Shown piece after piece: positions 1 to 32,000 of a stretch of 32,000 bases of DNA. The position numbers and the translations under genes are program-made. The notes under the pieces were generated by a model. The model was given only the letters and a program-made list of their open reading frames with translations, ran no database searches and had not been told where the DNA came from. The stretch covers positions 9,180 through 41,179 of the forward strand of contig JBAZRV010000007.1 of assembly GCA_041662745.1 (NCBI GenBank). The letters run 5' to 3'. Source of the stretch: Patescibacteria group bacterium. Its GTDB lineage: Bacteria > Patescibacteriota > Patescibacteriia > 2-01-FULL-39-33. Numbering within the stretch: the first letter of the stretch is position 1; every line of letters begins with the position of its first letter.

Positions 1-406
1 GTTTTTCAATATCGCCGGCCATGGACTGGATCAGGGAAGCGGAATCCAAATTAGGATCGCTCAACTCCAGAATATTGACATTGATATTTTTCAATCCCTT
101 CTTGCGGCTGAAGTCGTCTTTAAGGAATTTATCCTTGATCTCTTTCTTCAAATCTTCGGCGCCGGAACCGCCGCGACCGATAATCAGACCAGGACGGGAG
201 GCGTGGATATTCAAAACAATGGCATTGGGCGAGCGTTCTATTTCAACCTTAGAAATTCCTAAGTTGCGGAATTTTTTCATCACAAACCTGCGGATGCGCA
301 CATCCTGCTTCAAATACTCGGAAAAATCACTCTCCGTAAACCAACGCGATTCCCAAGTTTTATTGATTTTTAGCCGTAAACCTTTGGCATTAACTTTTTG
401 ACCCAT
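1..406 (-). CDS. rpsC: 30S ribosomal protein S3, N-terminal part (gene continues beyond left edge)
   Basis: Minus-strand translation from ATG at 406-404 gives MGQKVNAKGLRLKINKTWESRWF, the canonical S3 N-terminus. It follows rplV as in S10 operons. The + ORF 21..401 is its antisense shadow. Confidence 0.9.
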   Translation of the reverse strand, partial: MGQKVNAKGLRLKINKTWESRWFTESDFSEYLKQDVRIRRFVMKKFRNLGISKVEIERSPNAIVLNIHASRPGLIIGRGGSGAEDLKKEIKDKFLKDDFSRKKGLKNINVNILELSDPNLDSASLIQSMAGDIEK

Positions 407-466
407 AAATATTAGCTTATGGCTTATAGCATAGAGCTTATAGCCGATAACTTTTTAATTCTTATT

Positions 467-988
467 TTACTTACTGCCTGTTTTTCTATTTAAAATCTTA
501 GAGGCGAAACCTTTATCGCTGGCCTTGGCCTTTTTGATCTCCTTTTGGCCTTCCTGTTTGCCGGCAATGTCTTTAAGCTCATCAAATTCTCCGGTGCCAA
601 CCTTGATTATATCAGAGGTGTCAGTCTTTTTCTCTTTTTTAACCTTGCCGGAAGCGACGATTTCCTCTAAAACCACTTTAATCTTAGATGATTCCTTGCG
701 CAACGGGGTGGCGCGTCCAAAGGCTCGGGGTTGCCAACGTTTCAATACCGGACCGGCATCAACAGTAATTGAGGCGATTTTCAAATTATCCGGCGTCAAA
801 TCATAATTCTCTTTAGCGTTAGCGATGGCGGATTTGAGCAATTTCAATAAATCCTTGGCCGCCGCCTTCTGGCTAAAATTTAATTGCATCAAGGCTTTCT
901 CTGCGGTCAAACCGTTAATCAGATTGGCTACCAACCTCACCTTGCGATAACTTATCCTCAAATTGTTCATTTTAGCGATAACTTGCAT
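467..988 (-). CDS. rplV: 50S ribosomal protein L22 with Lys/Glu-rich C-terminal extension
   Basis: MQVIAKMNNLRISYRKVRLVANLINGL...RWQPRAFGRATPLRKESSKIKVVL matches the L22 core. Sits between rpsS and rpsC. Confidence 0.93.
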   Translation of the reverse strand: MQVIAKMNNLRISYRKVRLVANLINGLTAEKALMQLNFSQKAAAKDLLKLLKSAIANAKENYDLTPDNLKIASITVDAGPVLKRWQPRAFGRATPLRKESSKIKVVLEEIVASGKVKKEKKTDTSDIIKVGTGEFDELKDIAGKQEGQKEIKKAKASDKGFASKILNRKTGSK

Positions 989-993
989 ATAAT

Positions 994-1284
994 TTAAACT
1001 TTGGCTCCCTGTTCAATGGCTTTTTGGATTTTACCGCCATGACGGAAAAACTTCTTAGTCGGAGAAAATTCTCCCAGTTTGTGGCCGACCATATTTTCTA
1101 CCACAAACACCGGCAAATGTTCTTTGCCATTATGCACGCCAAAAGTCAAACCAACCATTTCCGGAGTAATCGTGCTGCTTCTAGCCCAGGTTTTAATTAC
1201 AACCTTAGCGCCTTTAGGGGTGCTCTGGACTTTCTTTAACAGTTTGGGATCGACGTAAGGACCTTTTTTAAGGCTTCTAGACAT
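994..1284 (-). CDS. rpsS: 30S ribosomal protein S19
   Basis: [19 protein letters not shown]...[17 protein letters not shown] is the canonical S19 sequence, in conserved operon position. Confidence 0.95.
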
Positions 1285-1347
1285 ATGTGTTAATAATCAA
1301 TAATCAAGACACAATAATCAATTTTCATTTCTTGATTTATTCTTTAA

Positions 1348-1413
1348 TTATTGTATTTTATTTATTGTATCTTATTTAATCTTTTGGTTATTGTATCTTG
1401 GTTATTGTATCTT
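1348..1413. repeat. Short AT-rich repeat array TTATTGTAT(CTT) x4 in the rplB-rpsS spacer
   Basis: Copies at 1348-1356, 1362-1373, 1386-1399 and 1400-1413. The last two are a perfect 14-bp tandem GGTTATTGTATCTT. The left half of the spacer (1292-1321) carries three AATAATCAA-like units. Confidence 0.85.
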
Positions 1414-1418
1414 ATTCT

Positions 1419-2267
1419 TTATTTTTTCTTCTTTCTGGACGGACGGCGATTCAAAATTAATTTACCGGACGCCTTATTTTTCTTTCTGGTTTTAACACCC
1501 AAAGCCGGCTTGCCCCAAGGGGTCTTAGGATGCTTTAATCCGATCGGATTAACGCCTTCACCGCCGCCATGAGGATGATCAACTGGGTTCATAACCTTGC
1601 CCCTAACTGTCGGCTTGATGCCCCGATGACGCATTCGCCCAGCCTTGCCCCAGCGAATATTTTTGAAATCAGGATTAGACACCGTGCCAATAACCGCTAA
1701 AGCCGTTTCCGGCACCAAACGGACTTCTCCGGAAGGCATCTTAAGTTGGGCAAAACCGCGATCAAACCCCATCAAATTAACACCGGTACCGGCACCGCGG
1801 GCCAACTGACCGCCGCGGCCAGGCAAAATTTCTACGTTATAAACAACGACACCGGCGGGAATATGCTTAAGAGGCATGGCATTGCCCGATTTATATTCAA
1901 TCTTGTTTTGCGAACTCAAAACACTTTCACCAACTTGCAAATTCTGAGGCGCCACAATATAACGTTTCTCGCCATCAGCGTAAGCCAATAAAGCAATGCG
2001 GGCGTTTCGTCCCGGATCGTATTCAATCGTTTTAACGATAGCGGGCACATCAAACTTATCGCGACGATAATCAATGACGCGGATCTTCTTGTTGGCCCCG
2101 CCGCCCTGATGGCGTACGGTGATTTTTCCCTGAGAATTACGGCCGGCCATGCGTTTAGCTGAAATCAATAAAGACTTTTCCGGCTTAGTGGCGGTAATGT
2201 CTTGGCGGGTCAAAATAGAAGTTTGCCGACGCCCGGGAGTTGTTGGTTTGTAAATCTTGATGGACAT
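1419..2267 (-). CDS. rplB: 50S ribosomal protein L2
   Basis: MSIKIYKPTTPGRRQ...VMNPVDHPHGGGEG is the canonical L2 sequence. Has a basic C-terminal tail. Confidence 0.96.
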   Translation of the reverse strand: MSIKIYKPTTPGRRQTSILTRQDITATKPEKSLLISAKRMAGRNSQGKITVRHQGGGANKKIRVIDYRRDKFDVPAIVKTIEYDPGRNARIALLAYADGEKRYIVAPQNLQVGESVLSSQNKIEYKSGNAMPLKHIPAGVVVYNVEILPGRGGQLARGAGTGVNLMGFDRGFAQLKMPSGEVRLVPETALAVIGTVSNPDFKNIRWGKAGRMRHRGIKPTVRGKVMNPVDHPHGGGEGVNPIGLKHPKTPWGKPALGVKTRKKNKASGKLILNRRPSRKKKK

Positions 2268-2272
2268 ATCTG

Positions 2273-2710
2273 TTATTTAATACCTTCGTAAACATTAATC
2301 GACTTGCCTTTGGGTAGGGTGATGATGGCTTTTTTCCAATTTTTACGTTTGCCAAACCGTTGGCCGAAACGGACAAACTTGCCGCGCACGTTTGAAACAT
2401 TGACACTCAGCGGCTTCAAACCGTAACGGCTTTCTACCGCCTTCTTAATTTCATTCTTAGTCGTCTTGGCATCAACCGCAAAAACATATTGATTGCTGGC
2501 TTCTCCGGAAGCGGTCTTTTCTGTCAATAAGGGAGCAATCAAAACACCGTAAACCGAGGCCTTGGCACTGTTTTTTTCAGTGCCGGTCTTAGCGATCTTT
2601 ACCGTTTTGCCGGTCTTAGCGGTCCTGGCCTCGTCTTTGGCCTCAACAACTTTTTCTACAGCGACCTTCGGCTCTTCTTCTTTGGTTGTTTTTTTATTAA
2701 ATAAACCCAT
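2273..2710 (-). CDS. rplW: 50S ribosomal protein L23 with ~50-aa Lys/Glu/Thr-rich N-terminal extension
   Basis: L23 core LLTEKTASGEASNQYVFAVDAKTTKNEIKKAVESRYGLKPLSVNV. Start moved to ATG 2710-2708, just after the rplD stop at 2715. The tracked ORF up to 2872 overlaps rplD and is an artefactual extension. Confidence 0.85.
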   Translation of the reverse strand: MGLFNKKTTKEEEPKVAVEKVVEAKDEARTAKTGKTVKIAKTGTEKNSAKASVYGVLIAPLLTEKTASGEASNQYVFAVDAKTTKNEIKKAVESRYGLKPLSVNVSNVRGKFVRFGQRFGKRKNWKKAIITLPKGKSINVYEGIK

Positions 2711-2714
2711 ATAC

Positions 2715-3443
2715 TTACTTGGTCTTAGCCTTGGCAGTCTTAGTCTTTTTGACCTTAGCGACCGCGACTGCGGACTTTTCTTTAGTTTTTTCTTTAACTT
2801 GTTTATAGACTTTATCAATTTCTTCCACCGACTTAATGCCAACCAATAAAGCGTCGGCCTTAAGCAAATCAACGCAATTCAGGCTCTTAGCGGAGATCGT
2901 CGCCACACCTTTAAGGTTTTTAGCGGCGCGAATCAGCTTATCATCTCCTTCGCTCATCACCAACAAGAACTTCTTACTCTCTTTCAATCCGGCAATCGCT
3001 TTCTTGATATTCTTAAACCAAACATTCAAATCTTTGGTTTTGCCGGCGGGATTTTCCAATTTATCAAAAATAAACAGATCTTTATTGGCGGCCTTATCGG
3101 ATAAGCACATGGCCAGAGCGGCTTGTTTCATTTTTTTGTTCACTTTTTGAGTGAAGTTGCGATCATTCCTCGGACCGAAAGTTACGCCGCCGCCAACCCA
3201 AATCGGGGAACGGGTGGAACCGTGACGAGCACGGCCAGTGCCTTTTTGGCGCCAGGGTTTTTTACCGCCTCCACGCACCTCGGCCCGGGTCTTGGTATGA
3301 GCCAGCACTTCGCGGGAATTAGCTTCTTGAGCGATTACCACCTGATGGACTACGGCCGGATTGACTTCACGGCCAAACAACCGAGCGGGCAGCTCGACAT
3401 CTTTTATTTGTTCGCCTTGATAATTGTATACGGGAAATTTCAT
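2715..3443 (-). CDS. rplD: 50S ribosomal protein L4 with Lys/Ala/Thr-rich C-terminal tail
   Basis: MKFPVYNYQGEQIKDVELPARLFG...GGGKKPWRQKGTGRARHGSTRSPIWVGGGVTFGP is canonical L4. The internal ATG at 3443 is preferred over 3473, which would translate the repeat-containing spacer. Confidence 0.9.
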   Translation of the reverse strand: MKFPVYNYQGEQIKDVELPARLFGREVNPAVVHQVVIAQEANSREVLAHTKTRAEVRGGGKKPWRQKGTGRARHGSTRSPIWVGGGVTFGPRNDRNFTQKVNKKMKQAALAMCLSDKAANKDLFIFDKLENPAGKTKDLNVWFKNIKKAIAGLKESKKFLLVMSEGDDKLIRAAKNLKGVATISAKSLNCVDLLKADALLVGIKSVEEIDKVYKQVKEKTKEKSAVAVAKVKKTKTAKAKTK

Positions 3444-3481
3444 ACTTATATATGGCTTATGGCTTACGGCCAATAGCTTAT

Positions 3482-4318
3482 TTATTCTTTTACTTCTTCA
3501 ATTTTATTTTCTTCAATCGGCTTCAACTCAGCGACAGCCTCTTCCTTAGATTCAGCAACGACTTCTTCCCGAGGTTCCGCCTTAATCTCAGTATCCGCCT
3601 TAATCTCAGTAATTGAATCTTCGGCGCTTTTTTCTACCGGAACTTCTTTAGTAATTTCTTCGGGAATTTCTTTCACCGATTCTGGTTGTTTGATTATCAT
3701 CTCGCCCGGACCGTAAATCATGATTAAACCATGGCGAGCTCCGGGAACGGCGCCCTTAACATAAAGAATGTTTTTTTCCGGCTCAACGGCAATAATCTGA
3801 AGTCCGGACACGGTAACCTGTTCATCGCCCATATGTCCAGCCATTCTCTTGCCCTTAAACACACGTTGCACTCCGCCGGCACCGATAGAACCGGGCATTC
3901 TTTCTTGATCCTTATGGCCATGGGAAGAATTCTGGCCATGAAAACCATGGCGTTTAACCACGCCTTGGAAACCCTTGCCCTTAGATTGGCCGGTCACGGT
4001 AACCGCATCGCCCTCGGCAAAAACTTCAACAGTAATAACATCGCCGCGTTTAACACCGGCAACCTCCTTATCGGTCAAACGGAATTCGCGGACGGTTTTA
4101 ACCGGCGGCAAGTCTTTCAAATGACCGATTCTGGATTTACCCGGCTTTTTATCAACGCCAAAACCGACTTGGACGGCATTATAACCATCCTTACTATCGG
4201 CTGACTTGACCTGAGTAACGACATTGGGCAAAGCCAAAACCGCCGTTACCGGGACAACCATACCGTCTTCCTTGTAGAGTTGGGTCATTTCTACTTTTTT
4301 TCCTAAAATGAATTTCAT
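3482..4318 (-). CDS. rplC: 50S ribosomal protein L3 with ~70-aa acidic C-terminal extension
   Basis: MKFILGKKVEMTQLYKEDGMVVPVTAV...KGKGFQGVVKRHGF is the L3 core. The tail is EIPEEITKEVPVEKSAED...KIEEVKE and contains a perfect 18-bp tandem duplication at 3576-3611. Confidence 0.93.
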   Translation of the reverse strand: MKFILGKKVEMTQLYKEDGMVVPVTAVLALPNVVTQVKSADSKDGYNAVQVGFGVDKKPGKSRIGHLKDLPPVKTVREFRLTDKEVAGVKRGDVITVEVFAEGDAVTVTGQSKGKGFQGVVKRHGFHGQNSSHGHKDQERMPGSIGAGGVQRVFKGKRMAGHMGDEQVTVSGLQIIAVEPEKNILYVKGAVPGARHGLIMIYGPGEMIIKQPESVKEIPEEITKEVPVEKSAEDSITEIKADTEIKAEPREEVVAESKEEAVAELKPIEENKIEEVKE

Positions 4319-4580
4319 AATCTTTAAATCACATTTGCTATTTAAACAAAAAGTCCGGTTTTACCCGAACCTTAACTTTAACACGCAGCGCCCAATTCGT
4401 CCTTAAAAGGCAAAATCGGTTACAGTCGTCATTAAGTTGTGGTTTTAGGTAAAAACTCCTTTTTGCGGACTGCTCCCTACTCATGAAGGTTTTCCCCGCA
4501 GGTTGCTGCTTTAAACTGGGGATCTTTCTTCATTTTCTTTAGCGGCCGCTTGGGCCTAACTTCGCTTATGGCGAAGAGAC

Positions 4581-4913
4581 TTACATTTTAATTTCAATAT
4601 TCACGCCGGCTGGCAGATTCAATCCCATCAGAGCATCAACAACCTGGGCGGTCGGATCAATAATGTCAATCAAACGCTTATGCGTACGCATTTCAAACTG
4701 ATCACGCGCGTTCTTGTGCACGAAAGTGGAACGGTTAACGGTATACTTGCGTTTTTCTGTGGGCAAGGGTACCGGACCGACAACTTTTACGCCAAAACGA
4801 TGGCAACTCTCAATGATTTTTTTAGCGGAGTTATCAATAATTTTGTGATCGTACGCTTTAAGTTTGATCCTGATTCTTTGGTGGGCTTTGCCCTCGGCTA
4901 CTTTAGTGGTCAT
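4581..4913 (-). CDS. rpsJ: 30S ribosomal protein S10
   Basis: [24 protein letters not shown]...[33 protein letters not shown] is canonical S10. Confidence 0.95.
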
Positions 4914-5040
4914 AGTTATGCTGGTCTTACCGTCCGGGTGGGTTAATTAATTTATAACGGACGCAATGACTAAGGTGAAATTTAATTTCACTGGCTCGGA
5001 GACGAACGAGACTGCTCATCTCCGAAGAGTAAAATAAAAT

Positions 5041-6225
5041 TTATTTGACAATCTTGGTTACAACACCGGCGCCGACAGTATGGCCGCCTTCACGAATGGC
5101 GAATTTCATCTTTTCTTCCATGGCCACGGTCTTGCCCAATTTGACGATGACGTTAACGGTGTCGCCAGGCATAACCATTTCTGTTCCGGCCGGCAAAGTT
5201 ATTTCACCGGTTACATCAGTTGTTCTGACGTAGAACTGCGGTTTATAGCCATTGAAAAACGGCTTGTGGCGTCCGCCTTCTTCCTTGGACAGGATGTAGA
5301 CTTCGGCTTCAAACTCGGAATGCGGAGTGATGGAACCTGGTTTGGCCAAAACTTGACCGCGTTCAACTTCTTCTTTCTTAGTGCCGCGCAAGAGGACACC
5401 GGCATTATCACCGGCTCTGCCCTCATCCAGGGATTTATTAAACATTTCGATGCCGGTAACGACGGTTTTCTTAGTATCGGCCAAACCGACAATTTCTACT
5501 TCTTCGTTAATTTTGATTATACCGCGTTCAATTCTGCCGGTAACGACGGTGCCGCGGCCTTCAATAGAGAAAACATCCTCAATCGGCATTAGGAAAGGCT
5601 GATCGGTGGCGCGTTGCGGCTCGGGGATGTAAGTGTCTAAAGCATTCATTAATTCCATGATGCAATCGGCATCGGGACCGCTCGGATTCTCCAAAGCCTT
5701 CAAAGCAGAACCCTTGATAATCGGAGTGGTGTCGCCGGGATAGTTATATTTGGTCAATAACTCACGGATTTCTCCTTCAACCAAATCAATCATTTCCGGA
5801 TCGGCCTGATCAACTTTGTTAATGAAAACGACGATATGAGGTACGCCGACTTGGTAAGCCAAAAGAATATGCTCTCTGGTCTGAGGCATGGGGCCGTCGG
5901 TAGCAGCCACGACCAAAATAGCTCCATCCATCTGGGCGGCGCCAGTAATCATGTTCTTGATGTAATCAGCATGGCCTGGGCAATCCACGTGAGCGTAGTG
6001 GCGCTTTTCTGTTTCGTATTCTACGTGAGCGGTAGCAATAGTGATACCGCGAGCCTTCTCTTCGGGGGCGGCATCAATCTGATCGACTGATTTATGCTGG
6101 GCCGTAAAGCCGCGAGCAGCCAGGGTGGCCAAAATAGCCGCGGTCAAGGTAGTCTTGCCGTGGTCGACGTGACCAATGGTACCCACATTAACGTGGGGCT
6201 TGCTTCTGTTAAATGCTTCTGCCAT
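5041..6225 (-). CDS. tuf: Elongation factor Tu
   Basis: [35 protein letters not shown] and NKVD G-motifs. Start set at ATG 6225, which has AAGGA 9 nt upstream, rather than the tracked 6258. Confidence 0.96.
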
Positions 6226-6324
6226 GTTATTTATCCTTTTTGAGTTCCTCGCCCTCAAATCCGGGGAGTTTTAGCCAGAACTCAATATTATTTAGTATTA
6301 TTTATAATTTTTATTAGCTTGACT

Positions 6325-6352
6325 ATTATATCACAAAAACAAAAAAAATCAA
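6325..6352 (-). promoter_or_regulatory. Sigma70-type promoter upstream of tuf (TTGATT-16 nt-TGATATAAT, extended -10)
   Basis: Minus strand reads TTGATT (6352-6347), a 16-nt T-rich spacer ending in TG, then TATAAT (6330-6325), about 95 nt upstream of the tuf ATG. Confidence 0.5.
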
Positions 6353-6397
6353 GAAGGAGCGGGATTATATTTTTTCCACAGTTACCGCACAGCCGAT

Positions 6398-6754
6398 TTA
6401 ACCGTTTACCGGCTCAAAGTAGTACCGATCTTCATCTTGTATGTCTCGATCATTTTGGCTAAATTCAGATAAAATCTCTTCATCAGGGACAACTCCGATA
6501 TCTCTGGCAAAATTATACTGATCCACTGACAATTCCCTTAGCTCTTGATTATCCTTCCAAATAGCGATATCACGATTTATTTTATCTAAAAGTTCATCTT
6601 CTGTCAAGCCCGAGACGCCAGATTTGCCTAAAATTAAATCTTCATAATCAGCGACAGTCATAATAACATAGCCCGGTTCGCCGTGCTCATCCAAAACAAT
6701 GGCCTTATCACCTGTTTTTTTGAGTAAATTTACTAATTTAGTAAGATTGGGCAT
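6398..6754 (-). CDS. Hypothetical protein with Phd/YefM-antitoxin-like N-terminal region and acidic C-terminus
   Basis: KAIVLDEHGEPGYVIMTVADYEDLI resembles the Phd/YefM beta-hairpin/helix signature (judged by eye). No SD and no adjacent toxin-like ORF. Confidence 0.6.
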   Translation of the reverse strand: MPNLTKLVNLLKKTGDKAIVLDEHGEPGYVIMTVADYEDLILGKSGVSGLTEDELLDKINRDIAIWKDNQELRELSVDQYNFARDIGVVPDEEILSEFSQNDRDIQDEDRYYFEPVNG

Positions 6755-6910
6755 ATTAATTGCTGAGTTGATAAATTAGCGGCCAAATACTGATTAACCG
6801 CTTTAACTGGCAATAATTAGCGTTGATTTAATAATATTATAGCAAAAACAGGACTTTGTAAAGTGGTAATGATTGAGCTGGCGGGTGTGGATAACTATTT
6901 ATTAAAAACA

Positions 6911-6939
6911 TTGACAAAATCATAAGTATTTGATATAAT
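6911..6939 (+). promoter_or_regulatory. Consensus sigma70 promoter (TTGACA-17 nt-TATAAT with TG extended -10)
   Basis: TTGACA at 6911-6916, 17-nt spacer, TG at 6931-6932, TATAAT at 6934-6939. Precedes the 234-aa plus-strand ORF. Confidence 0.7.
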
Positions 6940-6945
6940 ACGATG

Positions 6946-7057
6946 TTAATCGTCCCTGTCGGGCGGTTGGCTGAGGCCGAAACCAAAATCGTTTATGTGG
7001 ACGATGGCGGTTCTATCTGTTCCTTATTAAAGTCCCAAGGACAAGGAGTACCGGAGA
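6946..7057 (+). promoter_or_regulatory. Candidate structured 5' leader of the 234-aa ORF
   Basis: 7-bp long-range helix ATCGTCC (6949-6955) / GGACGAT (6999-7005) encloses a GGTTGGC-TGAG-GCC-GA-AACC hairpin. UUCCUU (7021-7026) is complementary, with one G-U, to the SD AAGGAG (7043-7048). Confidence 0.35.
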
Positions 7058-7762
7058 ATGAAAGAGTATGGACCACGCCGTGTCTTACATGTTAGATTCA
7101 TAAACGATGGCGAAGGAGATATAAAGGATTTCAACAACAATGGCTCCGTCCTACGCATCGCGGATGAAACCTTCCTGACGGCCATGAAAACCCTGGGCGA
7201 AAAACTTGGCCGAGCCGATCTGGACGCCCTGAGATGTGATGATGGTAGCGTATTGCTAACCGACCCGCCGTGTTTTGGCGGAACAATAAAAGTGGCGGAA
7301 AGATGCCTAACCGAAGCCGACATTTTTTTCCAGAAAATACCGCGCATTCCCAAGGCGGAAGAACTGTCGGAGTATATTGATAACATCAACGGTTGTCGGC
7401 ATTTGTTCAAGCCGCTGCCGTTCGGGTACGGCTATCGGTACGACTACGCCTGTCTGGAAATCGGCGTACAACTGGGAACCGTCGAAACTATGGGGGCGCT
7501 AGCTACCATATACCGGGTCAGACGCTACCGCCAAGAGTTTGTTGGCGATAAAAATCAAATCGTTGCGGGGGAAATAAAATACGGTCACCGCAACGCTCCG
7601 CGTGATTTGATTGATGTCTTCGGTTGTTGCCTCCTACTTTGTCAGGGCAACATAAAAAAAGCCCAACAAATGAGTGGGAGTTCTTACGTTAAGTGGGGAA
7701 TTCATGACCTCACAAAAAAGGCTTTTAACATGATGCGCGAGGAGGCTGCCAAGACCGCCTAA
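7058..7762 (+). CDS. Hypothetical Cys-rich protein (234 aa), no family recognised
   Basis: Has its own consensus promoter, SD AAGGAG 9 nt upstream, and an intrinsic terminator right after the stop. It is one of only two coding islands on the plus strand in the left 17 kb. Confidence 0.75.
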   Translation: MKEYGPRRVLHVRFINDGEGDIKDFNNNGSVLRIADETFLTAMKTLGEKLGRADLDALRCDDGSVLLTDPPCFGGTIKVAERCLTEADIFFQKIPRIPKAEELSEYIDNINGCRHLFKPLPFGYGYRYDYACLEIGVQLGTVETMGALATIYRVRRYRQEFVGDKNQIVAGEIKYGHRNAPRDLIDVFGCCLLLCQGNIKKAQQMSGSSYVKWGIHDLTKKAFNMMREEAAKTA

Positions 7763-7778
7763 TCGCCAAGTACAAAAT

Positions 7779-7815
7779 CCCCGCACTGCTGACGCAGGGC
7801 GGGGGTTCTTTTTTA
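7779..7815 (+). terminator. Intrinsic terminator between convergent 234-aa ORF and valS
   Basis: CCCGCACTGC (7780-7789) pairs with GCAGGGCGGG (7794-7803), 10 bp with one mismatch and a TGAC loop, followed by TTCTTTTTTATTT. Confidence 0.8.
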
Positions 7816-7831
7816 TTTGAAAAATGATAAG

Positions 7832-10540
7832 TTATAGGCCCTTAGCTTGACCGCGTAACTTCGCAAGCTTCTCTTCGGCAGCAGTCAATTTTTCTTTTTC
7901 TTTTTCCACTACCGCCTGAGGCGCATTTTTTACAAATTCCTCATTACCCATCTTGCCTTGCAAACCGCTTAAGTATTTTTCCGTCTCCGTAATTTCTTTA
8001 GCTAAACGCTCCTTTTCTGCTCCAATGTCAATCAGTCCGGTCAGGACTAAATAAATTTCCGCGCCCTCAATAACCTTGACAGCGGAATTTTCCGGCTTAG
8101 CGCCGGCGAAGCTAATCGTCAAATTCTCCAAACGCGCCAGGCGCTTGATAATTTCCGCTTGAGATTCCAATAATTCCTTTTTATCGCTAATAATTATCAC
8201 CTTAACCAGTTTGACCGGTTCAATTTTATTTTCCGCGCGCAGATTCCTAATTGCCGTAACTAATTCTTTGACAAGCCCAAAATCATTATTGCCTTCAATG
8301 CCGGATAAATGCGCGATCTCCTTGATCTTATCCCATAATTTTACTTCTCTGCCAACCGGCCATGGCTCCACCATCAACATCCTCCCCGCCGCCAGTTTGT
8401 CCCAGATCTCTTCAGTGACAAACGGCATATAAGGATGCCAAAGCTTCAGCAAGGTTTGCAGGGTATATAATAGTATTTCCTCTTTGTTGACTTTAGATTT
8501 TTGGCTTTCAATTTTATAAACTTCAAGATACCAATCGGCAAAATCGCTCCAAGTAAAATCATACAAAATCTCACTGGCCAAAGAGAATTCACAATTATCC
8601 AACTGTTTGGTGACTTCAGCGATTTTGACGCTTAGCCTGTCCAACAGCCAGTTATCGGCTAAGGTAATCGGTTCCGGCATTGTTTCCACTAACCTCGGAT
8701 TTTCCACGACAGATAAGATATAGCGGGAAATATTCCAAAATTTATTAACAAAGTTCCTGGCCGCTGCCACTTTTTCTTCATAAAACCTGGCATCGTTGCC
8801 GGCAGTCGTGCCTTTAATCAAGGATAAACGCAAGGCGTCAGTGCCGTACTGATCAATTATTTCCAGCGGATCCAAACCATTGCCCAATGATTTGGAAAAT
8901 TTGCGGCCGTCTTTGGCGCGCAGAATGCCGTGGATATAAACATTCTCAAACGGAATATCGTCCAGAGCGTAGGTGGTCATTAGTATCATTCTGGCCATCC
9001 AAAAAAACAAAATCTCATAGCCCATCTGCATCCAAGTGGTCGGATGATATTTTTTTAAATCAGCGGTTTGCTCCGGCCAACCTAAAGTGGAAAAAGTCCA
9101 AGCGCCCGAAGAAAACCAGGTATCCAAAGTATCCTCGTCCTGGCGCACCTGACCGCTGCCGCATTTTTCGCATTTATCCACTGATTTATCGGAATAAAAT
9201 ATCTCGCCGCAATCGTCACAATACCAGATCGGAATGCGATGCCCCCACCAAATCTGACGCGAAATGCACCAATCGCGCAGGTTATCAATCCAATACAAGT
9301 AAGTGTCGTGGAATCTTTCTGGCGTAATTTTAATAATTTTATTCTTATCATGATTATGGCCGACGGTTACGGCTTCACGCATCAAATCCTTCAAGGTTTT
9401 GTTGCGGCCGGGAATCTGCTTTTTCACGTCCACAAACCATTGATCCATGGGAAGCGCCTCAACTACATCGCCGAAACGATCCGATTTGCCCACATTATGT
9501 TCAACTTCCTCTTCTTTAATGTATAACTCATTGCTCTTCAGCCAAGCCACGAATTTTTCCCGCGCTTCGTTAACGGTCAGGCCTTCGTAATCTTTGCCCG
9601 CGGCCGGAAGCATGCGGCCGTCACGGCCGATAACCGGAATAATGCCGATATCTTTGTTTTGCTCATACATCTCAAAATCAATCTGGCTGTGCGCCGGCGT
9701 TACGCCGACCGCGCCCGTGCCGTAGTCAATGTCAACATTCTTATCGGCAATAATCGTAATCACCAGCGGCTTGGCCGCGCCCACATCCGCCGTAAATTTC
9801 TGGCCGATGTATTGCTTATACCTGTCATCTTTGGGACTAACCGCTACGGCCGTATCACCCAATTTTGTTTCCGGACGAGTCGTGGCGATAGCAATAGGAA
9901 AATCCTTGCTGTATTTAAAGGTATAGACCGTGGTCTTAACCGTTTCATAAACTAACTCGTCATCGGAACAAGTGGATTGCCCTTTGACCGACCAATTGAC
10001 TACGCGATAGCCGCGATAAATCAAGCCATCGGCGAACATCCTGCGAAACAGTTCATTGACTGCCTTGGTGCGCGGTTCGTCAAAAGTATAAGCCAAGCGC
10101 GACCAATCGCAAGACGTGCCCATTTTTTTTATCTGAGACAGAATGACTGATTTTTTTTCCTCGGCATACTCACGGATTTTTTTCAATAATTCTTCGCGAC
10201 CCAACTCCTGACGCGGATGCTTGATGCCTTGTTTCTTGAGTTCATCCTCCACCCTGGCCTGAGTAGCCACGGCCGCATGATCGGTGCCGGGCACCAGTAA
10301 CGCCCGCTTGCCCTTAAGCCGCTGATAGCGCAACTCAATATCCATAATGGAATTCTCCAAGGCATGCCCCAAATGCAGGACGCCGGTAACATTGGGCGGC
10401 GGCATGGAAACGACAAACTTTTCCGGCCGATTGCCGGGCAGATTGTCGGGATTAAAATAACCGGACTCCTCCCATTTGCGGTAGATTCCGTCTTCGACCG
10501 ATTTGGCGTCATACGCCTTGTCCAATTCGATTTTTAGCAT
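7832..10540 (-). CDS. valS: Valyl-tRNA synthetase
   Basis: 902 aa with PPPNVTGVLHLGHAL (HIGH), KFSKSLGN (KMSKS) and a C-terminal coiled coil, typical of ValRS. Confidence 0.95.
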   Translation of the reverse strand: MLKIELDKAYDAKSVEDGIYRKWEESGYFNPDNLPGNRPEKFVVSMPPPNVTGVLHLGHALENSIMDIELRYQRLKGKRALLVPGTDHAAVATQARVEDELKKQGIKHPRQELGREELLKKIREYAEEKKSVILSQIKKMGTSCDWSRLAYTFDEPRTKAVNELFRRMFADGLIYRGYRVVNWSVKGQSTCSDDELVYETVKTTVYTFKYSKDFPIAIATTRPETKLGDTAVAVSPKDDRYKQYIGQKFTADVGAAKPLVITIIADKNVDIDYGTGAVGVTPAHSQIDFEMYEQNKDIGIIPVIGRDGRMLPAAGKDYEGLTVNEAREKFVAWLKSNELYIKEEEVEHNVGKSDRFGDVVEALPMDQWFVDVKKQIPGRNKTLKDLMREAVTVGHNHDKNKIIKITPERFHDTYLYWIDNLRDWCISRQIWWGHRIPIWYCDDCGEIFYSDKSVDKCEKCGSGQVRQDEDTLDTWFSSGAWTFSTLGWPEQTADLKKYHPTTWMQMGYEILFFWMARMILMTTYALDDIPFENVYIHGILRAKDGRKFSKSLGNGLDPLEIIDQYGTDALRLSLIKGTTAGNDARFYEEKVAAARNFVNKFWNISRYILSVVENPRLVETMPEPITLADNWLLDRLSVKIAEVTKQLDNCEFSLASEILYDFTWSDFADWYLEVYKIESQKSKVNKEEILLYTLQTLLKLWHPYMPFVTEEIWDKLAAGRMLMVEPWPVGREVKLWDKIKEIAHLSGIEGNNDFGLVKELVTAIRNLRAENKIEPVKLVKVIIISDKKELLESQAEIIKRLARLENLTISFAGAKPENSAVKVIEGAEIYLVLTGLIDIGAEKERLAKEITETEKYLSGLQGKMGNEEFVKNAPQAVVEKEKEKLTAAEEKLAKLRGQAKGL

Positions 10541-10555
10541 ACAGGTAATGCTTTA

Positions 10556-10584
10556 ATCCTACTAAAATATGCCATTTTTTTCAA
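10556..10584 (-). promoter_or_regulatory. Possible valS promoter (TTGAAA-17 nt-TAGGAT)
   Basis: Minus strand has TTGAAA (10584-10579) and TAGGAT (10561-10556) with a 17-nt spacer, 16 nt upstream of the valS ATG. Confidence 0.35.
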
Positions 10585-10599
10585 GTTTTTTACTTATCC

Positions 10600-10628
10600 T
10601 TGACAAATCCCGAGGGGTTTGATACCAT
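10600..10628 (+). promoter_or_regulatory. Promoter of the 101-aa ORF (TTGACA-17 nt-TACCAT with TG extended -10)
   Basis: TTGACA at 10600-10605, TG at 10620-10621, TACCAT at 10623-10628. Confidence 0.5.
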
Positions 10629-10714
10629 AAGCCAATATTAGAACTTTAAAAAACCAAGAATAAACAGGTAGTCGCCAATAGAAAAATTACCAAACCAACA
10701 AGGAGGACTAAACA

Positions 10715-11020
10715 ATGGACAAAGCCGATTGCGAACGACTACAACAAATCATTGAAACGCTTGCCGAACTGCCTAAGGTTGGAGAAAAGGTTTTGCTGTA
10801 TTATCACGCAAGCAAACACTCAGTAAGCTCGTTTCAAATGCAAGAAATCTCGCATATTTCAGGGGATTGTAATGGTATATACTTTTTTTATATCAATAAC
10901 AACCAGCAATTTCTAGTTTTTGATCAGACTTCCAAATTATGGCATTTAGCTGGGTTAGCCAGTCGATCAATTTCGGTTATCTGGGGTGAAGAATTGAAAC
11001 CCGACTTTAATCCTGATTAA
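10715..11020 (+). CDS. Hypothetical protein (101 aa), no family recognised
   Basis: SD AGGAGG (10701-10706) lies 8 nt upstream of the ATG. Has its own promoter and is followed by two hairpin terminators. Confidence 0.7.
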   Translation: MDKADCERLQQIIETLAELPKVGEKVLLYYHASKHSVSSFQMQEISHISGDCNGIYFFYINNNQQFLVFDQTSKLWHLAGLASRSISVIWGEELKPDFNPD

Positions 11021-11037
11021 ATCAAGTACCTTTCCCG

Positions 11038-11070
11038 CCCTCGGACACTGCGATCCGAGGGTTTTATTTT
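11038..11070 (+). terminator. Intrinsic terminator after the 101-aa ORF
   Basis: CCCTCGGA (11038-11045) / TCCGAGGG (11054-11061), 8-bp stem, then TTTTATTTT. Confidence 0.85.
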
Positions 11071-11080
11071 CAAACAAAAA

Positions 11081-11113
11081 TACTCCGACATCTGCCGGAG
11101 TATTTTTTATTTG
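11081..11113. terminator. Bidirectional intrinsic terminator (serves fusA on the minus strand)
   Basis: TACTCCG (11081-11087) / CGGAGTA (11096-11102), flanked by an A-tract upstream and TTTTTTATTT downstream. Lies 7 nt beyond the fusA stop. Confidence 0.8.
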
Positions 11114-11119
11114 ATATTT

Positions 11120-13252
11120 TTAGCGTCTTTCTTCTTTCTTGCCTTGACGACCTTCAATAATCTTCATTTCCACATTTTTCGGTACTTCCATGTATCTGGA
11201 AAATTCCATGGAATAATTGGCGCGGCCCTGAGTCATGGAACGCACAATGGTGGCGTAGCCGAACATTTCGGCCAGCGGCACCTGGGCGCTGATAACCTTA
11301 ACAGCCGAAGCGCCGACACCGCGGTCTTCCATCGAGCTAATGACGGCGCGGCGCGCGTTCAAATCACCGATAACATCGCCCATAAACTGTTCCGGGGTGG
11401 TTACTTCCACTTTCATTACCGGTTCCAAAATAACCGGAGTGGCGCGCTTAGCGGCATCCTGCAAAGCCATGGAGGCGGCGATTTTAAAGGCAGCTTCAGA
11501 CGAATCAACTTCATGGTAAGAACCGTCATAAACGGTAACCTTAACGTCAATCAAGGGATAGCCAGCCAGAATACCACGTTCGGTCGCCTCTTTGGCGCCC
11601 TTCTCAATCGGCTTAATGAATTCACGGGGCACGGCGCCGCCTTTGATTTCGTCAGCAAAGACAAATCCCTGATTCGGTTCAGACGGTTCCACCCGCAACC
11701 AGCAATGGCCGTATTGGCCGCGACCGCCGGATTGGCGGATATATTTGCCTTCGGCTTCCGCCTTGCCTTTGATGGTTTCGCGATAAGCGACTTGAGGCTT
11801 GCCAATATTGGCTTCCACCTTAAATTCACGCTTCATGCGATCCACGATAATATCCAAATGCAATTCGCCCATGCCGGAAATAATGGTCTGACCAGTTTCC
11901 TCATCGGTGTGAACGCGGAAAGTCGGATCCTCTTCAGCCAGTTTAGACAAAGCCAAAGCCATCTTTTCTTGGTCGGCTTTGGTTTTTGGCTCAATCGCAA
12001 TATCAATGACCGGATCGGGAAATTTAATTGATTCCAAAAGTATGGGGAAAGACGGATCAGACAAAGTATTGCCGGTAGTGACGTCTTTAATACCGACTAA
12101 AGCGGCGATTTCTCCGGCATACACCTCGTCAACTTCTTCGCGCGAGTTAGCATGCATGCGCAAAATGCGGCCGATGCGTTCTTTATTGCCGGTTTTATTG
12201 TTAATAATATAGGAACCTGATTTCAAAATACCGGAATACACGCGATAAAACACCAATTTTCCAACAAACGGATCGGTGGCAATCTTAAACGCCAAACCGG
12301 CCAAAGGCGCATCATCGGAAACAACTAAGGGTATCTCTTTTGTTTCATCATCAACACTATGGCCGATGGGAGCCGGGACCTCCAAGGGGTTGGGCAAATA
12401 TTCGGCAACGGCATTAAGCAAAAATTGCACGCCCTTATTCTTCAGGGCGCTGCCGCATAATATCGGCACGAGTTTATTGGCGATAGTGGCTTTTCTTAAG
12501 GCCCTCTTCAAATCAATCACCGGCACTTCTTCACCGGCCAGATATTTTTCCATCAAAGTTTCGTCAGTTTCCACAATGGCCTCCACTAATTTGTGGCGAT
12601 ACTCCTTGGCTCTCTCTAGTTCGTCAGCCGGAACATCAGTGATCTCCCATTTGGTTCCCAAATCATCGGAATAAACTTCCGCCTTCATTTCAAACAAATC
12701 AATAATGCCGGTGAAAGTATCGGCGGCGCCGATCGGCAGTTGAATCGGATGGGCATGGGGAGTCAGTCGATCATAAATTGATTTAAGATCATTATAAAAG
12801 TTGGCGCCCATGCGATCCATTTTATTGACGAAACCAAGCTTAGGCACATGATACTTCTCTGATTGGCGCCAAACGGTTTCCGATTGCGGTTCCACGCCGG
12901 CTACGCCGTCAAACACAATGACGCCGCCGTCCAAGACGCGCAAAGAACGCTCCACTTCAGCAGTGAAATCCACGTGGCCCGGGGTATCAATCAAATTGAT
13001 CTGGATATCTTGACCGCCCAGCCAGTCGGCGTTAGGCCAATAACAAGTGGTAGCGGCCGAGGTAATGGTGATACCGCGTTCGCGTTCTTGCTCCATCCAA
13101 TCCATAGTGGCTTCGCCCTCATGGACTTCACCGATTTTATGTTTCTTTCCGGTATAAAAAAGAATGCGCTCGGATACGGTGGTTTTGCCGGCGTCAATAT
13201 GAGCGATAATACCGATGTTTCTAATTCTTTCTAAAGGTGTTTTACGGGGCAT
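11120..13252 (-). CDS. fusA: Elongation factor G
   Basis: 710 aa with [24 protein letters not shown] and NKMD. The 306-aa + ORF 11111..12031 is its antisense shadow. Confidence 0.96.
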
Positions 13253-13298
13253 ACTGGTTAATTACAAATTACGAATTAATAATTACAAATTTTTACTG

Positions 13299-13358
13299 AT
13301 AAATATTTAAATTTTATAAAACTTTTTGGAAGAGGCGAAAGCACGAGCTGTCGCCTCG
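13299..13358 (-). repeat. Copy 1 of a 60-nt conserved stem-loop element, downstream of the second small-ORF pair
   Basis: ATAAATATTTAAATTTTATAAAACTTTTTGGAAGAGGCGAAAGCACGAGCTGTCGCCTC differs at one base from 14148-14207. Stem GAGGCGA/TCGCCTC (7 bp) plus inner AGC/GCT. Confidence 0.9.
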
Positions 13359-13375
13359 AAAAAGAAAAAAATAAA

Positions 13376-13675
13376 TCAACTTCCACCAGCTAAATAATAC
13401 AATTTCAATGAGTCCATTTCTTCTAATTCCGTCTCGCTCATACCCTTGACCGCTTTAATAAGTTTCCTTGCCCAAGCCAAGGCTTCTTTCTTTGATTTGA
13501 AATTGTGGTTTGTCTCAAATAAGATCTCGCCGTGATACTTAATGCATGCATCAAACTTACCTTCATGACGAGTACGACGACTTGACGCTGATGTGTCTGG
13601 CCCCTCAGATTCACAATGAAGATCTTTCTTGGGTTTCGACTTAATAGTCATTAAAGCAAACATACTTAACATCAT
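13376..13675 (-). CDS. Small paralog B2 (99 aa from ATG 13675; tracked TTG start 13699 is less likely)
   Basis: SD AAGGAG 6 nt upstream of ATG 13675. Shares the core ILFETNHNFKSKKEALAWARKLIKAV with the three neighbouring ORFs. Confidence 0.8.
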   Translation of the reverse strand: MMLSMFALMTIKSKPKKDLHCESEGPDTSASSRRTRHEGKFDACIKYHGEILFETNHNFKSKKEALAWARKLIKAVKGMSETELEEMDSLKLYYLAGGS

Positions 13676-13701
13676 GGCTTTCTCCTTTTTGGCTGTCAAT
13701 A

Positions 13702-14031
13702 TTAAGGCAATCTTAGAATAATTACTCTATTCTGTTTATCGGGATCAACCTGGATAGCTCTGCCCTTACTAAAAGTATGAGATTTCGGCGGTAATCCTTT
13801 TAATAGATCCAATAACCTATTGCCCCACTCAGTTGCTTCTTTAGGAGTTTCAAATACGGCTTCGGTATGTAAAATGGGATGATCAAAATTATCATTCAGG
13901 CATAAACAGGACGAAAATCTAAACTTAACTTCTCCGCCATCATGGCCAATGAACCGACCAAATCTTACCGTCAAAGAATCCAATTCTGATTTGCTAATAC
14001 TAACCCCCAGTTCAGCCTGACTAACTTCCAT
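13702..14031 (-). CDS. Small paralog A2 (109 aa)
   Basis: SD GGGAGG 8 nt upstream. Core motif PILHTEAVFETPKEATEWGNRLLDLL. Confidence 0.8.
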   Translation of the reverse strand: MEVSQAELGVSISKSELDSLTVRFGRFIGHDGGEVKFRFSSCLCLNDNFDHPILHTEAVFETPKEATEWGNRLLDLLKGLPPKSHTFSKGRAIQVDPDKQNRVIILRLP

Positions 14032-14147
14032 TGCCTTTCCCTCCCATCAGTTGATTTTTTCTTTTAAGGTTCAAAGTTACGAGTGATTTGCTATTCCCAC
14101 CAAGAATCGGCACAATATTTCATGCATTCGCGTTTTGAATACAAACA

Positions 14148-14207
14148 ATAAATATTTAAATTTTATAAAACTTTTTGGAAGAGGCGAAAGCACGAACTGT
14201 CGCCTCA
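14148..14207 (-). repeat. Copy 2 of the 60-nt conserved stem-loop element, downstream of the first small-ORF pair
   Basis: 59/60 identical to 13299-13358 (single G/A difference in the loop). Confidence 0.9.
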
Positions 14208-14212
14208 AAAAA

Positions 14213-14554
14213 TCAACCTATATTTAATTCGACAAACTCCTTACCGTTTTCCTTGCTTAATTGGGATAAAATCCAAATTAAATTAGAGCATTTGTCACCC
14301 CAATCCGTGGCTTTTTCCCAAGAATCAAAAACTGATTTTGTTTCCAGTATGGTAGTGGTCTGAATTGGCAATTTTCTACAACTTTCTTTGCGCTTGTCAT
14401 CACAAATACCGCCAGGACAAACGCCTTCACATTGATAAATACGAACTCGATATTTGGCTTGACGCTTGTTTTTTTTAGAACAGCCAATTTGTTTTACCTC
14501 ATAATGCAATGGCTGATCAGCGGTGAAGCTTATGGTTCCGGAAAATCCGATCAT
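14213..14554 (-). CDS. Small paralog B1 (113 aa) with a Cys-rich insert
   Basis: ATGA overlap with A1 and SD AAGGAG 7 nt upstream. Core TTILETKSVFDSWEKATDWGDKCSNLI. Insert is QCEGVCPGGICDDKRKESC. Confidence 0.8.
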   Translation of the reverse strand: MIGFSGTISFTADQPLHYEVKQIGCSKKNKRQAKYRVRIYQCEGVCPGGICDDKRKESCRKLPIQTTTILETKSVFDSWEKATDWGDKCSNLIWILSQLSKENGKEFVELNIG

Positions 14555-14898
14555 GGTTTTTCTCCTTGTTCGGCTTCGGCCAACTTTTCTTCCAAAGCAA
14601 CAACTTCATTTATAATCTTTTCCATTCTGGCCCATTTCTCCGCAGGAATATTCTCTTCAAATAATTCCACTTCCGGTTCCGTTCTAATCGCATTAACAAA
14701 TCTTTCTGCCCAAGATATAGCCTGTTCTGCCGAATCGAAAATATCATTAGTGTTGAGAACTGGCCGATGGTATTCACCATAGTTATAAAGATTTATCCAA
14801 GCGACAAACTTGCCCCCCTTCTTTGACGGCCCACCAGCATCGCACTTAACATCATCACCACGATTCTGAATAACTAGAAAATCAATCATAGACAGCAT
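14551..14898 (-). CDS. Small paralog A1 (115 aa)
   Basis: SD GAAGGAG 7 nt upstream. Core PVLNTNDIFDSAEQAISWAERFVNAI, followed by an acidic helical tail. Confidence 0.8.
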   Translation of the reverse strand: MLSMIDFLVIQNRGDDVKCDAGGPSKKGGKFVAWINLYNYGEYHRPVLNTNDIFDSAEQAISWAERFVNAIRTEPEVELFEENIPAEKWARMEKIINEVVALEEKLAEAEQGEKP

Positions 14899-14968
14899 AT
14901 TTCTTCTCCTTCTAGTTGATTTTTTGTTTTAAAGGTTCAAATTACTTATTACTTGTTACGTATTACTT

Positions 14969-15436
14969 TTATCTGGAAAAATGCGCAAAGGCCCGGTTGG
15001 CTTCGGCCATTCTGTAAGTGTCTTGCTTCTTCTTGATGGCAGTACCCTCGCTATTGTAAGCGGCGATCAATTCTTCTGCCAACTTAACGGCCATGCGCCG
15101 GCCTCTTTTGGCCTTGGCGGCGCCGATAATCCAACGGCAGCCCAAAGTATAACTGCGGGAAGGACGGACAGCCATCGGCACTTGATAGTTGGCGCCACCA
15201 ACGCGGCGACCCTTGATTTCCACGGTCGGGGCGGCATTCTTGATGGCCGTATCAAACACAACCAAAGGATCAACTTTTGTCTTATCGGAAATAATTTCTA
15301 AGGCTTCGTAAACAATACCCTTGGCGACGGACTTTTTGCCGCGCTCCATGATATAATTGATAAATTTAGCGATATCCTCGCGGTTATATTTCTCATCGGG
15401 AGCAATCGCTCTTTTTGTTGCTGGTTTACCTCTCAT
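14969..15436 (-). CDS. rpsG: 30S ribosomal protein S7
   Basis: MRGKPATKRAIAPDEKYN...VEIKGRRVGGANYQVPMAVRPSR...RMAEANRAFAHFS is canonical S7. Confidence 0.96.
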   Translation of the reverse strand: MRGKPATKRAIAPDEKYNREDIAKFINYIMERGKKSVAKGIVYEALEIISDKTKVDPLVVFDTAIKNAAPTVEIKGRRVGGANYQVPMAVRPSRSYTLGCRWIIGAAKAKRGRRMAVKLAEELIAAYNSEGTAIKKKQDTYRMAEANRAFAHFSR

Positions 15437-15544
15437 AATATTGTTAGTTAAAAGTCAAAAGTCTTAAAGCCGTTAAAGTTTTGATTCGATCAGCATACTA
15501 ACATTCTTTTTGACTTTACGGGTTAGACTTTAGACTGGCCAAGT
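15437..15544 (-). promoter_or_regulatory. Structured rpsL-rpsG intercistronic region (candidate S7 translational operator)
   Basis: 10-bp long-range complementarity AAAGTCAAAA (15451-15460) / TTTTGACTTT (15508-15517), plus repeated TAAAGTC/GACTTT units. Confidence 0.35.
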
Positions 15545-15973
15545 TTATTTAGCGGCCTTCTTCTCTTTCTTCATTCCATACAAGCTACGACCGCGCTTGC
15601 GATTAGCCACGCCGGCGGAATCATAGACACCGCGGACAATGTGATAACGGACACCGGGCAAATCCTTGACTCTGCCGCCACGCACCATAACAATAGAGTG
15701 CTCTTGCAGATTATGGCCAATGCCGGGGATATAAGCAGTAACCTCCTGGCCGTTAGACAAACGGACACGGGCAATTTTACGCAAAGCGGAGTTCGGCTTT
15801 TTCGGCGTAGTGGTTCTTACAACCGTGCACACGCCACGCTTAAAGGGATTGCCTTTCTGCATGGTGTGTTTACGGCGATGCAAACTGTCCAAAGTAGTCT
15901 GGATATCAGGCGTTTTTGATTTTGCAACTTTGGGCTTGCGACCCTTCTTAAGTAATTGGTTTATTGTAGGCAT
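15545..15973 (-). CDS. rpsL: 30S ribosomal protein S12 (with ~14-aa insertion near the N-terminus)
   Basis: [13 protein letters not shown]...[31 protein letters not shown]...[17 protein letters not shown]. Confidence 0.95.
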
Positions 15974-16132
15974 AACTGAAATAGTTACAAGTTAAGATTA
16001 AAAATTACAGATAAAAAATTATATATTTAATAAAATTAACGATTAAAACGTTAGATTTCAGCCAAAATTACCAAAGTTCATCACTATTGGTCGGAAGCTC
16101 ACGTTCAATAAGCAAACGACCGCAAGAGAATG

Positions 16133-16157
16133 AAAAAATCCCAATTCCGGAATGGGA
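16133..16157 (-). terminator. Intrinsic terminator-like hairpin in the GNAT-rpsL spacer
   Basis: Minus strand reads TCCCATTCC-GGAATTGGGA (16157-16139) followed by TTTTTT (16138-16133). An outer helix CCGAAGAG / CTCTTGCGG brackets it. Confidence 0.6.
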
Positions 16158-16220
16158 CTCTTCGGATAACTTGGCTAATTTTAAACAATTTAACCGAAAA
16201 TATTGTTACTATTTTTTATA
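16133..16220 (-). ncRNA. Candidate ~88-nt small RNA or attenuator leader (promoter to terminator)
   Basis: Bounded by the TTGACT-17-TAAAAT promoter (16255-16227) and the hairpin + T6 (16157-16133). No ORF inside. Confidence 0.25.
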
Positions 16221-16226
16221 GATATT

Positions 16227-16255
16227 ATTTTAACCGATTTTAGCTCAAAAGTCAA
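16227..16255 (-). promoter_or_regulatory. Promoter-like element TTGACT-17 nt-TAAAAT
   Basis: Minus strand has TTGACT (16255-16250), a 17-nt spacer, then TAAAAT (16232-16227). Confidence 0.45.
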
Positions 16256-16271
16256 CGCCAAAAATCAACAA

Positions 16272-16730
16272 TTAACCGGCTATGACCTTTTCATAAACAA
16301 AAGCCGCTTGGTGTCCATACAGACTTTTAATTCGGCCTCGATTCCTAAATCCCAATTTTTTATAAAAATGCAGAGTTTTCCTTTCGTCTGCGGCCGCATC
16401 AACGAATAAGCTTTCACCAGGCTTTAATCTCTTAACCACGGCATTGACTAATTTGGTGCCAATGCCCAAGCCGCGGTATTTAGGACTGACAATCAGAATA
16501 CGCAACCAATTCTGCACAATATCTTGGCTGACATAAATAATGCCGCCAGCCAGATCCTCGCCTGCTAACGCTACAAAACTTAAACCCTTTTGCTTATACG
16601 CTTCCCTCAGATACTCCTTAGTCAACCACTCATCCTTCGGCCACTCCGCCTTACCCAATTTCAATAACTTAACCAAATCGGTTGCGCGCATCTTTCTTAT
16701 GGCCACTTTTGATTTTAAAGCTGATGGCAT
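16272..16730 (-). CDS. GNAT-family N-acetyltransferase (RimI-like)
   Basis: LIVSPKYRGLGIGTKLVNAVVKRL is GNAT motif A. 152 aa. Confidence 0.8.
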   Translation of the reverse strand: MPSALKSKVAIRKMRATDLVKLLKLGKAEWPKDEWLTKEYLREAYKQKGLSFVALAGEDLAGGIIYVSQDIVQNWLRILIVSPKYRGLGIGTKLVNAVVKRLKPGESLFVDAAADERKTLHFYKKLGFRNRGRIKSLYGHQAAFVYEKVIAG

Positions 16731-16738
16731 ATTTTCAA

Positions 16739-17368
16739 CTATAAAAATCTGCTTAAAATGTTTATCAGCCGCTGGAAAAGACTGCCGAAAATTCCAACAT
16801 TAGTAAAATTATCAATTAGCACCAGGGCTAATAAAATATACGGCCCATACATTAGGTATTTTTCCTTAAAGTCTGAAAATTTATCCGGGATAACGGCCAG
16901 CAACACCCTGGATCCGTCCAGCGGGGGTATGGGAATTAAATTAAAAACAAAAAGAGAGATATTGATTAAAACCAACAGGAATAAAAAATTAACTAATAAA
17001 TTCATCGGTCCCAATGCGGGTGAAATCATTTTGAAAAGGACGGCAAAAATAAACATTCCCAAAAGATTGGCTAAGGGGCCGGCAAAAGCTACCGCTGCCG
17101 TACCCCAACGACCGCCGCGCAAATTATAAGGGTTGACCGGCACCGGCTTAGCCCAGCCAAAACCGGCGATCAACATCATAATAAATCCTAACGGATCCAA
17201 ATGAACCAGCGGGTTGAAATTCAGCCGGCCCTCGTCTTTGGCGGTGGAATCGCCCAATAAATTAGCGGCCAGAGCATGGAAAAATTCATGAATGGTCAAA
17301 GTAACTAAAATTGCCAAAATCCAAGAAAGAAAAAATAACGGTTCGGTAAACAGCCAATTTAAGGGCAT
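16739..17368 (-). CDS. Site-2 protease family (M50) integral membrane metalloprotease
   Basis: HEFFHALAANLLGD (HExxH within a TM helix), multiple TM segments, NLIPIPPLDGSRV motif. Confidence 0.85.
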   Translation of the reverse strand: MPLNWLFTEPLFFLSWILAILVTLTIHEFFHALAANLLGDSTAKDEGRLNFNPLVHLDPLGFIMMLIAGFGWAKPVPVNPYNLRGGRWGTAAVAFAGPLANLLGMFIFAVLFKMISPALGPMNLLVNFLFLLVLINISLFVFNLIPIPPLDGSRVLLAVIPDKFSDFKEKYLMYGPYILLALVLIDNFTNVGIFGSLFQRLINILSRFL

Positions 17369-17419
17369 AAGGCTAATTATTGGTTAAAGCTTGATAATCA
17401 CGACTGAATCTTACCATAT

Positions 17420-17448
17420 TTGACTTGTTTGTTCAAATTTGTTAGAAT
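17420..17448 (+). promoter_or_regulatory. Promoter upstream of rpmB (TTGACT-17 nt-TAGAAT)
   Basis: TTGACT at 17420-17425 and TAGAAT at 17443-17448, about 100 nt upstream of the rpmB ATG. Confidence 0.5.
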
Positions 17449-17547
17449 AACTTTACATTTTGAAACTCAAATACCTCAGTTCAGCAGGCAACATTAAACC
17501 GCCCTGATTCCGAGGTAATATTTTAAAAAAATAATTTTACATTTTAT

Positions 17548-17724
17548 ATGTCCAAAGCATGTTCCGTTTGCGGCCGCGGCACCAGAAGCAGCTTTTCCGT
17601 CTCTCACTCCAACATTAAATCCAAGCGCACTCAGAAAATCAATCTGAAAAGCAAAAGATTGGACGGCAAATCAACCGCTATCTGCACCGCCTGCCTGAAA
17701 ACCAAAGCCAAAAAACAAAAATAA
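17548..17724 (+). CDS. rpmB: 50S ribosomal protein L28 (58 aa; below the ORF-track cutoff)
   Basis: My translation is MSKACSVCGRGTRSSFSVSHSNIKSKRTQKINLKSKRLDGKSTAICTACLKTKAKKQK. It matches the L28 pattern (CxxCG...VSHSNxK(S/T)KR...CxxC). Confidence 0.85.
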   Translation: MSKACSVCGRGTRSSFSVSHSNIKSKRTQKINLKSKRLDGKSTAICTACLKTKAKKQK

Positions 17725-17750
17725 TCATTGCTATTCCGCTTTTGCAGCAT

Positions 17751-17772
17751 CCCGGCTACGGCCGGGTTTTTT
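17751..17772 (+). terminator. Intrinsic terminator after rpmB
   Basis: CCCGGC-TACG-GCCGGG followed by TTTTTT. Confidence 0.85.
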
Positions 17773-17977
17773 GTTGCCGAAACATTAAAGTGATATAATT
17801 AATGAAAGCCGGACATTACATTATGTGGCCATAACCGACCGATGAATCGTGAGACGCATAAATAGAGATGCTATTTCAAGAAAAAATACAGCTTTAATTG
17901 GTAATATAATCAGCTAAAACGTCTTATTAAACTTGGCATTAACGACTGACACGCAGTCAGCGGTGCCAATTAAATAT

Positions 17978-18199
17978 ATGACAATACAAAAAACCGAGGC
18001 AAACTCAGGCAGGTGCGTTTGCGGGCAATGCCCTTCTTACAGCGACTGTTTGAGAGACAGAGCAGAGGGATTATTCTGCGCCTCGGGCAAAGCCACTTGC
18101 GAAATCAAAAAAAGTGGTTGCTTGTGTGGCGGCTGCCCGATCGCCACTGAATACAACTTAAATGGCGGTTACTGGTGCATTGAAGGAGTCGCGGAGTAA
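17978..18199 (+). CDS. DUF2769-like Cys-rich protein
   Basis: CVCGQCPSYSDCLRDRAEGLFCASGKATCEIKKSGCLCGGCPIATEYNLNGGYWCIEG fits the DUF2769 cysteine pattern as I recall it. ATG 17978 is preferred over the tracked TTG 17933. Confidence 0.7.
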   Translation: MTIQKTEANSGRCVCGQCPSYSDCLRDRAEGLFCASGKATCEIKKSGCLCGGCPIATEYNLNGGYWCIEGVAE

Positions 18200-18267
18200 G
18201 GCAAAAAAACAAAAGAACAAAATTCCCGCCCCTTTAGGGGGGGGGGATAATATTAAAAGTGAAAAAA

Positions 18268-18292
18268 TCACTGGCTTCGGCCAGCGATTTTT
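18268..18292. terminator. Bidirectional terminator between DUF2769 gene and ndk
   Basis: TCACTGGC-TTCG-GCCAGCGA (one mismatch) with an upstream A6 and downstream T5. Confidence 0.75.
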
Positions 18293-18319
18293 AAATTTGA
18301 ATTATCTTATGGGAAGATT

Positions 18320-18811
18320 TTATAAAGTATGCGCTTCGTAAACCGTCTTATAATCAAAAATCTCATCCTCATTAAACCAAACGTATATTTCCCTCTCTGC
18401 GTCAGCCTTATCAGCGGAAGCATGAACGAGATTAGCGACAACTTTTTTCTCCGTATCGGCATGGGAATAAGAAACATGGGAATAATCGCCGCGAATAGTG
18501 CCGGGAGTGGCGGACTTGGGTTCGGTTGCGCCCACCATCATGCGGACGTTGTCAATAGCATCCACGCCCTCAACCACAAAAGCCAAAACCGGTCCCGAGG
18601 TAATAAAATCAATCAAATATTTTCGGACATGTTCGCCGCGGCGGACGGCAATATCTTCGGTGTAATGCGCCTTGGCCTTCTCTTCGCTGACCCAGGCTAA
18701 ACGCATGGCCACAATCTTCATGCCCACTTTTTCAAAACGGGCGACTATTTCCCCCATCACCCCGCGCTTAACGGCATCAGGCTTAAGCAAAACCAATGTT
18801 CGTTCAATCAT
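18320..18811 (-). CDS. ndk: Nucleoside diphosphate kinase
   Basis: MIERTLVLLKPDAVKRGVMGEIVARFEKVGMKIVAMRL...GTIRGDY...NLVHASAD. Confidence 0.93.
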   Translation of the reverse strand: MIERTLVLLKPDAVKRGVMGEIVARFEKVGMKIVAMRLAWVSEEKAKAHYTEDIAVRRGEHVRKYLIDFITSGPVLAFVVEGVDAIDNVRMMVGATEPKSATPGTIRGDYSHVSYSHADTEKKVVANLVHASADKADAEREIYVWFNEDEIFDYKTVYEAHTL

Positions 18812-18812
18812 A

Positions 18813-19190
18813 TTATTTTAAATATTTTTTAATAACGTTTATCACATCAGCCGGAGTATGCTGCGCCTTGACAAAATATTCTTCGGCGCCCAGCTGCTGA
18901 CCCTTCTCCTGGTCGGATTCCTGACCCAAGTTAGTCATAATAATCGTTGGAATCTTTTTGGTTGCCGCTTCGCTCTTAAGCGAGCTAAGAATGGAAAAAC
19001 CATCAACTTCCGGCAGGATAATATCTAAGAGAATAATGTCCGGATCATCGGTTTTGGCCAGCTCAATCGCCTGGCTGCCCTTATCGGTTATAATGACTTC
19101 ATAACCCTCCTCCTCCAATCGCAATTTATACATATCCACGATCATGGCGTCATCTTCCACGAGCAGTACTTTAATTTTATCACCTGGCAT
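18813..19190 (-). CDS. Single-domain (CheY-like receiver) response regulator
   Basis: KVLLVEDD...DIILLDIILPEVDG...PTIIMTNLG...K. Start set to ATG 19190, because the tracked N-terminal 16 aa look artefactual. Confidence 0.88.
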   Translation of the reverse strand: MPGDKIKVLLVEDDAMIVDMYKLRLEEEGYEVIITDKGSQAIELAKTDDPDIILLDIILPEVDGFSILSSLKSEAATKKIPTIIMTNLGQESDQEKGQQLGAEEYFVKAQHTPADVINVIKKYLK

Positions 19191-19261
19191 AATAATAAAA
19201 ATTAGATTAATAATTAAACAACAAAGAAATCTTAACAAAAACCAACAATAAAGTCAAAAAA

Positions 19262-20152
19262 TCAATCAGCAAACATAAACTCCCGGCCGTCGCTGAATAA
19301 GCGAATATCGCCAGCCAAATCGGTACGAAAAATCTTAGCGCCCAACCGCTTCAAATAATACAGCGTACGGTAATGGGGATGGCCGTATTGATTGTCGGCG
19401 CCGACAGAAACTATTGCTAACTCCGGCGCTGCCGCCGACAAAAAACCCTTGTCATTGGCATTAGTTGAACCATGATGCCCGACTTTAAGCACGTCGGATT
19501 TAATCTGAACCATTGATTGCAACAATAGCCCCTCCTCATTTTCAAAATCTCCGGTATACAAAGCGGTGGTGGAGCCGTAAACCAATTTAAAAACGATGGA
19601 AGTATTATTAAGATTATCCGCATGTTCACCTTGCCAGTTTTTCTCCGGCGCCAGGAATTTCAATACCAAGCCGTCAATTGTTTCTTCTTGCGGTTGTTCA
19701 ATTATTTCCACTGGAATATCCTTCTCTTCAACCAGCCTTAAAAATTCCAAATAATCGGGCGCCGTATGGGTGACTCCGGTCATAATCACCTTGTTTACCT
19801 GATATCTCTTAAGGACTTCCACCAAGCCGGCGACGTGGTCAGAGTGCGGATGGCTCAAAATAACCGTCTCAATGGTCCGATCGGTCGGTGGCAAGTACTG
19901 GCCCAACCCGTACAGCACTTTATTATCGGGCCCGCCATCAACCAAGATATCTTCACCACCGGGAGTTATAATTAATGAGGCGTCCCCTTGCCCGACATCA
20001 AAAAATATCAATTCTAAAGACGAGGTGGAACGGATGTTAAAGGTTCCTAAAACGGCGCCGGTATGACGCTGGCAGAAATTAAAGCCGACTCCGGCCAATA
20101 ATAAAAAAATTATAACGAATCCGATTGAATATTTTATGCCTTTATTGGTCAT
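19262..20152 (-). CDS. ComEC-type metallo-beta-lactamase domain protein (membrane-anchored, stand-alone)
   Basis: N-terminal TM segment, then FFDVGQGDASLIITPGGEDILVDGG, SHPHSDHVAGL, VGHHGS and YGHPH, i.e. the C-terminal MBL domain of ComEC/Rec2. Confidence 0.85.
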   Translation of the reverse strand: MTNKGIKYSIGFVIIFLLLAGVGFNFCQRHTGAVLGTFNIRSTSSLELIFFDVGQGDASLIITPGGEDILVDGGPDNKVLYGLGQYLPPTDRTIETVILSHPHSDHVAGLVEVLKRYQVNKVIMTGVTHTAPDYLEFLRLVEEKDIPVEIIEQPQEETIDGLVLKFLAPEKNWQGEHADNLNNTSIVFKLVYGSTTALYTGDFENEEGLLLQSMVQIKSDVLKVGHHGSTNANDKGFLSAAAPELAIVSVGADNQYGHPHYRTLYYLKRLGAKIFRTDLAGDIRLFSDGREFMFAD

Positions 20153-20194
20153 GGATGAATTATAACATACCTAATAAAAAAATTTATAAAAACT

Positions 20195-20215
20195 AAAAAC
20201 CCCGAACTAACGGGG
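20195..20215 (-). terminator. Intrinsic terminator after the CARDB protein gene
   Basis: Minus strand reads CCCCG-TTAGTT-CGGGG followed by TTTTTAGTTTTT. Confidence 0.7.
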
Positions 20216-20243
20216 TTTGAAGGAATACTAAAAATGATGATTA

Positions 20244-21308
20244 TTACGGAACAACGGTAATATATTCAGAATAAGTATTGTTGTTTTCATTTACCTCCGC
20301 TAATTCGCTCGGCTCATCCGCCTTAGCGGTAAAGGTTTTCTTACCGCTGGCGATAAATTTGCCATTATAGGTTATCTCAAAAATCTGGCTGGTGCCAAGC
20401 GGTCTGGAGGCGGAAGGGTAATCGCCGTGATTTATAGTAGCCACGGTAAAATCTTGCCCGATAAAAGAAATATTACGCAGACCGGCCGAGGTCGTCAAAG
20501 CCGAACCGGTATTCTTAATTTGCAACACGACGTTATAATTGGTATTGACTTTAGGCTGCGAAGTGGGGAAAACAATATCGTAAACTATTAAATCTGGCTT
20601 AGTCGGAGAAACCGGGGTTAAATTGTAAACCAAACTGTAGAGGATGGACAAACCGCGTTCAGCCGCCGTAACCGAAGTCTTACCGCTAGCATAAGTCATG
20701 GTAGTCGGAACATCTTTGATAATTGAGCTTTCCTTATAACCATTAGCTTCAAAGCCGGCAGCGGTGACCTTTCTCTTGGCGCCGGCATCAATCAAATAAA
20801 TGTCTTTAGAACCAACATACTGGATTAAAGAACCGTCGGGCAACTTGGAAACGGAAGTAAGAATGCAAGAATTGTCTCTGATATAATCCGTCTCAAAAGA
20901 ACTTTGAATGATAATGGTACGCGACTGCCAATTATCTCCATACAGAGCGCGAACCTCGCACAGCACGCCGCCGGGAGTAACAGCAAAAACTTTGTTGCTG
21001 TTATCAAACTGCGCCAGATTGCTGCCCGGCCTGACTATGACATTCTTGCCATTATCAATCTGATCAAATTCATCTTGAGTAACAATTTTAATTTTTTGAT
21101 CCGACCAACCGCCGCTGTACCAAGTAAAAAAGGTGGCTTGATTGGAGAATAAATGACGCTTCAAATCATCATCAATAATATAAACCGCCGGACTGGACGC
21201 GGTTTTAATCAAATCGCCGGACATCGGTAAATAAGCGGCTCTCGCCGGCTTGCCGCTGCCGCCGACAATAATCAGGGCAATAGCTAAAATTAAAAATATT
21301 TTTTTCAT
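20244..21308 (-). CDS. Secreted protein with C-terminal CARDB-like domain
   Basis: Signal peptide MKKIFLILAIALIIVGGSGKPARA. C-terminus PDLIVYDIVFPTSQPKVNTNYNVVLQIKNTGS...EVNENNNTY fits the CARDB pattern. N-terminal part has repeated xYxIDxxxKR-type units. Confidence 0.75.
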   Translation of the reverse strand: MKKIFLILAIALIIVGGSGKPARAAYLPMSGDLIKTASSPAVYIIDDDLKRHLFSNQATFFTWYSGGWSDQKIKIVTQDEFDQIDNGKNVIVRPGSNLAQFDNSNKVFAVTPGGVLCEVRALYGDNWQSRTIIIQSSFETDYIRDNSCILTSVSKLPDGSLIQYVGSKDIYLIDAGAKRKVTAAGFEANGYKESSIIKDVPTTMTYASGKTSVTAAERGLSILYSLVYNLTPVSPTKPDLIVYDIVFPTSQPKVNTNYNVVLQIKNTGSALTTSAGLRNISFIGQDFTVATINHGDYPSASRPLGTSQIFEITYNGKFIASGKKTFTAKADEPSELAEVNENNNTYSEYITVVP

Positions 21309-21347
21309 ACTGCTGATATTTAACTACTAATAGTATAACATTTGATA

Positions 21348-21378
21348 TAAAAAATGCCAAACCCGGCGGGTTTGGCAT
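21348..21378 (-). terminator. Strong intrinsic terminator after the PilC-like ORF
   Basis: ATGCCAAACCCG / CGGGTTTGGCAT, 12-bp arms (21354-21378), followed on the minus strand by TTTTTTATATC. Confidence 0.85.
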
Positions 21379-21397
21379 TGAATTCAATGTTCAAAGT

Positions 21398-22054
21398 TTA
21401 CTTGAGATTAAAGCGACCGGATAACTGCGCCAAACGCGCCAATAGGTAATCAAGATTGCATTTTGTTTCGCAACTGTCAATGCCATCATCATCGGCAGGC
21501 AAATCCAAAAGGTCAGGTGAGAACCCGCTTTCGTTGGCATTAATCAGGCTGATTTCCATGGCAGAAAATTGTCCGGTTTCCGACATGGCCTCAGCGATAC
21601 TTCCGCCATCTTTGACAGAATCATGGATCTTTTCTGCCGCCTCCCGCAGTGGAGCATCCAATCGTTTTGAACTTTCTTTCAATGCTTGCAAAATAGGTAC
21701 ACCGAGAAAAAGCAACCTGCTTAAAATCTGATAAAAAGATTCATACTGATCAGCGCGGGAATAAATCGAGCCGTCGACAATGTAATGCATCGCCAAGGGC
21801 ATGGTTCCGCCGGTTTCTCCGCTTCTGACAGCGCACACTTCCAGATCTGAAAACATTGAAGACGCGCTTAAGGCCTTCGAAAAAGACAATCCCCCTCTAA
21901 CATCTTCAATGATTTTCTTAATACCGCGGTCAAAGTCATTAGTAGCGGATAATTGACTGTAAATAACGTTCAATGCTTGCATCAGTGTCAAATTCAAGTC
22001 CAATAAATTTGCCAGATCAAACCAAAACATCCGATATTGCATGGCTCGTGTCAT
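21398..22054 (-). CDS. Soluble tandem T2SSF-domain protein (PilC/GspF cytoplasmic domains without TM segments)
   Basis: Two repeats match the platform-protein signature. Repeat 1: FWFDLANLLDLNLTLMQAL...DVRGGLSFSKAL...VRSGETGG. Repeat 2: FYQILSRLLFLGVPILQAL...SVKDGGSIAEAM...INANESG. No hydrophobic stretch is long enough for a TM helix. SD AAAGGAGG 6 nt upstream. Confidence 0.7.
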   Translation of the reverse strand: MTRAMQYRMFWFDLANLLDLNLTLMQALNVIYSQLSATNDFDRGIKKIIEDVRGGLSFSKALSASSMFSDLEVCAVRSGETGGTMPLAMHYIVDGSIYSRADQYESFYQILSRLLFLGVPILQALKESSKRLDAPLREAAEKIHDSVKDGGSIAEAMSETGQFSAMEISLINANESGFSPDLLDLPADDDGIDSCETKCNLDYLLARLAQLSGRFNLK

Positions 22055-22166
22055 GATTATCCTCCTTTTTGCCCAGCCATAGATTGACGTGGGCGGTTGA
22101 AGTTGTAAAGTGCCTGAATTAAAACTAAATCATTCCTCTATAATTGTCAATAAAGCTATAAAAATA

Positions 22167-23699
22167 CTAAAGTTTATTATTCTGTCGCCAAATAAAACAA
22201 AATAACAAAAAATAAAAAATAATCAATGCCGGCAGACCAAAGCCAGCCAACTCAACAGAACTCAAAGGCAAGGAATCAATTAAACGGGAAACTGTTAGCC
22301 AATATTGAACCGCTAACCAAGTCAGCCAACCAATCATTTTTCCAAGAGCGGGGAAAATTGCTCCCGCAATCGCATTAATCAAACTCAAGATCATTAACGG
22401 CGGAATGATCGGCAAGATTAGCAAATTAGCCGGCAGAGACAATAGAGACAAACGGCCGAAATAGTATAAAATTAACGGCAGAGTGGAAAGCTGAGCGCTG
22501 CCGGTAGTCAAAACTATTTCCTTGATTTGCCAAAATTCCGGCCAATCTTTAAAATACCGCTTAATGATCGGCAATAAGTAACCCAATCCCAAGACTGAAG
22601 CGAAAGATAATTGGAAACCAACGTCATCAAGCAAGGTGAAAGGATTGAACAACAGCATAATTGCGGCAGTGCAAGCCAAAATGTTTTTTATTCCGGTCAA
22701 TCGTCCTAAGGCCGTAGCATAAAGCGCCGCTAACGCCATGATCGCCGATCGTACGGCCGAAGCCGGGGCGCCGACCAGAATCACATAGCCGGCAATGATA
22801 AAGACCGAAGGCCAAAAAGTTTTCTGGCGCCGGACGCCAAAAGCGATAAGCAAATTCAAAATAATGGCAAAAACAACAACCAAATGCGAACCGGAAACGG
22901 CAATTATATGTGTTAAGCCCAAATTAGCGAATATCACGCCGTAAAATTCCGGTATGCCGCGGCTATCGCCGAGGATGATGCCTCTGATAATTGAGGCTTG
23001 CGGTTCGGATAAGGAGCTGTTAATACCCCGAGTTAGCCAGGATTTCAAATGGCCGATATGCCCCAAAACCGACAAGCCGCTTGGCGGAGCCAAGGACTTT
23101 ACTTCAGCCAAAACACAAGCAACAAAAACCCCATCCTTCCGTAGATACCTGGCGTAATCAAAGTCATCAATCATCCCCGGACGGATTAAGCGACAACTGA
23201 CTGCGACCTTTTCGGCCAATTGCCATTCCGGATATAAATCAGTTTTAACCGCTACTCTATCGACTACCGGCCGATTTCTTACTTCTAACGCCGGTGAAAA
23301 ATCCGGGGTCGCCCTAATTAAATAACCCGCCTTAACTGTCAGCTTCTGACTGTCAACGGTTTTATCAACGCGAACAATCCGGCCGATGAATTCCACTGTG
23401 GATGAAGCATAACCGCTCAATCTTTCCGGTTGATTATATTTGGGCAAAGCCGAAACGCAACGCCACCAGCCAAAAATTAAAAAAAATAAAAATAATAAAA
23501 AAACAAGCAATTGGCCGTTGGCTTCATTTACCGGCTTTTTGTTCCTGATTCCAAAACCCAGAACAAAAACCGAAAACAATACGGTCAACCCCAGACAGAA
23601 AAGCCAAAAGGCCGAAAAAATAAAAAAATTACCGAAAAATATTCCGGCAATAAAAGAGAGACAGGAAAAAAATAATAACTGAGCGCGGCTTAGCGGCAT
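22167..23699 (-). CDS. comEC: ComEC/Rec2 DNA-uptake channel (DUF4131/OB + competence domain, lacking the MBL domain)
   Basis: 510 aa, polytopic. GLTHIIAVSGSHLVV is a competence-domain motif, and an N-terminal OB-like region lies between TM helices. Start overlaps the prfB stop (TAATG). Confidence 0.85.
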   Translation of the reverse strand: MPLSRAQLLFFSCLSFIAGIFFGNFFIFSAFWLFCLGLTVLFSVFVLGFGIRNKKPVNEANGQLLVFLLFLFFLIFGWWRCVSALPKYNQPERLSGYASSTVEFIGRIVRVDKTVDSQKLTVKAGYLIRATPDFSPALEVRNRPVVDRVAVKTDLYPEWQLAEKVAVSCRLIRPGMIDDFDYARYLRKDGVFVACVLAEVKSLAPPSGLSVLGHIGHLKSWLTRGINSSLSEPQASIIRGIILGDSRGIPEFYGVIFANLGLTHIIAVSGSHLVVVFAIILNLLIAFGVRRQKTFWPSVFIIAGYVILVGAPASAVRSAIMALAALYATALGRLTGIKNILACTAAIMLLFNPFTLLDDVGFQLSFASVLGLGYLLPIIKRYFKDWPEFWQIKEIVLTTGSAQLSTLPLILYYFGRLSLLSLPANLLILPIIPPLMILSLINAIAGAIFPALGKMIGWLTWLAVQYWLTVSRLIDSLPLSSVELAGFGLPALIIFYFLLFCFIWRQNNKL

Positions 23700-24800
23700 T
23701 ATTTTCCGGCTTGTTGCTTTAGGTAGGCGCCGACAAAATCATCGATTTCGCCGCCAAGCACCCGATCGGTATCGGCGGTTTCATAATCAGTGCGATGATC
23801 TTTTACCAAACGATAGGGTTGCAAAACATAAGAACGAGCTTGATTGCCCCATTGAGCTTGACGGTATTCTCCCTTAATTTTCTCCTTCTTTTCTCCGGCC
23901 GCTTCCTGATAGTACTGCAACAATTTTGATTTTAAAATCTTTAACGCCTTATTTTTATTTTGTAACTGCGATCTTTCATTCTGGCATTTAACAGTGATGC
24001 CGGTCGGCAAATGGGTCAAACGGACAGCGGAATCAGTTGTATTGACCGATTGGCCGCCATGGCCGCCGGCGCGAAAAACATCAACTTTAATATCCTCATC
24101 TTTAATTTCCACTGACTCAATTTCCTCAAGTTCGGGCAATACTTCTACTAAGGCAAAAGAAGTATGGCGCATTTTTTCTGCGTCAAACGGCGAAATGCGC
24201 ACTAATCGATGTACTCCCCCCTCAGACTTCAGCCAGCCATAAGCATAACGGCCGGTTACCTCTATGGTCGCCGATTTTATTCCAGCCTCTCCGCCGGCCG
24301 TTTCATCAATAATCTTAGCCTCAAAGCCGTGGCGCTCGCAAAAACGCAAATACATCCTTACGAGCATTTGCGCCCAGTCCATCGCATCCACTCCGCCAGT
24401 ACCGGCATGGACTGAAAGGACGGCATTCTCTTTGTCGTATTTATCAGAAAATAAAACAGCAAATTCCAAGCGGTCATATTCCGCTTGCAATTGCTGTAAC
24501 TTAGCTGTTAGCTCGAATTGATGGGCTTCCAGTTCGCCACTACTGTCGAAAATTTTCGACAACTCTAAAATCTCGGCTAAATTATCAGTCAACTTCTGCC
24601 AGATTCCCGCCTCCTTCTTCAAATCATCATATTGCTTGCTTACAACCTTAGCGGTTTCGGAGTCAGACCAAAAATCAGGTTTTGACATCTTGACCTCTAA
24701 TCGTTTCAATTCTTTTTCAGTTTGATCGGGGTCAAAGTAACCTCCAGGTGGCGGCTACCTTGTCTTGCAGCTCTTTAATTTTTAGTAACAAGTCGTTCAT
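23699..24800 (-). CDS. prfB: Peptide chain release factor 2, requiring programmed +1 frameshift
   Basis: Frame 0 from ATG 24800 gives MNDLLLKIKELQDKVAATWRLL, then TGA at 24734-24732. The site is GGAGG-TTA-CTT-TGA-C. The +1 frame continues DPDQTEKELKRLEVKMSKPDFW...SPF...GGQ to stop 23699, 366 aa in total. Confidence 0.93.
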
Positions 24801-24804
24801 AAAA

Positions 24805-25044
24805 TTAGGCTATGACCATGCCCAAGATTTTAAAATAATTTTCGTAATCTTTCATAATTGTCGGCAAGTATAAGGCGGCCCAAAGAGCCGGGGCGATCAC
24901 CATAATAATCCAAATGATCGACCAAACCGTTCGCCACATCATATAACGACGGACCCTTTTAATGTCTTCGCGCAGTTCCAAAGTCGCCGCCAAATTTTGT
25001 TGCAATAATTCCAACAATAAATCCTTGGGTTTTTCTTCAACCAT
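24805..25044 (-). CDS. Hypothetical small membrane protein (79 aa)
   Basis: ORF with a hydrophobic core TVWSIIWIIMVIAPALWAALYL, tightly packed between nrdG and prfB. No homolog recognised. Confidence 0.5.
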   Translation of the reverse strand: MVEEKPKDLLLELLQQNLAATLELREDIKRVRRYMMWRTVWSIIWIIMVIAPALWAALYLPTIMKDYENYFKILGMVIA

Positions 25045-25092
25045 ATTATTAGTCTCTATGGCTTAAAGCCGATTAAAATTTAATAATATTGA

Positions 25093-25779
25093 TTATCTTA
25101 TAACACACTTCTTAACAAAATTTCCTGTCAACTGACGAAAAGCCTCTAACTCTTTCTTAAAAAACGGCTTACCGGAAAAATCATTGCCGGCCAAACACTT
25201 GCCATCTTGAAAATTCTGCAAATAATATAAATCAGCACCCTTGATCGCTTCCGCCATAGCCAGAATGTCCGCTCGCTTATGCCACCCTTTAACCAAAGTG
25301 CTCCGAAACTCATAAGGCAAGCCGCTAGACATCACTAGAGCAATGCTTTCGGCAATGCCATCAGGTCCAACGCCGGCATACCTTTCATATTCTTTAAGCG
25401 ATCCTTTGATATCCATGGCAACATAATCCACTAATCCCTTATCCAACAAGTTCTTAAGGACATCCGGCAATAAGCCGTTAGTATCTAACTTGATAGCATA
25501 GCCGAGTTTCTTCATTTTAGCAAGAAACTTCGTCAACCCTCTTTGCAACGTCGGCTCGCCACCGGTAATAACCAAGCCATCAAGATACTTCCTTCGCCGG
25601 GTCAAAAAATCAATGACCCGATCCTCATTATACAACTTATCAGCCGTTAACCCGGGCCTGACTAATTGCGGATTATAACAAAAAGGGCAGCGCATATTGC
25701 ACCCATAGGTGAATATGATTGCTGCCATTTTTTGCGGATAATCTAATAATGTAACCGGCTGCAAGCCACCAATCTTCAT
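25093..25779 (-). CDS. nrdG: Anaerobic ribonucleoside-triphosphate reductase activating protein (radical SAM)
   Basis: CNMRCPFCYNP (CxxxCxxC) and GGEPTL. Directly downstream of the nrdD pieces. Confidence 0.88.
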   Translation of the reverse strand: MKIGGLQPVTLLDYPQKMAAIIFTYGCNMRCPFCYNPQLVRPGLTADKLYNEDRVIDFLTRRRKYLDGLVITGGEPTLQRGLTKFLAKMKKLGYAIKLDTNGLLPDVLKNLLDKGLVDYVAMDIKGSLKEYERYAGVGPDGIAESIALVMSSGLPYEFRSTLVKGWHKRADILAMAEAIKGADLYYLQNFQDGKCLAGNDFSGKPFFKKELEAFRQLTGNFVKKCVIR

Positions 25780-25796
25780 AATAAAAATAGAACGCC

Positions 25797-25967
25797 TTAA
25801 ACCGGCAACTCCTCCGCGGAACAGCTTCGGCAGTCATCAAAAGTCTTGCGATCAGTGAATTCCGATTGTTTGCCCGGATTCCATTGATCAACCGGCCTGA
25901 TGTAGCCAACGACGCGAGAGTAAACTTCGCAGGGTTGTCTTAAAATTTCTTTGTTATCACCTTCCAT
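25797..25967 (-). CDS. Stand-alone NrdD glycyl-radical peptide (56 aa; not in the ORF track)
   Basis: My translation is MEGDNKEILRQPCEVYSRVVGYIRPVDQWNPGKQSEFTDRKTFDDCRSCSAEELPV. RVVGY plus WNxGKxxEFxxR is the class III RNR glycyl-radical signature. The tracked ORF 25673..25909 is in the wrong frame. Confidence 0.8.
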   Translation of the reverse strand: MEGDNKEILRQPCEVYSRVVGYIRPVDQWNPGKQSEFTDRKTFDDCRSCSAEELPV

Positions 25968-26034
25968 ACTATTTTAAATTAGTTAATAATTTAAAATTAA
26001 CGAACGAAACCACAACCATTAATCCTCAACCAAA

Positions 26035-28083
26035 TCATAAAGGCAACTTTTCTTTCTGCTCCCTGATATAACCGACTTCATCATCGCATATCGGACAATA
26101 ACGATGTTCACCGGGTAAATAGCCGTGCTTGGGGCAAATAGAGAAAGTCGGCGTCAAAGTATAATAGGGCAGATGAAAACTCTCGGCAACTTTCTTTACT
26201 AAATTTTTAGTGCTTTCAATATCGGGCATCTTCTCTCCCAAAAAAATGTGAACGACAGTACCGCCGGTATATTTTATTTGCAGACTATCCTGCTTCTCCA
26301 AAACATCAAAAATATCGGTAGAATAATTAACTGGAAAATGACTTGAATTAGTGTAATAAGGCGCTGCCCCGCGTTCTTTATATTGCCCTTCATTGGCGAC
26401 TAAAATATCAGGATAAAGCTCTTTATCTCTCTTAGCAAAACGATAAGTCGCTCCCTCGGCCGGCGTGGCCTCTAAATTATATAACTGATCATCCTCCTCT
26501 TGAAATGTGGCTAATCGCTGTAACATGAAATCCATCATTTTACTGGCTAATTCTCCCCCTTCTTTGGAGCTCAGAGGCTTGCCCAAAAAATTTAAAACTG
26601 CTTCGTTCATGCCGTTAATACCCACAGTATTGAAATGATTACGCCAATACTGACCGAAACGCTCCTTAATATCATCTAAAAAATAGCGGGAGTAGGGATA
26701 CAAACCCATTTCAGTAAAATTTTCCAAGATTACCCTTTTTAATTTCAATGATTGGCGGGCCAAATCCATTACCTGGGCTAAACGCGAAAAAAGCATTTCT
26801 TCATTGCCCTTTGATAAATAGCCGATGCGAGGCAAATTAACCGTCACCACGCCCACCGAACCGGTTAAGGGGTTGGCGGCAAACATACCGCCGCCGCGCT
26901 TGCGCAGTTCGCGGTTATCCAAACGCAACCGGCAACACATGGAGCGGGCATCCTCGGCCTTCATGTCCGAATTGATAAAATTAGCAAAGTACGGTATGCC
27001 ATATTTGGCGGTCATCTCCCAAATCGGATTAAGCACTTCGTTGCTCCAATTAAAGTCTTTAGAGATATTGTAAGTTGGGATGGGAAAAGTAAAAACGCGG
27101 CCGCGAGAATCGCCCTCCATCATCACTTCGGCAAAAGCACGATTAATCAAATCCATTTCCCGCTGGAATTCCTTATAAGTCTCACGTTGCGGAATGCCGC
27201 CGATCAAAACCGGTTCATTGGCCAAGGTTGAGGGACAAACCAAATCAAAAGTTAAATTAGTAAACGGCGTTTGAAACCCTACCCGAGTCGGTACATTCAT
27301 ATTAAACACAAACTCTTGCATGGACTGCTTAACTTGATTATACTCCAATCCCTCATAGCGGATAAAGGGGGCTAGCAGGGTGTCAAAATTGGCAAAGGCT
27401 TGGGCGCCGGCCGCCTCTCCTTGCAAAGTATAAAAAAAGTTAACAACCTGCCCCAAAGCCACACGGAAACGTTTAGGCGGCTTGCTCTGCACCTTGCCTT
27501 CCACGCCGCCAAAACCCAATCGTAATAAAGCCTGCAAATCCCAACCGCAACAATAAACGGCCAAAAGCTGAAGGTCATGAATATGCATCGTACCGTCATT
27601 ATGAGCATTTCTAATTTCCGGCGGATAAATCTTATTAAGCCAATAATGGGAAGAGACTGCCGAAGCCACATGATTGTTCAATCCCTGCAAAGAATAAGCC
27701 ATGTTGGCATTTTCCTTGACGCGCCAATCAATCTTGTTCAAATAACCCTCAATAATATCATTGGAATTAAGCAACTTTTTTAGTTCGCGCAAACGGGAGT
27801 GTTGTTCGCGATAAATAATATAAGCCTTAGCCGCCTTGACCAAATCATCCTTAATCAAAACTTCTTCTACAACATCCTGTATTTCTTCAATTGCCGGTAT
27901 GGACCGCGGATGGAACTTGCCATTAATGATATGCACTACTTTATCGGATAGAACCTGCGTCAAGTCTTGGTCGTCGCGTCCCACTGCTACTAACACTTTA
28001 TATAAAGCGGCGGTAATTTTTTTCTGATCAAAGTCAGCGATGTCGCCATTGCGCTTCCTTACTTGTTTAATCTGCGTTTCCAT
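26035..28083 (-). CDS. nrdD: Anaerobic (class III) ribonucleoside-triphosphate reductase, large piece lacking the glycyl-radical loop
   Basis: N-terminal ATP-cone (KRNGDIADFDQKKI), a conserved barrel, and a C-terminal CPKHG...CPIC Zn site. Ends EVGYIREQKEKLPL* before any RVxGY motif. Confidence 0.9.
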   Translation of the reverse strand: METQIKQVRKRNGDIADFDQKKITAALYKVLVAVGRDDQDLTQVLSDKVVHIINGKFHPRSIPAIEEIQDVVEEVLIKDDLVKAAKAYIIYREQHSRLRELKKLLNSNDIIEGYLNKIDWRVKENANMAYSLQGLNNHVASAVSSHYWLNKIYPPEIRNAHNDGTMHIHDLQLLAVYCCGWDLQALLRLGFGGVEGKVQSKPPKRFRVALGQVVNFFYTLQGEAAGAQAFANFDTLLAPFIRYEGLEYNQVKQSMQEFVFNMNVPTRVGFQTPFTNLTFDLVCPSTLANEPVLIGGIPQRETYKEFQREMDLINRAFAEVMMEGDSRGRVFTFPIPTYNISKDFNWSNEVLNPIWEMTAKYGIPYFANFINSDMKAEDARSMCCRLRLDNRELRKRGGGMFAANPLTGSVGVVTVNLPRIGYLSKGNEEMLFSRLAQVMDLARQSLKLKRVILENFTEMGLYPYSRYFLDDIKERFGQYWRNHFNTVGINGMNEAVLNFLGKPLSSKEGGELASKMMDFMLQRLATFQEEDDQLYNLEATPAEGATYRFAKRDKELYPDILVANEGQYKERGAAPYYTNSSHFPVNYSTDIFDVLEKQDSLQIKYTGGTVVHIFLGEKMPDIESTKNLVKKVAESFHLPYYTLTPTFSICPKHGYLPGEHRYCPICDDEVGYIREQKEKLPL

Positions 28084-28176
28084 TTATTCTATATTTCATA
28101 AATTAATAAAAAACACAGGCACGAAGCCAAAAAAGCATGGGTTGTTTTTGGTCTTGCAAAACCTGTCGTTGCTATA

Positions 28177-28205
28177 ATTATACCTTCAGTCAACAGGTGT
28201 GTCAA
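28177..28205 (-). promoter_or_regulatory. Consensus promoter for nrdD (TTGACA-17 nt-TATAAT)
   Basis: Minus strand has TTGACA (28205-28200), a 17-nt spacer, then TATAAT (28182-28177), about 90 nt upstream of the nrdD ATG. Confidence 0.65.
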
Positions 28206-28239
28206 AACGTTTATTTTAAAGGGTTTTTTAATAATTTTT

Positions 28240-28270
28240 AAAAAAAATCCAGCCTTATCCACAGGCCGGA
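28240..28270 (-). terminator. Intrinsic terminator after ftsZ
   Basis: Minus strand reads TCCGGCC-TGTGGATAA-GGCTGGA (7 bp including one G-U) followed by T8. Confidence 0.75.
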
Positions 28271-28338
28271 TTTATAAAAAATATTTTATATTTTTTGTCT
28301 ATTTTTAAGCCCCTAAAATGTTACCTAAATTTAGACGA

Positions 28339-29682
28339 TTATTTCATTTTTTTTCGTAAAAAAGTGGGGATCTCCAAATCTTCATCTTCTCCTTCATCCA
28401 AAACTCGATTGACCCTGGTCGGAGAAGAAATTGGCATGATTTCCGGCTCTTCCGAATCCATCTCTTCCATATTCGACTGATCTGCTTCTGTTTCAGTATT
28501 GATTTTATCTTTAATTAGTGATTTTGCCCCCCAAAAGCTTCGTTTTTCCATTCCGGCATCATCCGTTAACGATTTGACCTTCACTACCGTTTCCTGATTA
28601 GAGCGACTAAAGGAATTTTTGGTTATTTTTATCTCTTCATCGGCATTTTTGGGGCTTTTATCGACGAAAATGGAATTTAACTTGTTTTTTAAGGGATTAT
28701 TTCGATTACTATCGCTCCTGATTCCGTCACCAAAGCCGGTAGCCAACAGAGTAACCCTGATCTTATCCTTCATTCCCTCGTCAATATTAGCGCCAAAAAT
28801 AATCTTAGCATTTTCATCCGCCCCCTTAGTAATGACATCGGCTATTTCCCCCACTTCCGACATAGTCAAGCTGGGCCCGCCGGTAATCACGAATAGAATG
28901 CCTTTCGCGCCCTCAATGGAGAGATCCAATAAAGGGGAAGATATGGCCATACGAGCGGCCATCTGCGATCGAGTTTCACCGCTGCTTTCTCCAATAGACA
29001 TCAAAGCGGAACCAGCCTCCTTCATAATCGCCTTAACGTCGGCAAAGTCAACATTTATCAAGGCTGGTACAGTAATAATTTCCGAAATTCCCTGAATGCC
29101 CTGGCGTAATATATCATCTATCGCCTTAAAGGCGTCAACCATGGAGGTCTTTTGATCGATAATTTGGCTTACCTTATCGTTAGGTATGGTGATAATGGCA
29201 TCAACGTTCTGTGACAGCACTTCCAAACCATCCTCAGCGATCTGTTGGCGTTTTTTGCCTTCAAACGTAAAGGGTTTGGTTACAACAGCCACCACCAGCG
29301 CCCCCAACTCTTTGGCAATTTGCGCCACTACCGGCGAAGCGCCCGTACCGGTACCGCCACCCAGGCCGCAAGTAATAAATACCATATCCGAACCGCGTAA
29401 AAGTTCGCGGATTTCGGCGGCATTTTCTTGAGCTGCTGATAAGCCGACTTCCGGATTCATCCCCGCGCCCAAACCGCGGGTCAATTTTTGTCCAATAGGC
29501 AACTTATGTTTGCGATCGGCTAAATTATGATGCAGAGCCTGCAAATCAGTATTAACAGCTATAAAATCAACGCCCCTGATTTTAGCGGTGACCATTCGAT
29601 TGATTGCCGACCCTCCCGATCCTCCTACGCCCACCACCCGAATCTTAGCGATGGTTTCAATTTCCGGTTTGATTTCAGGCAT
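28339..29682 (-). CDS. ftsZ: Cell division protein FtsZ with long disordered linker
   Basis: GVGGSGGSAINRM and GGGTGTGASPVVAQIAKE tubulin signatures. C-terminal peptide is DLEIPTFLRKK. Confidence 0.96.
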   Translation of the reverse strand: MPEIKPEIETIAKIRVVGVGGSGGSAINRMVTAKIRGVDFIAVNTDLQALHHNLADRKHKLPIGQKLTRGLGAGMNPEVGLSAAQENAAEIRELLRGSDMVFITCGLGGGTGTGASPVVAQIAKELGALVVAVVTKPFTFEGKKRQQIAEDGLEVLSQNVDAIITIPNDKVSQIIDQKTSMVDAFKAIDDILRQGIQGISEIITVPALINVDFADVKAIMKEAGSALMSIGESSGETRSQMAARMAISSPLLDLSIEGAKGILFVITGGPSLTMSEVGEIADVITKGADENAKIIFGANIDEGMKDKIRVTLLATGFGDGIRSDSNRNNPLKNKLNSIFVDKSPKNADEEIKITKNSFSRSNQETVVKVKSLTDDAGMEKRSFWGAKSLIKDKINTETEADQSNMEEMDSEEPEIMPISSPTRVNRVLDEGEDEDLEIPTFLRKKMK

Positions 29683-29700
29683 AATTATTTAATAAAACGA

Positions 29701-30474
29701 TTATTGTTCTAATTTAAAATTATTCAAAAATATCACAAAAAACTGAGCTAATTGCTGATTTAAAGCTGGCGCAGTCAAGGATACGGTAAAGACATTTTTA
29801 TCGCTTAATACGTAAGCGGTATAAGCGCTAAGATCAGCTGCCAAAAGTTTCTGTTCGCGAATAATCAAGGGTTGGCCGCCTAAAGTGCCGGAAGTAGAGG
29901 TTACTACTTCTATTGAGGGCTTGCCTTCCCAGGCCTTAGCTGAAGTTTTATCCAAGTCAGCCAAATATTTATCCAAACTGACAGCGGTCGGTTCGTAATA
30001 AATAAACATTTGCGTATCAGTGGCTGTAGAGCTATAGATTCTCAAGATTTCGCCGTTTCGTTCTACAACTAAACCGTCAGGATAACGAAAAGAAAATAAA
30101 GTGGAAGAAACTGCCGTCGAACTTGATCTGACTAAAAAATCATAACTCTGCCAATCGGCGGCCGGATCAATCGGAGCTGCCGTCTGATCTGCCGAAACAT
30201 CAGAATCTTGAACATCGGCCACGACATCAGCACCAGCATCACTAGCATCAAACGGCTGATGATTCATAAAATAATAACCGGCAACCAGGGCTCCAATGAT
30301 AATGATGATGATTACCAATACCGTAATCAATGGGCCGACCCCGCCAGATGTTGACGGTTCCGACCGACGATAAGTAGCTGGAATATTTTGAGGCATTTCG
30401 TAGGGATCAATAACGCCATTAAGTTTTTTTCTTGACGCGAGTTTTTTGGGCATGGTTTTAGGCATACTAGGCAT
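29701..30474 (-). CDS. Hypothetical bitopic membrane protein (257 aa) between ftsA and ftsZ
   Basis: Basic N-terminus, single TM LITVLVIIIIIIGALVAGYYF, an acidic linker, and a ~150-aa extracytoplasmic domain. No family recognised. Confidence 0.8.
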   Translation of the reverse strand: MPSMPKTMPKKLASRKKLNGVIDPYEMPQNIPATYRRSEPSTSGGVGPLITVLVIIIIIIGALVAGYYFMNHQPFDASDAGADVVADVQDSDVSADQTAAPIDPAADWQSYDFLVRSSSTAVSSTLFSFRYPDGLVVERNGEILRIYSSTATDTQMFIYYEPTAVSLDKYLADLDKTSAKAWEGKPSIEVVTSTSGTLGGQPLIIREQKLLAADLSAYTAYVLSDKNVFTVSLTAPALNQQLAQFFVIFLNNFKLEQ

Positions 30475-30489
30475 ACGTTTACTTTTAAA

Positions 30490-31740
30490 TTATGGTAAGA
30501 GAGTTTTAAAAATATTTTTAATCTTTCCAATTGCTCCGCTGACGGCCGGGCCATTCCAAGAAAAATTCCTGGCATGGCCGAGATTACTGCCGGTCAAATG
30601 GTCTCCCCAAAGCACTAAGCCGATAGCGGCGGTAAAAGCCGGATCGGAAGCGCGATCCAGAGCCGAAACCAAATCATGCGGGTAACCGATAGACGCGGGC
30701 AAACGCAACGACCGCTTGGCCGCCTCAATAATGCCATCAATTTTTGCGCCACCGCCGGTAATGACAGCTCCGGCCGGCAACATGCCGGATTTGCCGATTT
30801 TTTTAAGTTCACGATCAACTCGTTCAAAAATTTCCTCCACGCGCATACTGATAACTTGGGCTATTTCTCGTTTGCTGAACGTACCCTCTTCCATGCCGCC
30901 GACAGCGGCAAACTTTACTTCTTCCTGGCGCTTGACCTCTTTATAAGAACAACTACCCTCGCGAACTTTTATTTTCTCTGCGGTTTCGGCGGAAATCTGC
31001 GAATATAAGGCAATATCTGAAGTTATATAATCGGAGCCCAGAGGAATAACGGACGTATGCAATAAATCGCCCTCCTCAAAAACAGCCAGGGAAGTGGTTT
31101 TACCGCCTAAATTCACTACTACCACTCCCATTTCTTTTTGTTTAGCGGTCAAAACGCACTCAGCGGCAGCAAGAATTGATAAAACCAGATCATCAATATT
31201 TAATTTGGTACGATAAACGCAATTGCTTAAGTTCTTTATCTGGGCGGATTGTCCTTGAATAATCTGCGCATCAACTTCCAAGCGAATACCAGTCATGCCA
31301 ACCGGATCTTTAATGCCGACTTGCTGATCAACGGTAAAACTTTTAGGAATAACATGCAAAATCTCATAATTCGGAGGCGAGGCCACGGCCTTAGCGGCCT
31401 CAATTACCCGATCAACATCTGAATAAGTTATTTCACCGTTGCTTTTGGAAACAGCGACAACGCCATGTGACTCGGTAGTTACAATATGACTGCCGTTAAT
31501 TCCAACCCAAGCATGTTCAATCGGCTGACCGATCATACGCTCAGCTCGTTCAATGACGGCAGAGATGGAAGAAATAGCGTCTTCGGAACCGACAATAACC
31601 CCCTTGGAAATTCCAGCGGAAGGTCCTTCAACCGCGCCGATGATTCTTATCTTAATGTCGTTTTTGGAACGTTCTCCCACCGCGATCCTAATGGCGGTCG
31701 AACCGATATCCAATCCGGTGATCAAATGGCTTTTGGGCAT
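30490..31740 (-). CDS. ftsA: Cell division protein FtsA
   Basis: ITGLDIGSTAIRIAVGE and the actin-like ATPase motifs VVVNLGGKTTSLAVF and ITGGGAKIDG. C-terminal amphipathic helix. Confidence 0.94.
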   Translation of the reverse strand: MPKSHLITGLDIGSTAIRIAVGERSKNDIKIRIIGAVEGPSAGISKGVIVGSEDAISSISAVIERAERMIGQPIEHAWVGINGSHIVTTESHGVVAVSKSNGEITYSDVDRVIEAAKAVASPPNYEILHVIPKSFTVDQQVGIKDPVGMTGIRLEVDAQIIQGQSAQIKNLSNCVYRTKLNIDDLVLSILAAAECVLTAKQKEMGVVVVNLGGKTTSLAVFEEGDLLHTSVIPLGSDYITSDIALYSQISAETAEKIKVREGSCSYKEVKRQEEVKFAAVGGMEEGTFSKREIAQVISMRVEEIFERVDRELKKIGKSGMLPAGAVITGGGAKIDGIIEAAKRSLRLPASIGYPHDLVSALDRASDPAFTAAIGLVLWGDHLTGSNLGHARNFSWNGPAVSGAIGKIKNIFKTLLP

Positions 31741-31760
31741 GAGTATTTTTAACTTGGTTA

Positions 31761-31789
31761 ATTATAACAAATACTGGCTTCAAGAGCAA
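31761..31789 (-). promoter_or_regulatory. Promoter for ftsA (TTGCTC-17 nt-TATAAT with TG extended -10)
   Basis: Minus strand has TTGCTC (31789-31784), TGT immediately before TATAAT (31766-31761), 20 nt upstream of the ftsA ATG. Confidence 0.5.
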
Positions 31790-31813
31790 GAAGCAACTGA
31801 ACACAATTTGTGT

Positions 31814-32000
31814 TCAGCATTTCCTGCCCGTCAGCTTTAGATTATTCTTTAATACTTTAGATTCAAACTTCTCCATCCGCTGACGCGCAGCAACCGGGAC
31901 ATGCTCATGCTCATAGCCGATTAAATGGGCCAATCCATGGACTAATAATCTAACAATTTCTTGATCCAAACTCCAGCCGTATGTTTGAGCCTGATCTTTG
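31814..32000 (-). CDS. ybeY: Endoribonuclease YbeY, C-terminal part (gene continues beyond right edge)
   Basis: Minus-strand translation gives KDQAQTYGWSLDQEIVRLLVHGLAHLIGYEHEH...RKC*. HGxLHLxGY(D/E)H is the YbeY zinc motif. Confidence 0.85.
   Translation of the reverse strand, partial: KDQAQTYGWSLDQEIVRLLVHGLAHLIGYEHEHVPVAARQRMEKFESKVLKNNLKLTGRKC

Follow-up and report, generated by a model that had tools for sequence, protein, structure and literature searches.

The window analyzed here, a 32,000-nucleotide stretch of a Patescibacteria contig, contains the S12-S7-EF-G (str) operon, which is among the most conserved gene strings in bacteria. We located rpsL (S12, gene 1 of the operon; 15545–15973; its syntenic counterparts in L001, L085 and L113 match PF00164), rpsG (S7; 14969–15436; PF00177 in syntenic loci and 100% amino-acid identity, over a partial sequence, to the same-species contig L107) and fusA (EF-G; 11120–13252; Pfam matches in syntenic loci), all on the minus strand. 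The neighborhood also includes ValRS and further housekeeping genes, ComEC is encoded within the window, and a canonical terminator (hairpin and U-tract) is found 3' of fusA at ∼11070–11105. The conserved flanks rpsG and fusA enclose a spacer of 1.7 kb, which is filled by four minus-strand ORFs: A1 (14551–14898, 115 aa), B1 (14213–14554, 113 aa, with an ATGA overlap with A1), A2 (13702–14031, 109 aa) and B2 (13376–13675, 99 aa). Location and positions agree with a preliminary description of the locus. For B2 we prefer the ATG at 13675 to an upstream TTG at 13699 on the basis of Shine-Dalgarno (SD) spacing, and the NCBI model P0001 begins at this ATG as well. The arrangement is recovered in independent ENA, Logan and NCBI/JGI assemblies, which excludes an assembly artifact.

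Comparison of the sequences around the four ORFs revealed two cassettes with a common plan. A conserved leader of ∼26 nt ending in AAAAAATCAAC is followed by a strong SD site, by one or two small ORFs, by GTTGATTTTTT (the leader end repeated in inverted orientation, with the TGA stop inside it), by a G+C stem-loop and by an AT-rich tail. Cassette 1 opens with the leader TTTGAACCTTTAAAACAAAAAATCAACT and an AAGGAG SD site (14899–14941, minus strand); its left inverted-repeat arm (14915–14926) is complementary in 12 of 12 positions to the right arm GTTGATTTTTTG (14206–14217, minus strand), which includes the B1 TGA stop. The first copy of a 65-nt 3' boundary element (14148–14212, minus strand) contains the stem-loop (14181–14206; GAGGCGA-N12-TCGCCTC), then TTCCAAAAAG and the AT-rich tail. 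Cassette 2 has the leader TTTGAACCTTAAAAGAAAAAATCAACT with a GGGAGG SD site (14032–14093, minus strand; left arm 14049–14065), the right arm AGTTGATTTATTTTTTT with the B2 TGA stop (13365–13381, minus strand) and the second copy of the boundary element (13299–13363, minus strand; stem-loop 13332–13357). The 65-nt copies after B1 and B2 are 97% identical and absent elsewhere in the 32 kb; together with a 45-nt leader repeat 5' of A1 and A2 (73% identity), they mark two units 849–865 nt apart. A leader/trailer inverted repeat of 10–14 nt is present in 10 of 11 cassettes, and cassette 1 of L001 has its own co-varied pair (14/14).

Direct repeats border the array. Three GTAAT motifs spaced by 7 and 14 nt (14938–14964, minus strand) recur with equal spacing just 5' of the fusA start (13265–13291, minus strand), and the upstream set falls in one of only two 100-nt bins of the window with at least three GTAAT. 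Between the cassettes lies a remnant (14095–14131, minus strand; 81% identity with the L107 copy across 37 nt) of a palindromic spacer element of ∼130–150 nt, here called element X, of which L006, L107, L109 and L088 contain full copies. As proposed earlier, all four starts are preceded at 6–8 nt by AAGGAG or GGAGG, and the neighboring genes mostly lack SD sites: three of the ∼31 other ORFs in the window have a comparably strong one and two a weak GGAG/AGGA. The genome as a whole is mostly devoid of SD sites, whereas these four ORFs each have a strong one. Loss of the anti-SD sequence at the 3' end of 16S rRNA is reported for many Parcubacteria (PMC9297842); should it apply to this lineage, the SD sites of the cassettes would call for a different explanation.

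The hairpin reported after each gene pair is indeed conserved. In a stem-loop alignment 96.5% of cells are paired (47–64% in slid controls), three pairs show compensatory changes, and the G·U pairs in the 7 + 3-bp stem are compatible with the sense strand only. We rejected an intrinsic terminator, as the stem is followed by UUCCAAAAAG with no U-tract and was not flagged by a terminator scan; the cassette ends contain neither promoter-like nor terminator-like sites. A metagenome scan located the boundary element at five loci, all between rpsG and fusA, with one match in a 957-kb genome, and a covariance model run over 763 kb of related DNA added no new instance. The element is thus confined to this site, and we discarded its interpretation as a dispersed repeat or MITE. 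Rfam searches (gathering threshold and E ≤ 1) gave nothing relevant, and 13 matches of the stem-loop pattern in IMG/VR are all chance matches in G+C-rich DNA.

Judged by sequence, A1, B1, A2 and B2 are genuine paralogous genes of one orphan family. The shared core described for them is recovered by pairwise BLASTP (E = 1e-5 to 3e-11 in five of six pairs, 0.03 for B1-B2), and an HMM built from six external homologs only scores A1 at 109, B2 at 48, A2 at 23 and B1 at 9 bits (best of 1000 shuffles, 5.0). We distinguish the subtypes A1/B2, A2 and B1, which have a core of three strands and a helix in common. The closest pair is A1-B2 (32% identity across 91 aa; M(M)LSM opens both proteins), so that the A and B labels do not mark two orthologous pairs, and the simple tandem duplication of an A-B pair put forward in the preliminary description is not supported. 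Two further findings speak against it: L085, L086, L004 and L107 have A1-type or B1-type genes that stand alone, and the cassette ends are 97% identical, whereas the four proteins share at most 38%.

The family is small, with some twelve clusters in all out of 1.84 billion representatives. Beyond the query proteins, an exhaustive profile search of these 1.84e9 sequences returned only the A1-like P0007, P0008, P0009, P0015, P0016 and P0018; its other matches are long repeat-containing proteins sharing the core motif only, or chance. Among the repeat proteins, P0011, P0013 (a GIY-YIG N terminus followed by repeated VVCLETGEVFES..EAA.WAG units) and P0014 were taken to resemble the family at motif level only. 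No further members came from a second, word-indexed protein search, and tblastn of P0015 against phages gave no match. All family proteins are stand-alone (75–116 aa) and the majority are acidic; the pI is 4.6 for A1, 6.4 for A2, 8.75 for B1 and 8.9 for B2, and A1-type members range from 4.6 to 6.6 except for the truncated P0007 (8.7).

Consistent with the earlier failure to assign a family, searches of Pfam, NCBIfam, PHROG and PADLOC with the four proteins and 12 family members yielded sub-threshold matches only (DUF3622, Stealth_CR4 and Arm-DNA-bind_4), and a sequence-profile search of the PDB yielded none. The AF2 model of A1 (pLDDT 83) has the order helix, three strands (residues 17–22, 31–39 and 42–49), helix (57–72) and C-terminal helix. 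In B1 (pLDDT 75) the modeled core comprises strands 33–42 and 66–71 and helix 79–102 along with further strands; a Cys4 insertion and an extra C-terminal strand set it apart, and B1-type members open with strands, not with a helix. Foldseek searches of PDB and BFVD with both models gave no match with E < 0.1, the dsRBD and COMM-domain matches being non-significant.

A likeness to YegP/DUF1508 or to dsRBDs had been suggested from the sequence. The predicted helix-strand-strand-strand-helix order of A1 and the SKKEA helix start of B2 do recall a dsRBD, and dsRBDs dominate the non-significant top Foldseek matches, but these have E ≥ 1 and TM ≤ 0.37. The dsrm profile matches none of 12 family members at E ≤ 1 and none of the four proteins at E ≤ 10, and YegP/DUF1508 gives no match in Pfam or NCBIfam. 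The basic, KKxAK-type helix start of dsRBDs is approached by B2 only, A1-type proteins are acidic, and B1-type proteins begin differently. Membership in either family is therefore not borne out.

The only resemblance we find, a weak one, is to the DNA-binding domain of arm type at the N terminus of phage tyrosine integrases. B2 gives the best match to PF14657 (Arm-DNA-bind_4; 19.0 bits, E = 1e-3, residues 59–77 only), short of the cut-off of 22.3, and 2 of the 12 family members match, again below cut-off. tblastn returned two Roseobacter phage integrases at E = 0.02, and hhalign aligned the N terminus of the Roseobacter phage CRP-118 integrase with 87% probability and 48% identity over 42 columns. 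This N terminus has itself no Pfam assignment, and a search with it found only two fragments, too few for a profile. Like the arm domain, the family combines a GK[FWY]xAxI strand with a helix starting F-[DE]-[ST]-x-[EK]-x-A-x-x-W, and the AF2 models of A1 and of the B1 core show a three-strand sheet packed on a helix. However, the proteins of ∼100 aa contain neither a recombinase domain nor fused core-binding or catalytic domains, they carry an additional N-terminal helix or strands as well as C-terminal elements, and many are acidic. No integrase N-domain or AP2 structure is among the best 50 Foldseek PDB matches listed, and hhalign to the plant ERF1 AP2 domain, using an approximate query sequence, gave 0.4%. 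DNA binding is not favored, because most members are acidic; the proteins most likely act as small modules that bind nucleic acid or protein, perhaps in conflicts with phages or hosts.

We next turn to related genomes, for which a survey of the number of cassettes between rpsG and fusA had been suggested. At least eight related genomes hold 0–4 cassettes at the same site, with shared ends and with genes either of this family or of an unrelated coiled-coil/zinc family (coiled-coil and C-H-C-C motif, CC-Zn; L001, L005, L088 and L109). L107, of the same species (flanks 96–98% identical in nucleotides, S7 and EF-G segments 100% in amino acids), has a single B1-like gene with 33% identity to B1. 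Two variants also coexist within one sample. L001, the closest complete genome, has a CC-Zn gene and A2 but lacks A1 and B1, and L006–L009, from the nearest species, have no cassette. Single-gene cassettes of B1-type are those of P0006 (L004) and the L107 ORF. The genes for the A1-like P0008, P0009, P0016 and P0007 lie directly 3' of rpsG, and P0008 and P0009 are each the sole gene before fusA. The A2 ortholog P0005 of L001 is 91% identical to A2 (dN/dS 0.29). Between these two lineages the A2 cassette has a dS of 0.14 (91% nucleotide identity) and rpsL, rpsG and fusA have a dS of 0.52–0.92 (85–87%), which decouples the history of the cassette from that of its flanks. The hotspot is not peculiar to this lineage: across 80 species the rpsG-fusA spacer measures 3–2982 nt, and other, more distant Patescibacteria have GIY-YIG, PD-(D/E)XK, Cas2-like/PaaX or tRNA_bind genes in it. 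A weak YafQ-like toxin match lies in the same spacer in L030, from another lineage.

Since close relatives have other cassettes or none, the site behaves as a strain-variable accessory hotspot and not as a fixed part of the translation apparatus. In our preferred reading, which we regard as about evenly poised, the spacer of this Buchananbacteria-like lineage is an accessory-gene hotspot that holds two promoterless cassettes, expressed by read-through from the str promoter and swapped by recombination. The cassette ORFs would be transcribed from the str-operon promoter and translated from their own SD sites. In the mRNA, the stem-loop may serve as a stabilizer, a processing point or a mild attenuator ahead of fusA, probably not as a full terminator. 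Recombination between related lineages would lead to gain, loss, duplication and exchange of cassettes, with homology supplied by the conserved ends of the cassettes and by flanking genes that are highly conserved, and ComEC-type DNA uptake is encoded by the organism. On this reading the four are dispensable accessory proteins; a role dedicated to the ribosome is unlikely, and an exclusive partnership with S7 or EF-G improbable. In the literature searched, genes in the rpsG-fusA gap of CPR bacteria are not described.

Two observations could be read differently. That A1-type genes persist at this exact position in lineages with S7 identity as low as ∼79% might point to a functional tie with the operon, and the 10–14-nt inverted repeats, together with the direct repeats that the old spacer forms on either side of the array, might instead be signs of site-specific insertion.

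A functional link is the essence of the ribosome- or RNA-associated role that the preliminary description derived from the location and the hairpin. The small proteins would be lineage-specific translation-associated factors with the ribosome, S7, EF-G or the stem-loop RNA as binding target, and their position in the str operon would have them made in step with the translation machinery. At least five distinct genome contexts have A1-type genes in the rpsG-fusA gap, co-directional with the operon and with no promoter or terminator of their own. The non-significant top Foldseek matches of the A1 model include, besides many dsRBDs, the ribosome factor pY/HPF, and B1 and B2 are basic (pI 8.8–8.9). 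RNA structures 5' of fusA are known in other bacteria (PMC2965389), which we count in favor of such a role. The conserved hairpin stands, but the argument from location is weakened by the presence, absence and replacement of the genes in strains with protein-identical S7/EF-G segments, by the lack of A1 and B1 in L001 and of any cassette in L006–L009, by the unrelated family within the same ends, by nuclease and Cas2-like genes that use the same spacer elsewhere, and by the acidity of most members, A1-type proteins included. In addition, no dsrm, DUF1508 or HPF profile matches, and every fold match has E ≥ 1 and TM ≤ 0.37. We consider a translation-associated role unlikely.

Two readings liken the site to an integron. 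We see a slim chance that Patescibacteria of this clade have a dedicated cassette platform here, a functional analog of an integron whose standard ends, a co-varying terminal inverted repeat and a stem-loop, would let promoterless small genes be captured, duplicated and shuffled at one position of the str operon and expressed at the level of ribosomal proteins; its cargo would be new small-protein families, among them stand-alone integrase-arm-like domains, for conflicts with phages or with hosts. Slimmer still is the chance that the array arose by site-specific capture as such (an integron analog or a transposon-derived array), with the inverted repeats and stem-loop as recombination sites, a recombinase encoded elsewhere and a fixed attachment site before fusA. 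The locus resembles integron arrays, including integrase-less attC clusters (CALINs), in several respects: promoterless, co-oriented small ORFs are each followed by a conserved, imperfectly palindromic structured element, expression would come from one upstream promoter, array length varies between strains (0 to 4 genes), and highly similar ends enclose unrelated cargo mostly of unknown function. Capture would also account for the co-varying terminal inverted repeats of one cassette and for the old-spacer repeats flanking the array (three GTAAT in the window, TAACCAGTA in L001). Moreover, a TTGAT motif stands directly 5' of the subterminal hairpin, a combination that we take to be reminiscent of IS200/IS605 left ends.

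Against capture, no integrase, transposase or other recombinase was found among the ORFs scanned within the 32 kb, which were all but six at 467–4318 judged ribosomal-protein genes by position; a CALIN would need no nearby integrase. We tested the cassette ends as attC sites by inspection and rejected them: the boxes are wrongly arranged, GTT/AAC being outermost and one base departing from the consensus, and the GTTGATT...AATCAAC orientation is opposite to that of attC R''/R' boxes, so that neither the R''-L''/L'-R' layout nor a correctly placed GTTRRRY core is present. The stem, at 7 + 3 bp, is much shorter than in attC, and its G·U pairs favor a structure at the RNA level. Rfam gives no match. 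The last cassette lacks the right-hand arm, a target-site duplication is not seen, and the array sits within an essential operon at one fixed site, the element occurring nowhere else in a genome of 957 kb or in the 763 kb of related sequence.

Phage morons and accessory-gene hotspots between conserved core genes offer a parallel: they likewise consist of extra genes between two conserved genes, differ among close relatives and have a history decoupled from their flanks; selfish-type genes (GIY-YIG, PD-(D/E)XK, Cas2-like) occupy the same spot elsewhere. Morons, however, usually bring their own promoter and terminator, both of which the cassettes appear to lack, and here the host is the chromosomal S12-S7-EF-G operon rather than a phage and the cassette ends are standardized.

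Tandem duplication in place and very rapid divergence of the proteins thereafter, with the ends as ordinary translation and RNA-stability signals and no exchange between genomes, would explain why all four proteins are paralogous and why leader and trailer delimit two units, and the dN/dS of A2 indicates ordinary, somewhat relaxed purifying selection. We nevertheless find it very improbable, because ends that have stayed nearly identical around such diverged proteins would require conversion or recent import, the dS of the A2 cassette is much below that of the flanking genes, the same-species L107 holds a different single cassette, and the unrelated CC-Zn family resides inside identical ends. 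Two toxin-antitoxin or phage-defense pairs, A1-B1 and A2-B2, are the least probable of all: the small paired genes with their ATGA overlap in A1/B1, the strain variability, the fact that in each pair the B protein is basic and the A protein lower in pI, and the YafQ-like match in the L030 spacer are outweighed by partners that both belong to one family, by A1-type and B1-type genes standing alone in four genomes and by the lack of any PADLOC, Pfam toxin or antitoxin match.

A strain-variable array of standardized small-gene cassettes within the S12-S7-EF-G operon is unexpected. With it come two orphan families of small proteins, both new, and an RNA stem-loop that is conserved and shows compensatory changes. 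Should the ends prove to be recombination sites, they would define a new kind of gene-capture system in a phylum whose mobile-element biology is, to our knowledge, almost unknown. If our preferred reading of an accessory-gene hotspot is true, ultra-small, recombination-dependent CPR genomes would use a near-invariant gene gap for the landing and expression of accessory genes, at a site whose flanking sequences are open to recombination with the DNA of any relative.

In the window, the genes run in the order rpsL (15973-15545), rpsG (15436-14969), four small ORFs and fusA (13252-11120), all on the minus strand. The small ORFs are A1 (14898-14551), B1 (14554-14213, with an ATGA overlap with A1), A2 (14031-13702) and B2 (13675-13376), and this arrangement is seen in independent ENA, Logan and NCBI/JGI assemblies. 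The G+C content of the rpsG-fusA spacer is 37-40%, compared with 46-50% in the flanking genes. For A1, the NCBI gene model (112 aa) places the start three codons later (window 14889-14898) than the ATG at 14898, which we favor on the basis of Shine-Dalgarno (SD) spacing and homologue N termini. All four small ORFs have an AAGGAG or GGAGG site 6-8 nt from the start. The preliminary description had set them apart from SD-less neighbors, correctly so, as only 3 of ∼31 other window ORFs carry a comparably strong site (weak GGAG/AGGA matches occur in 2). These three, all with strong AAGGAG sites, are 10715-11020 (+) in the fusA-valS gap, 7058-7762 (+) beyond valS, and 21398-22054 (-); the first two are without Pfam match, and both of their regions vary in content among relatives. 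In such an SD-poor genome, strong SD sites may mark accessory or imported genes. The anti-SD motif has been reported lost in many Parcubacteria (PMC9297842). An ORF of 118 aa that lies between tuf and the valS region (6398-6754, minus strand) weakly matches the PhdYeFM antitoxins (E = 0.011, below cut-off).

By sequence, the four small proteins are related to one another. Every pairwise BLASTP alignment covers one and the same core of ∼25 residues, and an HMM based on six homologues alone, all from other metagenomes, scores A1, B2, A2 and B1 with 109, 48, 23 and 9 bits, respectively (best of 1000 shuffles, 5 bits). A1 aligns with B2 at 32% identity over 91 residues, and three subtypes can be distinguished: A1/B2, whose N terminus begins M(M)LSM, A2, and B1, recognizable by an insertion containing four cysteines and by a final strand. 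The two A-B pairs originally proposed thus do not represent the true relationship. A1 and its homologues conserve the motif IQxRGxDxxCxAGGP. Where measurable, substitution patterns indicate that the genes are under purifying selection (dN/dS is 0.29 for A2 and its orthologue in L001, the locus of a related genome).

The family is rare. A word-indexed search across 5.8 billion proteins returned only the four proteins themselves and two homologues (P0005 and P0006), and six A1-like proteins came in addition from an exhaustive profile search covering 1.84 billion cluster representatives. Sequence searches of Pfam, NCBIfam, PHROG, PADLOC and the PDB gave nothing significant, and we found no description of the locus in the literature. 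Two A1-like proteins without the conserved Trp (P0015 and P0018) are encoded on short contigs and do not adjoin S7. Their surroundings (L091 84-1173 and L092 3-697) hold tiny, overlapping, Cys-rich ORFs away from rpsG. The two proteins could represent copies of the family from mobile elements or phages, but they match nothing in PHROG or phage databases. The profile search also returned long repeat-containing proteins, some with the strand-helix motif only. Three of these (P0011, P0013, and P0014) have units VVCLETGEVFES..EAA.WAG...GGYHWxY and match the strand-helix core with E values of 1e-4 to 1e-6, most likely reflecting a shared motif, not common descent (P0013 has a GIY-YIG-like N terminus). 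The remainder look like chance matches.

The rpsG-fusA spacer is between 3 and 2982 nt long in a set of 80 Patescibacteria species. In the closest, Candidatus Buchananbacteria-like clade (S7 74-100% identical), it holds no cassette (L006-L009), one A1-like gene (L085/L110, L086), one B1-like gene (L107, L004), one coiled-coil gene with a C-H-C-C motif (L005/L108, L109), an A1-like and a coiled-coil gene (L088), a coiled-coil gene and A2 (L001/L111), or, in the window, four genes. L107 belongs to the window's species (flanks 96-98% identical at the nucleotide level, S7 and EF-G segments identical at the protein level), and its single B1-like gene shares just 33% identity with B1. The four-gene array and a single A1-like variant are both present in the same sample. 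Comparing the window with L001, dS is 0.14 for the A2 cassette (91% nucleotide identity) versus 0.52-0.92 for rpsL, rpsG and fusA (85-87%), and therefore the history of the cassette is decoupled from that of its flanks.

The coiled-coil genes (L005 5587-5868, L088 673-891, L001 5546-5818, and L109 2251-2523) belong to another orphan family, with proteins of 72-93 aa. The cargo comprises at least two unrelated small-protein families inside the same cassette ends. An N-terminal coiled coil is followed by a conserved C-x-H-x-W...C-x-x-C-G motif, probably zinc-binding. The L109 ORF contains an in-frame TGA at codon 11 (∼2281-2283), which could reflect a pseudogene, a sequencing error or recoding.

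Every cassette of the clade has an identical layout, regardless of cargo. The leader ends in (A)AAAAATCAAC(C/T) and is followed by the SD site; the trailer (G)TTGATTTTT usually holds the TGA stop and precedes a stem-loop (GAGGCGR-loop-YCGCCTC), TTCCAA and AT-rich sequence. In 10 of 11 cassettes, the trailer pairs with the leader as an inverted repeat of 10-14 nt (a length reached in 0-3 of 300 shuffles). The two ends of a variant cassette in L001 match each other perfectly over 14 nt and differ from those of the other cassettes. In the window, B1 and B2 are each followed by a 65-nt element (14148-14212 and 13299-13363, respectively), the copies being 97% identical, and a leader repeat of 45 nt stands ahead of A1 and A2; neither has a further copy in the window. 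The outer borders of the array are direct repeats with three identically spaced GTAAT motifs each. TAACCAGTA occurs twice in L001, directly after rpsG and directly before the fusA start, which suggests that insertion duplicated an earlier, short spacer. Some cassettes are accompanied by element X, a ∼130-150-nt imperfect palindrome (AAGTCGCGCC...GGCGC) of rpsG-fusA spacers with no Rfam match. It stands alone in the cassette-free L006 (4046-4177) and lies on both sides of the L107 cassette as two inverted copies; it also occurs in L109 (2595-2783) and L088 (962-1031), and as a remnant in the window (14095-14131).

A pattern scan of JGI metagenomes located the boundary element five times, every time between rpsG and fusA. 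A 957-kb genome gave one match, with a second, variant copy at the same site, and a covariance model found no additional copy in 763 kb around rpsG from 89 sources. The scanned window ORFs encode no recombinase or transposase; ComEC is encoded in the window. Cassettes would be exchanged through homologous recombination, for which their ends and the near-invariant genes on either side serve as substrate. A less likely possibility, and the most novel one, is an integron-like capture mechanism.

In the stem-loop, 96.5% of cells are paired, compared with 47-64% in slid controls; it has compensatory changes at three pairs and a loop of 5 to 33 nt. Because its G.U pairs are valid on the sense strand only, it points to an RNA-level structure. 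No U-tract follows, and a terminator scan did not flag it. Unlike the cassette stem-loops, a canonical hairpin-plus-U-tract terminator lies after fusA (∼11070-11105, minus strand, AAAAAATACTCCGgcagatgtCGGAGTATTTTTGTTT) and is conserved in L001; the genome thus uses classical terminators. Transcripts started at the str promoter would read through the cassettes and be translated from the cassettes' own SD sites, with the stem-loop acting in the mRNA as a stabilizer, a processing point or a mild attenuator. In streptococci and Pelagibacter, structured RNA upstream of fusA has been described (PMC2965389).

AlphaFold2 models were made from a 12-sequence alignment. A1 (pLDDT 83, pTM 0.72) is predicted to contain helices 4-12, 57-72 and 86-112 and strands 17-22, 31-39 and 42-49; in B1 (pLDDT 75, pTM 0.66), three strands at the N terminus and a Cys-rich loop are followed by strand 66-71, helix 79-102 and strand 107-112. 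In these models, a strands-plus-helix core is common to both, and the periphery differs. Foldseek returned no match with E < 0.1 in the PDB or among viral models; the A1 list is headed by dsRBDs and pY/HPF (probability ≤0.25, TM ≤0.37). The preliminary description had favored a ribosome or RNA partner, an idea weakened by strain-level turnover, unrelated cargo at the site, the acidic nature of most family members and the absence of significant profile or fold matches. At the sequence level, a single lead recurs, to the arm-type N-terminal domain of tyrosine integrases: a PF14657 match of 19 bits (under the 22.3 cut-off), a tblastn match to two Roseobacter phage integrases (residues 5-46, E = 0.02), and an hhalign match to the integrase N terminus (probability 87%, 48% identity over 42 columns). 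A plant AP2 sequence did not match the family.

In distant lineages, the spacers (L076, L027, L067, L011, and L030) carry GIY-YIG, PD-(D/E)XK_3, PaaX/Cas2-like and tRNA_bind genes, and a weak YafQ-like toxin match is also found. The rpsG-fusA spacer is a phylum-wide accessory-gene hotspot, which here holds, at one fixed position, a strain-variable array of standardized, promoterless-looking cassettes. Our best guess is that the small proteins are binding modules with an integrase-arm-like core, and that they are dispensable and possibly conflict-related.

Follow-up and report, generated by a model that had tools for sequence, protein, structure and literature searches.

T2SSFshort, a protein of 218 amino acids encoded in the window (the whole 32,000-nucleotide stretch of DNA analysed here), is a real, selectively maintained soluble paralogue of PilC that keeps only the cytoplasmic domains Cyto1 and Cyto2. 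Its sequence shows neither the N-domain nor any of the three membrane segments of PilC, and the proposed ion channel and any pilin contact are lost with them. Members of its family are accessory and fast-evolving; each forms a self-contained unit of one gene, with its own terminator and a strong Shine-Dalgarno sequence.

Gene, neighbourhood and distribution

The source organism is a small, uncultured, groundwater-type bacterium. The features of the T2SSFshort locus are the following.

19262..20152, minus strand: ComEC-type metallo-beta-lactamase (MBL) domain as a separate gene, 296 aa (Pfam Lactamase_B, E=6e-16)
20244..21308, minus strand: CARDB-domain secreted protein, 354 aa, downstream of T2SSFshort (Pfam CARDB, E=1.8e-10)
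21353..21379, minus strand: intrinsic-terminator-like hairpin, 12-bp stem with 6 G-C pairs, then a T-run; closes the comEC/T2SSFshort unit
21398..22054, minus strand: T2SSFshort coding sequence, soluble tandem-T2SSF protein, 218 aa, ATG start (open reading frame, Pfam, hydropathy, AF2)
21419..21742, minus strand: repeat 2, residues ~105-212, PilC Cyto2-type bundle
21455..21523, minus strand: acidic insert of ~22 aa, residues ~178-200, SGFSPDLLDLPADDDGIDSCETKC, within the conserved GE..G..L loop of repeat 2
21770..22033, minus strand: repeat 1, residues ~8-95, PilC Cyto1-type six-helix bundle
22061..22067, minus strand: Shine-Dalgarno sequence AAGGAGG, 6 nt before the ATG (from the sequence)
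22145..22150, minus strand: TTGACA, putative -35-like hexamer (from the sequence; the promoter scan made no call)
22167..23699, minus strand: ComEC channel gene, upstream of T2SSFshort, 510 aa, DUF4131 and Competence domains (Pfam Competence, E=2.5e-52)

By these signals T2SSFshort is an expressed-looking gene. The sequence-only reading had credited it with a strong Shine-Dalgarno sequence, a strong terminator and a TTGACA-type promoter-like element of its own. The first two are borne out and recur in all ten orthologues examined, which carry an AAGGAG-type sequence 5-8 nt upstream of the start, at three different loci, and a hairpin with a T-run downstream. The promoter stands in part: the hexamer at 22150-22145 is a perfect TTGACA, but the best -10 element at 17-nt spacing, TAGTTT, matches at 3 of 6 positions and was not called by the promoter scan. 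Since the interval between comEC and T2SSFshort contains no terminator, co-transcription with comEC is equally possible.

The gene neighbours of T2SSFshort are prfB, comEC, the CARDB gene, the MBL gene, a response regulator and ndk. No PilB/GspE ATPase, pilin or prepilin peptidase occurs among them, which places the gene outside a pilus cluster. The intergenic gaps on its two sides measure 112 and 89 bp, too little room for the lost membrane segments. In the ComEC protein Pfam detects no MBL domain; this domain is encoded two genes downstream of T2SSFshort, and directly after ComEC where a species lacks both inserted genes. The CARDB gene is itself accessory and present in 7/9 species of the genus (g1).

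ComEC is the conserved neighbour of T2SSFshort throughout genus g1. Wherever T2SSFshort is present, in genomes as well as in contigs and down to 38% identity, it comes last in the comEC unit, between ComEC and CARDB. The earlier placement of the gene inside a DNA-uptake locus is thus correct by position, with ComEC upstream and the MBL gene downstream, but the gene is an accessory insertion found in 4/9 species of the genus, and such a presence/absence pattern makes its position weaker evidence than it appears. A second genus, g14, does carry a family member beside comM, namely between LspA and ComM; one g14 species possesses LspA-ComM without it. In genus g8 the family member adjoins a Mur ligase and is located far from comM. 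The contexts of the core clade thus fall into three locus classes; word-indexed searches were either swamped by PilC or yielded few members, and a related-locus search of genome contigs returned mostly full-length PilC, through the motif GVPILQALK. T2SSFshort behaves as an indel at sites that also take other accessory genes.

Proteins with two T2SSF domains and no membrane helices form about 32 clusters (50% identity) of 189-233 aa that match the whole profile in one stretch. The core family, with orthologues of 189-226 aa and a conserved MTRAxQY start, occurs in 8 of the 34 species of one Buchananbacteria-like family and nearly nowhere else in the phylum. The same architecture was also found on independent JGI, ENA and Logan metagenome contigs. 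A phage or defence origin was considered and rejected, as there was no PHROG family, no PADLOC hit, no relative in IMG/VR and no fold match in BFVD.

Domain architecture, fold and origin

The two T2SSF cytoplasmic domains and the lack of membrane helices, both proposed from the sequence alone, are confirmed. Pfam T2SSF (PF00482) matches T2SSFshort with E=2.1e-22 and 79.9 bits (gathering cut-off 25.2) in two stretches, each of which covers, in the genome search, approximately the first 74-85 of the 125 profile positions, a range that takes in the helical bundle and leaves out the membrane helix. In the NCBIfam alignments residues 9-91 correspond to PilC 70-152 (Cyto1) and residues 107-189 to GspF 271-355 (Cyto2); the equivalog cut-offs are missed for GspF (TIGR02120, 70.4 vs 424), PilC (NF052606/7, 55.2 vs 700) and ComGB (NF041012, 20.5 vs 240). 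The best 19-residue Kyte-Doolittle window of T2SSFshort reaches 1.46 and coincides with the amphipathic helix that opens repeat 2, which leaves TMS1-3 absent. By the same measure the two full-length PilC proteins of the genome have three segments scoring 2.3-3.4, and library full-length PilC proteins score 2.5-3.7. The N-terminal beta-beta-alpha-beta N-domain is missing as well, because T2SSFshort begins at the equivalent of PilC residue ~70. The two repeats are joined by about 10 residues.

Repeat 1 shares 36% identity with residues 69-154 of the genome's own PilC (contig C2) and has a profile match to the PilC N-domain structure 2WHN (E=2.6e-17). Repeat 2 shares 31% identity with residues 273-356 of the same PilC and has a profile match to residues 285-370 of Myxococcus xanthus PilC. 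The AF2 model of T2SSFshort (pLDDT 93.4, pTM 0.88) is all-helical from residue 3 and contains 12 helices. Its sole low-confidence part is the acidic insert (pLDDT ~61-63), which is found only in the window protein and its closest relatives, P0003 and the orthologue of genome G001. Each half of the model superposes on the solved PilC, EpsF, OutF and TcpE domains with TMt 0.66-0.81 and rmsd 1.5-2.8 A at no more than 36% identity. The resemblance to the PilC N-terminal domain structure holds in particular for repeat 1, with TMt 0.77-0.81 and rmsd 1.5 A against 2WHN.

In the domain tree repeat 1 groups on the Cyto1 side and repeat 2 on the Cyto2 side (split 95*), and repeat 1 of the 22 core-clade members forms a single clade (99*). 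The order of the repeats along the chain follows that of the matching regions in the genome's own PilC. On this phylogenetic evidence PilC Cyto1 is the ancestor of repeat 1 and Cyto2 that of repeat 2, and the core clade arose once, within a Buchananbacteria-like family of Patescibacteria, from a full-length PilC.

Both repeats retain the PilC core positions F3, L7, G14, P16, L21, G47, F60 and G71-E72..G75.L77. Other PilC-conserved sites are substituted in both repeats across the family, F-[TS]-R-[QT]-L becoming F-[WY]-x-x-L and F-P..V or F...Y becoming F-S..E. The family-specific residues are W/Y at position 4, S61 and E64 (invariant in repeat 1, 82% in repeat 2); these replacements imply that the family is no plain copy of the PilC surface. 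The copy in the window is further degenerate, with G14N and P16T in repeat 1, so that the G-x-P turn reads N-L-T in this genome, and with G71N and the acidic insert in repeat 2. Compared with the Cyto domains of PilC, the family has a more acidic composition, as expected once the membrane-facing side is lost.

T2SSFshort evolves faster than every neighbour. Between genomes G000 and G001 it is 65% identical, vs 75-96% for ComEC, MBL, CARDB, PrfB, the response regulator and NDK; within g14 the family member is 44-52% identical, vs approximately 80% for ComM and DksA. The dN/dS between G000 and G001 is ~0.17, with dS near saturation.

Proposed function and alternative explanations

The full-length pilC, pilB and pilT genes were all found elsewhere in the genome than at the T2SSFshort locus. 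Two full-length PilC genes are present, each in a pilus cluster with PilB (contigs C2 and C5), and T2SSFshort is therefore surplus to the platform function. The T2SSE-family ATPases of the genome number five: a PilB (18444-20213) and a PilT (20622-21686) on contig C2, a PilB on C5 (69173-70891), a PilT on C4 (112481-113503) and a fused double ATPase on C1 (128536-131667). In the contexts examined no ATPase gene adjoins any core-clade member, and across the family, genomes with and without T2SSFshort show no consistent difference in how many T2SSE paralogues they encode or of which kind. The fused double ATPase of 1043 aa (contig C1), at first an orphan candidate, was rejected as a specific partner: it is encoded in 9/9 species of the genus, with or without T2SSFshort. 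Two independently arisen membrane-less tandems, which lie outside the T2SSFshort core clade in the domain tree, are linked to ATPase modules. On two complete contigs the gene after P0196 encodes an HTH_17-T2SSE ATPase. P0073 carries its tandem in one chain with a region that matches, by alignment, residues 200-298 of this genome's PilB, the N2D domain, which shortly precedes the Walker A motif at 338. These two cases lend indirect support to the earlier proposal of an adaptor or competitive regulator of PilB/PilT-type ATPases, which is plausible.

PilC/GspF touches the hexameric PilB/PilT/GspE ATPase through its Cyto domains (PMC10790770, PMC11656802), and in the AF2-multimer model PulE6:PulF3 one N2D domain is bound per Cyto domain (PMC10790770). 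From this contact T2SSFshort is most likely a binder of the N2D face. The reading tentatively preferred here, whose chance as a whole we put a little below even, is that T2SSFshort binds and modulates a motor ATPase of the pilus or DNA-uptake system as a regulatory decoy. It would bind the N2D face of one of the five T2SSE ATPases, and a trimer may offer six Cyto domains. No force could be transmitted to the membrane, and the effect would be regulatory: T2SSFshort would occupy or cap the motor and compete with the membrane PilC, pilus extension or retraction would be damped or gated, and pilus-dependent DNA uptake would be tuned. The end of the comEC unit in g1 and the place before comM in g14 suggest that the process tuned is transformation. 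The adjacency of the family to comEC or comM could be positional chance; by a rough post hoc estimate ~5% of random sites lie beside a competence gene. As PilC-conserved positions are replaced, the surface of T2SSFshort may also recognise something other than the partner of PilC.

A rather unlikely alternative is that the protein is a coupling adaptor, in which Cyto1-Cyto2 holds a motor hexamer, either the ComM helicase or an ATPase of PilT/PilB type, against the cytoplasmic side of ComEC and acts positively, not as an inhibitor. T2SSFshort would then serve ComEC as the Cyto domains serve the membrane part of PilC. Such a role would agree with the place of T2SSFshort, which closes the comEC unit with no intervening terminator in every g1 genome or contig that carries it, and with the family member between LspA and ComM in g14. 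It would also agree with the ComEC protein that has no MBL domain, by which the importer encoded at this locus is already divided over several subunits, and with an atypical com machinery in which no clear ComEA was found (the sole HHH_3 match is below cut-off). However, five of the nine species of genus g1 keep the ComEC and MBL genes without T2SSFshort, and the one g14 species has LspA-ComM without the family member, from which it follows that the family member is dispensable for ComEC and ComM. The g8 member beside the Mur ligase, far from comM, and the position of ComM outside the T2SSE ATPase family further argue against the adaptor.

Loss of the membrane part could instead have left a neofunctionalised helical scaffold, of which the fold alone was kept and whose new partner is unrelated to T2SSE ATPases. 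W/Y at position 4, S61 and E64 in place of PilC-conserved residues in both repeats, the fast evolution relative to every neighbour, and the lack of an ATPase neighbour or of co-occurrence with any ATPase paralogue would all be expected of such a scaffold. We consider it improbable nevertheless, because the G-x-P turn, the GE..G.L loop and the core F and L are kept in both repeats across the family, and because identical substitutions in both repeats are easier to explain by a partner with repeated symmetry, for instance a hexamer, than by one new ligand. The physical linkage of the other membrane-less tandems, P0196 and P0073, to T2SSE modules points in the same direction.

A bolder proposal, which we hold to be a long shot, is that rings of six soluble Cyto domains, built from three copies of the two-repeat protein or two copies of its three-repeat relatives, in this lineage dock a PilT/PilB-type ATPase or ComM under ComEC and thereby supply the motor coupling of DNA import in bacteria without ComFA. 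If true, such rings would represent a distinct class of cytoplasmic partner for hexameric motors.

That the gene is a non-functional remnant, an assembly artefact or a fragment of a disrupted full-length pilC is close to refuted and has a very small chance of being right: the window copy has no G-x-P turn in repeat 1 and an insert in the conserved loop of repeat 2, and the gene is missing from most relatives, but the 189-226-aa architecture recurs in 8 species genomes and on the independent contigs and is shared by the ~32 clusters, the start, Shine-Dalgarno sequence, terminator, length and synteny are conserved, dN/dS is low, the AF2 model is confident, and the flanks are unable to encode the missing parts.

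Relation to known systems and significance

PilC, GspF, PulF and ComGB are homologous to T2SSFshort, which shares with them the two T2SSF six-helix bundles in the same order, Cyto1 then Cyto2, and whose family preserves the hydrophobic core together with the G-x-P turn and the GE..G.L loop. It differs from them in that it has no N-domain, is encoded outside the pilus cluster, is accessory and not essential, and carries family-specific substitutions. The Tyr-Pro and Glu-Pro channel residues of PulF (PMC10790770) are missing along with TMS1-3. The N-domain is dispensable in PulF, and ComGB is reported to be without it. The structures of Thermus thermophilus PilC (2WHN), Vibrio cholerae EpsF (3C1Q, 2VMA/B), Dickeya dadantii OutF (5NBG) and V. 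cholerae TcpE (4HHX) are laboratory-made Cyto1 truncations of membrane proteins, whereas in T2SSFshort both domains are naturally encoded in one soluble chain.

A non-canonical number of T2SSF-fold domains is also seen in TadB, TadC and SpoIIIAB, the last of which has a weak fold match to T2SSFshort (TMt ~0.5). These three are membrane proteins and components of their machines. To our knowledge, none of them has a tandem of two Cyto domains. TadB and TadC of the Tad pili possess one each (PMC10790770). PilZ/FimX and the phage proteins Aqs1, Tip and Zip are cytoplasmic regulators or inhibitors of PilB that alter piliation (PMC11656802, PMC13436744); their likeness to T2SSFshort lies in the proposed mode of action alone, with no kinship in sequence or fold. 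Unlike Aqs1, Tip and Zip, T2SSFshort has no phage link and would act by resembling the motor's own platform. A soluble PilC/GspF without membrane helices is not described in the literature searched, from which the wider literature may differ.

The engagement of the PilB/PilT motor with the PilC platform is among the least understood steps in the assembly of type IV pili, type II secretion systems and competence pili. Full-length PilC is a difficult membrane protein. A soluble Cyto1-Cyto2 protein that is predicted to be well folded would offer a tractable handle on the motor-platform interface, and so would the relatives that are fused to ATPase modules or encoded beside them. The current picture of a PilC trimer, with six Cyto domains each holding one ATPase N2D, rests largely on AlphaFold models (PMC10790770). 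Genes of this kind are at present labelled 'type II secretion system F family protein' or 'PulF', which wrongly implies a membrane platform for genes like T2SSFshort. The lifestyle of Patescibacteria depends on pili and DNA uptake (PMC10633639), and if T2SSFshort does act as a decoy, it would represent a new principle, in which a part of the machine has been turned into its own inhibitor.

Gene, domains and predicted structure

The gene considered here encodes a protein designated T2SSFshort:

21398-22054, minus strand: T2SSFshort ORF, 218 codons, ATG start

The Pfam T2SSF profile (PF00482) matches the protein in two stretches (E=2.1e-22; score 79.9 bits, threshold 25.2), which bears out the tandem of T2SSF domains proposed in the sequence-only reading. 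In the whole-genome search these stretches, repeats 1 and 2, cover positions 1-74 and 5-85 of the 125 in the profile, a part that comprises the helical bundle without the membrane helix closing each T2SSF unit. Among the NCBIfam models residues 9-91 align with PilC 70-152 and residues 107-189 with GspF 271-355, far below every equivalog cut-off. A profile of close homologues gives two colinear matches on M. xanthus PilC (profile positions 10-126 on PilC 83-203, 106-190 on PilC 285-370) and matches 2WHN, the crystallised N-terminal cytoplasmic domain of T. thermophilus PilC (E=2.6e-17).

T2SSFshort has no membrane segment, in line with the sequence-only reading; its highest 19-residue Kyte-Doolittle mean, 1.46, coincides with the amphipathic helix that opens repeat 2, whereas each of the two full-length PilC of the source genome (G000) has three segments of 2.3-3.4. 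Full-length PilC in the protein library reach 2.5-3.7. The gene is separated from its neighbours by 112 bp on the upstream side and 89 bp on the downstream side, and these gaps carry expression signals only, so the adjacent DNA cannot encode lost parts of PilC.

The AlphaFold2 model, based on a 34-sequence family alignment, reaches pLDDT 93.4 and pTM 0.88, with 12 predicted helices, six per repeat, and residues ~178-200 as the sole soft region. In a Foldseek search of the PDB the only high-probability matches were cytoplasmic domains of platform proteins: PilC 2WHN, the suggested comparison, superposes at 1.5 A rmsd (TMt 0.77-0.81, 36% identity), followed by OutF 5NBG, TcpE 4HHX and EpsF 3C1Q/2VMA/2VMB, with SpoIIIAB as a weaker match. 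Profile matches, predicted fold and hydropathy thus support the earlier structural interpretation. T2SSFshort is a soluble, well-folded protein consisting of the two PilC cytoplasmic bundles, Cyto1 and Cyto2, and lacks all those parts of PilC that are in contact with the membrane, with pilins or with the ion path.

Loci, expression signals and distribution

Throughout genus g1, to which G000 belongs, the gene order prfB-comEC-[variable]-MBL-RR-ndk is fixed (MBL, ComEC-type metallo-beta-lactamase; RR, response regulator). The bracket between comEC and MBL is empty in G004 and G005, holds a secreted-protein gene (CARDB) alone in G003, G007 and G008, and holds T2SSFshort plus CARDB in G000, G001, G002 and G006; independent metagenome contigs repeat the order comEC-T2SSFshort-CARDB. 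Within this one genus the gap between the split ComEC channel gene and its MBL gene (window 20153-22166, and the same site in L137-L141, L143 and L123) thus shows a nested pattern of presence and absence. Near the end of one congener contig (L013:450-3013) the gene of a 514-aa large serine recombinase abuts a 5'-shortened ComEC of 350 aa, against the usual 510; a mobile element may have inserted into comEC here. In genus g14 of the same family the order is dksA-lspA-[T2SSFshort]-comM; lspA directly adjoins comM in one species that lacks T2SSFshort, and additional DNA lies on either side of it in another. In genus g8 the gene preceding T2SSFshort codes for a Mur ligase, with comM located elsewhere. 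Overall, T2SSFshort looks like a one-gene accessory unit that has come to occupy different sites.

At all loci examined an AAGGAG-type Shine-Dalgarno site lies 5-8 nt upstream and a hairpin with a T-run downstream, in agreement with the strong ribosome-binding site and terminator described for the window, where the terminator has a 12-bp stem. The proposed promoter of its own stands in part: TTGACA is present at 22150-22145, but its -10 element matches at only 3/6 positions and was not called by the promoter scan. No terminator was found between comEC and T2SSFshort in the window, so transcription may run on from comEC into the gene, in addition to starting at any promoter of its own.

T2SSFshort occurs in 8/34 species and 3/19 genera of the family. 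Orthologue records are labelled Candidatus Buchananbacteria. A comparable protein (258 aa, membrane-less, with a basic linker) was detected in 1/389 class-level genomes outside the family, and 0/400 genomes of the phylum sample have the protein. T2SSFshort is therefore narrowly distributed among the GTDB species genomes.

The G000 genome (1.02 Mb, 10 contigs, 98% complete) encodes all of the full-length pilC, pilB and pilT genes sought. Contig C2 carries a complete pilus cluster (PilM, PilB, response regulator, PilT, 403-aa PilC, pilins, PilD), C5 a second one (PilB, 355-aa PilC, pilins) and C4 a PilT on its own; with two full-length PilC present, T2SSFshort is a third, surplus T2SSF paralogue. 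The single-domain RR after MBL (window 18813-19238, minus strand) shares 47% identity with the C2 response regulator between PilB and PilT. On C1 (128536-131667, plus strand) a single ORF of 1043 aa contains two complete tandem T2SSE (PilB/PilT-type) ATPase domains, whose Walker A motifs lie at 351 and 793; this fused form occurs in 9/9 species of g1 and in two other genera, and there are genera of the family with only a single-ATPase version of ~570 aa.

The short T2SSF family, its origin and residue signature

When 1.84 billion representatives were searched exhaustively by HMM, ~32 clusters (50% identity) emerged whose proteins, 189-233 aa long, fit the full 196-position profile in a single stretch; PilC of the typical 400 aa give two stretches at a distance from each other and rank lower. 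No hydrophobic segment was found in the short family proteins. Database labels read 'type II secretion system F family protein' or 'PulF'.

In a tree of 120 Cyto domains (89 columns, quick search) Cyto1 and Cyto2 separate with SH-aLRT 95. Repeat 1 of T2SSFshort and of 21 other short proteins forms a single clade (99) on the Cyto1 side, and repeat 2 falls with Cyto2. The core clade so defined therefore goes back to one full-length PilC that shed its N-domain and membrane segments TMS1-3, and not to a single domain that was duplicated. The remaining membrane-less tandems have separate origins: P0037, P0078, P0114 and P0096 are nested within full-length PilC, and P0042, P0162 and P0196 have two Cyto2-like repeats. 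P0096 (200 aa, no hydrophobic segment) is the second of two adjacent tandem genes on a Parcubacteria contig (L128:6179-7603), the first of which (266 aa) begins with a weakly hydrophobic stretch (hydropathy 1.98), possibly a membrane anchor. The public protein library also contains membrane-less forms in which the T2SSF cytoplasmic repeat occurs three or four times (P0046, P0065, P0070, P0154, P0026, P0029); two-repeat and three-repeat forms alike would tile a six-fold partner.

In both repeats the family keeps the PilC-wide core (F3, L7, G14, P16, L21, G47, F60) and the loop G71-E72-x-x-G75-x-L77. F-[TS]-R-[QT]-L of PilC is replaced by F-[WY]-x-x-L identically in repeats 1 and 2, and F-P-x-x-V (Cyto2) and F-x-x-x-Y (Cyto1) both become F-S-x-x-E. 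The short family is more acidic than the PilC Cyto domains (median net charge -2.2 and -5.4 versus -1.1 and -2.1). The G000 protein is a divergent member, with N-L-T in place of the G-x-P turn in repeat 1, G71 replaced by N in repeat 2, and a ~22-residue acidic insert splitting the GE..G.L loop of repeat 2, common only to its closest relatives. It is the fastest-evolving gene of its neighbourhood, with 65% identity between G000 and G001 (ComEC 75%, MBL 82%, CARDB 90%, PrfB 92%, NDK 94%, RR 96%), and g14 orthologues share 44-52% versus ~80% for ComM and DksA.

Proposed mode of action and known relatives

The cytoplasmic side of PilC/GspF meets the PilB/PilT/GspE hexamer (PMC10790770; PMC11656802). 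In the AF2-multimer model PulE6:PulF3 the six Cyto domains of the PulF trimer, Cyto1 alternating with Cyto2, are arranged as a ring, and every one of them binds one N2D domain of the ATPase in the same manner (PMC10790770). By analogy T2SSFshort would bind the N2D face of a T2SSE-family ATPase and, being unable to transmit work, would modulate the motor, in the simplest version as a platform decoy competing with membrane PilC. That repeats 1 and 2 carry identical family-specific substitutions is consistent with a partner that is itself repeated and symmetric. The earlier proposal of an adaptor or competitive regulator of PilB/PilT-type ATPases is plausible, and of the roles weighed here that of an ATPase-binding modulator is tentatively the likeliest, at somewhat less than even odds.

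Independent, indirect support for ATPase binding comes from two other tandems. Directly after P0196, two complete contigs carry a gene for an HTH_17-T2SSE ATPase and a third carries a cut-off gene at that position; P0196 looks like one half of a soluble platform/ATPase pair. The pair (L125:1928-4303, L126:2012-4387) consists of a 195-aa membrane-less tandem and a 505-aa HTH_17 + T2SSE gene, in an organism unrelated to G000, with heparinase-like and peptidase S15 genes among the neighbours. In P0073, a metagenome protein of 346 aa, two membrane-less T2SSF domains are fused to a PilB-type N2D, with which the sequence stops, either as a complete protein or cut by a contig end; the fused segment aligns to residues 200-298 of G000 PilB, the N2D, just before the Walker A motif at 338. 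Against ATPase binding stand the diverged surface of T2SSFshort, the lack of an ATPase neighbour of core-clade members in the three syntenic locus classes, and the lack of co-occurrence with ATPase paralogues among the family species genomes.

ComEC is a DNA channel and ComM a hexameric helicase acting in natural transformation; the g14 comM neighbour has the domains of ComM (Mg-chelatase/YifB). In Patescibacteria com genes and type IV pili together make up the system for DNA uptake (PMC10633639). Core-clade contexts form three syntenic classes only, two of which (2/3) lie beside transformation genes, an association that is suggestive and was noticed post hoc; the comEC-MBL gap hosts another accessory gene too. 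A positive adaptor coupling to ComEC/ComM, to which this association points, is rather unlikely. A new role independent of any ATPase seems improbable to a similar degree, with the missing ATPase neighbours on its side and the P0196 and P0073 arrangements against it. That the gene is debris or an artefact is hardly credible, with dN=0.25, dS~1.5 (near saturation) and dN/dS ~0.17 between G000 and G001.

T2SSFshort is homologous to PilC/GspF and thus a member of the T2SSF superfamily, but it lacks what defines a platform protein: the membrane segments, the channel residues, the pilus-cluster context and a score at equivalog level. In structure it comes closest to truncated forms of PilC, EpsF, OutF and TcpE made in the laboratory. 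PilZ/FimX and the phage proteins Aqs1/Tip/Zip, cytoplasmic PilB regulators or inhibitors, resemble it in proposed action only and share no ancestry with it; no phage link was found in PHROG, IMG/VR, PADLOC or BFVD. In the literature searched no description of a natural soluble PilC/GspF tandem was found. T2SSFshort is a new architectural variant of the well-known T2SSF family; it offers a naturally soluble way into the interface between motor and platform, and in Patescibacteria it may be a regulator of pili and competence derived from the machinery itself.

What the first reader, a model, noticed from the sequence alone, without database searches (positions are those of the whole stretch)
25797..28083. 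Split class III ribonucleotide reductase: the glycyl-radical motif is on a separate, untracked 56-codon ORF
The nrdD ORF (682 aa) ends ...YCPICDDEVGYIREQKEKLPL*. That is right after the C-terminal zinc site and before the glycyl-radical loop that every class III RNR needs. Sixty-seven nt downstream, in another frame, a 56-codon ORF (25967-25797, below the 60-aa track cutoff) encodes MEGDNKEILRQPCEVYSRVVGYIRPVDQWNPGKQSEFTDRKTFDDCRSCSAEELPV. This is a textbook NrdD radical domain (RVxGY, WNxGKxxEF). nrdG follows. If this is real, the radical-bearing peptide is a separate polypeptide working in trans, comparable in logic to GrcA/YfiD as a spare part for pyruvate formate-lyase. I am not aware of a described split NrdD of this kind.
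Basis: partly seen in the sequence, partly recalled or inferred. Interest (0 to 1): 0.75.

Follow-up and report, generated by a model that had tools for sequence, protein, structure and literature searches.

The report
Two-gene anaerobic ribonucleotide reductase
In this candidate-phyla-radiation bacterium, and in a whole deep clade of its relatives, the oxygen-sensitive enzyme that makes DNA building blocks keeps its radical-carrying glycine loop on a separate 56-residue protein, an arrangement I found annotated in databases but not described in the papers I could search.

Summary
nrdD (26035-28083, minus strand, 682 aa) stops just after its zinc site. After a 67-nt gap, in another frame, a 56-codon ORF (25797-25967) encodes the glycyl-radical loop. 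nrdG follows.

It is not an artefact or a pseudogene:
- Two other independent assemblies carry the same split, and all their differences are synonymous.
- 50 species-level genomes of Patescibacteria show it (Buchananbacteria, Dojkabacteria/WS6, Falkowbacteria, CPR2, Microgenomates).
- The 46 large subunits placed in a tree form one clade, separate from fused relatives.
- The small ORF is under strong purifying selection.

It is not recoding into one chain. The gap runs from 4 to 346 nt, uses all three frame offsets and all three stop codons, and is not conserved. The window gap has stops in every frame. Some lineages have a canonical ribosome-binding site before the small ORF.

Best explanation: an obligate two-chain class III ribonucleotide reductase. 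NrdG activates the small peptide, which supplies the radical to the barrel in trans. This step is inferred, not shown.

Two related findings: some genomes hold a second copy of the peptide gene inside an Fe-S assembly operon, and fused-NrdD relatives carry an extra standalone radical domain between nrdD and nrdG. No paper found describes either. A 2026 review says spare parts are known only for formate lyases.

The parts
28177..28205 (-). Promoter-like site for the operon (TTGACA-17-TATAAT, 12 of 12 matches), about 94 nt upstream of the nrdD start
   Evidence: This is a consensus match only. A terminator-like hairpin at 28273..28245 lies after ftsZ, just upstream.
26035..28083 (-). nrdD large subunit, 682 aa: ATP-cone, catalytic barrel and zinc site, with no glycyl-radical domain
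   Evidence: Pfam NRDD 1-533/562 and ATP-cone. NF006126 at 1012 bits covering 2-653/684. Identical protein found in an ENA 62-kb contig.
27796..28065 (-). ATP-cone domain (residues 7-96 of the large subunit)
   Evidence: Pfam PF03477, E 1.2e-18
26932..26937 (-). Codons for Cys383-Cys384 in SMCCRLRL, the finger-loop cysteines that would receive the radical
   Evidence: Invariant columns C383 and C384 in alignments with 101 fused relatives. Their role is inferred from class III RNR structures and literature (for the double-Cys finger-loop class).
26086..26136 (-). Zinc-site codons Cys650, His653, Cys663 and Cys666 (CPKH...CPIC), all in the large subunit
   Evidence: Invariant columns C650, H653, C663 and C666. 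They align to the CPxC of P. copri NrdD.
26038..26085 (-). C-terminal tail DDEVGYIREQKEKLPL. It is specific to the split clade (motif CDxE[IVS]G[YF]...) and absent from fused relatives.
   Evidence: Modelled as a helix at 664-679 with moderate confidence. A role as a docking element is speculation.
25968..26034 (-). 67-nt intercistronic gap, AT-rich, with stop codons in all three frames. It contains a perfect 11-bp AT hairpin at 25971-25997.
   Evidence: Identical in three assemblies but not conserved in length or sequence among relatives.
25797..25967 (-). Small subunit gene, 56 aa: glycyl-radical domain (RVVGY, WNPGKQSEF) with the conserved N-terminus MEGDNKE and a C-terminal CRSC
   Evidence: Pfam NRDD 531-562/562, E 6.7e-10. 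120 standalone homologues. Codon-position identities 0.84/0.90/0.42.
25905..25907 (-). GGC codon of Gly21 in RVVGY, the predicted glycyl-radical site
   Evidence: Read directly. Invariant G in all 37 small proteins and in 101 fused relatives (column G703).
25093..25779 (-). nrdG, radical-SAM activating enzyme, 228 aa, starting 17 nt after the small ORF
   Evidence: TIGR02495 NrdG2 at 197 bits. Pfam Radical_SAM. In relatives nrdG usually starts 0-9 nt after the small ORF stop.

Best explanation
This is a genuine, anciently fixed two-gene class III (anaerobic) ribonucleotide reductase. The operon nrdD-large, nrdD-small, nrdG is transcribed from one promoter.

The 682-aa chain carries the ATP-cone, the catalytic barrel with its finger-loop cysteines, and the complete zinc site (Cys, His, Cys, Cys). 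It has no glycine-radical loop.

The 56-aa chain is translated from its own ATG. It is the glycyl-radical domain, which in ordinary NrdD is the last 35-40 residues of the same polypeptide.

Inferred mechanism:
- NrdG uses S-adenosylmethionine to abstract a hydrogen from Gly21 of the small chain.
- The small chain sits with its Gly loop inside the barrel next to Cys383/384.
- It generates the thiyl radical that starts nucleotide reduction.

Because oxygen cleaves a glycyl-radical protein at the glycine, a detachable 56-residue radical carrier lets the cell replace only the small piece. Some relatives carry a second copy of the small gene inside an Rrf2/IscU/Nfu/cysteine-desulfurase operon, which fits such a replacement supply.

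Shown: the split, its conservation, purifying selection on both pieces, and independent start signals. Inferred: assembly of the two chains, activation of the free or bound peptide by NrdG, and the repair advantage.
For: Reality of the split:
- It is identical in a JGI contig (96.6% nt identity overall) and an ENA 62-kb contig. Every difference in either ORF is synonymous.

Breadth:
- The best 120 homologues of the small ORF are all 43-64 aa standalone proteins, some on contigs up to 729 kb.
- A profile search of 1.84 billion cluster representatives gave a best 150 of 45-166 aa each. Of the 147 not already fetched, 138 start with Met.
- The best 120 homologues of the large ORF all end at the same place.

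Single old origin:
- In a neighbour-joining tree of a 300-aa core that excludes the junction, 46 split proteins form one clade apart from 29 fused ones.
- Core identity within the clade falls to 51%.

Selection:
- Over 28 core codons of the small ORF in 51 loci, nucleotide identity at codon positions 1/2/3 is 0.84/0.90/0.42, with amino-acid identity 0.84.
- The catalytic Cys, zinc ligands and Gly are invariant against 101 fused relatives.

Separate translation:
- In 50 loci the gap is 4-346 nt (median 26.5).
- Frame offsets are 20/16/14 and stops are TAA/TAG/TGA at 41/5/4.
- Six loci have SD-like motifs at normal spacing, e.g. AGGAGGGTATT-ATG in L056.
- In this window most genes, including nrdD itself, lack an SD. 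The small ORF's AT-rich start context is therefore normal.
- One relative has another small ORF inside a 346-nt gap.

Structure:
- The AF2 model of the concatenated chains resembles solved class III RNRs.
- The glycine hairpin has pLDDT 68-80, and the junction residues 682-689 are disordered.

Spare supply:
- A paralogous small gene sits in an Fe-S assembly operon in several relatives. One of these MAGs also has a normal split locus.
Against: - There is no experimental evidence that the two chains associate or that the peptide is activated.
- The first AF2 run, with half the alignment lacking the glycine domain, left residues 674-738 at pLDDT below 35.
- The second run is essentially homology modelling. 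I had no coordinates to measure the Gly-Cys distance.
- I could not check whether these genomes also carry a fused nrdD or another RNR class.
- The repair-advantage idea is a plausible story, not a test.
- The tree is a simple midpoint-rooted NJ tree without bootstrap support.
Confidence: 0.8

Rival explanations
1. Sequencing or assembly indel, or a decaying nrdD pseudogene whose function is supplied by another RNR.
For: A single-window view cannot exclude it. The two ORFs are in different frames. I could not survey the rest of the genome.
Against: - The split is the same in three independent assemblies, with only synonymous differences.
- 50 species genomes and hundreds of metagenome proteins share it.
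- Third-codon-position identity of 0.42 against amino-acid identity of 0.84 shows selection on the small ORF.
- No single indel can fuse the frames, because the gap has stops in all frames.
Confidence: 0.02
2. Recoding: the gap is removed or skipped by a small intron, ribosomal frameshift or translational bypass as in T4 gene 60, so that one fused NrdD is made.
For: - The 136-nt junction region is 100% identical among the three close strains, although flanking coding DNA differs.
- A perfect AT hairpin precedes the small ORF.
- 8 of 19 longer gaps in relatives fold significantly better than shuffles.
- T4 nrdD is known to hold a group I intron (my own knowledge).
Against: - Gap length is 4-346 nt with all frame offsets, all stop codons and no sequence conservation.
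- 31 of 50 gaps are under 30 nt.
- No Rfam family, introns included, reaches threshold in the window.
- The Met start and N-terminus of the small ORF are conserved (MEG.., or MTKKEK in Dojkabacteria), with variable third codon positions.
- Some lineages have an SD before the small ORF.
Confidence: 0.04
3. Protein-level joining: the two products are ligated after translation, for example by a split intein.
For: Inteins do occur in NrdD of close relatives. Their large ORFs are 1003-1028 aa, and Pfam intein and LAGLIDADG domains appear in fused relatives.
Against: - The extra residues are only about 13-17 aa on the large chain and about 9 aa on the small chain, far too short for split-intein halves.
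- No intein motifs appear at the junction, which reads CPIC|DDEV... and ...LRQP|C.
- No Pfam intein hit was found in either window ORF.
Confidence: 0.01
4. The large subunit works without this peptide, or has a non-RNR role, and the small ORF is only an optional regulator or spare.
For: - Standalone radical-domain genes also occur next to fused, self-sufficient nrdD genes (L078 and seven other loci).
- They also occur away from nrdD, in Fe-S operons.
- So the peptide family can be optional elsewhere.
Against: - The large ORF has no glycine-radical motif at all, yet it retains every invariant catalytic and zinc residue of NrdD and sits next to nrdG.
- Class III RNR chemistry requires the glycyl radical (established knowledge; PMC13450708).
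- In the nrdD-linked split loci where nrdG was detected, the small ORF lies between nrdD and nrdG.
Confidence: 0.05

Closest known systems
Canonical class III ribonucleotide reductase NrdD with activase NrdG (T4, E. coli, T. maritima, P. copri, S. thermophilus structures)
   Same: - Same Pfam and NCBIfam families, ATP-cone, finger-loop cysteines and zinc site.
- Same RVxGY glycine motif and adjacent NrdG.
- The model superposes on 9d3x, 8p2c, 4u3e and 1hk8.
- Fused Patescibacteria NrdDs are 53-64% identical in the core.
   Different: The glycyl-radical domain is a separate gene product. The large chain has an added tail of about 16 residues, and the small chain an added N-terminus of about 9 residues.
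GrcA/YfiD (and T4 Y06I), the autonomous glycyl-radical 'spare part' of pyruvate formate-lyase
   Same: It is a small standalone protein consisting essentially of a glycyl-radical domain. It is activated by the cognate radical-SAM activase and serves a large barrel in trans (PMC8683613, PMC13450708).
   Different: - GrcA is optional and rescues an enzyme that normally has its own glycine. Here the peptide is the only glycine source.
- There is no sequence-family relationship. The small ORF hits Pfam NRDD only, not the PFL-type Gly_radical family.
- It is 56 aa, against 127 aa for GrcA.
Split class II RNR NrdJa/NrdJb (Pseudomonas aeruginosa)
   Same: It is an RNR catalytic subunit encoded as two consecutive genes, with a C-terminal zinc-finger or turnover module on the second chain (PMC9669993).
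   Different: It is a different RNR class (B12-dependent). The split-off part there is a reductant-shuttling domain, not the radical-harbouring element.
Genes-in-pieces NrdA of Aeromonas phage Aeh1, split by the homing endonuclease gene mobE
   Same: It is an RNR large subunit that functions as two polypeptides (my own knowledge, not checked here).
   Different: That split is recent, is caused by a mobile endonuclease gene still present in the gap, and is phage-specific. Here no mobile gene lies in the gap and the split is fixed across a deep bacterial clade.

Membership tests
Class III RNR catalytic subunit (NrdD) | NRDD catalytic domain above the curated threshold | tested here: met
   Pfam PF13597 at 605 bits (cut-off 26). 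NF006126 at 1012 bits (cut-off 548).
Class III RNR catalytic subunit (NrdD) | Finger-loop cysteine(s) and upper-barrel cysteine conserved | tested here: met
   C178, C383 and C384 are invariant with 101 fused relatives.
Class III RNR catalytic subunit (NrdD) | C-terminal zinc-binding site | tested here: met
   CPKH...CPIC (Cys650, His653, Cys663, Cys666) are invariant. One ligand is His rather than Cys, as in the fused Patescibacteria relatives.
Class III RNR catalytic subunit (NrdD) | Glycyl-radical motif (RVxGY) at the C-terminus of the same polypeptide | tested here: not met
   The large ORF ends at profile position 533/562. The motif lies on the separate 56-aa ORF.
Class III RNR catalytic subunit (NrdD) | Cognate radical-SAM activase NrdG encoded nearby | tested here: met
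   TIGR02495 NrdG2 at 197 bits, 17 nt downstream of the small ORF.
Class III RNR catalytic subunit (NrdD) | Glycyl radical formation and NTP reduction | not testable with these tools
   Needs EPR and an activity assay.
GrcA/YfiD autonomous glycyl radical cofactor | Sequence membership in the PFL-type Gly_radical family | tested here: not met
   The Pfam scan of the small ORF returns only NRDD. NCBIfam returns only NrdD models.
GrcA/YfiD autonomous glycyl radical cofactor | Partner enzyme has its own glycine domain, which the small protein replaces after oxygen cleavage | tested here: not met
   The large ORF has no glycine domain. This feature is met instead by the 92-aa ORFs beside fused nrdD in L078 and others.
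GrcA/YfiD autonomous glycyl radical cofactor | Standalone small protein carrying the radical glycine | tested here: met
   56 aa with its own ATG and stop, and conserved as a standalone protein.
Intron, bypass or frameshift recoding element | Conserved intervening sequence or structure, and fixed frame relation between the two ORFs | tested here: not met
   Gap 4-346 nt, all frame offsets, no conservation. No Rfam hit.
Split intein | Intein N- and C-fragments flanking the junction | tested here: not met
   Only 13-17 and about 9 extra residues, and no intein Pfam hit.

The most novel reading that the evidence does not exclude
Many Patescibacteria use the glycyl-radical domain of class III RNR as an exchangeable protein cofactor, a radical cartridge. 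It exists in three forms:
- An obligate small subunit, as in this window.
- A stress-linked extra copy co-transcribed with IscR/IscU/Nfu/IscS, which would re-arm the enzyme after oxygen damage.
- A zinc-ribbon-bearing spare beside self-sufficient fused NrdD, including in the cultured Minisyncoccus archaeiphilus.

This would extend the GrcA spare-part principle from formate lyases to ribonucleotide reductase. It would also show that the radical domain can be activated off the enzyme and delivered in trans.
Probability: 0.4. Interest if true: 0.85.

Novelty: new variant of a known kind. Interest (0 to 1): 0.72.

Why it matters
All characterised glycyl-radical enzymes carry the radical glycine on the catalytic polypeptide. 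The only known standalone radical domains (GrcA/YfiD and T4 Y06I) serve pyruvate formate-lyase. [quoted passage not shown]

A whole clade with an obligately two-chain NrdD would give three things:
- A natural system for studying how the radical domain leaves and re-enters the barrel and meets the activase, a long-standing mechanistic question.
- A natural minimal substrate for NrdG.
- A possible route by which tiny-genome, oxygen-exposed episymbionts keep their RNR working cheaply.

It also matters for annotation. The large ORF is currently named as a complete ribonucleoside-triphosphate reductase, and the 45-60 aa partner is easily missed by ORF-length cut-offs.

Tried and rejected
- UGA as a sense codon (code 25): reading through the TGA hits a TAG 23 codons later. 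The window also encodes RF2 with its UGA-dependent frameshift site. Rejected.
- The 'EVGYIRE' in the large-ORF tail as a degenerate duplicate of 'RVVGYIRP': fused Syntrophomonas-type relatives read CPICEAEG...CEVYSR. The DxExG is therefore more simply the ancestral linker. Across the split clade only G-[YF] is shared. Not pursued further.
- PDB sequence search with the small-ORF profile: no hit at E 0.01, because the query is too short.
- An alignment mixing full-length and 50-aa sequences misplaced the short ones and was not used.
- The AF2 run with a half-split, half-fused alignment left the radical domain unplaced.
- Rfam search of the window: nothing at gathering thresholds.
- Seven literature searches for a split or standalone class III radical domain: nothing found. 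One query was malformed.
- Gap hairpins: significant in 8 of 19 long gaps, but absent or impossible in most loci. They are not a defining part of the system.
Full report
**1. The observation**

The ORF list and the sequence confirm every detail of the finding.
- On the minus strand, a 682-aa ORF (26035..28083) ends ...FSICPKHGYLPGEHRYCPICDDEVGYIREQKEKLPL followed by TGA.
- After 67 nt, in a different frame, a 56-aa ORF (25797..25967) reads MEGDNKEILRQPCEVYSRVVGYIRPVDQWNPGKQSEFTDRKTFDDCRSCSAEELPV.
- A 228-aa ORF starts 17 nt later.

The family assignments are clear.
- Pfam places the large ORF on NRDD profile positions 1-533 of 562, plus an ATP-cone. It places the small ORF on positions 531-562 (E 6.7e-10).
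- NCBIfam NF006126 is covered at 2-653 and 649-682 of 684 by the two pieces. The third ORF is NrdG (TIGR02495, 197 bits).
- The two ORFs therefore tile one NrdD exactly, with about 23 extra residues at the junction.
- The gap has stop codons in all three frames, so no single indel or frameshift could fuse the ORFs.

**2. The split is real**

- The exact small protein is on a JGI contig from another sample, and the exact large protein is on a 62-kb ENA contig.
- The JGI contig is 96.6% identical to the window.
- Across the junction the three assemblies differ at five positions, all synonymous, in one ORF or the other.

**3. It is a conserved architecture, not a one-off**

- A search with the small ORF gave 262 hits. 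The best 120 are all 43-64 aa standalone proteins. Many carry NCBI or JGI names from Patescibacteria (Parcubacteria, Dojkabacteria, Buchananbacteria), on contigs up to 729 kb.
- A profile search of 1.84 billion cluster representatives gave 4929 hits, and the best 150 are 45-166 aa. Of the 147 not already fetched, 138 begin with Met.
- A search with the large ORF gave a best 120 of 676-705 aa, or about 1004 aa with an insert. One 734-aa entry is only an N-terminal overcall and ends ...CPICDDEIGFIREQKEQLPL.

I fetched 80 species-representative loci and parsed them.
- 50 have the window's architecture.
- About 29 have a fused NrdD that reads ...CPxC-[AVLI][IV]xQPCEVYSRVVGY.
- This places the break in the short linker between the zinc site and the glycine hairpin.

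Origin and age:
- In an NJ tree of a 300-aa core that excludes the junction, all 46 split proteins form one clade, separate from the 29 fused ones.
- They also share a derived tail motif, CDxE[IVS]G[YF].
- Core identity within the split clade falls to 51%, as low as between split and fused forms.
- The split is therefore old and has been maintained.

**4. Selection**

- Across 51 loci, the 28 core codons of the small ORF have nucleotide identity 0.84/0.90/0.42 at codon positions 1/2/3, with amino-acid identity 0.84.
- Against 101 fused relatives, these residues are invariant in the window's two pieces: the barrel cysteines (C178, C383, C384), the zinc ligands (C650, H653, C663, C666), and S-R-x-x-G-Y.

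**5. One chain or two?**

- Among the 50 split loci, the distance from the large-ORF stop to the small-ORF ATG is 4-346 nt (median 26.5).
- The frame offsets are 20/16/14, and the stops are TAA 41, TAG 5 and TGA 4.
- The gap sequences are unrelated.
- Six loci have a canonical Shine-Dalgarno sequence at normal spacing (L056 AGGAGGGTATT-ATG, L037 CCAGGAGGAGT-ATG). One locus has a 346-nt gap with its own mini-ORF.
- The small ORF's Met and N-terminus are conserved: MEG[DE]NK in the Buchananbacteria-like group and MTKKEK in Dojkabacteria. The glycine codon's third position varies.
- In the window only about 5 of 32 genes have an SD, and nrdD itself has none. The AT-rich context of the small ORF is therefore typical for this genome.
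- Rfam finds nothing in the window.

These facts exclude a conserved intron, frameshift or bypass. They point to independent translation of two polypeptides. The extra residues are far too few for a split intein.

**6. Operon context**

- A perfect TTGACA-17-TATAAT lies at 28205..28177.
- No terminator-like site separates nrdD, the small ORF and nrdG.
- In relatives nrdG usually starts 0-9 nt after the small ORF.

**7. Structure**

Sequence search maps the end of the large ORF onto the CPKC of P. copri NrdD at residue ~703 of 743.

AF2 was run on the concatenated chains.
- With a mixed alignment, the glycine domain was left unplaced.
- With 101 fused relatives, the model reached mean pLDDT 81.7.
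- In that model the tail forms a helix (664-679), the junction is disordered (682-689), and the glycine hairpin and helix (696-721) have pLDDT 68-80.
- The model matches solved class III RNRs.

This is compatible with the break lying in a tolerant surface linker. It is essentially homology modelling, and I could not measure the Gly-Cys distance.

**8. Two related discoveries**

(a) A paralogue of the small gene sits in an Fe-S assembly operon.
- In L018 and L016, and in five further metagenome contigs, a 52-56 aa paralogue (MEGNQQIDRQSCEVYSR...PVEQWNPGKQ...) lies between IscU/NifU_N and Nfu genes. A cysteine desulfurase follows, and an Rrf2-family regulator precedes them wherever the contig extends far enough upstream.
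- The MAG that holds L018 also has an ordinary split locus, L025.

(b) A standalone radical domain sits beside fused nrdD genes.
- In eight fused-NrdD loci, an ORF of about 90 aa follows nrdD. In L078, the complete genome of the cultured Minisyncoccus archaeiphilus, it lies between nrdD and nrdG.
- It has a CxxC...CxxC ribbon followed by LRNYQETEVYSRVVGYIRPV....
- In five of the eight loci (L057, L065, L074, L078, L080) the spare domain is at least as similar to its own neighbour's cis domain as to any other locus's cis domain.

Both findings show that the class III radical domain exists as an independent, selectable module. The first suggests that its supply is coupled to Fe-S repair.

**9. 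Mechanism proposed**

- The large chain provides the barrel, allostery and zinc site.
- NrdG installs the radical on Gly21 of the small chain.
- The small chain docks its loop next to Cys383/384.
- After oxygen cleavage, only the 56-residue piece needs replacing.

Everything after 'two separate, conserved gene products' is inference.

**10. Comparison with what is known**

- The parts belong to the NrdD and NrdG families.
- The defining feature 'glycine motif on the catalytic polypeptide' is not met.
- The system works like GrcA/YfiD with PFL, but it is not a member of that family and is obligate rather than optional.
- Split RNRs are known for class II (NrdJa/NrdJb) and for a phage class I enzyme. 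In neither is the radical site the separated part.
- I found no description of a split or standalone class III radical domain.
- A 2026 review states that formate lyases are the only GRE class with spare-part proteins. A 2021 paper only speculates about spares for other GREs.
- Databases do already list both ORFs under generic NrdD names.

**11. Verdict**

- Novelty: a new variant of a known kind.
- Interest: 0.72.

Noticed in passing
L078 3646-3924 (Minisyncoccus archaeiphilus PMX.108 complete genome); also L043, L047, L057, L065, L074, L076, L080: A standalone ORF of about 90 aa lies downstream of a full-length, self-sufficient nrdD (in L078, between nrdD and nrdG). It has a CxxC...CxxC zinc ribbon plus a second glycyl-radical domain (LRNYQETEVYSRVVGYIRPV...). 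It looks like a GrcA-type spare part for class III RNR. In five of the eight loci it is at least as similar to its own neighbour's cis domain as to any other locus's. Roughly 9-13 further zinc-ribbon-type clusters appear in the representative library.
   Followed up: partly
L018 3501-3659; L016 626-796; L083 2134-2304; L084-L087: An orphan paralogue of the small glycyl-radical ORF (52-56 aa) lies inside an Fe-S assembly operon. The order is Rrf2 regulator, IscU/NifU_N, radical peptide, Nfu, cysteine desulfurase, far from nrdD. The MAG that holds L018 also has a normal split nrdD locus (L025). This suggests peptide supply co-regulated with Fe-S repair.
   Followed up: partly
window 24731-24800 (minus strand): prfB (RF2) has the classical programmed +1 frameshift. 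The ATG is at 24800, followed by 22 codons, an internal GGAGG, then CTT TGA C at 24737-24731. The main frame continues to 23699. This is a known feature, and it also shows that UGA is a stop codon in this organism.
   Followed up: yes
L003, L017, L021, L023, L034, L051, L064 (split); L024, L027, L050 (fused); P0251, P0318: Several NrdD large chains are 1000-1130 aa instead of about 690-710. Precomputed Pfam domains for two fused examples include LAGLIDADG_3 and Intein_splicing, so inteins are common in NrdD of these lineages. The window's gene has none.
   Followed up: no
window 25971-25997; gaps of L010, L046, L072, L026, L005, L058, L012: Many of the longer nrdD/small-ORF spacers contain a strong hairpin (8 of 19 gaps of at least 30 nt have z below -2 against dinucleotide shuffles). 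The sequences are unrelated. The window has a perfect 11-bp AT-only hairpin ending 3 nt before the ATG. Possible roles are an intercistronic mRNA stabiliser, a processing site or small palindromic insertions. The function is unknown.
   Followed up: partly
L052 and L053, spacer between nrdD stop and small ORF (185-199 nt): Two Falkowbacteria/Parcubacteria loci share a long spacer conserved between them. It has a TGCTATAAT promoter-like box, a G+C-rich stem (AACCCCAAG...GGGGGTAAGTT) and a second hairpin just before an SD-like GGTGGGA. It may be a separate promoter or a regulatory RNA for the small ORF and nrdG.
   Followed up: no
L003 spacer (346 nt between nrdD stop and small ORF): The spacer holds an additional small ORF with a hydrophobic, transmembrane-like sequence (...LSTHLFISLAIGLILIAALFLL...). 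The two nrdD pieces can therefore be separated by another gene.
   Followed up: no
window 25797-25830 (C-terminus of small ORF); P0001-P0120: The small subunit often ends in a Cys pair (here DDCRSCS). 34 of 119 homologues have C-x(0-2)-C after the GKxxEFxxR motif, and some fused relatives do too. This may be a redox-shuttle tail like those of class I and II RNRs. The finger loop has the double-Cys motif (SMCCRLRL).
   Followed up: no
window, all gene starts: Only about 5 of 32 predicted genes have a recognisable Shine-Dalgarno motif. Most start after AT-rich sequence, which suggests largely SD-independent initiation in this organism.
   Followed up: partly
window 24805-25044 (minus strand): A 79-aa ORF with a predicted membrane segment lies directly downstream of nrdG. 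It is called as a gene in the ENA contig and has no Pfam or NCBIfam hit. It is possibly part of the operon.
   Followed up: no
L030 (record titled Candidatus Woesearchaeota archaeon); L006 (Marinamargulisbacteria); several records titled uncultured Gammaproteobacteria or Saccharibacteria: Split loci also occur in MAGs labelled as non-Patescibacteria, including a DPANN archaeon (gap of only 4 nt). This could reflect mis-binning, automatic labels, or horizontal transfer of the split operon.
   Followed up: no
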